Shown piece by piece: positions 1 to 64,000 of a stretch of 64,000 nt of DNA. Numbering within the stretch: position 1 is the first letter of the stretch; every line of letters starts with the position of its first letter. Under the pieces are notes generated by a model. The model was not told the DNA's origin and ran no database searches. It saw only the letters and a program-made list of their open reading frames with translations. This DNA comes from Octopus vulgaris. Taxonomy: Eukaryota. The translations under genes were made by a program, and so were the position numbers. The DNA lies in contig OX597814.1 in assembly GCA_951406725.2 (NCBI GenBank), positions 44,516,001 through 44,580,000 of the forward strand, written 5' to 3'.

Positions 1-33
1 AGAATAATTAATCTGTACTCTACAAAAGTATAC

Positions 34-445
34 GGCGTGGTTGTGTGGTAAGAAGGTTTGCTTCCCAACCACATGGTTCCGCGTTCAGTCCCACTGCGTG
101 GCACCTTGGGCGAGTGTCTTCTATTATAGGCACGGGTGAACCAAAGCTTTGTGAGTGGGATTTGTTGATAGAAACTGAAAGAAACCCATCGTATATAAAT
201 ATGTACGTATGTATGTATGTGTGTATGGGGGTTGTTTGTGTCTGTGTTTGTTCCCCACGACCGTTTGAGAACCAGTGTTCGTGAATTTAGGCGTCTATAA
301 CTTAGCAGTTCGGCAAAAGACAGCGATGCGATAAGTAATAGGCTTTAAGAAATAGGTCTTGATGTCAATTTGTTCGAGTAAAGCCCTCAACGCGGTGCTC
401 CAACATGGCCGCAGTTTAATGACTAAAACAAATAAAAGATAAGAT
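34..445 (+). mobile_element. tRNA-derived SINE, family A (internal microsatellite, AAAAGAT-type tail)
   Basis: A-box-like TGGTTGTGTGG and B-box-like GTTCAGTCCC head, internal (TA/TG)n, 3' end GCGGTGCTCCAACATGGCCGCAGT...AAAAGATAAGA. Homologous copies at 26072, 30295/31391 and 39650. Confidence 0.8.
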
Positions 446-1956
446 AACCTATCTGTTCAATACAAAATTGCGTTTATTATAACTGAACATAAAGTGAAAA
501 ATTGAAGTGTGTGTGTGTGTGTGCGTGCGTGCGTGTGTGTGTATGTGTGTGTGTGTGTGTGTGTGCGTGAGCGCACATGTGTACCGATGGAAAAGAAAAT
601 GAATGTCTTACTGTGTTCATTATTCAAGGCTAAGACTTATATTCCGTCACACCTTACAGTTTCTTGTTATTGTATTTTCGTTGGATGATGACAAACGCGT
701 CAGTGCCAGGAACGTCAATGCAACGGAAAATTTAAAATAGAAGTGAAGTTAGAATAAATATAGAAATACTTACACTTTTATAGACTGCTTTTTCTAACAT
801 TTGTAGACACAAATACTCTTACACATATTCATATATGAGGAATTACATCACAAACACCTGCACAATGCTTGTCGGAAACATTTGTAATTATCACATATAT
901 GTTTAAATTTCAACAAATTTATGTCTCATAAATCTCTTTGGTGGTTTATTATATAGCCTTTTGATAATGTAAGCACGAAACTTACTCATACCACTGAGAA
1001 ACACAAATTAAATTTGTAGTCCAATCTAGCACTTTCAGTTTGATTTTAATTATGACTTTTATTTAATAAATTCCACTAATATTACTTAATGCATTCAACC
1101 ATATTTGTTGTAGTTTATGTAGCAATATATAAAATGTAAGCCATTAAGAAGATAACAACTCCGCAGTTTTATTACTACCGAATTAATTCAAGCGTGTTGC
1201 TTTCCCACTGTGCCTAATTCCTGTGGCCAACAGCGGAGCCTAACGTTAATCACTAGATGAATCACATCTGCAACAAAGGCTAAATCATTCGAAACGAGGT
1301 GGTTATGACTTGCTAGAAATAGCAGCTAAATCATCACTGATCACACGTTGTTGTCATAAAAAATGAGGGCACATCACATAATATACTCGGAAATACATAA
1401 AATAAATATAACGATATGGAATGATCAGAGTTGAGTTATTTACGAATATAAACGTACTATTGAAGGCTAAAATGAGGCTAAACACCAACGCTAACATAAA
1501 GAACAACAACAACAATAAACTTGTATCTCGGAACAACTTTCACTGGCTTGGCTAATTTTCTTCCTTAAGTGTTGATCACCGATTACTAACTAAGACTGAT
1601 CACGAAAAATCAATTTAGTATCAAAGTATTTTATAATTTTATAGTGTATAAATTACTTTTATGAAAATTTATAGTCCTGAATTGAGTATAGATAATTTTC
1701 ATGTAAGATTTTATGGACCTGAAGGAATTTCCATACTTGGCTTTTATTTATTTTAATTATTCCTGTCCAACTTTCTACGTATATTGCACTAGTATTATCT
1801 TAATTCAGATGCCATTTATGAATTCCAATTATTAATGTTTTCTATATCTTCCTTAGCATTATATAGAAGTTACAAGAAAACACCAATGTATCACATAGTT
1901 ACATATGTATATATGTGTGTGTGTGAGTGTGTGGGTATTATATATATATATATATA

Positions 1957-2185
1957 AAGTTAATACAAACATGAAAACACAAAGAGAAAACACAACAACG
2001 CGAGGACGTGGAACAAGTGTAGTATTACTGGACGCACAGGAAAGAAGGAAAGAAGGAGCGTTTAACGTTTCGAGCGGAGCTCTTCGTCAGAGACATAGGA
2101 AAAGGAAAGATCCAAAGAAGGGAAGACGGAGGAATAAAAGTCGCCAACGGTACACACGCGGTCACATTTTGAATGACCGGAAGGG
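1957..2185 (-). mobile_element. PLE 3'-terminal stub between (TA)n tracts
   Basis: Carries a minimal HHR. Its terminal ~70 bp (CATGAAAACACAAAGAGAAAACACAACAACGCGAGGACGTGGAACAA) recurs at 13878-13951, also abutting (TA)n. Confidence 0.7.
2059..2095 (-). ncRNA. Minimal type I hammerhead ribozyme motif
   Basis: Minus strand reads tgtct CTGACGA a GAGC tcc GCTC GAAA CG TT aaacg. Helix III is the palindrome ACGT; helix I has one mismatch. Confidence 0.7.
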
Positions 2186-2563
2186 ATATATATATGACGG
2201 GAAGATACATATATATATATATATGCATGTTCGCATGCATACACATATATAGGCGTGCGAGTTCGGTCCAAAAGGTAATTTTACGTCATGATCTGGCTTG
2301 TCTCTGTATCACGTTAGCATCGCGGAGAAAGTCTATGAGGTATAATACAAACCTTTGAGATCTAAAATTTTGTGCCGGCATTACCGATATGTTGCAAGAG
2401 CAATGGTTAGCGATGGTCTTTCTCGATCAACAACATTGGTATTATTTCAAAAGGAATAAAATGGTTTAAAACAATGTAATCTTCTCATCATAAGACATTT
2501 TTGCAGAATGTAAGGAATGTGTATAATGATGAGCGGAACCTGCTAATAAAATAGTTACCGCAT

Positions 2564-4518
2564 ATGGACTTATTTAATATAAACGCATCTATTAAGGATA
2601 TACCCATCCCCCCCAAAGAATGCTTTCCTTAAGCAACCCATTAGTACCACAAATTCCTTTATTAACCGTATCAGATGGCTCGCTTTTTTCGTCGACAGTA
2701 AGGACATTCAACAGCTCACTAATGATCTAACTTCTGAATTTAAAAAAAATATTTAAATCTAAAAACAATCCTCCACCTAACCCATGATTGAAACAGTTTG
2801 AAGATGACCTCTGGTCTATCGTGAGGAATGTAAAATTTCACCGTTCACCCCTAAGGAATAAACATCTGAGATATCTTCACAATATCACCAAGGAAATTCA
2901 TAGCATGGATAGAATAGTTAAAAAAATTAAAGCTTAGTTTATGGTCCAATTCGTCCCAAGTCGTCGACTGGTTTAGTTGTATTGCTAAGTTTATCCAGTT
3001 TCACATTTCTAGTTTCTATTCCTCCATCAACCCAATAGTACTTAATAATGCACTCTGGCTAGCTCACAACAAAGCTGGTCTCATCAGGGAAGAGATTAAT
3101 GTCGTGTTAGCGGCCAGAAAATCTATCATAAAATTTGATAACAAGCTGTGGGTCCGTAAATATACACCCGATGGTTTTGGTGTCACGTTGGGAAGTTTTG
3201 ATTTAGCACAAATATACTTTATAAAATGGTAGATCAGTTCCCAATCATCCATGGATGTTTATATCGTGATGATTGTTTACTCTACCTTCAAAATATTTCT
3301 AACCAAAAAGTACAAAAGGTTAAGAATAGTTTAGTTATGTTTTTCCGAAGAATGGGTTTAGGCATCGTTTTTGACGATGATATAACGAAAGCCAAATTTT
3401 TAGATATACACTTAACTTACCCAATAATACTTACTTCCCATACCACAAACCATCAACCAATCTTAAGTATATTAGCCAATTCAGTAATCATTCTAGGGCA
3501 ATAAGTAAGAATTTAGTTAAAAATATTTCATTCAGATTGTCACAGATATGTGCTAATGTAGACATTGTCAACGACAAGGCTGAATTTTATAACACTGCCT
3601 TACTTAAACCAGGCTATGTAGAGAAATTTACCTACATTAATTCTATTCAATCTTATTCTACATTTAGTAATCGAGACATGAAATCTAGTTGTAACGATAT
3701 GAACGATTTTGATTTTAATTTAGACACCAATACCAAACGGAGTAACGTTTTTTTACAGCGTAAGGGAGATAACCGTTATTTAAGACCCTTTTTTCATTCT
3801 AAAGGTAAATCGAAGTCTTTTAAAGCTAGTTACATTAACAATAAGGCAACTACTAGCAAAACAATTTGGGAGGCAAATTAAATCTTATCTTCCTTTCCAG
3901 ATTCGTGAAGCTAAAATTAAGAACTTTCCAATGAATTCTAGGTATTACACGATTATCAACTCGCACATGATTAGGATTAGTTTTTCTAACACAAAAAACC
4001 TTTCACAAATTATCTCTTCACACAATATTAGTCTGTTAAATAAGAATCCAATCACTGAAAATACTAACATTAATTTAGGTAATAGTAACAAGGTTATTGT
4101 CTCTGAAGTCAATTCCAACAGAATTAAGGTTATGTCTAGTTATTCTAAGACTAAAAATTCTATATACCAGAGCAAAATTACTTCCGGTACCGATGTCTTT
4201 TTTATATAGGTACTCCTTCTCAATTATCTAAAATAATTTCTAATCCTTACTCTACATTTAGGGATAGTAATAAACGCAGCAGAACAGGGCTTAGAAAATT
4301 AACCTGGTATCTAAAAGATCATAATAAACAATTTAATTTAGATTGGTTGATTCTCTCCATTTCATTACCATGCGATAAAAGGCAAAGATTTCTGCCAACT
4401 CTGTAACAGTGAGTTCTTTTATATTCTATTTTCTACGAATCCCCTTGTAAACACGTTTACAGAGCGTGCTTATCGATGTAAACATTGGCAGAAACATACC
4501 TTTAGTTCATATAAGTGA
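2564..4518 (+). pseudogene. PLE reverse transcriptase + GIY-YIG endonuclease, frameshifted
   Basis: Fragments translate to MDLFNINASIKDIPIP, FINRIRWLAFF, LYRDDCL, AKFLDI, NSIYQSKIT, TGLRKLTWYLKD and C-terminal CQLC..E...LVN...E...CKH* (stop 4516-4518). Confidence 0.85.
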
Positions 4519-4810
4519 TTTCTACCATTCTATATAATTTGAACATTGATTTCCTTCTTACATTTCACTTCCATTACATATATCTATTTCCAAGCCTTTA
4601 AGCTTTTATTTTTATTCACATATCGCACTATATTTCTCCTTTATTAGTTTTCTGCTAATTCCTTTCTTTTACCCCTTCTTTTTCTATAGGTAACCTTTGA
4701 AGTTATATCTACTAACGGATTTCTTTAATAAACTTAATAGCGTTCCGTTCATCATTATACACATTCATCACATTCTGTAAAAATGTCTTATTAATGTTTG
4801 GTTTCTTTCT

Positions 4811-4898
4811 TTCCCTGATGCGAAGATTACATTGTTTTACACAATTTTGTTCCTTTGGAAATACTACCAATGTTGTCTTCGAAACATATATGTCGGAA
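4811..4898 (+). ncRNA. Hammerhead ribozyme motif with long helix II (A9->C lesion)
   Basis: TTCC CTGATGC GAAGATTACATTG...CAATGTTGTCTTC GAAA CATATATG TC GGAA. Confidence 0.75.
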
Positions 4899-5401
4899 GT
4901 AAAAGAATTTGAAAAACAACTGCGATTAGCTCCATTTATTTATTTATATATATTATACAAAAAATATTTCACATCAACTCGGAGTTTCTACCTTTACAAA
5001 CAGGGTGTTACGTCCTTCTTCCTTGTGTGTTTTTTGCTGTCCTTGTAACTTATTTTTCCGTGTTAATAGTAAACAAGGAGAAAATATACACATCCAATTA
5101 TACTTTGTATAGTTTCGATGGCCGTCCAATCATGAACGAGGAAGACTAGTGCTGACATTCAGGAATATTGCGCGCTCTAGTTTGTGGTTCATGAGCCCTG
5201 ATCTTGACATACATACACGACTGCAAAAATTGAAAAGCAAGCTTTCCCCATACGCCAGCAGTGCGCTTTCGAGCAGCACACTTATCGGGATGCTCTGGTA
5301 TATTATTATAGGGCGCAGTATCACCGCCTATATTCCGCGACCGAGCGAAGGGCAAGCAAGGCCCCGAACTTCATGGACGAAACCACGCTTAAATTATATA
5401 C

Positions 5402-5490
<89 letters not shown>

Positions 5491-5721
5491 AAATATATGG
5501 GGGAGTTGGAGTCAGTGGTAAGTTAGATGAAAGAATAGATAAATAAAAAAATAAAAAATAAAAAAATATATAAAAAATAAAAATAAAAATAAAAATAAAA
5601 ATAAAAATAAAAATAAAAATAAAAATAAAATAAATAAAACCTGCCTAAATGTATAAATGCTAATACAGTTAAATAGCTTTAATTTCTTGAATGAAACAGT
5701 ACTATGAAGTCTCTATATAAT

Positions 5722-5774
<53 letters not shown>

Positions 5775-6049
5775 TATATTCGAAGGCTACAGATGTACTG
5801 TAAAAATCTGCAAAACTTCCAGAAGTTTATCATTTAAGTATATATGAGCATATCTACATATACAACGTTATGCATGAGAATATATACTTAAAAGAAAACA
5901 AATAAATCTGCACATATACATGAATACATACATACATGCATACATACATACATACATACATACATACATACATACATACATACATACATACATACATGAT
6001 AGCTGCCCCCTCGTTATCGAGTATGGCCATTGTACGAAGCATAACTGTT

Positions 6050-7096
6050 ATTGGTGCTGTGATCGAATGTGACTTTTATTTACTTTTTAAGGCTACAGCC
6101 AGCCATTCAGTTGAGACACAGCACCATCTACAATCATGAACAATGTTGTTATCGTGGAAGGAGATTTTTTTTAAAGTGAGGAAAGGCTGTGCACTAAGTC
6201 AACCCCACTCATTAAGCAACAGCAGCCATAATCCGATGAATCTAAGTCTATGTTATTTGGCTCAGATGGGAAAAGGTACGTTCGTCGAAAAGCAGGTGAA
6301 AAATTGTCGCCTAAATACCTTAAGATTAATGTTAAATTCGGTGGAGGAAGTGTCATGGTTTGGGGTATGATATCTGGAGATGGTGTGGGCCCTTTGCTGC
6401 GATTACATGGAAAGGTAAATGCAGGAGTTTATAAACAACTTGTAAAAGATCATGTCTTGCCTGTGCTGAGAAATTCAACTAAGCGACCACCCATATTCAT
6501 GCAGGACAATGCCCCATGTCACAAGGCTAAAGCGGTCATGAACTTCTTCAAGGCTGAAAAGGTTATTATTACGGATTGGCTTGCTCAAAGCCCAGATCTC
6601 AATCCTATAGAAAACATGTGCTGGAGTCGGAAAGACAACATCCAGGTCTCCTGGAGAACGTTCGAAAGCCAGAAATCCTAAAACAACCGAGCAATTATGG
6701 AATGCCCTTCAGGAAGAATGGAATAAGATCACCCAGAAAGAAATTGAAAATTTAATTTTCTCATGCAGTCGAAGATGTCGAAGTTTGATTGAAGCTAAAG
6801 GGCTTCACACTAAATATGAAATAATTCCAGAATTCTCTGTCCTTTTTGATTATTTTGTTATTTTTTCAACCGTTCTGATCATTTTGGCCACCATGGGTTT
6901 TGCAGTAAATCACTATATCATCCATAATTTTTGTATTATCCACTCAAATTACATCAAAATCTCAGACAATACCAATTAATTTTGTATTTATTGTCTGTGA
7001 AAATATTGTCTGTAGAATATAAAACAACTTTGATAAAAACTTATACCTAATTTTCTGACGAAAACAATACCGTTCTGAACATTTTGGCCGCAACTG
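6050..7096 (+). mobile_element. Tc1-family (DD34E) transposon, 5'-truncated, right terminus retained
   Basis: ORF 6250-6681 has GGGSVMVWG and FMQDNAPCH...SPDLNPIE (34 residues between D and E). Ends ...TTTTGGCCGCAACTG|TA, with an inner copy CCGTTCTGATCATTTTGGCC at ~6869 (IR/DR-like). Confidence 0.9.
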
Positions 7097-8464
7097 TATG
7101 TGTGTGTGTGTGTGTGTGTATGTATATTTAGTCACAGCTTGACATTTTAATCCCATTACTTTATGATTCACCTTATGAGGTGAGTTTGCTCTATAAATGT
7201 ACCCCGTTTTTACAATTGAAATCTCCCCTCAAGATATTCAGTATCATGATCTGTAATAAAACATCTTTTATTATAATAACAAACTCATCGTAAATCAACG
7301 CGGCAGCTTTTAGAATTCGTATGAGGAATATGCTTTGGTTAACTTCAATTTCTGTTTTTCACTCAATATGCTGAAATGTTGCATTATAATATTAAATATT
7401 TAAGCCAAATGAAGCTTACACCCACACAATCTCTTGATATGTGATGATGTGTTATCAACTGTCAAGCAGTCCACGCAATAGCTGTTGATACCGCTGTATT
7501 CTAATTGACAAGAGTGCTTAATTTTGTTGGACTACAATTATTTTCGTTTTAGAAAGGAACAGCGGGTGCTGTATGAATCAGAATTTAAAGGCGTTATCTT
7601 ACTATGATTTAACTCTTTACTCTTTTACTCTTTTACTGGTTATATTTGTATTAATATATCGGTATTGCACAAATATTTACTATCGAGTGTTAAGTATCTT
7701 TTTTAAAATAACAATACCTGTAAATCTGAAACTTCAGAGGTATATTTCTATAAAATATGCAATTTTTCACACCTGCCTGGGTATCATATAGTACACCAGT
7801 TAAGAGATTCACTTATCCCTACTTTAAATCAAACAACTTCATAGTGTGAAATATATTCGGAATTGTCACATTTACATGTAGAAATCTTAGAAATAATGTT
7901 ATTCGCAGAACTAATGCGGTCTTTTCTTCACTGCACAAATATTTGTATAAGATTTTTTTGCTCATTCTATGAAATACCTTCATATTAAGTTGACTTTCAT
8001 AATTCATATAGATAACGTCTCCGAGTAAATACTCACAGAGTTTCAGATTTTGAAAAAGGCTGAATTTCCATGCCTACTAATCATTCAGACGAACTCCAAG
8101 TCACATCGTTTTTTGGAAAATATTTTGCATTTATTGTTCATTTTAACACTAAGCTGAAAGTCCATACCTCCCATACGATGATAAACCTTTTCTTTTGTCT
8201 GCATCTTTGAATTTACTTTCACATCTTTGTTACTTCCACTTGCCATCTGGGCTTTGGTTGATTTATGTCATGCTGATATTGTAACCGCAAACATAATTTC
8301 TAAGGAATGAAGGAAATAGCTTTCATGTATACATGGATGGCAAAAGCAAAGTCCTTTCACATTTAACAGTTATATCTCGCTAATTGTCATAAAGATATTT
8401 AAAAGTTGTTAAATATCTTAAAATCATTTCACTATTTATTTATATCTGTCTTGTATATATATTA

Positions 8465-8895
8465 TTCAATTCAATTTTCAATTAAATTTTTATTGGCTCA
8501 AAAAGCAAAAGCAAAGCCATGTAGGGGGACAGGGAGTTATGTACAGGGAGGGTGGTCATACAAAGAGTTCAGGCCATTTCTGGTGAAGAGTGACCTTGAA
8601 CCGAGCGGTCGTCAGCATCTTCATTATCTCGTCCGGCAGCTTATTCCACGGATCCGCAGCCCGGACGGAGAAAGCCCCTCTCTTTCGATTGAGATGAAAT
8701 CGTCGTAGATAGAGCTTTTCGGAGTGACCCCGCAGCCCACGCTCTGGAGCAGGAGTGAAGAACAGCTCTTTCGAGAGGTTGCACTTTCCGCTTATGATGT
8801 TGTGAGCGAGAATGAGATCACCACGGCGTCGTCGTTGTTCGTGAGAATAAAGATCGAGCGTCTTCAGCCTTTCTTCATAAGACAAATGCTTGAGA
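8465..8895 (-). mobile_element. CR1/L2-group LINE 3' end
   Basis: ORF 8556-8885: SYEERLKTLDLYS.EQRR.RGDLI...RGHS.KL...FS.R...WNKLP, the typical CR1-group C-terminus, followed by a short 3' UTR with an AATTG-like tail. Confidence 0.85.
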
Positions 8896-10172
8896 CAAAA
8901 GCATATTAGATGCTATTTCAAGTATTTCTTAGTTTCCTTCTTTTATATTTTATATTTGTGAAAGGAGACAATAAATTACACAAAAGATAATTAGAATTTC
9001 GTCTGTGCGTAGTGTTATTTGTGCTTGTATTGTCATTAGTATTTCGTCTATGTTCCGCTCTGAACAGACATACAAATATAAGCTCACCAGCTATGACTGC
9101 TCCGACATTTTGCTAGATAATTCACCCAAAACGTTCTCCTATATATTTCCTTGTAAGTTGTTACGGTGGGAGATTTTTTAGAATATCTAATATTCTAAAA
9201 AATGGCAAATGATTATGTAAATATCATTTATTAGATCGTGTACGCTTCATAATGCAATGGATACCCAGTCTTTATAATTTATAACTAAATAATTGAGTTC
9301 AGTTATGTACGCAAGCGGAACTTGATCAAATTTATATCGTTATGGTTAGATATGTAATGTACTTCTTTTTACAGCCTATTAAATGTTAATTAGAGTGAAA
9401 CATGATGCCTTGTGACAGAAACAGATAATATAACTTACAGTAATAACGGACGTACACGACATAAACCTATGCCCTCTATATCTATATAACCGTCACTAAA
9501 ATAGTTTTAGTAGATGTTAGTGTGTAGCTAAATAGATGATATTGATAAGGTGGATGATTTTTTATACGTTTTCTTTCCAAATGAAAAAGAGGAACTAATT
9601 TGTAGAAACGTAACGAGAATATTTAGGCTCCAACTAGTCACTTTGAACCTATAAATTGAATTTTAAATTTAATTTTAAAAATAAAAGGAAAATAAGGTAT
9701 TTCCGATCAATATATTTATAGAAATGTACATACATGCATACACGTGTGTGCATGAGTGTGTGTGTGTGTGTGTGTGTGTGCACTCGTGTGTGTGTAAGGA
9801 AAAGAGAAAGGAAGAGAGGGTGTAAGAAAAATATATATATACGCATCTATCAATCTATATATCTGCATATATATATATATATATAAACAACTTATAAATA
9901 AGGGCAAACGAATTTCTGATGCCAAATATGCCGAAATTGGACATATTGTCCATAACCATATAATTTTTCACAATACGCACGCTACTCGAAAAAGGGGCGA
10001 CAGGAATTTCTAAAAAAATCCCATTATTACCATATCGGACCGATTTCAGGATTAGTTCATAGGAACCCTCCCTTCGTCGGTGATAAATGTAGCAAAGAAA
10101 TAAATGAGATACTTACTCATACCCATGGAAGAAGCAAAACACTAAGTCATGAGCACAATTAAATATAAATTT

Positions 10173-10224
<52 letters not shown>

Positions 10225-10718
10225 TGTGTGTGTACATATACATATACGTTTTTTTCCCTTTGAGATTTACGCAAGTTCATGAGAGAATTCAAGCCGGTCG
10301 CTAACAAAGCGACAAAACCTCTTGAGTCAAGAGAGTTACCGGTGTTTGTATAGAGGCAGAGTGATAAATAAACAGATAAATATTAGTATCAACTGCAGGA
10401 GATTACGGTATGCTGTTGAAAATTTGGTCCGGAATTCACATCATGCGACATAGATTCCATGTACTAGCAATAACAGAAACTGAAAGCAGATTACTCCGAC
10501 CTACACATCTTATTTTCGACAATCTACATAAATGTCGCACCACATCATTTATGATTGCATTGCTTAGAGGTTCACACACACAAGGCATATCAGATTGTTT
10601 GGACGCTTAACATTATATAACTACCTTACTATAATTCTTGCATAAACAAATTTACTTGTAGTTTTAAAATCGCAGTGAGCCTTTACCTGCTAAGTATATA
10701 TATATATATATATATATA

Positions 10719-11115
10719 TCTTTATATATAAAAGAGAGGTTGTGTGTCTGTCTCCTACGATTTAGATTCCTAACTACTCCCACATTTTGCGGTGCAGTTT
10801 AACCAAAACCGGGTATCTTATAGTCGTGATGCATATCGAGCCCTTCTGGGTATTAGCGCGCGTCTACGATGAGTCTACGATTTTTTAAAAAATTTACCAT
10901 CATTTGTTTCCATTTTTAATGCATTTTTCTGCTATTATATAAGGGAAGTAACTCTCTAAAAATGTCTACGATGAGTCAACGATTTAAAAAAAAATTACCA
11001 TCATATTTTTTCCATTTTTAATGCATTTCTTTGCTATTTTTGTACTATAACTCTCTAAAAATGCTTATATAGTTATTTCCCTTACAAACCCGAGCAACGC
11101 CGGGCGATACTGCTA

Positions 11116-11116
<1 letters not shown>
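10719..11116 (+). mobile_element. Non-autonomous Helitron, copy 1
   Basis: 5' TC, 3' CTAG, hairpin CCCG-AGCAACGC-CGGG ~10 nt before the end, inserted at A|T within (TA)n. Closely related copy at 49068-49460. Confidence 0.85.
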
Positions 11117-11155
<39 letters not shown>

Positions 11156-11518
11156 GTGTGTGTGTGTGTATATATATATAGTGTAAGTCGGACTTTTTTT
11201 TATATATATACACCTATGTATATTTTTGTGCTAAATATATTTAATATCTTTTGTATATCGATTTGCCTATCTTGTTATTCCTTACATTTACTCCTCTACC
11301 TGCTCAAGTTCAAATCACGTGAGTACTACGAAGTGTATTCTACACAGAGACTGCCTGTTTCTAATCTATAAATTATATATATGTATGTGCATGTGTATAT
11401 ATGTATGTGAGTGTGTACGCCCCTGTGAAGGTGTGTGTTTGTGTTCGTGTGCATATACATATGCATGTATATATATATATATATTATACATACATAATAT
11501 ATTATACATACATAATAC

Positions 11519-11579
<61 letters not shown>

Positions 11580-11583
<4 letters not shown>

Positions 11584-12470
11584 GCAGGCGTTTTGTGAAA
11601 TTATCATATAGCTGCTGCCCCCATATGAAGAGTATTGTTACACGGATCCAATACCAAGAGCCTAAATCCAGTTGTAACTATCGAGACCCAGGTATCTATA
11701 CACTTGACCAGCGATGTATGATTTAATCTGTCATATATGAGGCAGAAGTTACTGCAACGCTAAATGATGACGCAACCAATTTAGAAGACCTATACTGGAT
11801 TTTTTGAAGAAAACTTTAAAAATCTCTATGCTAATCACATACCTTCCTTTCAACATAAGAGCAAGAGCAAAGCTTCTAAGTTGGCTAGTCACATATGGAG
11901 TTTCAACTATAAACACATACGATAAAGTGGAAAATAATCGATAAATCCACTGCTAATGGATGAAAAAATGCAAGCTATTCATAACTGAAAGAGCGCAGAT
12001 CCTTTTCAGATCTAATATCTCTAACACACTGCTGAACTCTAGGTGTGAAACTTTTCGCGGTTGTAAACATATACCTAAGGATTGGGAAGTTCCACCAAAG
12101 CCTCATCGATAACTGTACCATAAACTCCTAAGGTACTACTTTTTCTAGTAGTAATTTATGGTATAAGGGAGATAACTCCTTCCCCCTTTTGTACGTTTCT
12201 AATTTTTAATTTTCCGGTTTTTTAAACTTCCACTTATTTTCTATACTTCCCCCGTGTCTTTTCTTGTTTCTTTTCTCATTCAATTTTTAGTCTTTATGTC
12301 ATGTGGGCTGTGTCTGATGAGTGTGCTGTGATGTCAAAAGTGATCTGATACACTATTTGGGATGTTCTCAGCACAAGAAACTATTAATAGTACCTAAAAA
12401 TATGTGTCCATTAAATAAGATTTATCTCTCACCAGATGGGTTACTTTTTTGTTTATCTCAGTATCAGGGA
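11580..12470 (+). mobile_element. Naiad-like PLE 3' fragment (GIY-YIG + pLTR)
   Basis: Translates SYSCCPHMKSIV, CNYR...C, VIYEAEV, LASHIW and CKL...TE...LLNSR.E...GCKH. The 3' UTR contains an HHR. Confidence 0.75.
12311..12395 (+). ncRNA. Hammerhead ribozyme motif, intact core, weak helix I
   Basis: CTGATGA gTGTGCTG...CAGCACAa GAAA CTATTAATAG TA; helix III palindrome ACTATTAATAGT. Confidence 0.65.
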
Positions 12471-13115
12471 ACAGTACATTATGTGTGTGTGCGTGTGTGT
12501 GTGTGTGTGTCTGTGTGTGTGTGTGTAAATATGTATGTATGTATGTGTGAATGCTTGTATTATGTATGCATATTCTATTACATTGTGGAACGCTAATTTT
12601 AGCCATGTAAGAACACGTAAATATATTATATTCACTTTGCAAATCTTTCTTGTTATATCAAATATCACTTTCCCTTGTGCCACATGTTTACTTACAGAAT
12701 TACACTGTATGTGTTAAAAATAAGTGACTGGTGATTCTTATATTTTCCTCGGGCATTTTCTTTCCTCCTATTTTTTTTGTTGATCTTTGGACCTGTATTC
12801 TTGTTTGATCTTATGACACAAAGGCTTATAGTAATTTAAGAACTATTTCTTTTCTATATTGGCATTGTTTATTTATTGATTGATGTCTACACTAAATTCG
12901 TTGATATTATTTCAGTATTTTCCTATAATAGTATGCTAATACTAGAGAGATTTCAGTCGTCATGCAGTGCGGTTTTGGTTTTGACCGCTTGACAACGCCA
13001 TTCACCATGATGTGTTTCTAAATATCTGCTTCTAGGAGATTCCTTTTAAATTGGGAAAAATACAAAATTGTTGAATATAATGGTTATGCTAAAATATGAA
13101 ATATATATGTGTATA

Positions 13116-13157
<42 letters not shown>

Positions 13158-13292
13158 TTTAAATCTCAAATATAAATGATACATGCTTCTAAACGCCGGA
13201 GGTAGAAATTATTACAGAAAGTTGCTACCTTCAGAGGTTATACGTGTACAAGACTTATCAAATTTCAGACACTTGTCTACACAACATGTATA

Positions 13293-13398
<106 letters not shown>

Positions 13399-13846
13399 TA
13401 TGCGTCTATAAGGAAAGTGCGACAAGTCAAATAGTTGAATAAAATGGTCAAAGTTAAAGCGAAAAATCTCTCGGTGCGATTAGGACCTAGTTTTAAGATG
13501 ATTTCGACAAATGTATTTCATAGATCCACTATGAAAAAAGATATAGACTAAAACATAAACACGGAAACAATGTAAACCTTCAAGAAAAAGGATGTTGCTA
13601 ATGCAATTAGAAAATAATAGAAGAGCTTTGTCCGAATAAAAAAGTGAAAGACAAGGAGAGTTGTGTGACCAGAGCAACGTTCGTGATTGAGAAAGTGAAA
13701 CACTTTGATACTGACAAGGGGATGCGAGAATAGAAGTAACAGTAAGAGAAAACGGGAGCGAGTAGTAGAGAAAAAATAGTCTGAGGGAATAATGTAGCAG
13801 TAGAAGGAAGGGAACAATATGTGAGATACTTAAGCGGGAGGATGTA

Positions 13847-13877
<31 letters not shown>

Positions 13878-13880
<3 letters not shown>

Positions 13881-13951
13881 CTAAATCCAAGCATGAAAAC
13901 ACAAAGAGAAAACACAACAACGCGAGGACGTGGAACAAATATAGTATTATT
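13878..13951 (-). mobile_element. Short PLE stub, same family as 1957-2185
   Basis: Near-identical terminal sequence adjacent to (TA)n. Confidence 0.7.
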
Positions 13952-14087
13952 GTGTACTTTTCCTAATAATATACTGATTATACTTGTTAAATGTAACCAT
14001 ACTATCGCCCTCCACTCGTCGAAAGCTATTTCTATTTTCTATAAAAACTATTCTTATTATTAATATAGATTTCAAACTTTGACTAGA

Positions 14088-14277
14088 AATGTTGGGTACA
14101 TGGCTCAGTTGATAACATCGACTCCAGTGTTCAACTGGTCCTTATCTTTATCGATACCGAGAGGATGAAAAGGAATGTCAACCTCGGCGGAATTTGAACT
14201 CAGAACATACGGACGGACGAAAAGCTACCACGTATTTTATCCGGTGTGCTAACGATTCTACCTGCACACCAACTTAA
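14088..14277 (-). mobile_element. tRNA-derived SINE, family B (Nin-domain-like core), diverged
   Basis: Reverse complement of GTTCTGAGTTCAAATTCCGCCGAGG...TTTCATCCT...CGATAAA, homologous to the 42148 copy. Confidence 0.75.
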
Positions 14278-15299
14278 ACTGCGTCATGATATTTAGAATT
14301 CTCGTAGATACTTCTTCATGTGAAGATATTTTATATTGTTTTAATGAAATGATTCTTGCAAGATTGTAAAATGTATTCCAGAGAGAACAATTAATTGTGG
14401 TTAAATCGAAGTATTTTTGATGGCAATTTCTTTATGTGTAATAAAATGCTATTTCAGCTGAGGGAACTATCTAAGAAATTAATTTCCTTTAAAGGGACCT
14501 CGGCACTGAATGAAACGCTAAATGTTTAAAATATTAAGCAAACTATATTTCCATTTGTTACTATTTTGTTATTTAAATTTCTTAGTAATATCAGACCATC
14601 GTCTTCATATAAAATACAATCAACAAAGAAGTGCTCTTCTTTCAGAGATTTTTTAAGGCGTCTAAATTTAGTAGAATATTCTACTAACATACTGGTTCGA
14701 TGTTCTCTTTTTCGATATACACTGTCTTTGTACTATTTTTTTAGTTAGTAATATCTCCGGTTTCGTAGTGTTGAAAAATGTGGTTTTGTTGGCAAAATTC
14801 ATTGCTGTTGTGAAGATGGACTTAGTAGACTTTAATGTCAAAATTAACAAGTCATTCATCTATAACCCAGAGGGAATTAAGTCACTTAAAATCGCGAATG
14901 GAAATATTATAGTATGCTTATGATTGTATTTACTTAGTCTTTAATATAGAGAAGGTTAAATGCAATGTTTACAAACAATCCCACGGTTTCCTTTAAAGGT
15001 TTTAATAAATCTTGTGAATGGATAGAGAAGTGCGTTAGTTATATGGTCTTTCATATTTAAATAGATTCTAGGATTCTTACCTAATCATTTCTGTTTGTTG
15101 TATCAATTTGGTGGCGATAACTTTGACAGGAATGTTAATAAAATTTACGAGAGAGCATAGTCGGTGTTTTTGTCATATACATTACGCATCCATACATTTG
15201 TGTTTATGTGTTCAGGAGTGAATATATGCGTTTGTGTGCATGCGCGCGCGCGTGTGTGTGTGTGTGTATGTCTATGTTTGTGTGTCTGTGTTTGTGTGT

Positions 15300-16598
15300 A
15301 AGTATGAAAGAAAAAATCAAAAGCACAGAATATCAAGGAAGACAATAAGAATGTTAAAGTATTCAGTTCTAACTACGCGATATAATGTTTTCGACGTAAA
15401 TCTTTCATGGAAACGAAAGAACAAGAGAAAAAAGAGAAAATGAACAGCATGGAGATTGGGAAGGAAAAAAGAAAACAGAGTTGAGACAAAACCACGTGCA
15501 GCATCATTTAGGCGACATATTTAGATAGCCCGGAAGTGACAAGAAAGAAAGACAAAGTTTTCATACGCAGAACAATGAATAAAGAGAAAAGACAGAAGCG
15601 TTACATATGTGTAAATGTGTACGTATGTGTGCATGTGGAAGCTCTATGAAAGAAAAATTTGAATGTGAATACATAAATGTCATCGTTACTATATGTATCT
15701 GAACGTGTGTAAGCTCTGTGTTTGTAGCGTTATGTTGTCTTATAAAGGTATGTATATACGTGAGTTAATGATTGTATATAATTAGTAGTACGTCTTTGCT
15801 TGAATGCGTGTTTTGTGTGTATGCGTCAAGGTGATATTTTATAGTGATAGATGTGTAAGTGGACGGCTACAGGTATTTGAAATATGTATAAAGTTGTATG
15901 TTGTTAACACCGGTTGTCTATGAGATCGCTGTTTGTGCTTGGTTTTGGTATGAAATGTGCTCGTATGCTTTGTTCTTTGGAAAGAATGTACAGTGGTGTT
16001 CATTCAGTGTGTGTATGAGTTCCCAATGAATCTGGATGTTAAATTCGAATGTGTGTGTGTGTGTGTGTGTGTACACGAGCGTATATTCTGGAGCTGAAGC
16101 GTGTATAATTGTGTATGAGTGTGTCTGTTTCTTTGCGGCGCATGTGTAATGTATGTACTTGTGCGATTGTTGAATGCGTCCGTATGCGTGTTTGCTGCAG
16201 TGTTTCGTTCCGAATAATGTTGTTTTAGATTTAGAATTGCATGTATTTGTACATATTTTGTGGTTTTCTGTGTGCGTGTACTTGGTCACTTTGGTTGTGT
16301 ATGCATGTTTACGTGGATGTATGTCATGCGTATGTGAGATCAAGTGACAGAGTATGCATGTGTGTGAAATTGAACGGGTATGTATGGTGGCTTTTTTGTC
16401 GTTTGCAGCATTTTTATGATATGTTTGTCTTTTATTTATTGAAATTATTGTGTATAGCTGTATTTTTAAAATGCGTGTATATGCGATTGCAGTTAGTGTT
16501 TGTGTATGAAAGTGAATTGCGACTGAATGCATTTTAGATTGTGCGTGTTGTGCGTGCTTTATTGTTTTATGCAATATATGTGTATAGTAGCCCATCGA

Positions 16599-16631
<33 letters not shown>

Positions 16632-17175
16632 CATGTGAGTCTGTGTGTAAGTATGTGTATGTGCGTGTGGCTGTGTTTGTTTCTAAGTGTATGAATGTGT
16701 GTGTTTTGTCTTGTGTGTATATCCTCTTGCATGAATGTGTTTTTCAGAAAGTAGAATGTTTACATGTAAATCATCATTTGTGTGAGTATGTGAGTGTGTG
16801 TGGTTTTTTTAGTATCATTGAATCATCGTGTCTTAGTCAAGAGGGAAGGACGGTAGCATGGCATATTTTCCGATTTTGGTGCTGTTAGGAAGTATGTTGG
16901 ATACCTGGACCAAATGCTAGCAATAGAGTGAACACTATTAAAGAAAGTGATCAAAAACTGAAAGGCTTCCCTTACCGACGTACGAAGTCGGTGAGATTTC
17001 CTTACCTACAGAATGATGAAAGGCAAACTTACCAAAAACAGTATTTGAATTCAGAACTCAAGAAGCAGGAATAAATATCGCAAACTATTTCGTACTTATT
17101 ATCGACGAAATGTATACGGGCTCTATCAAATAATCTTACACTTTTAACCACACATCTATTACTCGAATGGATCAA
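15300..17175 (-). mobile_element. Highly decayed PLE 3' portion (GIY-YIG remnant + CA-rich UTR + stub)
   Basis: Minus strand 16820-17170 gives GIY-YIG-like remnants (RC...YEI...YSC, DHF). A degenerate HHR-like GA..GTCGAAAAC lies near 15390, and the end abuts (TG)n. Confidence 0.45.
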
Positions 17176-17412
17176 TTTCTCTCTCTCTCTCTCAACACTC
17201 ACACACACACACACACATTTATATATTTATAGAGAAAACGATATTGTGTATGCTTGTGTGTGTGTGTTTGTGTAGAAATTACATATACCCATTTATATAT
17301 GTATATATATACATGTATATATATATGTATATGTGTATATAAATGTATATATATATGTATATATAGAAGAAGGAAAGAATAAAAGAATAAGAGAATAGAG
17401 TCGTGCAAGAAT

Positions 17413-17607
<195 letters not shown>

Positions 17608-17613
17608 CTTCAT

Positions 17614-17917
17614 GTGGAGGCGCAATGGTCCAGTGGTTAGGGCAGCGGACTCGCGGTCGTAGGATCGCGGTTTCGATTCCCAGACCGGGCGTTGTGTGTG
17701 TTTATTGAGCGAAAACACCTAAAAGTTCCACAAGGCTCCAGCAGTGGGTGGTGATCCCTGCTGTACTTCTTCACCACTCTTTCTCTCACTCTTTCTTCTG
17801 TTGGCCTGCTCGCTTAGCCAGCGGGGTGGCGTCATTCGAAGGCTAAAACAATGCGAACGCATTGTGACCAGCGATGTGTAGCAACATCTGACGGTCTGGT
17901 CGGTCACGTCACGTGAC
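17614..17917 (+). mobile_element. tRNA(Arg)-like SINE, family C, tail type 1
   Basis: Head GGAGGCGCAATGGTCCAGTGGTTAGGGCAGCGGACTCGCGGTC...GGTTTCGATTCCC with A/B boxes and a TCG anticodon-like loop; CORE-like middle; structured tail. Confidence 0.85.
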
Positions 17918-18000
17918 ATATATATATAAATATATATATATACATATATATATACATATATATACATATATATATACATATGCATATATATATATACATA

Positions 18001-18063
<63 letters not shown>

Positions 18064-18479
18064 CTATACAAAATGGGACAAGAACGCAAAACATCCCGGC
18101 AGTTAAGTGATACAAGAAAGGGACAACATGTATGTATATGAGTGCTTCGATGCATTGATGTATGTGTGCCTACTGAATATGTAATAATTTGCCATGAATT
18201 ATTACAATAATATTTTCTAGCAAAATACACTGCAAAATACATTGAAGCACTAAAATGTTTTAAAATAAATACATGAAAATGTTTGTTTCTTTTTTTAATT
18301 TGAACGTTCAGACTATGCATTCCACTACCAAAAAAGGCGCACTGACTGGTAAGCTGATTATGATTAACTTTCATGTATTGAATAGACAGTATGGGGTAGA
18401 TACAGTTGTATATTCAATATATTTGAACTAAGACTACATTGCAACAACATTGCATTACACTAACATACATTTCAACGAG

Positions 18480-19560
18480 GGACAAAATGCAATACATTCA
18501 CATGTAATAAAATGAAAAAGCATCAAAATACGTCTCAAGACATTGGAAACATTCGACAAGATAATGGTATGCACATTACTTCATTACAAAACAGTTAATT
18601 TTTTAATATGCCATTTTGTTTTATTTTATGCCAAAGACAGATCTTTTTCTTCATTTTTATTTTTTCATATTATTTGCTGCCTGATATAATTTCTGTCACC
18701 AATTTGTCAATACCTTTCCTGGGAAAAGATTTGATCTTATGAGTTATATTCACTATGTCTTAGCATTTGCTCTTCTAGGAATATGAGACTATATGGAAAG
18801 CCTTTATACAATCTATCCAGATCATACGTAACTTAGCCCATCTTGTTTTATCTGCAAGATGTTGATCTTTTGTACTGCAGCTTCATTTTCGACAAGCTTT
18901 CTGTGTTTCTAGCAGCAGTATCTCTGGTATTGATAGGCTGGTAGATTTCTACAGGGATTATCCTGTTCGATGCTTAACAATTCAACTCAACAGTTATTTT
19001 ACAATGATCTCGTATAACAATTGTTGACAGATGAATAATGCTCAAAGTTAGATTTATGAGGCGCTCTATTCAGAGACGTTGACATTTTCTAAAAGGATAC
19101 AGTTCGTTGTGACAACTTGAATTCTGTCACTTCATTCAGACATTCTTCTAGTAATTCAACAATGCCGAGATCATTTAGCTTGAAGCATATTAACCCTTAA
19201 TCAATTCTGTTGAAATCGTTGGCAAAGTTCAGTTACACTAATCACTGTTTGATAAATAGATCTTATTTAATATGCATTAGTAATATCGCTGCAGTTATGT
19301 GAGGCAATTTGTACTTGAACAGAAACAATACTGCTGACACTTGACAATATATTCCCTGTAACACTATAATCAGTGTGTTTCTGAAATTACTGATATGTGA
19401 AATTAGAATGGTAGGCCAGGAAATTTAATCGTCTGCATTTCGTTGTCTCTTATTCATAAAACATTTGTCATTCTTTATAATATTCGATTTACAGTAAAGC
19501 ATTGTAAGAGTGCTTCAAGCGGCCTGACTATCGTTAGTTAGTAGGTTTTACGAAAACTGT
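18480..19560 (-). mobile_element. Ancient CR1/L2-type LINE RT remnant
   Basis: Minus-strand remnants resembling NYRPISL.SH (~19405), QHGF..RSCLT.L (~19310) and LDFAKAFD (~19220). Confidence 0.55.
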
Positions 19561-20406
19561 TCGGGAATTTTTCATGGCCTTCTTCTTTAATTCAGGTTCA
19601 TTTTAATTATAACAAATATTAAATTTATTCTATACCTAAAGTTACCCATGCAATATAATGATGAGTTATCGTTTTCGACTATTTACATGTGTATTAATTT
19701 AGTACTCAATGCATTTATAGAGGAGTTTACTTACATTCGAAAGTGCACTATACGGGAAAATTTACTTTAACATACACCTTTATTTTGTACTGCATTAAAT
19801 ACGATACTTTAGGGCTTTATGTTTTAAATATCAATTATTTTCTTCTCTTCTACTTTCAGGGGAACTTTTTGCCATATTTTCAATTAATATGAGTGACATT
19901 TTAAGTGTTTTCCTTAGCCAGTATTTTGTCTATGTAATCTATTTAAGATCTTCCTTATTTTCGTGAAAATTATTATACCCAAAGGAAAGATATTTTTGTG
20001 AACATTGGTCTTCATTTTCCTGACGTACATCATGCATACAACTTACAATATTGACAGGAATTAATTCCGATTCACGTGAATTTCGCGGTCCATTTCAGCT
20101 TACAGATCTCTTTCTTAATTGATTTTCTTTACCAGTCACCTAAGCCTACAAAAAAGGGTCATAAATACTAATATTCTTAGTTTGACTAGGCCAAAATAAA
20201 CACAAAGAAATAGAGACACCGTCTCTGTGATCTCATGTTGTGACATCCTTGGGAAAACAGATTTTAGTTACTAAAATAGAATACATTCTGAAACTAATTT
20301 TGTTTGTACGTTAACACATCAATCAATTGGAAGATATTCTAAGAAATTGTGATATGGTTCGTGTAATCCACCAGAAGACGTAATTCTAATATTACTGAGT
20401 TGTTGA

Positions 20407-20600
20407 AGGTGGCTAGCGGGCAGAATCAATAGCACGCCGGATAAAATGCTTAGCGGCATTTTGTCCGTCTTTACATTCTGAGTTTAAACTACACTGAGGT
20501 CGACTTTGTCTTTCACCCATTCTGAGGTTGAAAGGCAAAGCACTTGGATCGATGTAATCAAGTTACCCAATTCTTGAGCTAAAATTCGAAAACAATATTA
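20407..20600 (+). mobile_element. SINE family B
   Basis: GCAGAATCAATAGCACGCCGGATAAAATGCTTAGCGG...GAGGTCGACTTTG, homologous to 42148. Confidence 0.75.
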
Positions 20601-21120
20601 CTGTGTTTGGGGATTTCTTATCTAAAATTAGATATATAAGATAATTTGTGAGGCGTTCAGCTCTATGTTAGTTCCACAACGATGTAAAGGTACTCTCCTT
20701 TTAAATATGCGTGTTGACTGTGGTTGCAGGCCTATTCAGGTTGTACAAATTAAGTCTTCAGCTGAACGAAGGCAGAAATATAACAAAGTGAATAAAAATG
20801 TCGAATGGAAAAATATATTTGTACATGTATTGAAGAATGTTCTCCCATCTGTGTATACATATCGAGTATGCGTATATATATGTGTGTGTGCCTGTGTGTA
20901 TCTGTGCTTGTATGTGTGAGCGTCAGTGTATGTGTGCGTGCATATATGTATATATAAATAGATAGGTAGATAAATAGAAATCCATATATATTCGCAAATA
21001 TATAAATGTACTTCGATTAGAGATTATGCTAACCTCAGGAAGAGATAGTTTCATCCAAGGAAATACTGGTTCAATACCTAGTATTTTGGAGGAATTAATT
21101 TCCTTAAAATGATAGGTATA

Positions 21121-21426
21121 TATAGATATAAGAATAATCGCTGTCGTTGGTCAGCTCCATGAGGCCACCGCCTTAAGATAGCTATTGATACACGATCTGT
21201 ATCCATTATAACCTTCGAACAAGGGCGACACCTGCGGGGTCTGACTGCGCTACATTGACAAGGGGCAATACCCCGAAACGCGTCTGTAGCTGTCGGACTG
21301 GCAGTGTGAAGCGGCTGACCTCCCTTGTTCGAAGGTTATAATGGATACAGATCGCTTATCAATAGCTATCTTAAGGCGGTGGCCTCATGGAGCTGACCAA
21401 CGACAGCGATTATTCTTATATCTATA
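21121..21426. mobile_element. 306 bp foldback element: 105 bp inverted arms around an HHR-containing loop
   Basis: Arms 21121-21225 and 21322-21426 differ at only 2 adjacent positions; termini TATAGATATA. Confidence 0.9.
21249..21290 (+). ncRNA. Type I hammerhead ribozyme, U3:A8 core variant
   Basis: GCTACA TTGACAA GGGG caata CCCC GAAA CGCG TC TGTAGC. Helices I and II pair perfectly; predicted cleavage after C21284. Confidence 0.85.
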
Positions 21427-23269
21427 AGAATGCCATATTAATATGGCGATAACAATTAATTTCCAGTAAACGCTGTCGTAATCTCTTTTATAGAGACTTA
21501 GTAATTTTAATATTTCTATTATATATATATAGTTTATATTCATTTAGAAGAAAAATAAGAAAATGGAGATTGGGAAGTTAATAATTGTTTATTATTAACA
21601 GCATATTAAATCATCATGTTTCGATTAATACTCAATAAATATTAAGTAAATATTAAATTTATATGACCTGAGCGTGATATACTCAGAAGGAAAAATACTC
21701 TAGGATGTTTTATATATGATTATGTAATATCGAAAGTGTTCGAAATTAGTCCATTCTAATAATGCTCACACTTGTTTTAGATACTCGATATATCACGTAT
21801 GAATGTCTGGTTCATCTAAACAAGAATACGGATGGATATACATCTTTACAAAATTAATGTTGTGCTAAGGGTTGTTATTTGTTTTCTCTTGTTTTGAGAA
21901 AGCTGCGGTGGTGTCTGGTCTATGCGAAAACATGTGACTGTTGAAAATAAGTTTGTGTCACTAAGACGTGTTGACTTACCCACAAATGTCTTTATACACA
22001 TTCGTATATACGGGTGTACGTGTATGTGTATACGTGTACGTATGTGTGTGGGGGTGAGGTGGGGGTGCACGCGCTTCTTCACGTGCATATGTCTATATGC
22101 TTCTATGCATGTGTGTGTAACTTTTCCAAGAGAGAGAGCAAAAACAGAACATAAATAAATAGGCATTTCTTAGTATTTATCTAAAGTGTGTTAAAATTTT
22201 ATATCCAGGAATTTATTTTTTGTCCTAACACTGAAAGTAATATATGCCCTCAACTAACGGGATCTGTTATACATTACATTTTCCTTAATTTAATCACTTT
22301 TGAATTAATTTTAGGTAATCAGAACTTATTTCAATGACTCCAATTTAGAAATACCATATCGCACAGCTGATAAAGTAAAAAAAAAAGGGGGAGGGTAGCA
22401 TTTATTTACGTTTTTTTTATATATTGTAATTACTAATATTTCCTAAATGGCAGTCAAGTAACCTAATAAGACACAAATACACCGAGTCTAAATTTTAACC
22501 GTAATGTATTTCCTTTTGTATGTGTCTTCCGCATGTGTCAGTGTATGAGTTTTTTTTACATTATGTATATGCGTCTAAAATGGCAGTAATATCTCAATAT
22601 GGATATTGTTCAAAACACATGTATATGAAACGTATATGCAAGTAAGCACGCACATGAATTTATAATATGTCACTGAACTATCCACATCGTGTACATTTAC
22701 TCAGGTTCCTTGACTCTGTCGATGCGTAGGCAGGCTAGAATTTATAAATCATGGGTTTTCCTTGCAGACTTAACACTTCAATATTTTTTATTCTACTACA
22801 AAAGCCAAAATGCCTCCTTGGAGGGTGCTGTTCCCTTAGCGTTACATTCATTGTCACGCTGATTCTGCCCCCAAGGAGAATCAATCCATTTTGCTATATC
22901 TCGCTGCTTTAACTGACTTCCATTTGCATATTTGCATATAAGCAGAGCTCTTACACTAATGGCGTGCCGGGCTGTTGAATTCTCACCTTTTTACTCTGAA
23001 CGTATGACTGGCTGTGAACTGAAGCTTAGTAAAATCTCATAAAATACACACATTATTCCACTTTGAGATTTTAATTCCTTTATGCATTTCTGGTCATGCT
23101 TTGCATTATTTGCCGTGTGTTTCGTTTATTTTACAATTTATTTTGTGCTTATTTTACTTTAGTCGTTTTATTTTTATTTTTTCTCATTAATTACTATTTT
23201 GCATTTAATTAACAATTGCAGAATTTCAATGAGTAATGCGTCATCTCTTAAACATTATTGCTCATACGC

Positions 23270-23307
<38 letters not shown>

Positions 23308-26071
23308 GCATACATATCATACATATACATATAGGAATATATACATATATACATACATTAGAATTCCTACAATACTTTAGCAAGTATTGTGGAAATTTAA
23401 TGATTTCTGCATTGTGCAAGATAAAATCAGAATATTGCCTGAATGGAATTTTCTTCAGTTTTCATATTCAGCAAATATCTGATTTTTGTTTTCTTTTCTT
23501 AATTGATGTGTGGTTCATTTTGTGATATTGTATTGAGTTTACTGTTTCAAATCGTCCGCAAATTGATTTTGAGAAATATTATGCCCTTCTGATTAACTAA
23601 CTGCCTGGTTTGATTGTTTCAGATAATGTATTTTAAGGATTTGCATCTTGGGATATTATAGAGCATATCGAAAGTTATAGTGTTACTTTCATAATCTGTC
23701 GTCTTATCAAAATTTGAGTTAAAGGATGAAGATTAGACGGCTTATATTTTTAAGGAAGTTTATAAATATATTTCATGTAAAATGACGTTTATTAGTGGCT
23801 TGACACATTTTGTTTAAATGGTATCGATAGTGTGTTATCATATAAAAGATACTACTAGTATTGGTACTGTCATGATTTCTGCTATCATGACGGATACTAA
23901 TAACCGCTGGTACCTAAATCGTTTGTGATCTCCTGCGACATCTGATGAAGTATCTTGCAGTGCGACTCTAAGTACAATAATGTACTAAACTTGTTAGTTT
24001 ATAAATAATTATTAGACGATAAAATTTAAGCTACCAACAATGTAAAGATGTAGAAATGAAGTGTAATAGGTCAGACCGAAAACATTAGCCCGATCTGTTG
24101 AGGACTAATAAATTTAAGTTTCTTATCCAGTAAATTATCATAATAACTGCGATGACAGAAACATAATGGGGAAACTTAAAATGTAAGTGGGAAATCCCAA
24201 TAATGAGAATTGCATCTGAAAAAAAAATGGAGTGTGATGTTAGGTTTTAATTATATAGAAATATTACTGCCTTGTTAAATCAAGAAATTCAGAAAATGTT
24301 CGCATTATTTTTTCACAATAAATTACTACATTTATTATTTTAGAAATACGTTATTGATGGTTACATGTACTACATAAAAAGGCAGGGATGTCAACCAGTC
24401 AAATATTCGAAAGAGTTAACTTTATATACAAGTGACTTCTAATATCAATAAATGATGCACATTTTAAGAAACTTTATAATCAGTCGCAAATTTTAAATAG
24501 GTTCAGTTTTGGTAACACATGAGCCTTAAAAAAGCAACATGAGCTTTGAGAATCTGTGATAATACGTAAAATATGAAAATACTAAAATATTAGTTCATTG
24601 TTTGTATCTATTTAACTCCGGGTTAAATGATAAGGCGTTTTACACATGCATTTTTAGAAAAATTTGTAATAAAAAAATTTGCTATATTAAATATTAAATT
24701 CAAAGATAATTTAATGGTTCTGCTATCCCAATAGCAAATTCCTGAATAAGCAGACTTGCAACCAAAGTTGTTCTAGACGTGTCCATACCATATTCTATAC
24801 TAAGTGTGGCATCCAGAACCACGTTATTCAAAATAATCTTTTCGTTTTATACAGTAGAGTTGTATTTAAGTGAGATATTTTAACGAGTATTTCTCGCAGT
24901 TTGAATGGCTCTATATACATAGCTCTATTCGGTTGTCATAAAATTTGAATCAATTTTTCCTACCAGCATGAGAGACTCTTTTTATATATTTGAAGGTAGA
25001 ATTATACTGACTGCGACAACATTATCAGTCTTGATATTAAACTTAAGATAGTGCAATATGGAATTCCAGAAACGAACAGTAGTCAAGAAAACACGAGGAT
25101 GATTCACCAAAAATACGTTAAAGTAATATAAAAATATTATTTTTAGATAGCAAACTGTTTGCGGGAGTATTTAATTCAATAAGCCAGGTTGTTCGAGATT
25201 ACTTCAGTCCGTCACTCATCAACTATAATACCAATGATGAAATGAGGTCATTTTATTGGATTATACCTCCTTTCATACAAAAGGTCGCTTTATGCTTTTG
25301 GAAGAAATTCGTCTTTGTTAGTATTATTAAAGGAGTATAGACCATTTCCAACATTCTTAATAACAGAAGCAAATATGTGATTTAAGAATTCTTTGAATGT
25401 GTGAAAACAACAAATTAATCTAATTATACATTCAAGAGCATTATTAGATTTTAAGATAACTTATAATTTGCATCGTCATACTGTCATTTGCAAAGATAAC
25501 ATAATATCATTCTAATATCCGATCTTGCTAGAATACCTGAACCAAATATGTTAATGAGTTGTAGAAACAAATATTTTGATACGGTAAAAAGTAAGGTATA
25601 TTGTTAAATTTAAATTCAAGTAGAACATTTCTGCTGTTTCTTGACATATAAATTAATCATATTATATAAACAGATCTTTTCTGAAGTATATTCTTTCTTC
25701 TAGAGTATGCTATCAGCCACTTTTCACACCTAAGCCTTCCCCTAGATAGTTTTAAAAGATTTTCTATGAAAACCTACTTAGCCACTTAGAAACTTAATCC
25801 TCCATAATGGTCTGTTTCGAAGTATGTTTATACAAATATAAATGTTTATGAGTGATATTCAGTTGTTAACGAGTTCATTATTATTTTTATAGTGTAAAAT
25901 ATGAAAGAAGGTGATAGTGACTAGTAACAAGGAGCTTCTCGATCAAGTCATTGACAACGCAGGAGATGGCTTCCAGAGAGTACCAAAAGATATGCTACGC
26001 ATTATGATAATTTGATGAGTACTGAACATGTCATGCTGCATTTTGAAATTATTGTGATCTGCGTAAAATTT

Positions 26072-26585
<514 letters not shown>

Positions 26586-26864
26586 TTTTTCGACTGCTGA
26601 TTGATCTAGACGTATGGATGTCAGGCTCATGATTGTTAGGTTGTGGGTGTCTCTCGGACCAGGCAGCCCGAATTATTTCCAAACAAGTCACTTCATATCC
26701 TATTGTTACAACCCAATCAGATGCAAAAAGTCCTAGCGAAAGAGTAATAGTGAAAGAAACCTAGCGAAAGAGTCACAGCGAAAGTGTCCTAGAGAATGTT
26801 TCTTGAGATTGACAAGTGTATCGTTCAAGGATGAGTTTTGTACTTTCAGTGTCTTTAATGTTAG

Positions 26865-27040
26865 TGAAGGAGCATGACTTAATTGTTAGGGTATTCACCT
26901 CAAGATCGTAAAATTGTGAGTTCGATTCGTGGCAGCGCGTTGCGTCTTTGTGCAATACATTTTATTTCACGTTGCTCCAGTTCACCCAGCTGGAAAAAAT
27001 GAATTGTATCTGTAATTGAAAGGCCGGATTTTGTCACAGG
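26865..27040 (+). mobile_element. Diverged tRNA/CORE-type SINE (related to family C, tail type 2)
   Basis: GTTAGGGTATTC...GAGTTCGATTC B-box; TGTAATTGAAAGGCCGG..TTGTCAC matches the tail of the 60121 copy. Confidence 0.6.
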
Positions 27041-27201
27041 AATGAGGTCATGCGGGGTGGATAAGGTAGTAGGAGGTGGAATACAAAGACAGAGATTGGA
27101 AGAGAGTGAGGCAGAGAAAGTGAGAGACGAGGAGAGGAGACACGATGTACATTCAAAAACACAAATGACTTCGATTTATAACTGCTACATTGGATAAATA
27201 T

Positions 27202-27202
<1 letters not shown>

Positions 27203-27266
<64 letters not shown>

Positions 27267-27342
27267 CAGACAGAGAGACAGACAGACAGAGATAGGTAGG
27301 TAGTTAGGTAAGTAGGTAGGTTGGTAGGCAGTTTGGTAGGTA
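27203..27342. repeat. (GATA)n/(GACA)n/(GGTA)n compound microsatellite
   Basis: Direct reading. Confidence 0.95.
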
Positions 27343-28999
27343 AGTGTTCGTGTCTCCATTTGTGTTTATGTTTAAACCAGAGTTAAAGTGTATATAAAGA
27401 ATGCATTAAAATTGCATCAGCCAACAGGAACTTGCCTGTTAAATATTGCATGTAAGTTTGGCATGTTTTGACATGTATCTGATAGTGTTTAAACGCAGAC
27501 GAATATGTGATCACTGCTGAACGTGTCAAATACATTGACTGATAAGATCCCTTCTTACAAAAATATACATGATTACTTGTATATAAATGAAGTGAAATAC
27601 TTAACAATAAAGTACGAAAGCATTAATAATATACTAAGATTAAATTTTCTTTTACATTATAATTTCTTTAAGTAAACCACAAAATATCATCTGTATTTAT
27701 GCATTACATGTAGCAACAGTGGAGTAAAAGTTGTTACTGATGATAAAATTTATTTCTAATTATAGCAAAAACTGTACAACTATGATCTAAGTCCTGAGGT
27801 GTCTCTGGCAGAAATTGCAAAAACAAACAAGTCATAATAATCTTTCGAAACATTCGTTAGTCTACAACTGTATTTTAATTTCCTTTAATGTACACGTGTA
27901 GTTTTGATTAATTAAATTATCGACTTCGCCCCATTAATTGTGTTAGCGCTAACGTCACTGTAAAAAGAATTAGTTATGGTAAAATCACTAAACAAAAATT
28001 TAGAATTAAGATTAAAAAATACTTCTACGTAAAATATTCTTTCATATAAATGAATGAGTGAATGAATACAAATAATGCGAGAAGCAGCCAAAACAAAAAA
28101 GAAGCAGCATGGCTGTTGGCAAGTAGAAAGGTTAGAGAAAAGTATAAATGGCATAACACCTTCTCGTAACAAATGAAAAATCAAACTGAAGACACTGCAC
28201 ATTTGTGGTGGAGAGAGAAATATTATTAGTGAGGGAAGGGTTATATAGCTGGGAATATTGCGTGAATGATTTATATATTATAGCGTCTTGTATAAATTAT
28301 GAGAATTACAACAGATTAACTCTACAGGGTCTGTTTAATTGTCTTGAATTTGCCATAAGGCATTTGATGGAATTAAAATTCACATTTCAAATGTGCAAAA
28401 GCTGTAGGGATTCGGCTACATTAAATGACGACTATGCAAAATACGGGCATTTGGAATTCAGAATAAGAACAATTAGTAAATAGGATTATATTCTCACTCT
28501 AGAGAACGGAAAGGAAAATGAACGCGTGGAGTAAAATATCGAAATGTTATCTAATAAGCGTGTAAAGTGAAATATTGTATAGTTGCCAAATTAGAATAAT
28601 TCAGAGGAAAGATATTACATTAGTAGCATATTAATCAAAACATTAATAACACATTGGATTTGAAAATAAATTGTATTAAATTATATCTACACTTAATTTC
28701 TATATTTATTGCTTGCAATCTACTTTTAGCAATGAAATCATTATTATTAATTATTCGAATTACAGATGTTTAAGAAATCAATATTTTTCCTTTAATTCTA
28801 TGTTAGGCTTTTTATACTCAGTAAATTTATATCTATTCCATTATTTCTTTCGCTTTTTTTTTTGTTGTTATTACTTTGTCAACATATATGAAAAAATACG
28901 AATCAAGAAACATTATTAGTAAAAAAGTTAACAATAAATACATAATTGCATAAATAAATAAGTTCATAAAATTAGGAAAATATCTCCGTTTACAAATTG

Positions 29000-29990
29000 A
29001 GAACAAATTTCAGAAATCCGTCGACGCAAATGTGTTTGTTAATATTTGCGTTTATTGAACGAGAGATTCGGTAAATTTCTGGAAAGAATTGGAAACATAT
29101 GATTGTCAATCAAGCTTATTTAAAAAAAAACAACTTTATTGCATTTTTATTATCGAGAAATTATGATTGGGTAAATGAAATTTAACAGAACATTATAGAA
29201 ATGTTTTAGATACGCACATTTTGAAGAACAATAGAAAACGAAGTTTCTTTTGGACTGATTTCATAATCGTTGTTGAATTACTACTTGAAATTCCGCAGGA
29301 TGATTTCTGGGTAGTGAATTTGGTAGGTGAAATAAAATATAAATAGTTAGAAGAGGACATCTTGATTTATCAATTAGAGTTTGTATGTGTGGGCACAGCT
29401 CGATAAAATACCAGATCATTTTATAATTAGAGACTTTAGAGATTTTATAATAAGATCTGAAACAATCTATAACATAATCTTTAAGGTCGCAGCATTTGAC
29501 TGTCAGCGAAAAGGTATTTTTTTTTAGAAGTGGTCCATATGTTTTCATCAATCTTGATTCCTATAAGTGAACCGCACTTACCCGAGTATCCAATCAACAA
29601 AAACTGAACAAAAGAAAAAGTATCTTCTTAAGATGCAGCTTTGCATATTTGTGGACGAATTGAACGATTAACTTTTGCAACGAAGCCATTTGCAGAGAAT
29701 TTTGGGATGATTTAGTAATGTGCCGTTTATCCTGTTCTGTTCACATAGCGCATCGTGTTCAAGTGGAAAGCACCCACAAACCAACTATTAAAATTGTGAT
29801 TATCCTAGCAATGCGCGTAAATATTTATCAGGGAGAGCATGAGAATCTATGCATAAAATTTATTCCAGTGTCATGCACCAATCTTCTGCAGAAGAGGCTA
29901 CTTGTATTCCATTTGGAAGATTTATCACGCATCCTCTTAATACTAGGCTTGAATATCATACTCATAATTCAGGGGTTTTTTTCTCTTAAC
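29000..29990 (-). mobile_element. Old Tc1/mariner transposase remnant
   Basis: Minus-strand pieces resemble DE..FHL.G.VN.QN (~29740-29785) and RS.D...DY..W (~29410-29460); heavily degenerate. Confidence 0.4.
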
Positions 29991-30513
29991 ATTTAAGCTA
30001 TCATGGTAATATGTGCGTGTGTGTGTGTGCGCATACGTGTGTGTGTGCGCATGCGTGTGTGTGTATATGTATGCGTGTGTATGTACACGCACATGTGTGT
30101 GTGTAGAAATGATATATACATATACAGAGATAGGGTATACCCACAATCAATGCAGTTTGACTTCAAGCTTATGCCGTAAATATCTCCAGCTCTCAATGAC
30201 TCAACTACTTATACCTTCCAAATAAAAGCAGGTAGCTTCTTTGCAAGAATCATGGACCTAGAAGCATTACAATCGAACGTTCCATATTTTATATACATAT
30301 TCTTTTAACATTTTAATGTATTACTTCATTTGATTGCGGCTATGCTGGATCATCGTTTTTAGTCGAGCAAATAGCCCACAGGACTTATTCTTTGTAAGCA
30401 TGGTACATAATCTATCGATCGCTTTTGCCGAACCGCTTTGTTACGGAGACTTTAATGCACCAACATCAGTTGTCAAGTGATAGTGGAGGGACAAACAGAC
30501 ACGCACAAGTACA

Positions 30514-30554
<41 letters not shown>

Positions 30555-30559
<5 letters not shown>

Positions 30560-30777
30560 GAAATGAAGAAAATGCTGACAAAATAATTTAAGTAATTTAA
30601 GTAATTTAATTAGGTGAAGTTCTTTTTACCGGTTGCGCATTTGTTATGCTTATCAGAAGTTTTTTCCTCTTATCTGATAAGCATAACAAATGCGCAACCG
30701 GTAAAAAGAACTTTCACCTAATTAAATTACTTAGATTACTTAAATTATTTTTCAGCATTTTCTTCATTTCCTTTTTT
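30555..30777. repeat. Foldback element, ~103 bp arms, 15 nt loop, between (TA)n
   Basis: AAAAGGAAATGAAGAAAATGCTGA...GCTTATCAGA (30555-30657) and its near-exact reverse complement (30673-30777). Confidence 0.92.
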
Positions 30778-30819
30778 ATATATCACAACTCGTGTTCCAC
30801 ATCTCCTTTTAAATATATA

Positions 30820-30880
<61 letters not shown>

Positions 30881-30922
30881 CATACATACATGCATGCATG
30901 CATACATACATACATACATACA

Positions 30923-30956
<34 letters not shown>

Positions 30957-30986
30957 AATATATATATATATATACATATATATAAT

Positions 30987-31137
30987 GAAAAGAGAAATAG
31001 AGAAATACTGATGAACAACAATTGACTTACATCAATTATTATTTACTAATGCAATACAAATAGACCGCAGTCTACTTGAATTGAATTAATAAATAATTAT
31101 TGATGTCAGTTGTTGTTCATCTCTAGTTTCGCTTTCC
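30987..31137. repeat. Older imperfect foldback (4 nt loop)
   Basis: GATGAACAACAATTGAC..ATCAATTATTATTTA...TAGAC cgca GTCTA...TAAATAATTATTGATGTCAGTTGTTGTTCATC; starts at a (TA)n edge. Confidence 0.8.
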
Positions 31138-31338
31138 TTTAAATGTTGATTCTTGATAAACTCATATTTATCCTTATCTGTACCTATAATTTATGAGCAT
31201 AATATGCTTGCATATGTACAACCATGGTTAAACATAGGTGATGTATCGTTAGTGTAATAGACACTGCTATCCTTTAGACAGTTATATAAACCCCTAACTC
31301 AGCTAACCTATATATATATACACACACACACACATACA

Positions 31339-31376
<38 letters not shown>

Positions 31377-31439
31377 ACACACACACACACACGACGGGCG
31401 TCTTCCAGTTTCTGTCTACCAAATCAACTCAAAAAGGTT

Positions 31440-32103
31440 TGGCTGCCTTCACACATGCTCGGCCGATGGTCGGAAATAAGGTAAATGATGACTCGTCGGA
31501 GAAAATAATATTCTTTCACTGCTGTAGGGACCAATTCTGTAGGGTTTTACTCCACGCGAAATGCTTTGCATCGTTTGTTTTTGAAAGTAGTGGTTTTATG
31601 ATTGCAGCCCACCGCCTGAAATCTGGCTTTGTGCAGCTCCCGGCGAACAGTTTTTATGGAAACTGGATTCTCGAGGTGGTCGTTAAACTCTGCAGTAATT
31701 TTGGGAGCTGTACTTTTGTGATCTTTTCTAATGATTCGCAAAAGAGTCCGATGGTCCCTATCTGAATGTTTTGGTTTTTTTCGGAGTTTTGTTTCGACGA
31801 GGAGGTTTTTTCCCTCTATCTCAAAGGCTGTCATTTCTTTTGGGAAAGTACTTCTTGAAACACCAAACGAGCACCAACAATTTGACCTCTTTGAAAGTCT
31901 GATAGATCTGTCATTTTAATGAATTTTAATTACCTTTTTTCTGATGATATCTGAAAAGAAACAGTAATTTTAGCAAAACATGGTAAGCAACACTAAAAAT
32001 AAAGAAAAAAACCTAAAATAAACAAGCCTTTGACGGTTTTATAGATATTTCAAAATTATAATGCTATGATGCTAGGTGTTTCCATTATTTTGAGCAAACG
32101 CTG
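31440..32103 (-). mobile_element. Tc1-family transposon 5' fragment
   Basis: HTH SDRDHRTLLRIIRK...TAPKI...VS..TVRRELH and IIFSDES; terminus TA|CAGCGTTTGCTCAAAATAATGGAAAC. Confidence 0.85.
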
Positions 32104-32111
32104 TATATATA

Positions 32112-32642
32112 CAGGGTGTCCAAAAAAATGTATACACACCTTAAATAATTGTAAATTTGGGGTTTATTATAATTCGAATAATTTTCAACATGTAAAAGAA
32201 TTTACAAATATCATTCTATTGTCTTGTTATCGCATGTTCTCAAACTGATGTCCGTTCTGCTCCAGACACTGCTGACAACGCGAAGCGATGGAATGGCACA
32301 CATCATGGAACAATTCCCTTGGGATATTCGTACATTCATGTTCAATGGTTGCCCTCAATTGAACGACTGTTGCAGGTTTCTGTGCATAGACTTTGTCCTT
32401 TAGGTATCCCCATAAAAAGAAGTCTAGTGGGGTGAGGTATGGTGAACGTGGAGGGTATTCGACAAAACCTCTCCGTCCAATCCACCTGTTTGGCAAGATC
32501 CCATCAAGAAAGGATCTAACATCGCGATGGTAGTGTGGAGGTGCCCCATCGTGCTGGAAATAAAACTCTTCCTGTTCAAAGTCCTGTCTAATGCTTGGCA
32601 TGACAGACTGTTGCAGCAAGTGTATACATTTTTTGGGACACC

Positions 32643-32645
<3 letters not shown>
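32112..32645 (-). mobile_element. Internally deleted DD41D (rosa/Visitor-type) Tc1/mariner element with both TIRs
   Basis: 26 bp TIRs CAGGGTGTCC(A/C)AAAAAATGTATACAC with TA flanks; FQHDGAPPH...[21 protein letters not shown] has 41 residues between the 2nd and 3rd D. Confidence 0.9.
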
Positions 32646-32711
<66 letters not shown>

Positions 32712-32724
32712 TATACATATATAC

Positions 32725-32757
<33 letters not shown>

Positions 32758-35246
32758 TACATACATACATACATACATACATACATACATACATACATAC
32801 ATACATACAGAGATCTTTAGCGACATTCATGGTTTAGAAATCAAAATCATTTGTAATCATATTAATTGTATGAGTAACTGCTTCGAAACTAATCCAAAAG
32901 ATGGACCGATCGTGTGCAAAGCCTGTAGTGAGGAGATATTTGGTACTTGAGCTAATGAGTGCACATTTTCATAAGGTCTCTCCCTGACAAAAGATGTCAA
33001 CCAAATATCCGTGAATTCACATCTTGATATTTGGAGAAAGAAAAGAATACTACGGATAATGGTGTTGTAGAATACTTTTAAAAAAGTCAAGATCACCATA
33101 GTTAGAATGCAGTATATCTACTTGATTAGGACCGCTCTGGATTTAAACTGCAACGATTACAACAACTACTACTACTGGTAGAAAGTATATTTCATGAAAC
33201 TATTTCTCTTCCATCACCGCTTCAGGATAGGTTTAAGTGAGGTTAACCAGCAATAAAAGGTTTTGTTCCAAGAAAACAGGAAAATGTCAAAATCATTGGA
33301 TTTGTTGGATTCATACTGACATATAAAAACATCGAAATATATTAAAGGACGCATAGTAGCGTCACATCCCATAATCATTTGTCCTCTGGAATCCTACAAC
33401 TTTTCGCTCTTGTAAAAAATATATATAAAACGGAGAATATATTCGCTAGCACGACAAAGCTACATTTTGGCCCGGCTTGCGTGTTTTAGTATCGCGGAGA
33501 TAATTTGTCTTACTGGTGAGTTTAAAATGGATTTCATACTTATTCCCCTTCCTCATAAATCTTTCGCGTGATAAAAACCATTTTACTCTCTAATGCCATC
33601 TTTCAACCAATGATGTTCCGCTGCAAGTAGTATACGATCATTAAAAGTGAAAATGTTTTGTGACCTCCATGATCCGTTGAAATTACTATTTGCTTGAACT
33701 CTGCACCTAGAAATAAGTTATTAGACGCAACAACAAACTAAGTTCTTGAGCACAAATCTAATCAAATATGATACACTACGTCCATAATTATACAAAACCC
33801 AGGCAGGCAAGAAACTAACAAGAGCTCATAATACCTTAAAAGCAGCCTAAAAATGTTTATATTTCATATAATCAATATCAGTTTTAATATTATGGTCAGT
33901 ATTGCTATGAAAGACAGTAAGTGCGCGAATATTAATGTTGGGAGTCACGATATTTCTGTATTATCTCCCAGTACTAAACATTTTCTCAAATTGCTTTCTT
34001 TAAGTATTGCTGCTGCTATGGCGAACGATTTCTGTCACTTCTATATTGCACATATTTATTTACGTGCACAGGTATGTACACACACGTATACACAAACGTG
34101 TGTGTACATACCTGTGAGTGTCTGCCAGTATGTATAAGTATATACATAATGTTTACCAGTATGTATATGTATATACATAATGCTTTCAGGTATATGTGCG
34201 TGGGGTGCGTGTACATGTGTTTATGCGTGTACGCATGCATATGAATGTATATGTCAGTGTATGTATAAAAGGCATTTAGAGAGATTTATTGATGTATAAA
34301 CCCCATATACGTACATAGGAAGATATCCCAGTAGATATAATATATTAGAAAAATCTTATGCTTTAGCCAACCAGAGACTCGGGAAACTTAGCAGAATTAT
34401 TTTGCCTGTAATGTTTATCTTTCACACGAGGCCTTTATTAGCTACAGCCAGCTTTTCTTCAGCACGATGATGGGATAAAAATACTTTTCTCAAATCTCAA
34501 TTCTCATTTCTCAATCATTTTTCATCTTCTGTCTCACTTATACACTCCCCAGGCTCCCACGTATACATTCTATAAATTACATGCCAACAAACTTACACGA
34601 AAACTCTCACACATACACACGCATATATATTCATGTGCGTGCGTGTACGTATGTACATGTGTGCGTGCGGTATTCCAAGTGTGTAAAGCGTTTTTAATAA
34701 ATTTCCAGCACCACTTTTTTCTACCTTGCGGATTTTTACCTCCATTAATATATTATTACTTCATGTATTATTTCACATATATTAACTATTATTTTATATG
34801 CAATGTATTATTGAACTATACAAATACCATCCAATAATATGGCAACGTTTTCTGTGTGAAGTATTTATTTTCAAGGTTTGGGTTTCGTAACTTCTACATC
34901 ACTAGTGTTTAATGAGGTGAATTCTGACCGCAGGTACTTGAATATTTTGTATGGCATTTTTTATTTTATTTTTTGTTTTAATGCAATATGCCTCAATAAA
35001 GATCTACTTTCTATACACACACGCATGTACACATACACAATATAGACAAAAAATACAAACACATACATATATGCAGTCACGTACACACACAGGCATATAT
35101 TTTGAGAGTGCTATATATGACAAAGGGGCAATGTAGACAGAGAGAACAAGCAGAGAAGTAATAGAGAGAGCACAGAAACTGAAAATATATAACAGATAAT
35201 AGAGCGGGAGAAAAGAGCAAGGGTGAGAAATGTAACAGGAAAGCTA

Positions 35247-35390
<144 letters not shown>

Positions 35391-36010
35391 CGAAGTGATA
35401 TAGACCGAAGTGCAAGCAGTAGATTGAGGATCAAATGTGAAAAGCTTTTAGTTTAAACAATGATTCGTATTAGAATGTGTAATAAATTTACCGTAACGCA
35501 GTTAAAACAAATATGACGCTGTAAGATTAACAGAACAAAGCGTCAGTACTGACAGAAGTAGAGATAATATTTTAATATTTTTTCATAAAGAGTACTTTAC
35601 TTTCAATTAATTTTTGCCTTCTTAAAAGCCATTATCTCCCCGAGCATCATTGCAATTTCTTCTTAAATACGATGATAATTAAAGGCGTAAAGTGCGAGTT
35701 GGTAGAAAGAATATTTCAGAAAACTAGTGAACAAAGAGGATGGGTGGTTACATGAAAGACAAAGCTTTTCTGCGTAAATAAATGTGAAAATTGGATATTT
35801 ACCATTAGAAGACGGAAAAAAAAGAAGTTACCAGAAGACAGCTACGTAAATCGACCCCGTAACTCTCTGATGCCAAGTGAGAGCTCTGTCATTAAGATAG
35901 ACAGGCCCCTGTTCTCAGTAACCGACAATTTTCAAGCTAAATAATAGTGTTTTCGAATGCGATAACATTTTATAAACAAACTTTGAAAGAGTCGAATGTG
36001 TGTATGTGTG

Positions 36011-36058
<48 letters not shown>

Positions 36059-36062
36059 CAAA

Positions 36063-36148
<86 letters not shown>

Positions 36149-36507
36149 TAGATGTCAAGGCATTACAACTGTCAGATATACATTTACGTAAATGATTCTA
36201 CTCTGGTATGCAATGAGTCATGCTTTTGAGGTCTTAGTCACTCTCCTCTCTCACTCTATCTATCGATCTATCTATCTGTATATTTAAATGCAAGCTACCC
36301 GAGGAAATGCTGGCACAGATGATGGTGCATCATATTTATTCATGTAATCATTTATGTAATTCTTTATAAAATACCTTATGAACTGATATGAGACTGAAAA
36401 CTCAGCAGCTTGCCGCTTTCGCTATTACACAGAAATGAAATAACTATTGTAATCTGTAACTAAACCCTGTTTATTCCATCTTCTATAAATTTTTATAGAG
36501 GTATATC

Positions 36508-36866
36508 TATAAAATGTGAACGAAAGTGGATTTTAAACTTTTACAACAGCTGTTTCAACTGCATTTTGTTATTGAGGAATAGATCAATTACATCACGAAA
36601 GAAATCTGATTTGATCAGACTTCTGCACCATGTGAATACATTGAATCCCATTAAATTAAAGGTGCTCTTCATATCTCTCACTTGCTTGGACTATGGATAT
36701 CAAAGCGAGTTGCTCGGAATCTTCTCATCCCTAAGATACAGCTCACCTGATGACAGCGAGTCTTTTTTCCATATACAATCGATGTAATTGATTTATTCAC
36801 CAATAACAAATGTCTCTGAAACAGGTGTCGTTAACATTTAAAATTCATTTCTTTTCTTATTTTATA
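36508..36866. mobile_element. Older foldback PLE stub with a degenerate HHR in each arm
   Basis: Right arm CTGATGA...GATGTAATTGATTTATTC..AATAACAAATG...GAAACAGGTGTC...TTTAAAATTCA. Left arm (minus) CTGATCA...GATGTAATTGATCTATTC..AATAACAAAATG...GAAACAGCTGTT...TTTAAAATCCA. Confidence 0.75.
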
Positions 36867-36986
36867 TAGACGTCATCTCTAGAACCATCCTTATGTTGGG
36901 TCTATAACTTGCATCCTGAACCAACGTGTGTATATGTACATATATGTGTGTGTGTGTGTCGGTGTGAGTATACGTGTATATATATG

Positions 36987-37060
<74 letters not shown>

Positions 37061-37069
37061 GTGTGCATT

Positions 37070-37565
37070 CGCATGAGGAGGTACCCAAAATGTAACCGGT
37101 AACGTTCTCTGTCGGACAAATCCGTTGTAGCTCAGGCTTCCGCCGCTAGAAGTCACTTCATGCAACCCTTAGGTATCAGTTTGCCGACGAACGACATCTA
37201 GCGATGTTATACAGCTACGTAGCGCATCTTTCTTTGCCGTGTTTCTCCCTTGTGCGTCAAATTTTTGCGATGTCTGAAATAACCTGCTACTGTGAAATTC
37301 TGTTTTCTGCTGCGGCAAACAGCGACTGAAAGAGCTGTCATGCTTCAGACTGTTTACAAGGATGCCATGTGCAAAGTACAAGTTTACGAGTGATTTTCAC
37401 GCTTTAGGAATAGTCACTTCTCGCTTGAAGACCAACCTCATTCAGTATAGCCGTCGCCCCCAGAACGATTGAAAACGTCACGAAAATTCATGAACTGTTC
37501 ATGGAGGACCGTCATTGAACTGACGAATTTGTCGATAAGCCTGGTGTGTCCTGAAAAGAGTTGCA
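37070..37565 (+). mobile_element. mariner 5' fragment
   Basis: Translates VKFCFLL..TATE...MLQTVY...VYE*FSRF....SLED.P.S (mariner N-terminal HTH); TIR-like GAGGAGGTACCCAAAA. Confidence 0.75.
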
Positions 37566-37597
37566 ACAGAATATATATATACGTATATATATATAGA

Positions 37598-37686
<89 letters not shown>

Positions 37687-37959
37687 CGTAACGTATATAT
37701 TTATATGCATGTATATGTGTGTGTGAATGTGTGTGCATGCATGTATATATATATATACATACATTTATAAATATATATATATATATGCATATATATTTAT
37801 ATATATATATATATGTAAAATGAGATAGGGGTTGAAAAATTCAACCCACCATGGGATAACATATATCCAATATACTGCTAGATAGGTACCCAGCAAGACT
37901 AATACATAGATGTTAAAAATTGCCAAAAGATGGACTTGGTACAAACATAACTGTATCTA

Positions 37960-38644
37960 TTATCATTATTATTATTAATATTAATAGTAATTTTTATTGA
38001 CTTTTATAGGTTTATAATTTTATGAACTGAACTATGGTTTTTTATTATTATTTTTCAGGTATAGGTATGATTTTAATTTAAATAGTAGTGCGCATACATC
38101 TCCCTATGTGTTAGTTTTTAGAACTATTAGCCAAATATGTAAAATAACTGCGCTTATTAATATTAATATATACACTGATATATATTTTGTTTTATTTTGT
38201 TTTGTTTACCTTGCATTATTGTATCAATGAGTATTATATATGTGTAGCATTATGGAGTATATGCACAAGTTTTTATATTTTACATTTTTATATTTTTATA
38301 TTTATATGTATATGGAAAAATAATTTTTTCACAATTATAACAAATTAAATTCTCTGAAGAGGCCGTGGGGCATCCTTGTTAATGCCTCATTTATACCTGC
38401 CTTTATGGCTTATAGGTTAAATGAGGTATGACTGCCCTTACTGCCGAAACAGCTGTCAGATATGATATAATTACATATTATATTTTATATTTTATATTTC
38501 TATTTCCTTGTCTATTTATATTTACTATATATTTTGTATAATGCCTTTACTGATATGTAATGGTGTAATAAAGTATTGATTGGGTATCATCTGATAGTTG
38601 ATGTTTTATTGATTTAAGTATGTTTCTCCATTTCCTAATTTTGT

Positions 38645-38646
<2 letters not shown>
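37960..38646 (+). mobile_element. PLE 3' UTR/pLTR fragment ending in (TA)n
   Basis: T-rich UTR, HHR at 38351-38460, tail ...TTCTCCATTTCCTAATTTTGTAG|TATATA. Left boundary approximate. Confidence 0.6.
38351..38460 (+). ncRNA. Hammerhead ribozyme with ~85 nt structured helix II
   Basis: TCT CTGAAGA GGC...GCC GAAA CAGCTG TC AGA; inner stems GGGGCA/TGCCCT and TGCCTCATTTA/TAAATGAGGTA. Confidence 0.8.
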
Positions 38647-38689
<43 letters not shown>

Positions 38690-39278
38690 GCATATGTACA
38701 TTAATGCATCTATAATAGATATAGAGAATCCCTCTATTATGGAATACATGCACAAACAGAAATACAACGAATACTGGTGAAATATTCCCAACAAAACATC
38801 TGTCAAGCGCAAACATAACAGGATATTTTTGTTTGAGACAGATGTGAAAATGCATGTACCGTCACAGAGGCCAGCTCTCCGATGGATCTGAATATGTCTT
38901 CGAATATCAAAGACAAAGAAGTTAGCTATGGACAACTGCCTCGAAACCTCCAGTTTCTCACTACAGATAATATATTCACATTTATACTAATTGTAATTGT
39001 GCACTTGGTTTTGTGAGTCAATGTCCCAATAACCATCTGGCTAAGCTAGGGTTTCCAGAAAAAAGTCACCTAAATTGTACATTAGAAATACAATCTCTGT
39101 ATGAAACAGTAAAACTATGCAGGGCTTTTCTCAAGTTTAAAATATGAAATTGTTTTTATCTACATTCCAACGATGGAGCATTGTATTTTCGTTAGAGACC
39201 AGCTACTTCGTCAGTGGAAGAATTTATATAATTAAAACCAGAAGGGAGCATACATGATTGCATGCATAAATACATACA

Positions 39279-39310
<32 letters not shown>

Positions 39311-39649
39311 CAAGTGTATTACTAGTTGCGTTCAATATGCTATGTACATTTTACTACCGGTTGCTAGCAGTTTGAGTTTAAATTCCATCGAGATATCAAT
39401 ATAATGAAATATACTTATTGCAAATATACAAAGATAATACGAGTAACTATTTTTATAATGAAAATTAGTATTCATTTCGTCATTTTGTATGATTACCAAA
39501 AAATATGATAACAGTTAAATTATAATGCTGCATCTATGCGTATTTATTCATATTACACATAGTGGCAAAATATACTTATAAAGGTGTTGCATATGTGACG
39601 ATTAAGACACTAATATGTAATTATGTAATCTGTAAAGACTCTACTTACT

Positions 39650-39800
39650 ATCTTTCATTTCTTTCAGTCTTTAGAGTGCATCCATACTGAGTACCGCCTT
39701 GAAGGTTTCAGTCGAACCGCTAGGTTATGGGGACATATAACAAACCAATATTGGTTATCACTGATGGTGGAATTATTGAAACGCACAGAGATGAATACAT
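39650..39800 (-). mobile_element. SINE family A 3' fragment
   Basis: ACCGCCTTGAAGG...GAACCGCTAGGTTATGGGGAC matches the reverse of the family A 3' half. Confidence 0.6.
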
Positions 39801-39812
39801 AGGTATATGCAC

Positions 39813-39865
<53 letters not shown>

Positions 39866-39866
<1 letters not shown>

Positions 39867-40307
39867 ATAATAAAGGGTGAAATTAATTAAGTTAGAAATA
39901 ATCATTAATTTCACCAAGTAGTGTTCAGCATGTAAAAGCCCCATTCAAGGAAGGTTTAAGTAATACTAAGTAATTAATGGTTAAGCAAAGATTTGCCTCA
40001 CCACACACCGAATTTAGAAATAGCAGTCAAAAAGTTTTGGCTATTCTTTCTACTTAAAAGGGAGATCCCAGTAAAACCAAAGCACTTAAAAAGCAAACGA
40101 CGCAGGCAAAAGAGAAAGAAATGACGAAAATCATTCTATATTAAGTCACCTACGGACGTACGTTTCGGAATTAAGTCATTGCAGAGCATAAAAATTAAAT
40201 AAGTATGTCTTACCTGACTATTTTCCTCCTCAGCGTAGGACTCTTCAATTATAAGTAATTGCGTCTCAATTATTAATAATTGTGTATTAAATTTGAAGGC
40301 ATTAGAA

Positions 40308-40310
<3 letters not shown>
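39866..40310 (-). mobile_element. PLE stub flanked on both sides by (TA)n
   Basis: Contains the intact HHR at 40149-40239; both ends run into TA tracts. Confidence 0.7.
40149..40239 (-). ncRNA. Hammerhead ribozyme, canonical core, long helix II
   Basis: Minus strand reads CCTACG CTGAGGA GGAA..AGTCA...TGACT..TTCC GAAA CGTACG TC CGTAGG. Confidence 0.85.
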
Positions 40311-40357
<47 letters not shown>

Positions 40358-40759
40358 TGCGGGATTAATCGATATGCGGGTATTCTATTTCAGATAATAT
40401 AATAATAACCTAATGAGTAAACTCATTAGCCGAAAGACAATTCGCCTATTGGACAATTGGCTGATAGAACAATAAGTCGACATGCGGAAGTATCGATCAT
40501 GGAGTTCATGAAAACCACGCCTTCACTGGAAGAGTCAACGTCCATCACTCTAACTTATCCACATTATTTGAGAAACTTAGTGTAGACAGTGTTGCACATC
40601 ACGATGAAATACTTAAAGAATATAACCAAAATTTCCAGCTGGGTATATAATCTACTTCACTAATTATATCATACTTTAGTCAATACTTATATTTATTAAA
40701 TATGAAGGAACTACACGTGTTTCAGTATTGGATGATTACAATATATATACATATACACA

Positions 40760-41274
40760 CCTGGATTTTGGTCAGCTGAAAGGGGTTTTCACAGACACGC
40801 ATCTTGTACCCAAATCCACAGTGATGATGAACTGAACTGAACAGTAACTAATCTGCACATCTTCTGATGACTCATGGATGGTGATTCAACGATTCCCCTC
40901 AGCTGCACGCACATCTGCGATGTTTTTTCTCAGTTTTGCTGGTTTCAGGGCTCCCAGAACGTTCGGCGATATCAACATTTCTGCTGCCATCTTCGAAACG
41001 TTTGAACCCCTTGTAGACTTGTGTGCGTCTCATACATTCCTCTCCATACACTTTCTGCAAGGTTGTGTAGTTTGCCAAGGTCAATGCAACGATCATACGC
41101 TACACACCTTCCTTCAAAGCATTGCTGTAAACGGCGGGAGAGTGCTAGAACGCTTTAACTTTGTGTGCATGGACAATAGATTTCAAGATCAATCTTTGCA
41201 AAGCAGCCTCACTATGCGTGTTTTAGCTTCGTTACTAGGGCAACAGTCCGGAAACGTATTGATCAGACCTCGTA
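40760..41274 (-). mobile_element. mariner 5' fragment
   Basis: TIR TA|CGAGGTCTGATCAATACGTTTCCGGACT; ORF 40899-41096 LQKVYGEECMRRTQVYK.FKRF.DG...D..RSG.P. Confidence 0.85.
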
Positions 41275-42147
41275 TTTTATAAAATAGCTTAACAGAGAAA
41301 TATGCAAAGGTATAAAAATTAATAACGTAAATTGATACCTGTAATAGATGGCAGCCGAGATTAATGCGAAGAAGATGAAGGTAGCCGAATATGGCATCCT
41401 TTGTTATGAGGTGGCAGAGTTATTGTATTCCACTGTTGTTAAGGTTTTACTCATAGAAATATCAAATAAGTAAGGAAGCTCTGAACCAACATCAGACAAC
41501 TGAAGCAGACTTGAAAAGAATACGCCTTCAGTTATTTAGTCGTTAATGCTAATTCTAGAAAATAAATTCCCCTGAAGTTCTAAGATATTGATGACATCTT
41601 TTTCTAGTGACACGTTAACGCATGTAATATTGCTATAAAGTAATTCAAGAACTCCTTCCGCTGCTTCTCCTGCTAAAACTTGATGTCTAGGATTTCCTTC
41701 TTTGCATTTTCACCATTAATGATGTATATTGTGATATCAGTTTCGGCTCACCTCCGAATTGAAAGACGAAACCACTTCGAATGCTTCAAAACCATATTGT
41801 ACAAAAGTGTTTCTCCAAGTATTGGCTACACTGAAAGTCTTTGGTAATTTTCTGAAATAGGGTAATAGATTTGATGCCACAGACAGTTCTTTGTATTTTA
41901 TGGGCTCCCAGAGATAGCCGTCTTCTATTACTACGAACCCTTCATTTAAATATTTTCACATGGTTACATTTATATCTTCATCCATATTGTGGAAGTAATA
42001 TACGGTAACGAGAATAGGCACCTGATCGAACCATCACTGTTGATGAGTAACTGAGCAATCATGTGCATAGCAAAAATACTTAGTGGCTGGTTCATGGCGT
42101 TAGTTAAAAACTTTGAGGGCATAGTTCTAATATTTATGTACTACGGT

Positions 42148-42697
42148 AAGGCGGCGTGCTGGCAGAAACGTTAGCACGCAGGCAAAGTGCTTAGCGGTAT
42201 TTCGTCTGCCGCTACGTTCTGAGTTCAAATTCCGCCGAGGTCGACTTTGCCTTTCATCCTTTCGGGGTCGATTAAATAAGTACCAGTTAGGCATTGGGGT
42301 CGATATAATCGATTTAATCCGTTTGTCTGTCCTTGTTTGTCCACTCTATGTTTAGCCCCTTGTGGGTAGTAAAGAAATAGGTATTTCGTCTGCCGCTACG
42401 TACTGAGTTCAAATTCCGCCGAGGTTGACTGTGCTTTTATCCTTTCGGAGTCGATTAAATAAGTACCAGTTACGCATTGGACTCGATATAATCGACTTAA
42501 TCCGTTTGTTTATCCTTGTTTGTCCCCTCTGTGTGTAGCCCCTTGTGGGCAGTAAAAAATAGGAAACATTAGCACGCCAGGTGTAATGCTTAGCGGTATT
42601 TCGCCTGTCTTTACATTCTGAGTTCAAATTCCGCCGAGGTCGACTTTGCCTTTCATCCCCAAAAGTTTCGAGCCTTGTGCCTAGAATAGAAAAGAAT
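42148..42697 (+). mobile_element. SINE family B, tandem trimer
   Basis: Three successive TGAGTTCAAATTCCGCCGAGGT(C/T)GACT units ~180-200 bp apart. Confidence 0.9.
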
Positions 42698-43650
42698 ATA
42701 CTACAGTAATAAATTTCAAGATAGTGAAATGCATTTAAGTTATGCAAGCTGAACAACCATTGTTTAGAATCGTAATTATGTATCGGTCGCAGGTGCTGCA
42801 AGACACTTCGACATTGGCAGGCATGCTGATCTCCAACCACTGCATTCGTGTAATACATGACCGAAAGAATTCTTTTCCCAGTTGTGACAATGAGTGTAGG
42901 TCTCTTTCTTGAAGGCTCGGTTACCTCATGCTAATTTCCAACACAACTCTGTTTTAACCCCATTATAAACTTGAAGAATTACTAGCACTTTGCACAAACA
43001 CCAATAGAATCAAGGATTGTTACAAACCATTTATATTCGGATACTGGAACAATAACTTTCTCTTCCAATTTCTGCACCTTCAAATTTGTTTTCAAAGAGA
43101 CGTATCACACAGCCCACACATCTTGTTCTATATCAACACAGACTTACGTAATTTGCACATCAATTTTCCTATACAAAAATGTTAAACATCTCAACTCGAG
43201 CTTAACTCTAAGTACATGCACCATTGATAAAATAACATGTGCCTGTGTGCATGACTGTGTTTGTAGTATGTATATCTATACATAAAAATAAACAAAAAAA
43301 AATCAGCCAAAATGTTAGAACTAAGTATGTTGGATAGAAAGCCTCGGATATATGTTTAGAAAGTATACGATCTGAATATAAATGCCAACAACAACACTGC
43401 TTTGCAGATTTTCTGGGCCGAAAAATTTCCTAGTCTGAGTTCGAATTTTGTCATCCCCTATTTGGGTGGTTATCTTACTTCGCCACTCGGTTCATCAGCC
43501 ATAATCTTACATTTTGGGACATTTAAACGGATCCAACTTTGTTGTAAGCATGCGGACCTGATTCCTGGTTTGAGGGTAATCATTTTCCAGCCAGTCAGAT
43601 TCTGTTCTACCACATGACTAATACACACGCACATGCACACACACACACAC

Positions 43651-43706
<56 letters not shown>

Positions 43707-43889
43707 TTAAATAATAAGGGTAGAAATTGAAATATTAATAAATTAAAACCACTGGCTTAGCTTATTTAAAAAATCCGAAGATTAAACATTTTGAATATAT
43801 AGACATATATATATATATATATATATTTGTAAAAAATGAAGTTCGAAAATGCTGCTGTATTATACAATTTTTAATTTTTATATATACAT

Positions 43890-43928
43890 TATAACATGTT
43901 TCAGTTCCTGAAATGAACCTTATCAAAA
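43890..43928 (-). ncRNA. Hammerhead-like motif, U3:A8 core, degenerate helix I
   Basis: Minus strand reads TTGATAA GGTTC atttcag GAACT GAAA CATG TT, at the expected position in the PLE 3' end. Confidence 0.55.
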
Positions 43929-44011
43929 AAAGTTATATATAAAAAGAGACAGCTCATGCCGTCAAACACAAGAAATTCATTTATAATACACAACGGAGTC
44001 AGACATCTTAG

Positions 44012-44081
44012 AGTTCATGTATAGTTGATATATAGTTCATGTATAGTTGATATATAGTTCATGTATAGTTGATATATAGTT
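44012..44081. repeat. 22 bp tandem repeat x3
   Basis: AGTTCATGTATAGTTGATATAT x3 inside the PLE 3' region. Confidence 0.9.
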
Positions 44082-44329
44082 TGAAGTATATGTTCAAAGT
44101 GTTCGATGCAGTGGCCCACGGTGGCGATACGTATTCAATACAAAAAACAGATCAAAGTGGTGGAAAGCGGTCAATACAGAAGATTGATGTTTCCGAAAGA
44201 GCGAGGAATTCATTTTTACCTTAAGCAATTGTGATGACCCATGGTGGAAGTTCGCTGGGTGGTTCTAGTGATTTTTTGTGAAATGCTTGGTTTTATAATG
44301 CCTGTTAGGTGGTCAATCTAGCGTAGCGT

Positions 44330-44661
44330 GACGTCATCAATGTTTTGACCAATCGTTTCGTTAGGTGGCTTTAATCAAGTGGAACGGGACGTCATCATTA
44401 TTTTGACCAATCGCTGCATTATAACTCCCTCTTGTTTGTTTCCTGTCTTGACCAGTCGCTTCGTTAGTCAAGCATAGCGGGATGTCATCCAGATTCTGCC
44501 CAATCACGACTTATAGCTACATTAGATCTGCCCCCTGTCTGTACTTGTTAGGTGACTATTCAAGCAGAAAAGGACGTCATCAATATTCTGACTAATGACT
44601 GTCCCCTGTTTGTATCCTGTCCATTCTAGCAGAGCTAGACGTCGTCAACTTGTTGACCAAT
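44330..44661 (+). promoter_or_regulatory. Five CRE-like (GACGTCA)-N12-CCAAT modules
   Basis: Modules start at 44330, 44388, 44481, 44573 and 44638, each with a 12 nt spacer. Confidence 0.55.
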
Positions 44662-44830
44662 CAGAATCGGGTCTGACCCTTAGCTGTATCGTATGTATCA
44701 GGGTCAGATTTGCACGAAAGAATTTTTTTCCCTTTTTTACTAAGGCATATTTCCGTCAGAGTGAGTGTCTGTTTGAAGTAGCGGCCGTGGTGAAATTTGG
44801 TTCTCCTTTTCGGAGGACTTATCTTTTGTT

Positions 44831-45361
44831 TTAGTATTCCTGGCCCAGGGTGTTTAAACTTGGTCTAAATTTTTTTATGAAATATAGTTCTTTATTTTGG
44901 CGTTGTGTGAAGGTTGCGTTGTCACTGAATTTATAGAGCGGGTTAGTTGTAAATTTCGGATTTACATTTCCAGCACATCTATCTATGTGTCCGCTGACCG
45001 GTATTTTGCGGTAATCAGGGTTTCTAATTTGTGATTTATGCACCGCCATCCTGTTACGTAAGCTATTTTTTGTATGGCCTATATACTGCCTATTGCAGCC
45101 TGCGCATGTTATGACGTAAATTAAGTTTTCTGATGCGCAGGTGAAGTTTGTTCTAATGGTGAACTGGTGGCCTTGTCCCAGTATAAATTCTGATCCTTCT
45201 TTCAAGATGACACAGATTCCGCAGTTGGGCCTTCCACATTTTCTAACTGCTGGTTTTGTGGTTGATGTTGAGTGCAGTGTAGCTTGGGTTAAAATCCTTT
45301 TCAAGGATTTTGGTTGCCGTTTACTTTTAATGATGGTGTGTGTTTCGAGGATCCGGTTCAT
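44831..45361 (-). CDS. GIY-YIG endonuclease domain of the PLE (open fragment)
   Basis: LIY...YIG motif with conserved R, H, E, N and upstream Cys residues. Confidence 0.85.
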   Translation of the reverse strand: MNRILETHTIIKSKRQPKSLKRILTQATLHSTSTTKPAVRKCGRPNCGICVILKEGSEFILGQGHQFTIRTNFTCASENLIYVITCAGCNRQYIGHTKNSLRNRMAVHKSQIRNPDYRKIPVSGHIDRCAGNVNPKFTTNPLYKFSDNATFTQRQNKELYFIKKFRPSLNTLGQEY

Positions 45362-45704
45362 CTTTGGGTCTCCCTTTAGTAGGGCTGTGCTTTGTAGTAT
45401 GGTGTTGAAGGCCTCATTGTTGAGTGGGTTGTGTGTAGAGATGTAGGGAAGGGTTTTTAATTGTTCTTTCTTTTTTTGGTTTTGTTTGTCTCAGGTCTTC
45501 TATACTTAATTTAAGTACCCGTTGGATTGCACTGTCTATTAGGGGCTGTGGATAGTTTCTATTTGTGAGTGTGGTTCTAAGTTCCTGGAGACGTGTGTGT
45601 CGGGTGTTTGTGTCTGATATTATGGTGCAAATCCTTCTAGCTAAACAAAAAGGGACATTCATTCTAATGTGTCGTGGGTGGCATGAATCAAAGGGTAGGT
45701 ACTG

Positions 45705-45742
<38 letters not shown>

Positions 45743-45759
45743 AAGTTCCATTATTGGTA

Positions 45760-46700
45760 GCATCACCAAAAATGCACTTCATCCAGTGAGAGATAAATAC
45801 CATTCAATATGCACAATTTCACAAGAGATACGAATAATTTCGTGATTTAAGATACTACATTGAATTAGCAGATTTATATAAAATGCGATGTATATCCAAA
45901 CATTCTTTGAGATTCAGTTTAAAAAAATTAGGATGCTGCTCTATGAGAAAATATGATAACAAAAGAGACAAGAAGAAAAAACGCGAAAAATATTGATGCA
46001 AAAAGTGGAAGGAGAAGAAAGAAAAGAAAAGTGAAAAAAAACACGATCTTCCTCTTTTTTTACTGTAGAAACCATAGTTAATGTATGTCCTGCAGAATAA
46101 TATAACGGAAATGATGACAGGGTCTTTGAAATAGCTACTCAAAACGAAATGGGTGGTGTCTTGCAGTTCGACAAAAGGAATTTGTCCATGTTCTTGAATA
46201 TGCTAGTGAATCGGATCTGGAATTAATAAGTGTAGAGGAATTCTTGGATCTAAAAGAGTGAGAGATCTTTCAGCTATATATAACTTGTCTTTGAACCATT
46301 TATATATGGTATATACTTCTCTCACGATTCTCCACTCGAATGTATTTGTTGTGCAAATAGTCTTCAGATCCCATACCTGACCAGCCAACTGAGGACCTTA
46401 TTTTTATTAATGTATCGGAAAGAAGACTGCTGGCTTGCATAACGGCTTTTAAAATTACCTTCGCATGAAGATTTAACTTTACTTCTCAATTATGCTGCCT
46501 GGAGCACTTCTCTAACTTAGGCGTCATAAACAACTGAGTTTATCAAACACGCTTGATCAAATTGGCAAGCCTGTGGGTCTCGACAGTTACAACTAGGAGT
46601 GGGATCTCGGTGTGACTTGCAGGTGATAATACCCTACATAATGGGGAAGCAGATGTACAAAAGTTTTATCGATCGTCTATTAAAACTCTTCCTGTAATTG
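45760..46700 (-). mobile_element. Decayed I/Jockey-type LINE remnant
   Basis: Minus-strand remnants resembling PGPD.I...M.K (~46200) and KDP.S.R.I.L (~46110). Confidence 0.4.
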
Positions 46701-49067
46701 TGGTTTACTGAGAAACGCTTATTTAATAATGCCAGCAATTTTTGCCTATGTCAGTTTTAACATTTTAGGAGAAAAAGGGGTGGTGAACATTATTATTTTC
46801 CTAGGTCTACTTTTAGGATTCATATTTTTAACGAAGGGGTTATATCATACCTTATCTTTGAAGTTCCAATTAGATAGAGCGTTGTTATAGTAGGTGTATG
46901 CTTTATCAAAGAGGATAGAATAGATACCCTATTTCTAATGAGAGATGTTAGGTTTTTTAAAACACTTGCGGGGGGGGGGAGGGGGTAAACCACTATAGGT
47001 CTGTTCATATATCTGTACATGTAGATATGTCTCAATTAATTTCTAACATATCTTATTAAAGCACTTCCACTATATATAGTTTTCTTTTGATGAGACACTA
47101 TAACAAAGATCATGAGTCTCTTTATCACATGTATACCCACCAACCCACTCATGCACACATGTATGTGTGTGTATGTGTGTTTGTTTGTATGTGTGTATGT
47201 GTGTGTGAGTGCGTATGTATTCATGATGCACCGTTTACATTCTTTTCGCGTGAATAGCAGATAATTTATATATTTTTAATACATATGTGAGTCACATACA
47301 TATTATTTGCTGTTAATTTTAAAGTAAAATTCGGAACAAAACACACGAAACATAAAACATATATTATTGACAAGGTTACAGATTTCTTTAGATAGATATT
47401 TCTGCCTGTCACTTTTCTTTCAAGTTCATTTCAGCGGACATACATTGTATAAATTCTAGCCCTGAGGATTTGCAGAGAAAACGACAAAAATAGAAGTATG
47501 TAAAAGAAATGAAACTATACAATGAGATTTAGTAGTCTCTGCACACATTTCTTTTCAAAAGTGGAATTATGAGCAATAATTAATTTTCGTCGATAACATT
47601 TTCTGTTGCCTCTATAAAAGCAATGCTGATTTCTTTTGTCAAAGATATAAAGCCAAATTTTGTAAGGCAGTGAATATAGTCAACTGAATAAAACCAACTG
47701 TATCTGTTATTTGTGTAAACCTTTCAATCCCTGCGCGAGTACATTAGAAACATAATGAAATAGGTTAGCTTTAAGATTCAATTCTGGAAAACGTACAGCT
47801 CACAATCAGTTAACTACTCGCCTAAAAGTGGTTTCAATACATAAGCTACAGTGACGACCAGCATAGTCACAATGTCCCTCATTTAAAAGAAAAAGAAGAA
47901 TGCGATTGGATAAAAATTGTTAAGTATTTCTGATAAACGTGACGGATAAAAATATATCTAAGTCAACGCCATCAGGATTTGAACACTGAATATGTACTAC
48001 AAATCATTTAAACAATTTTCCGACTCACTGTTGGTAAGATTATTGAATTCTTAGGTTGAGTGGAAATAAAAGATCAGTAAGGTAGAAATGTATTTGACTG
48101 AAGGAGATCTAGTATTACTACGTATTCCTGAATCATTGTAATCTATATTCAGCAGAATTATGAATGCGCCAGTCAAAAACCTATCTAGCGTCTTGGTGCA
48201 TCAGTCCACGATCACAGTTGAACTCCTTTCGGGATCATCCATCCTTTTATGTCTTCCAAGTTCAATAATATGTATTATCAGCCAATTAATCGGGCCGATT
48301 TAACCGACGCATCTCTACTACCGAATTTGTGGTCTTGTGTCTATTTTAGAAGATGTCCAAACCCCACCCAGAGTAACTTTACCAGCAACTTTCCATCCCC
48401 TTGGAGACGATGGAATAAAGTACGAGTTGAAAAACTAAAGTCAATGGCATTCACGGACCCGTTCCCCTGAAAAGTGTTGTCATTGTGACAATCCTACGGC
48501 GAGTCAAGGATAAAAGATGTTACTGCATGACTGAAACTTTGTGAAAGAGAGGTGGCAGGGGCAATAGCGAAATATCTTTATGTAAAACATCGCAGACGTT
48601 TAACTTGAGAGGGTTTTTCTAGGGATGTGGGTAATACTTGTCAGAAAAAATGTTTTGGATTTCTCTGAGACATGCTTCCCCTGAGATATTATCTAATGTT
48701 TCTAACATCCCTTTGTTATCATACCTAAGGCACCCACAATATTATTATTATTATCATTATTATTACTGGTGGTGGTGGTGACGGAGGTGGCGACGGTGTT
48801 GTTGGTGGTGTCGTTCTTGTCGTCATCCTCGTCGTCGTTGTTATCGTCCTTGTCACCATCAGTACCACCTCTGAGTTACAGGGACAGTGTATATTGATGT
48901 TCAAGAAGTTTATATTGTGATTGATAAGTTTCTGAATAGAAAATTTGAGATCTTTATTATTGCTTGAAAAATTCTCTATTATTAAACGCTCCGTATCTCT
49001 TAATTTTGGTGGAGAAAATATCATGCACCCACTTCGGCCCCCGCCCAGCAATCACTTTTATTTAAAA

Positions 49068-49460
49068 CTAGCAGTATCGCCCGGCGTTGCTCGGGTTTGT
49101 AAGGGAAATAACTATATAAGCATTTTTAGAGAGTTATAGCCAAAAAAATAGCAAAAAATGCATTAAAAATGGAAAAAATATGATGGTAAATTTTTTTAAA
49201 TTGTTGACTCATCGTAGACATTTTTAGAGAGTTACTTCCCTTATATTTAAAAAAATATGCATTAAAATGGAAAAAATGATGGTAAATTATTTTTAAAATC
49301 GTAGACTCATCGTAGACGCGCGCTAATACCCAGAAGGGCTTGATATGAATTACGACTATAAGATACCCGGTTTTGGTTGAACTGCACCGCAAAATGTGGG
49401 AGTAGTTAGGAATCTAAATCGGAGTAGACAGACACACAACATTACTTTTATATATAAAGA
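49068..49460 (-). mobile_element. Non-autonomous Helitron, copy 2
   Basis: Reverse complement of 10719-11116 with the same TC...CTAG ends, hairpin and A|T target. Confidence 0.85.
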
Positions 49461-52400
49461 TATCAAGACTGAAGTTTGAAGCGGGTGCAGCGTTGAGAAG
49501 CAATCATGATAATCGTGACAGCAGTAACACTAAATCTGGCTTGTGCACAGAAAATCTGCCTTATCAAAGCAAAAGAGTAACTTTTTGTTCGGAGAAATAT
49601 AATACCAAATGCTTTCGTGTTAACGCTGGCGACGCCATTAATTTTATGGTGCAGCTCAGATACGGTGCGGAAAACGTTTACAGTGTAAACAACAACAACA
49701 ACAACAACAACAGCAGCAGCATCAAGAGTGACAAGAATGAAAATAAAAAGGAAAATAATGCAATGAAAGGTGGAAAAGATAACAAAAAATATGTTAACAT
49801 CGACAAGGCCAGAAAAAGGTTGAAATGTCAATGCAAAGTTGAACGAAATAACTGACACCAGCTTCATGATGATGAGCAACAGCAATAATAACAAATACGG
49901 AAAACAACTAGCAAAAGATACCAAAAGTAGTGATAGGAATAAAACAATAAAAAAAAGAAGATAACGCCAACAGCATTCACAGTAGTACATAAAAAATAAA
50001 AGCATCAATAAATGAAGCAAGATTTCAAGAACCACAGGCATATGGATTAGATGCTATCTTCATTTCAAAGCCAAAGATATATGTTGAATGAAATTCTATG
50101 TAGAACGGCCTGAAGTCATAATGCTTCTGGAAGACGATTTCTGCATTCGCGAAGAAGAACAGTTAAATCTTTTTCCCAGCGCTAGCAGAAATGCAACTCA
50201 AAAATAGGTCATGTAATATTTGATTTTTCAGGAAATGAAAACATGGACCACTGGAAACTTTGCTTCAAAATGTGAAACAAGTGAGACTGCACTTCAGAAA
50301 TCGTGTTTTGGAGAAATCTCCAAATCCTAAATCAAGGGATAGTTGTCCTTTCATATAGAGGGCTGGTAAACTTGAGTCCGCGGATCTTGGTAGTCTTACT
50401 GCAAGATGGAAGTGGCACGGACCAAGATAATATAATTTTGTCTTGATCCAGGTAAAAGCAAGAAAGTTCTTCAAACTTCGAATGTTTTGCAGGGTTAAAC
50501 TAAACTAAGGGAAGGCTGTGAACGTAATATTTCTATCAAACAATGACGAACAACAAAATTAACACAAACACACAGAGTCTAGAAAGAAAAATCAACAACA
50601 AAATCAACAAACTCAGAACAGGGATAGCAACAATAAAGACAAGAGCAAGAAAAACAATACTCTTCTAGAAAAAATAAACAGATTTGACGGATTTCTTAAA
50701 ATAAAAGTCTAAAGAAATTAAGAAGCGATAGAAACGTTTCTACTCAAAAGTGAAAATGATATCTTCATTAGGGTATAGAACTATGAGGGGCAAATTCCCA
50801 AGGGAAGTATTGGTTGTTAAGAGAGACTGTAGACTTCAGAACGTTAGAAGGATCCTGTAGAGAACGAAGATCACAAACACGTATCGTAAGTTCAGTAATT
50901 TCTTCACATGATATGCTAAAACGTTGAATTTGGGATACGTGAATAACGATGTATGTCATGGTGGGTCACTTTATATATTACTTCCATGTCTCATGCTTTA
51001 GTGCTCCGTCTGAATGACTACGAGGTTTACGCATCCTGTGCTGGAACCAGATCACGTTTAGATCTTATTGTTCCACAAAATCTAAATCACTATATAAAAA
51101 GTTTCCTTTACTCGTATGATAGTGTGGATCCCTGAGGTTTTAATGGAATACCTTTTACCCAAACACTTGTCACCGTTTATTCCTAGATAGAGCTCGGACC
51201 AGCAGATATTTTAAGGCATCTGGAACTTCTCCAATGATCATTACACCTTGAGTAGAACTGTACAGAAGCTAGAATTATGCAGTCGTACCTGACATGGCTT
51301 TGTGTTTCTTACTTTGCAGTTGTTTCCCAACTACCAAATGGGCTTAAGCAAACCTCAGTGGGTCTTAAAGTGGTATTCATATAGAACTTTCATTTGGTTA
51401 GCAGAAAGCAACAGCGAAAGATGTCTACTTAGCTAGAAAATCTAGCTGAAATGTTATCCAGCATAAAACTACCCAGAAAGGGACATGAGTGCTGAAAAAT
51501 CAATGTTATTTAATGTAAGACGTTTAAAGTGACTGGTATAGCAAGCGACCTAAGAGGGAATTGGAGACAATCATCAACGACATGTGGTATACCATATTAA
51601 AGAGTAAAATTAGAACAGAATTTCTTAGTTTTATTAAAGATGTAGCTTTAAAGAACAATAGATTGGAGAAACTGTTAAACGGTTACCCGAAACGCCTATT
51701 GGAAAGTAGAAGAGTACGCAATAAAAATACCCCTAGACAATTTCTTCGATGTCAAACAAGAAAACTGTGTTGTCCGAGATAAGAGGCACGTTGATACGAA
51801 GGGACGACAGATTTTCAATGGACCCGGTTGTCGCGAGTGGAGAGCGGCAACAAAGTATATTTTCGTTCATCAAAGACCTCTTACTAAATTATTGTGAGCG
51901 AGTGACTTTTTTCCTTCGACCAGACTTTATCAAACTGTTAGCAAATTTATAATGTCGCCGCTGAGAACGGGCCTGGGCAAGAGAGAAATGTCTGAAATTA
52001 TAAAACTGTTAGTTATTTCACGAATAGGTACGGCTAATCCTCCTCTCAAAATTTACTGAAAATTTGCATAAATTAAAACCATATTAGTTGAAGAAACAGA
52101 AAAATGGGAGAATTATATCCTGCAATTAACAGACACGTTTTTTCAGTCGCAGGCAAAACTGAAATTATCATTGTCCCCTCGATGTCTTCATAATGAAATA
52201 CATACCTGGACTCAAATTACATTTACGCATCCATCGCAGATAGATGCTGTTTATATTATTTTTAATTCTCCCCACTTTTTTAAATAATTTCCTAAAATCA
52301 TTCATGTGTCGAATTCGAGGGTACTGGTCATCATCATCATTATCATCATCATCATCATCATCACCATCAACATCATCACCGCCACCATTATTCTGAAATA

Positions 52401-52494
52401 CGGCAGGGAATCAGAGCTAACACAAGTTGTAAGTCGCCTGAGTTGGATGGTCTCCCTTACTAGATTGACATTTGTCGTCGGTAGTCTGGTCGGG

Positions 52495-53450
52495 TAGCGC
52501 AAATGTTTGCAATTCCGTACATGTATATCCCACACAACCCCAAACTTATGCGGTACATCATAGAGAGGGCTGGAACTAAAGCTGGCTTCGGTGAGGATCT
52601 GATTAATTTGGACCAATCCAAAACTTTCGACAGAGTCGACCATCACTACTCGAAAACCGTCCTGAAGGCTGTCAGTTTTGGACCTGTTTTCAGAGGCTGG
52701 ATCAGTGCAATACACAGCGACTCCTGCTCAATGGTGAAAGTAAATGGCCACATATCGCCTCTTCTGTACGTGGTGGCTCTCGAGACACCGCTACAGAAGT
52801 TGGAACAGTTGAGGTGCTTCCCCTTTGAACTGGGACACGAGAAGGCCGTGTCGGCGTACGCGGATGAAGACACAGTCATGGTGTCTAATGCCTCCGAAAT
52901 GGAGACGGCAGGCACGATTTTAAAGGTATATGAGTCGGTTGCAGGGTCCAAAATTAACGCCGACAAGTCGGCGGACTTGTCAACCGAGTTCGTAGTAAAG
53001 ATTACCCTGCCGCCTTCCTTTATTCGGGCAGGTAAGGCAGTTTTCCTTTCCTGGTGGCAGTGGTGAAAGACGTTGTCTGGTGGACGAAGTTGAAATGCAT
53101 GGGGACACAGACATTTCTCATTGGTAGAGCATTCATCTACTTTTTCAAGTCATACTTGAAGATGAAAGAGAAGTGCTGTCCTTGAGCCAATTTATTGAAA
53201 GGTAAGTGAATCGCTAAAATGGCAAGAATGAATGATATGACTCTACGTAGAGAGTTGTGAAGCAGAGAACAGGAATTGGAGAGAGCACTTGCCCTTGGTG
53301 TGAAGTGAGATGTTGGATGGTGGGGTTCCCCGTCTATCCCTAACGGTCCTCTTTGTATCAGAAAGGCAGCATATGTGTCATCTTTTTTGTCCGACTTTCT
53401 TTCTTTGTACTGTTGTATATTGTGTATTCTACATTTTATTTTAGTGTACA
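52495..53450 (+). mobile_element. Tx1/L1-clade LINE RT fragment
   Basis: ORF 52503-53066: LDQSKTFDRVDH, GWI, VKVNG, SPLLY..ALE, AYADE, YE...GSKIN.DKS. Possibly related upstream remnants at ~51540-51960. Confidence 0.8.
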
Positions 53451-53537
53451 CTGTGTAAATGTCTTATATATATATATTTTTTGTCATTTCATTTTATGTA
53501 AACCCTAAGAAAATGTGAAACCATTATTATTAATATT

Positions 53538-53581
53538 ATCATCATCATCATCCTCAATTTCATCATCATCATCATCATCAA

Positions 53582-53653
<72 letters not shown>

Positions 53654-53657
53654 CATC
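53538..53657. repeat. (CAT)n microsatellite
   Basis: Direct reading. Confidence 0.95.
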
Positions 53658-54149
53658 TTGAATATCTCCGTCCACCTTCGGCTAAGAAGGACAGGCTGTT
53701 GCCCTCTGCCTGGTGGATATGGAGAAAATGGTTGTGCGGTGGACCAGGCAGAAGTCACTGAAGCCAGACACTTTTGACTTCATCCAAATCTTCATCGACA
53801 TTTTGCATCCAATTTAAAAACGATGATGTAGTATTTAGGTTCCAAGGATGGACGAAAGAAAAGAAACTTCTATAATCTGTAAGATAGAGCGAAGTGAGAT
53901 GAGTATTCTATCTCGTTATGAATACACTATATTGTTATGATGCTCTTGTGTTTTGAAGTGTTGCAGGATCGGTTGGGTTCCTTCGTTACATCTCAGTGGT
54001 AACTCCACTGGCGAAACGTTGCTGCTGTCAATTGTTTGTTGATTGCTCGTTTTATGTTTTATGTATGAGTGTGTGTGTAAATTCACATATTTCTTACGTC
54101 CTAAACGTTTTATAAGGGCCTTTGAGGCCAATAAACATATCATCATTAT

Positions 54150-54655
54150 TATTTATTGTCTTTGCACCACTTCTAAAGCTGGAGATGTACTACGATGTCA
54201 GCTGTTCACTACGAGTGAACTAAGGTAACACCCCTTATTTATTGAGCACCATTCGGAGTATTCGTGCAGTAACAAGCTGTGCTGTTTTCTGCACGTGTTC
54301 CACTCTTACTGAAGCCCCTATTTGTTCCATGTACTTCTCAAGAGTTTTACTCACTGTTCCCCGGACTCCGACAATTATTGGTACTACTATCACCTTTTTT
54401 CATCAAGTACAACTGCTTAATCTCCCAAACTAACCTGTCAAATCTCTTGTCTTTTCTTTCTTCCTTATCTTATACGTTGTCAGCTGGGCATGCTATATAT
54501 ATGGTCCAGTATAATTTGTTTTCTTTCTCAATTAAGATTATGTATGGTTTCTCTTCACTATCATATGGTCGCACTGAATCATAAATTCCCATAGGATCTC
54601 TGCATTATCATTCTCGATGATGCCTTCGGGTTTAAGTCCGTACCTTGCTATATTG
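54150..54655 (-). mobile_element. R4/Dong-clade LINE 3' fragment (restriction-like endonuclease)
   Basis: PEGIIENDNAEILW, IQCDH, VVPIIVG..GTV and QKTA...TARILR.VL, then a short UTR ending in TAA/TGA repeats. Confidence 0.75.
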
Positions 54656-54670
54656 TCATGACGTCTTTTA

Positions 54671-54730
<60 letters not shown>

Positions 54731-54731
<1 letters not shown>

Positions 54732-55183
54732 GAGTGAGAGAGCAGTGCATGCCGTCAAAGTGACACTGGGGTAAAATATACGAAGCCCAGTATACCCATA
54801 ATGACTAACCGTCTGATAAGGGTACACTAGGCACATGCATCACACCATATGTGCGTGACGTGGTGATCTCATATCAAGATAAACAGCACATGACCTTGTA
54901 GGTGGGGTCCAGTTAGAATTTTCTTCTGGTCGAGTAGCCCATCCCACTCAAAAGGTCCCTGAATAAGGGTTGTTTAAGGATGTTGAATGAAACACCCATG
55001 TTTCCAGAGGAGAATTATTCAAACCCCAAAGAATCCCTCTCAACACATGGCTATGATGCTCCCCACTACTTCTGCTCATGATCAGAGATGCACATATCGT
55101 CAGCCACAAAGGGACATGCTCAACCGGTTATGGTCAAACAACTGACAAGCAAGTCTGTGGTATTGAGCAGAATATTTGCTGTA
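54731..55183 (-). mobile_element. (TAA)n-embedded non-coding element, 5'-truncated copy
   Basis: Highly similar to 58708-59160; flanked both sides by (TTA)n. Confidence 0.8.
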
Positions 55184-55199
55184 TTATTATTATTTGCTG

Positions 55200-55299
<100 letters not shown>

Positions 55300-55319
55300 C
55301 ATCATAATCATCATATACA

Positions 55320-56400
55320 CGCAACAGATCAGAATGTTGGAAAAGAAAAAAATCAAACATTGGGCTACAACAAGTAAACTTAGATGCCAAGAACCAGCCT
55401 AAGTATCTTACCTGTCTCTAAGAATACTGCTTTCTGGAGCTGTACTAAACTGGGTTCCATGCCTATTTCCTCTATTCGTCTGTTCAGGTCTATAGGGATA
55501 GTTCCCAATGCACCTATAGCTACTAGGATACATTTCCAAAGTATATAATTCAATAGCTAGGTCCTGGTACTTTGCAATTGTTTTATGCTTCTCATGCTAA
55601 TGTTTTCATTTGGACTGTAAAGTCAATTATATGACATTCCCTATTCTACTACTACCAAACCAGTATTCTAGCTTCTATTACTCTGTCAGTCTGAATGTTA
55701 AAGTCACACATCTTGTATTTCTTAATTCCTAATCTTTTACTAGCTTCAAGTTCGTACCATTTATCAGTATGATCAAATCCTAGCTTTCCATATATCCCCC
55801 ATTGGATCACTCTGTATAGATTGTCATGTCTTTCTTGAATTCTTTCTGTGCCAGCATTCTACATTCTCTTACTATATGAGTAACGCTTTTCTTTCTTGAT
55901 TTGCATAATCTACATTGGGAATCTACTTGGTTTTTGCCAATCTTTGCTTTTATCAAATTATTCCATTATGCTTGATCTTGTGCTGCTATTAACAAAATCT
56001 GTCTCCCTTTCAGCTTTCGTTTCAACTACTATAACCATGCCTCACTACTACTATTTGCTGCAACTATCGTTGGGAATCTACCATGCAACGCATTCTCCTG
56101 CCAGTCAAATAATCTCTGTTCTTTTTTCTGGTTTATTACTAAGTATCCTAGTTGTCTCTAAGAACACTATTTTCTGGAGCTGTACTAAACTGGGTTTTAT
56201 GTCTACTTCCTCTACCCAGCTTCCTTTCTAGGTAGGTATAATCTTGCTACTCCTGTCTTTGAGTGGAGTCTTTCATTCATATTGAATTCCCTCTTAGTTC
56301 TTCTGTCTAGCTTTACTAGATCAATCTTCGTCCAGTCTACATAAGCTGCTGAGTATCTAAATAATTATACTAACCAATTATTTACAGCCTTGACTTGATG
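55320..56400 (-). mobile_element. Two further R4/Dong-type 3' fragments
   Basis: RHD motif (~55825), LQKAVFLETGKILR (~55420), LQK...LETTRIL (~56165) and KLDRRTKR (~56300). Confidence 0.65.
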
Positions 56401-57910
56401 TAGCGTCTAGTCGTTAGATGTTTCAAGGTATTTTGCCAGTTCCTTATGGTGATTTAATAGGAGATTTCAAATTGGATCAAGCGTCGACCTCCTTGAGCAC
56501 TGGATAGATTACGTCTGCCTTTGAGTGGTACATCTTCTTGCAAGTCAGCAGCTTACGGGTTTTCCTGTCAATCTTCCTTATGTATCTCATATTCCAGTTC
56601 AACACATTGAAATTGTAAATAACAACAGGAACTGCAAATGATGTTATAGCTAACACTTTGTTACGTGCGTTTAACTGGGATTTTAAGACTGCTCGAACTC
56701 TCCTGTAACACTCCTTCTTGATCTTCTTTTTCATATTTGCATGTTGAATGCCAGAGCTCTCATTTATTCCGAGGTATTTGTAAGTTTGTTCTAGCTGGAG
56801 ATCTTTTATGACTGTGTCAACATCCAGCACCACTGAATGAGAGGTCTTCAGGTTTCCTATCTGGAAAGTGGCTTTGGAACATTTAAGACAAATTCCATCC
56901 CAATGGCATCACTGAATGCTTTCACAGTACTTAGTAGTCCTTCAAGCTCATTATATTCTTTGCCATAGAGTTTTTAAGTCAGCCATATAAAATAGATGAC
57001 TTATTTTCTTCACGCCAATTTTATAGCCATACCATTTTCTGTTAAGTTACCTTGTAAGGGGTATTAGAGCTATGCAGAAAGTTAAGAGTGAAAGTGAGCC
57101 ACATTGTAAAATTCTGTAGTTGATATTAATATTTTTGTGGTCAGCAATCCATTACAGTGGTATAATTGGAGATTTGTATTCCACATTGACATGTGCTTCA
57201 GAAATCACAGGAGAAATTTTAAAGATATCCAGCGTATCCAAGATCCGTGAATGCGATATGCTGTCGAAGGCCTTTTTAGAATCAATCCATGCAGAAGTGA
57301 GATTTCTGAGTTTGTTATGGCAGTTCTCAAGGATCATGTGCTTGATTAAGAGTTGGTCTTTGCATCCATATGAGTCTCGTCGGCATCCTTTCTGTTCAGT
57401 GGAGAAAATATTGTTCTGTTCCATAAATTTTTATGTTTTCTCCACGAGGTTGGATGTTAAAATTTTATACGTGGTAGGTAGACATGTTATGGGACGATAG
57501 TTTTTTGGGGAAATTTGGTTTCATTATTCCTCGGGTGTTTTTGCAGAATCTCTCATAATTTCCTTGATTAACTGGACTAGCTTTTTGTCAACGCACGGGA
57601 GCGAGATGAGCCAGAGATCTGGCATCCGATCATTGCAGATTTCCACTTATGAGCATTTGTGAGTGTCACTCTTAGGTCTGCTATTCTGATGTCTTCTCAT
57701 GTTTGTTCTGGTGTCTAATCCAGTCAGCATTTTTATTGTAATTCTTTTCATTGCACCACATATTTTTCCAGATGTTTTCAACTTCATCCATGACAGGGGG
57801 TAGTCTTCAACGGCTATTTTTTTCTCCTTCCCTATTTCTCAGTAGACTGTTTTCCCATTGGATGCAAACAGCTTATTTTGTTTGTAAAATTTGTTTCTCT
57901 TCTCAAATTT
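56400..57910 (-). mobile_element. R4/Dong-clade reverse transcriptase fragment
   Basis: EQKGCRR.SYGCKDQLLI, WID.KKAFDS..H, SHLFYM.D, YKYLGI, LNARNK..AI...AVP, IDRKTRKLLT. Confidence 0.85.
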
Positions 57911-57925
57911 ATGTATCCTTTGAGA

Positions 57926-57982
<57 letters not shown>

Positions 57983-57989
57983 CATCATC

Positions 57990-58355
57990 AAGGCAGTGAG
58001 CTAGCACGCTGGAGAAAATGCTTAGCGGTATTTCGCTGGTCGAAATACCGCTAGGTCGACTTTGCCTTTCATCCTTTCGGGATCGATAAATTAAGTACCA
58101 GTTACGCACTGGGGTCGATATAATCGACTTAATCCGTTTGTCTGTCCTTGTTTGTTCCCTCTGTGTTTAGCCCCTTGTGGGTAGTAAGGAAATAGGTATT
58201 TCGCTCGTCGCTATGTTTTGAGTTTAAATTCCGCCGAGATTGACTTTCCCTTTCATCCTTTTGAGGTCGATAAAATAAGTACCAGTTGAAAACTGGGGTC
58301 GATATAATTGACTCATCACCTCCCTACAAAATTGCTGCACTTGAGGAAAAATTTG
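57990..58355 (+). mobile_element. SINE family B, tandem dimer
   Basis: Two Nin-like cores joined by the same ...GTAGTAAGGAAATAGGTATTTCG junction as at 42380. Confidence 0.85.
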
Positions 58356-58432
58356 TCATTATTATTATTATCACAGGTTTTGTTGGAACTGCTAGAGTCT
58401 TGCATTCGTTCTTTTCAGCTATCTAATACTTT

Positions 58433-58486
58433 TCTCTTCTCCTTCTTCTTCTTCTTCTTCTTCTTCTTCTTCTTCTTCTTCTTCTT

Positions 58487-58517
<31 letters not shown>

Positions 58518-58613
58518 TCATTATTATTATTATTATTATTATTGTTGATATTGCTGTTGTTGTTGGTATTATTATTATTATTATTATTGTTGTTGATATT
58601 GCTGTTGTTGTTG

Positions 58614-58690
<77 letters not shown>

Positions 58691-58707
58691 ATTGTTATTA
58701 TTATTAT
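58433..58707. repeat. (TTC)n-(TTA)n compound microsatellite with duplicated variant block
   Basis: Direct reading; the block TTGTTGATATTGCTGTTGTTGTTGGTA occurs twice. Confidence 0.95.
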
Positions 58708-59262
58708 TGAGTGAGAGAGCAGTGCATGCCATCAAAGTGACACTGGGGTAAAATATACGAAGCCCAGCATACCCATCATGACTACCCGTCTGATAAAGGT
58801 ACACCAAGCACATGCATCACAACCATATGTGCGCGACATGGTGATCTCATATCAAGATAAACAGCACATGACCTTGCAGGTGGGGCCCAGTTAGAATTTT
58901 CTTCAGGTTGAGTAGCCCATCCCGCTCAAACGGTCCCTGAATAAGGGTTGTTTAAGGATGTTGAAAGAACCACCCATGTTTCCAGAGGTGAACTATTCAA
59001 ACCCCAAACAATCCCTCTCAACACATGGCTATGATGCTCCCCCACTACTTCTGCTCATGATCAGAGATGCACATATCGTCAGCCACAAAGGGACATGCTC
59101 AACTGGTTAAGGTCAAACAACTGACAAGCAAATCTGTGGTATTGAGCAGAATATTTATTGTAGTCCATCTTTTATACCAAGACAAAACAATGTACATGAT
59201 AACACTTCCAATCAGTTAAGATCAGAAGCCATGAGAGCCACTGTCTGGTACTGCATCAGGGC

Positions 59263-59267
<5 letters not shown>
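58708..59267 (-). mobile_element. (TAA)n-embedded ~560 bp non-coding element, longer copy
   Basis: Minus strand TAAATGCCCTGATGCAGTACC...GCACTGCTCTCTCACTCA(ATA)n; no ORF; lies among R4/Dong fragments. Confidence 0.8.
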
Positions 59268-59316
<49 letters not shown>

Positions 59317-59569
59317 TTATTATTATTATTATTATTATTACTATTACTATTATTATTATTAAAGCAGCGATTTTGTAGATCATTAGCGCATTGGACAAAA
59401 TCGTTAAGATCATTTCTTCCGTCTCTTTACGTTCTAAGTTGCAATTCCGCTATGGTAGATTGTACATTTTATCCTTTCGGGTCTATAGAACGCGATACTA
59501 GTCAAGTACACGAGGCAATGTAGATGACTAGGCTGTGCACCTGAAAACTGTGCAAGAAATATAAAATGC

Positions 59570-59789
<220 letters not shown>

Positions 59790-60120
59790 AACATTACCTA
59801 ACATTAACTTAGTGTAAGAAAAAAGTGCACTAGTCAAGAATTAGAGCCGTACACCTTTCTGAAAGCTGAATTAGTTACTAACAGGATATTTGCATTAAAG
59901 TAAAAACGATTTCTAAGACACCATATCTCATTGAATTGATGTTTTCATAGAAACGTGATCAAATGAATAAAAGCTGGAAGCTATTTACCAAAGTGTGCAA
60001 CTAATGTGTCTAATGTGTACGTATATACATATATACTTACATATATAGAATACATACATATATATATATATATACACATATGTGTTCTATACTTTCCGCA
60101 TCCCCAAAAATGGGAAGCAC

Positions 60121-60446
60121 TCCTGCTCGTGAAATTAACGTGTAAGTGGCTGAGCACTCCACAGACACGTGCACCCTTAACGTAGTTCTCGGGGATATTC
60201 AGCATGACACAGAGAGTGATAAGGCCGGCCCCTTGAAATACAGGTACAACAGAAACAGGAAGTAAGAGGGAGAGAAAGTTGTGGTGAAAGAGTACAGCAG
60301 GGATCACCACCATCCCCTGCCGGAGCCTCGTGGAGCTTTAGGTGTTTTCGCTCAATAAACACTCACAACGCCCGGTCTGGGAATCGAAACCGCGATCCTA
60401 TGACCGCGAGTCCGCTGCCCTAACCACTGAGCCATTGCGCCTCCAC
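60121..60446 (-). mobile_element. tRNA(Arg)-like SINE, family C, tail type 2
   Basis: First ~180 nt nearly identical to the 17614 copy; different tail (TTGTACCTGTATTTCAAGGGGCCGG...CACGTTAATTTCACGAGCAGG). Confidence 0.85.
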
Positions 60447-62159
60447 ATCCCAAAAATACTGGTAGATACAAAAACGACTACGTCAATACGTCAAATAATC
60501 AAGATGTTTACCAATATGGCTTTTGAGATGCAAGCATGCTGTACATTTAGTTAAAATTGACCTGGATTAGTCAGTAATTCTTCATGCAAAAATCCATTCT
60601 GCAGTATAGGTGGACTAGATAACAATGAGGTCAATGTATTGGCTTTAGACACCTTCGCTGTAACGGAATACAGAAAATTACTGCTTCATATTGCCGACTG
60701 ACGAATATGTTATTAATTCAGGCAGCCAGAGCACTCTGTGTTAGGAAAATAGAATAAATTGTAGATAAGTTTTTATTATTGACTGACGGAAACACTTTAT
60801 TTTAGCTGGCTAGGCAAATTTCCTGCTCTCTCGAATATACTGAACAGTTGTTAAATTGCCCGGATTATGAGAATTACTGGAAGGTAATTGTAAAAATATT
60901 ACATGTAAAATGCATTTTAAAAGTATTGTTTTTCTCTTGGTGTCTTACTATTCTCACTAAGTGTCTTATTCTTATGACTGCAGTTATAATAGAATCTGAT
61001 ATACGAAGCCAAATCTTCTGAATTTCATCAATATGTTTTTGAAATCTATTTATTATCTAATGCAACGCGACATCTTTCAAAGAACTTAACGCGTCACTCT
61101 GTAGTTTATTGGAACATTGTTGAGTATTTTGTCGTAATACAGAGGCGAAACAGAAGATGCAGCTTTGCTGGTTTGAGATCAATAGAAAATATATTGTCAA
61201 CACGCATACACATAAAGATACACATATACACATTATTATATTTACCTGTCATGTGTTGTTAAATCAAAGTTTATGGAAACAAGAGAGAATTTTGAAAATT
61301 TTGTGAAGCAAATATATAGTTGGTCGATATTGTAGGATGGTAAAATAAGCTAATAATATATATATATATATATATCAAAACAACTAAATAGAAAATGTGT
61401 GATGTTCTAGGGTAAATTATTCACCCATATTTCAAGTCGAATGACAAGTTGAATGTAACATCTCTCAAGCATTGTACAGAAAATGTTACTTCAGGCAATG
61501 TTTCTTATTAACTGATCTATAGGCGAACTGACAATTGAAGCGACCAATATTATTGCATTTTGGATCTGTTGCTCGAATGGTAAACGGTTTTTCTGGCAAA
61601 GAGCAAATCGGAAATTTAATTTTGGCTTAAATCAAAGTGAATGAATGATGATGCTATTATCTCGTAGAAATATCTCTTCACCCAATCCTGTAAGTCGATT
61701 AGTATTTCTGCTCGAATGTAAATAGTATTAAATAAGTGACAAATGTGTGAAAACTTTTAGTATAGCAGTAAAGCTTGTTCCTTGATAAAATAAAGAGATA
61801 AATTGCATCTTTTATGTACGTATTTGTATGAATATATATCATATAACACGTGCGCGAACTTATACACCCACATATGGACTCAGAGACACGCATATTTATT
61901 ATATTATATGTGTGTGTGTACATATGCATGTATGTCTGTAGGAATGTATGTACATATATATATATGTGTGTGTGTGTATGAATATTTATACATATACATA
62001 TATATATATAAAAACATAGGTACACACATTCACACATGGAAACACATACATACTGTGTGTGAGCGAGTGGATGTGTGCGAGTGCGAGTGTGTGCATATCT
62101 GTGTGCGAACGGGTGCGCGTAGGTGTGTGTGTGTGTGTGTGTTTATTCTTCCGATTATT

Positions 62160-63580
62160 TTAATGATAAATCTTTGTTAATAAAAATACTTCATATTTTC
62201 TTATTAGACCTTTTATATTTCTTTGGGGCAAATACACTTCTTAAGTGTATCGACGTTTCTACAACTCCAAGTGTCGTCTTTTGGAAGAAACGTTTCTGAG
62301 TGGCGATTTTTATTGCCGTTTAATGAGAATGATGCTGGAACTTTTTACCGTTAACGCCAGTTTACTTTCCGTCTAGTGCTAGATTGTTGCTAGGCTGTTA
62401 TCTCTGTGTTAGGTTTTGCCTTATACTTTGCTATTTATATAATTTCCATGACGAATGGGAATTCCATGTAACACATTTACATTCTCAACAATTTTTTTTT
62501 CTATCTGGTTGTTATTTAGCCCCAGGTCAGCAATACCTGAACGAACGTATTTCATCTAGCATCGATTAGTATTATATAATGGAAGGTTTGGTTGTGAATA
62601 TGGTTTCTTTCAAATAATATTTTGCAGATATAATATATTAATGCTAGGTTACTGTTGATTCTAACGCTTTTTTGTTTTGTCTTGTGAATGTTTCTATCGC
62701 GTGAACATCTATTGCATTGTACAAATAGTTGGATTCGCTCACAATACGTTATACCGACATTCATGGTGAAATGAACACTTATAACGATGCAACCTGCTGA
62801 TTATTAGAACATTCTCATTTTGTTATAGCAAGGGTGGGTGCTTATCTTTGTAAATGTTCAGATGTTGATGGGTAGATGATCGGAAGAGAACCCTAGTAAT
62901 GTGTTCGAGACACGGATATGTCACCAAAAATTAAGCAGATACTGATGTCTGGAAAGAGTTGTTGTCTGATGTTGTTATATACGTAGATTCATTGATGTAG
63001 CAATCTAAGCATTTAAAACTAGTTTGATTATGTTAAGCCGATATAATTTTATACCGAAATTGTTGGTGTGCGCTATTAAGACGATCGGTAAAGTAAGTGG
63101 TTGTAAAATATATAGGATTGTTTTATAAAAGATTCAAACAGCTGTTTCTATTCTGAATATTTTGATATCTTTTATGGTGCGTATTGCTTGAGTGAAGTCT
63201 GTGATAATTGTGTAAAAGACACGTGAATGTATGAGTTTTAGGAAATCTGCCTCAAAGTCTGGTTTCTTGTAAAGTGATCTGATTAAGGATTTTAATGGAC
63301 TTAGTTAATTTAGACTTGAAGTTATGTGTCTTGTATAGTTGAAATTCAATGTCCTGTGCGATGATAAATTTGTTTCCCTTCCAGGAAAATGGAAGGTATT
63401 TTTGTTTTCAGTAAAACTGTTTACGTCGATACTGTTATATTGCAATGTGTTTAACTACTTGTATTTCGTGATTGGTTTGCATTTTTATAACCTTGGGGAG
63501 TGAGTTATTACTTGTAATATTATATCAGGCAAGATCATTGTTGCAGCTTTGAGCCCTCCACAGGCAGATAACTGTTAAAC
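62160..63580 (-). mobile_element. Decayed PLE 3' portion
   Basis: Minus strand KQKYLPFS (~63390), a GIY-YIG-like NV.I.YC...QC.RC (~62720) and a degenerate HHR ...GAAACGTC at ~62250. Confidence 0.6.
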
Positions 63581-63729
63581 CGAACTTTCACAGTTCCGCA
63601 TTGTTCGTGTGTGTTTGTGTGTGTGCGTGTGTGTTTGTGTGTGTGCGTGTGTGTTTGTGTGTGTGCGTGTGTGTTTGTGTGTGTGCGTGTGTGTGCGTGT
63701 GTGATTTAGGAACACGGCGAATAGTGTTA

Positions 63730-64000
63730 TAATATTTATAGGACAGAAATGAAGTTGATGCAGCCAGCGGCAATCTTCAAAAAGAACAATTCAGAGTAGA
63801 GTGCTTCAATCAACTTCTATGGCTCATACTGTTTTAAATAGCCCTTTGAGATATGACTTTGAGTATCACAGCAGCTACACTAACTGGCAATTATACAATC
63901 AATATTTCTGATATTATAACCCACAGAAAGTTAGCATTGTCGTAAACAGGCCGACTAATGAAAACTACATGCAATTATATTCCGTGGAGCTTCATACACT
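63730..64000 (-). mobile_element. Possible RTE-type RT remnant
   Basis: Weak minus-strand resemblance to LY..A.S.V, QG and PWELL motifs. Confidence 0.3.

Follow-up and report, generated by a model that had tools for sequence, protein, structure and literature searches.

Two described systems come closest to the locus analysed here. In the excerpts available of PMC7229834, metazoan non-LTR retrozymes are 150-450-bp, low-GC tandem repeats with a type I hammerhead ribozyme (HHR) and long target duplications, the repeats of the mussel Mytilus measuring 350-390 bp, and Penelope-like elements (PLEs) are proposed as their mobilisers. Regarding EN+ PLEs, the accessible parts of PMC8557442 describe copies truncated at the 5' end, arranged as partial tandems and biased towards microsatellites, with an inverted 5' copy and, on one side, a tail of 30-40 bp; the formation of the inverted repeat and of the tail is described as open in the same parts and in those of PMC11167929. 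The latter source, in the portions retrieved, reports in vitro work in which purified PLE protein acts on both target strands, cutting and extending them, and reverse transcription has two start sites on the RNA, one at either limit of the genomic tail; the protein is predicted to be a dimer, and ribozyme cleavage is not needed for insertion.

The Octopus vulgaris family to which our locus belongs combines features of both systems. Like the metazoan non-LTR retrozymes of the PMC7229834 excerpts, it has a type I HHR in a tandem unit of low GC that lacks an ORF, duplicates more than 4 bp of its target and co-exists with autonomous PLEs; in contrast to them, its copies are mostly dispersed, and 50 of the 80 sampled are head-to-head inversions with PLE-type tails, whereas these excerpts mention no 'inverted' arrangement for metazoan retrozymes. 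The U3-A8 ribozyme core is a further difference. With EN+ PLEs (Penelope/Poseidon, Neptune), as far as the excerpted sources describe them, it shares truncation, tandems, the inverted copy, an optional tail, (TA)n, two start sites of reverse transcription and a ribozyme upstream of the 3' ends, but it contains no RT/EN ORF and its ribozyme is canonical and not of the minimal type (min-HHR) of PLEs. The tail is about 62 nt long here, versus 30-40 nt for PLEs (PMC8557442 and PMC11167929, in part) and about 29-45 nt in an abundant Neptune family of the same genome; no homology was found to the pLTRs of the three Neptune families checked in this genome. The Cercyon PLEs of Schistosoma mansoni, in the accessible text of PMC4209133, resemble the family in a U3-A8 compensatory core change and a palindromic helix III that hints at action as a dimer; there it is the min-HHR of a PLE, whereas here a canonical ribozyme sits in a non-coding tandem, and an older related family, D, keeps C3-G8.

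In open-access text we found no description of this family, of its end-pairing rule (see below) or of a cephalopod retrozyme, and judged against that text the 364-bp family is a previously undescribed non-LTR retrozyme family with PLE-type insertion. It is highly probable that the palindrome of our locus is a truncated insertion, 402 bp in all, of such a non-LTR retrozyme, likely mirrored at insertion by double priming with a borrowed Penelope-type RT/GIY-YIG protein.

The repeat unit and its insertion in the window

The repeat unit is a non-coding 364-bp tandem of 43% GC, within the low-GC range (<45-50%) of non-LTR retrozymes, and is predicted to fold into a long stem with the ribozyme at its tip. 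Tandems of this period stand at many loci, among them L028, where two ribozymes lie 364 bp apart (L026 being one and the same insertion as L028); the monomer was cut out between the two L028 cut sites, m1 being the first base after the ribozyme cut. The genome (2.8 Gb, 227 contigs) was searched with the 306 bp first annotated as the element, which gave 124 matches from the best 40 of 1566 candidates scored, and with a ribozyme 25-mer, which gave 243 exact matches (117 + 126) while its reversed control gave 0. From 100 of these 243 matches, a sample conditional on an intact 25-mer, the merging of matches within one insertion yielded 80 loci, the window copy among them: 50 two-arm head-to-head inversions, 26 single-arm copies and 4 complex loci that were set aside. 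At least two of the single-arm copies have a tiny inverted stub in their flank.

Copies are mostly dispersed 1-3.6-mers, their arms consisting of pure repeated monomer over up to 1330 bp and up to 3.6 units. The 126 arms split into subfamilies A (102 arms, 1.6% from the majority sequence) and B (24 arms, 1.1%), and in 50/50 inversions the two arms are of one subfamily. By its sequence characters, this family is a non-LTR retrozyme. Two relatives were encountered: family C (L109-L128), of 363 bp and 87% identity, with 60 exact matches of its own 25-mer and the same two ends, and family D (L207-L231), of about 357 bp and about 65% identity, which is older and has a canonical C3-G8 core. The contigs of four runs guessed to be RNA contain pieces of the family and of relatives, and are uninformative on strand, ends, level, editing and source locus. 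Two sampled copies, L091 and L092, lie 16 kb apart on C5 and have a 400-bp flank and the 5' breakpoint in common, a local duplication; L092 terminates exactly at the ribozyme cut site.

The window, that is the whole stretch of 64,000 nucleotides analysed, at 44516001-44580000 on contig C1, holds the copy L033, composed of a sense arm of 299 bp and an inverted arm of 105 bp (402 bp in total), with the following parts:

21121..21522, + strand: the complete 402-bp insertion, made up of an inverted and a sense arm of the 364-bp retrozyme unit (BLAST of L033 against the multimerised monomer)
21121..21225, - strand: inverted, 5'-truncated arm, monomer m38 to m142 (BLAST against the monomer)
21224..21522, + strand: sense arm, which starts at m304, spans the ribozyme and stops at the long 3' end, m238 (BLAST against the monomer)
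21249..21290, + strand: type I hammerhead motif (sequence and folds), sole hammerhead-like match in the window under the strict pattern
21427..21522, + strand: portion of the element absent from the extent first annotated (BLAST; histogram of the 3' ends of 126 arms)
21117..21125, + strand: tentative left copy of the target-site duplication, a TA-rich word of 9 nt that shares 5 nt with the arm end (sequence, low complexity)
21524..21532, + strand: tentative right copy of this duplication, with the identical 9-nt word, beyond the long end joined by (TA)n (sequence, low complexity)

The complementary stretches, 21121-21225 and 21322-21426, are 105 nt long, 98% complementary and spaced by 96 nt, and the sense and inverted arms overlap by 2 nt, m38 and m304 being joined head to head at 21224-21225. 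The 105-bp arms with two mismatches of the initial annotation are thus real, but its extent of 306 bp was too short: the element runs 96 bases further right, to 21522, and the added portion includes the usual short end (about 21460, m176) and a tail of roughly 62 nt (21461-21522). The young age assigned to it is borne out by the 1.4% difference between arms within one insertion and by the 1.6% distance of subfamily A copies from their majority sequence. The loop has a predicted fold of -36.7 kcal/mol (z = -2.3). Regarding the inverted arm, it ends at m142, 34 nt before the usual short end near m176, and the 9-nt TA-rich word found at both ends, which reaches 5 nt into the left arm, tentatively suggests microhomology priming at m142. 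The window locus is one truncated insertion, ordinary and dead on arrival. The roles considered earlier for its transcript (long dsRNA hairpin, siRNA source, ADAR substrate) are possible but putative, being conceivable for any transcribed 105-bp hairpin.

The hammerhead ribozyme

The hammerhead motif at 21249-21290 is present as it was first written out, with a predicted cut after C21284. It comprises a 6-bp helix I (21249-21254/21285-21290), a 4-bp helix II (21262-21265/21271-21274), the core UUGACAA (21255-21261), which is the U3-A8 variant and not CUGANGA, the GAAA at 21275-21278 and a palindromic helix III, ACGCGU, at 21278-21283. Helices of 6 and 4 bp with a short palindromic helix III are those of a canonical type I ribozyme; the min-HHR of PLEs, according to the available part of PMC4209133, has a helix II of 7-8 bp, a helix I of 4-5 bp and an extra unpaired base after A9, whereas helix II is 4 bp and helix I 6 bp here and the extra base is absent.

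The description of this ribozyme as perfectly paired is right for helices I and II, whose pairing probability reaches 0.89-1.0 in the full window transcript, and wrong for helix III, whose two pairs have a probability of 0.0. The latter forms only in a two-copy fold, as a 6-bp intermolecular helix (-45.7 versus 2 x -20.2 kcal/mol). Since helix III is predicted in the dimer and not in the monomer, a self-cleaving loop in the solo window copy is doubtful, and a solo ribozyme in a hairpin loop would, on these folds, need a trans partner. U3-A8 covariation in Schistosoma PLEs and a low, dimer-dependent activity have been reported (PMC4209133, in part), and in Xenopus 1/9 predicted retrozyme dimers was cleaved in vitro (bioRxiv 10.64898/2026.07.22.740005, in part). 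The ribozyme likely serves the family, whose tandem transcripts would be cut as a dimer, and not the solo window copy.

An Rfam scan of 19000-24000 gave 22 matches at E<=5, microsatellite-driven miRNA matches with no hammerhead among them, and the hammerhead call therefore rests on motif, fold and covariation between families. The covariation was read from the motifs, since family D was misregistered in a MAFFT alignment of 16 ribozymes. Among families A-D, both strands of helix I vary and helix III is represented by four different self-complementary words, while the core is U3-A8 in A, B and C and C3-G8 in D (7 motif matches in 25 loci for the latter). At the level of the family, selection on the ribozyme is indicated by these sequences.

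Two 3' ends and the making of the inverted arm

The 3' ends of the 126 arms cluster at m172-179 and m235-241 (about m176 and m238), about 62 nt apart. An inversion generally uses one of each: 43/50 combine a short (m168-185) and a long end (m232-245), the remainder being 2 short-short, 0 long-long and 5 with one atypical end, so that one-of-each pairing amounts to 43/45 (p = 6e-11). The window copy, with its m142 end, is among the 7 exceptions. In family C, as read from the table, one-of-each ends occur in 6/7 two-arm inversions. Target duplications measure 12-14 bp in 15/15 inversions whose best repeat is not simple sequence, the other 35/50 sitting in simple repeats where the duplication is unreadable; 6.7% of mismatched-flank controls reach 9 bp. 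(TA)n stands at an end of 38/50 inversions and 22/26 single-arm copies, as raw counts without genome background. An inverted 5'-truncated copy, two 3' ends bounding an optional tail, AT-rich or microsatellite targets, here (TA)n, and long target duplications together constitute the insertion signature of EN+ PLEs. The PLE-type insertion proposed in the initial annotation therefore stands as regards the inverted 5' copy, the tail, the (TA)n and the long duplications, but the element is neither a pLTR stump nor the bearer of a min-HHR.

One insertion appears to be copied from one sequence variant, as its parts agree at variant positions: the two arms are concordant at two polymorphic sites in 66/67 comparisons (about 52% by chance), and the tandem units of one insertion in 23/24 and 28/29. 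Arm divergence is 1.4% within an insertion versus 2.5% between insertions, and variants private to one insertion occur in both arms in 4 cases versus 36 in one arm. The shared variants could alternatively reflect gene conversion or one active source locus at a time. Differences between tandem units that come back in several insertions were sought as the mark of a common genomic multimer master, an idea that was not retained, no difference among the 163 in 48 arms being seen in more than 2 insertions; this fits a circular template but also a very young homogeneous tandem. Arms that run across as many as three cut sites likewise fit a circle without establishing it, a multimer being the other candidate template.

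We propose that retrozyme RNA, as a multimer or a circle, would be bound by a PLE protein, probably a dimer, which would cut both target strands 12-14 nt apart. Of the two target 3' ends, one would then prime cDNA synthesis at m238 and the second at m176; the two cDNAs would end prematurely, often within strong RNA stems, and microhomology of 0-20 nt would link them head to head. For the window copy, the second primer is likely to have taken the alternative AT-rich site m142, its cDNA halting at m38, where stalling is commonest, and the first cDNA would have halted at m304, which would leave one ribozyme in the unpaired centre.

The 5' breakpoints have a hot spot at m38-46 (the 21225 side in the window), within the 3' strand of the long stem around the ribozyme, with 20/126 arms versus 3.1 expected under a uniform null and for a bin chosen post hoc; a second one, at m183-220 and also binned post hoc, coincides with strong stems and holds 25/126 arms. 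At the ribozyme cut site, 10/126 arms have their 5' end versus 4.5 expected (p = 0.015, post hoc bin); run-off there was rejected as a proof of cleavage in vivo, this excess being too weak and post hoc.

In L1 twin priming, the second target strand primes cDNA internally and a 5' inversion arises at insertion, with a variable second site and two pieces without overlap. Here, by contrast, neither site varies, and the overlap between the arms yields a palindrome. That the one-of-each rule is the genomic record of a PLE dimer, of a 12-14-nt stagger and of two RTs priming at fixed sites on one circular RNA is a tentative proposal, somewhat more likely to fail than to hold. The window copy, which breaks the rule, speaks against dimer double priming, and in vitro the two strands showed no difference in start site, so that a strict one-of-each rule is not predicted (PMC11167929, in its accessible part). 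The tail, longer than in PLEs, and the lack of pLTR homology in three Neptune-type families likewise count against a borrowed PLE protein.

The inverted arm might instead be produced by self-priming (snap-back) of one cDNA or antisense template and the tail by endonuclease resolution, self-priming having been proposed for rotifer Penelope elements (PMC3846280 and PMC8557442, in excerpts). The variants shared between arms agree with such an origin, as does the location of some junctions in the unit's own inverted repeat: L002 and L003 have there an identical junction with a 22-nt overlap, and their swapped ends point to independent recurrence at this repeat. Moreover, the short-end arm is contained within the long-end arm in 19/43 inversions, which stay compatible with self-priming. 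In 24/43, however, the short-end arm reaches further 5' than its partner, while the tail of the long-end arm is absent from the other; neither arm therefore copies the other, which argues against self-priming as the general route, and most junctions show only 0-7 nt of overlap or gap, away from mirror positions. We consider a snap-back origin unlikely.

Penelope-like elements of the genome and the mobile unit

Suitable PLE machinery is present in the genome, including two Neptune families with U3-A8 cores. One of them, reached with a window protein as PLE probe, is young and very abundant (20084 first-look candidates): a 5'-truncated copy lies in the window at 43828-45803 (- strand), full copies have a 781-aa frame with RVT_1 and GIY-YIG matches and a cysteine-rich linker, and the 3' end shows a hammerhead-like U3-A8 core with a poor helix I and two alternative ends. 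The other (L119/L183-L197, L205, L206) has a clean U3-A8 hammerhead 3' of the ORF, with a 2-bp helix II and a palindromic helix III, a pattern found in 12/17 loci. U3-A8 seems common among the PLEs of this genome. The window also holds, at 3381-4209 (+ strand), two overlapping open frames that look like a decayed C-terminal region of a PLE of the Penelope/Poseidon type, fragments at 6232-6979 (+), 31547-31915 (-) and 32227-32826 (-) resembling Tc1/mariner transposases, and others at 52485-53066 (+) and 56477-56908 (-) resembling LINE reverse transcriptases.

An alternative is that a longer autonomous PLE left the copies as 5'-truncated pLTR stumps, its partial-tandem pLTRs mimicking the 364-bp unit. 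Every insertion hallmark is of PLE type, vertebrate retrozymes have been reported as pLTR-derived (bioRxiv 10.64898/2026.07.22.740005, in the part available), and our sample covers 100 of the 243 exact matches. Yet the arms, up to 1330 bp, consist wholly of repeated monomers, and upstream the RT plus GIY-YIG ORF of an autonomous PLE was looked for and not found, arms continuing into monomer or host DNA. The upstream flanks of the 26 single-arm copies have no common element save the 400-bp duplicated flank of L091/L092 and one 59-bp match. The 364-nt unit is too short for an RT, and with a 781-aa Neptune protein as probe, tblastn gave matches at 5/128 loci, none inside an element. At one of these, L110, the match abuts a copy; a retrozyme-RT chimera was considered there and rejected, as it is a single case in an older family with an unrelated pLTR and can be a nested insertion. 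Finally, no homology to the unit was found in the pLTRs of the three Neptune-type families examined, one of which has intact 781-aa frames and another of which is older. A pLTR stump is accordingly improbable.

The inversions measure 257-1524 bp (median 702, n = 50) and show 45 distinct junction pairs in 10-nt bins, the window junction being common to 0/49 others; arm/loop breakpoints thus vary between copies, the ends are asymmetric by a tail, and the fixed symmetric terminal inverted repeats and whole-unit mobility of a MITE or foldback element were not found. A self-propagating foldback element consisting of the 306-bp palindrome is hardly credible and largely refuted by these junctions, even though about 15 copies match the 306-mer end to end and a single ribozyme stands on one arm in 29/50 inversions, for even the best 306-mer matches, selected for the geometry of the window copy, differ in their junctions and run past both ends of the query.

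The mobilisation of retrozymes by PLEs has so far been proposed mainly from co-occurrence and pLTR similarity, and here the full insertion signature of PLEs is found on a non-coding retrozyme. The abundance, youth and small size of the copies made it possible to count how the two 3' ends pair (43/45), and this count favours double priming over snap-back as the mechanism. The family also offers a natural switch from C3-G8 to U3-A8 within one element lineage. What most deserves to be followed is the rule, valid across the family, that a short end goes with a long one, together with the fixed target stagger. If true, the model of a dimer acting on a circle would explain the inverted repeats and the tails of PLEs together, and would tie retrozyme circles directly to the PLE machinery, with the 364-nt RNA as a minimal substrate.
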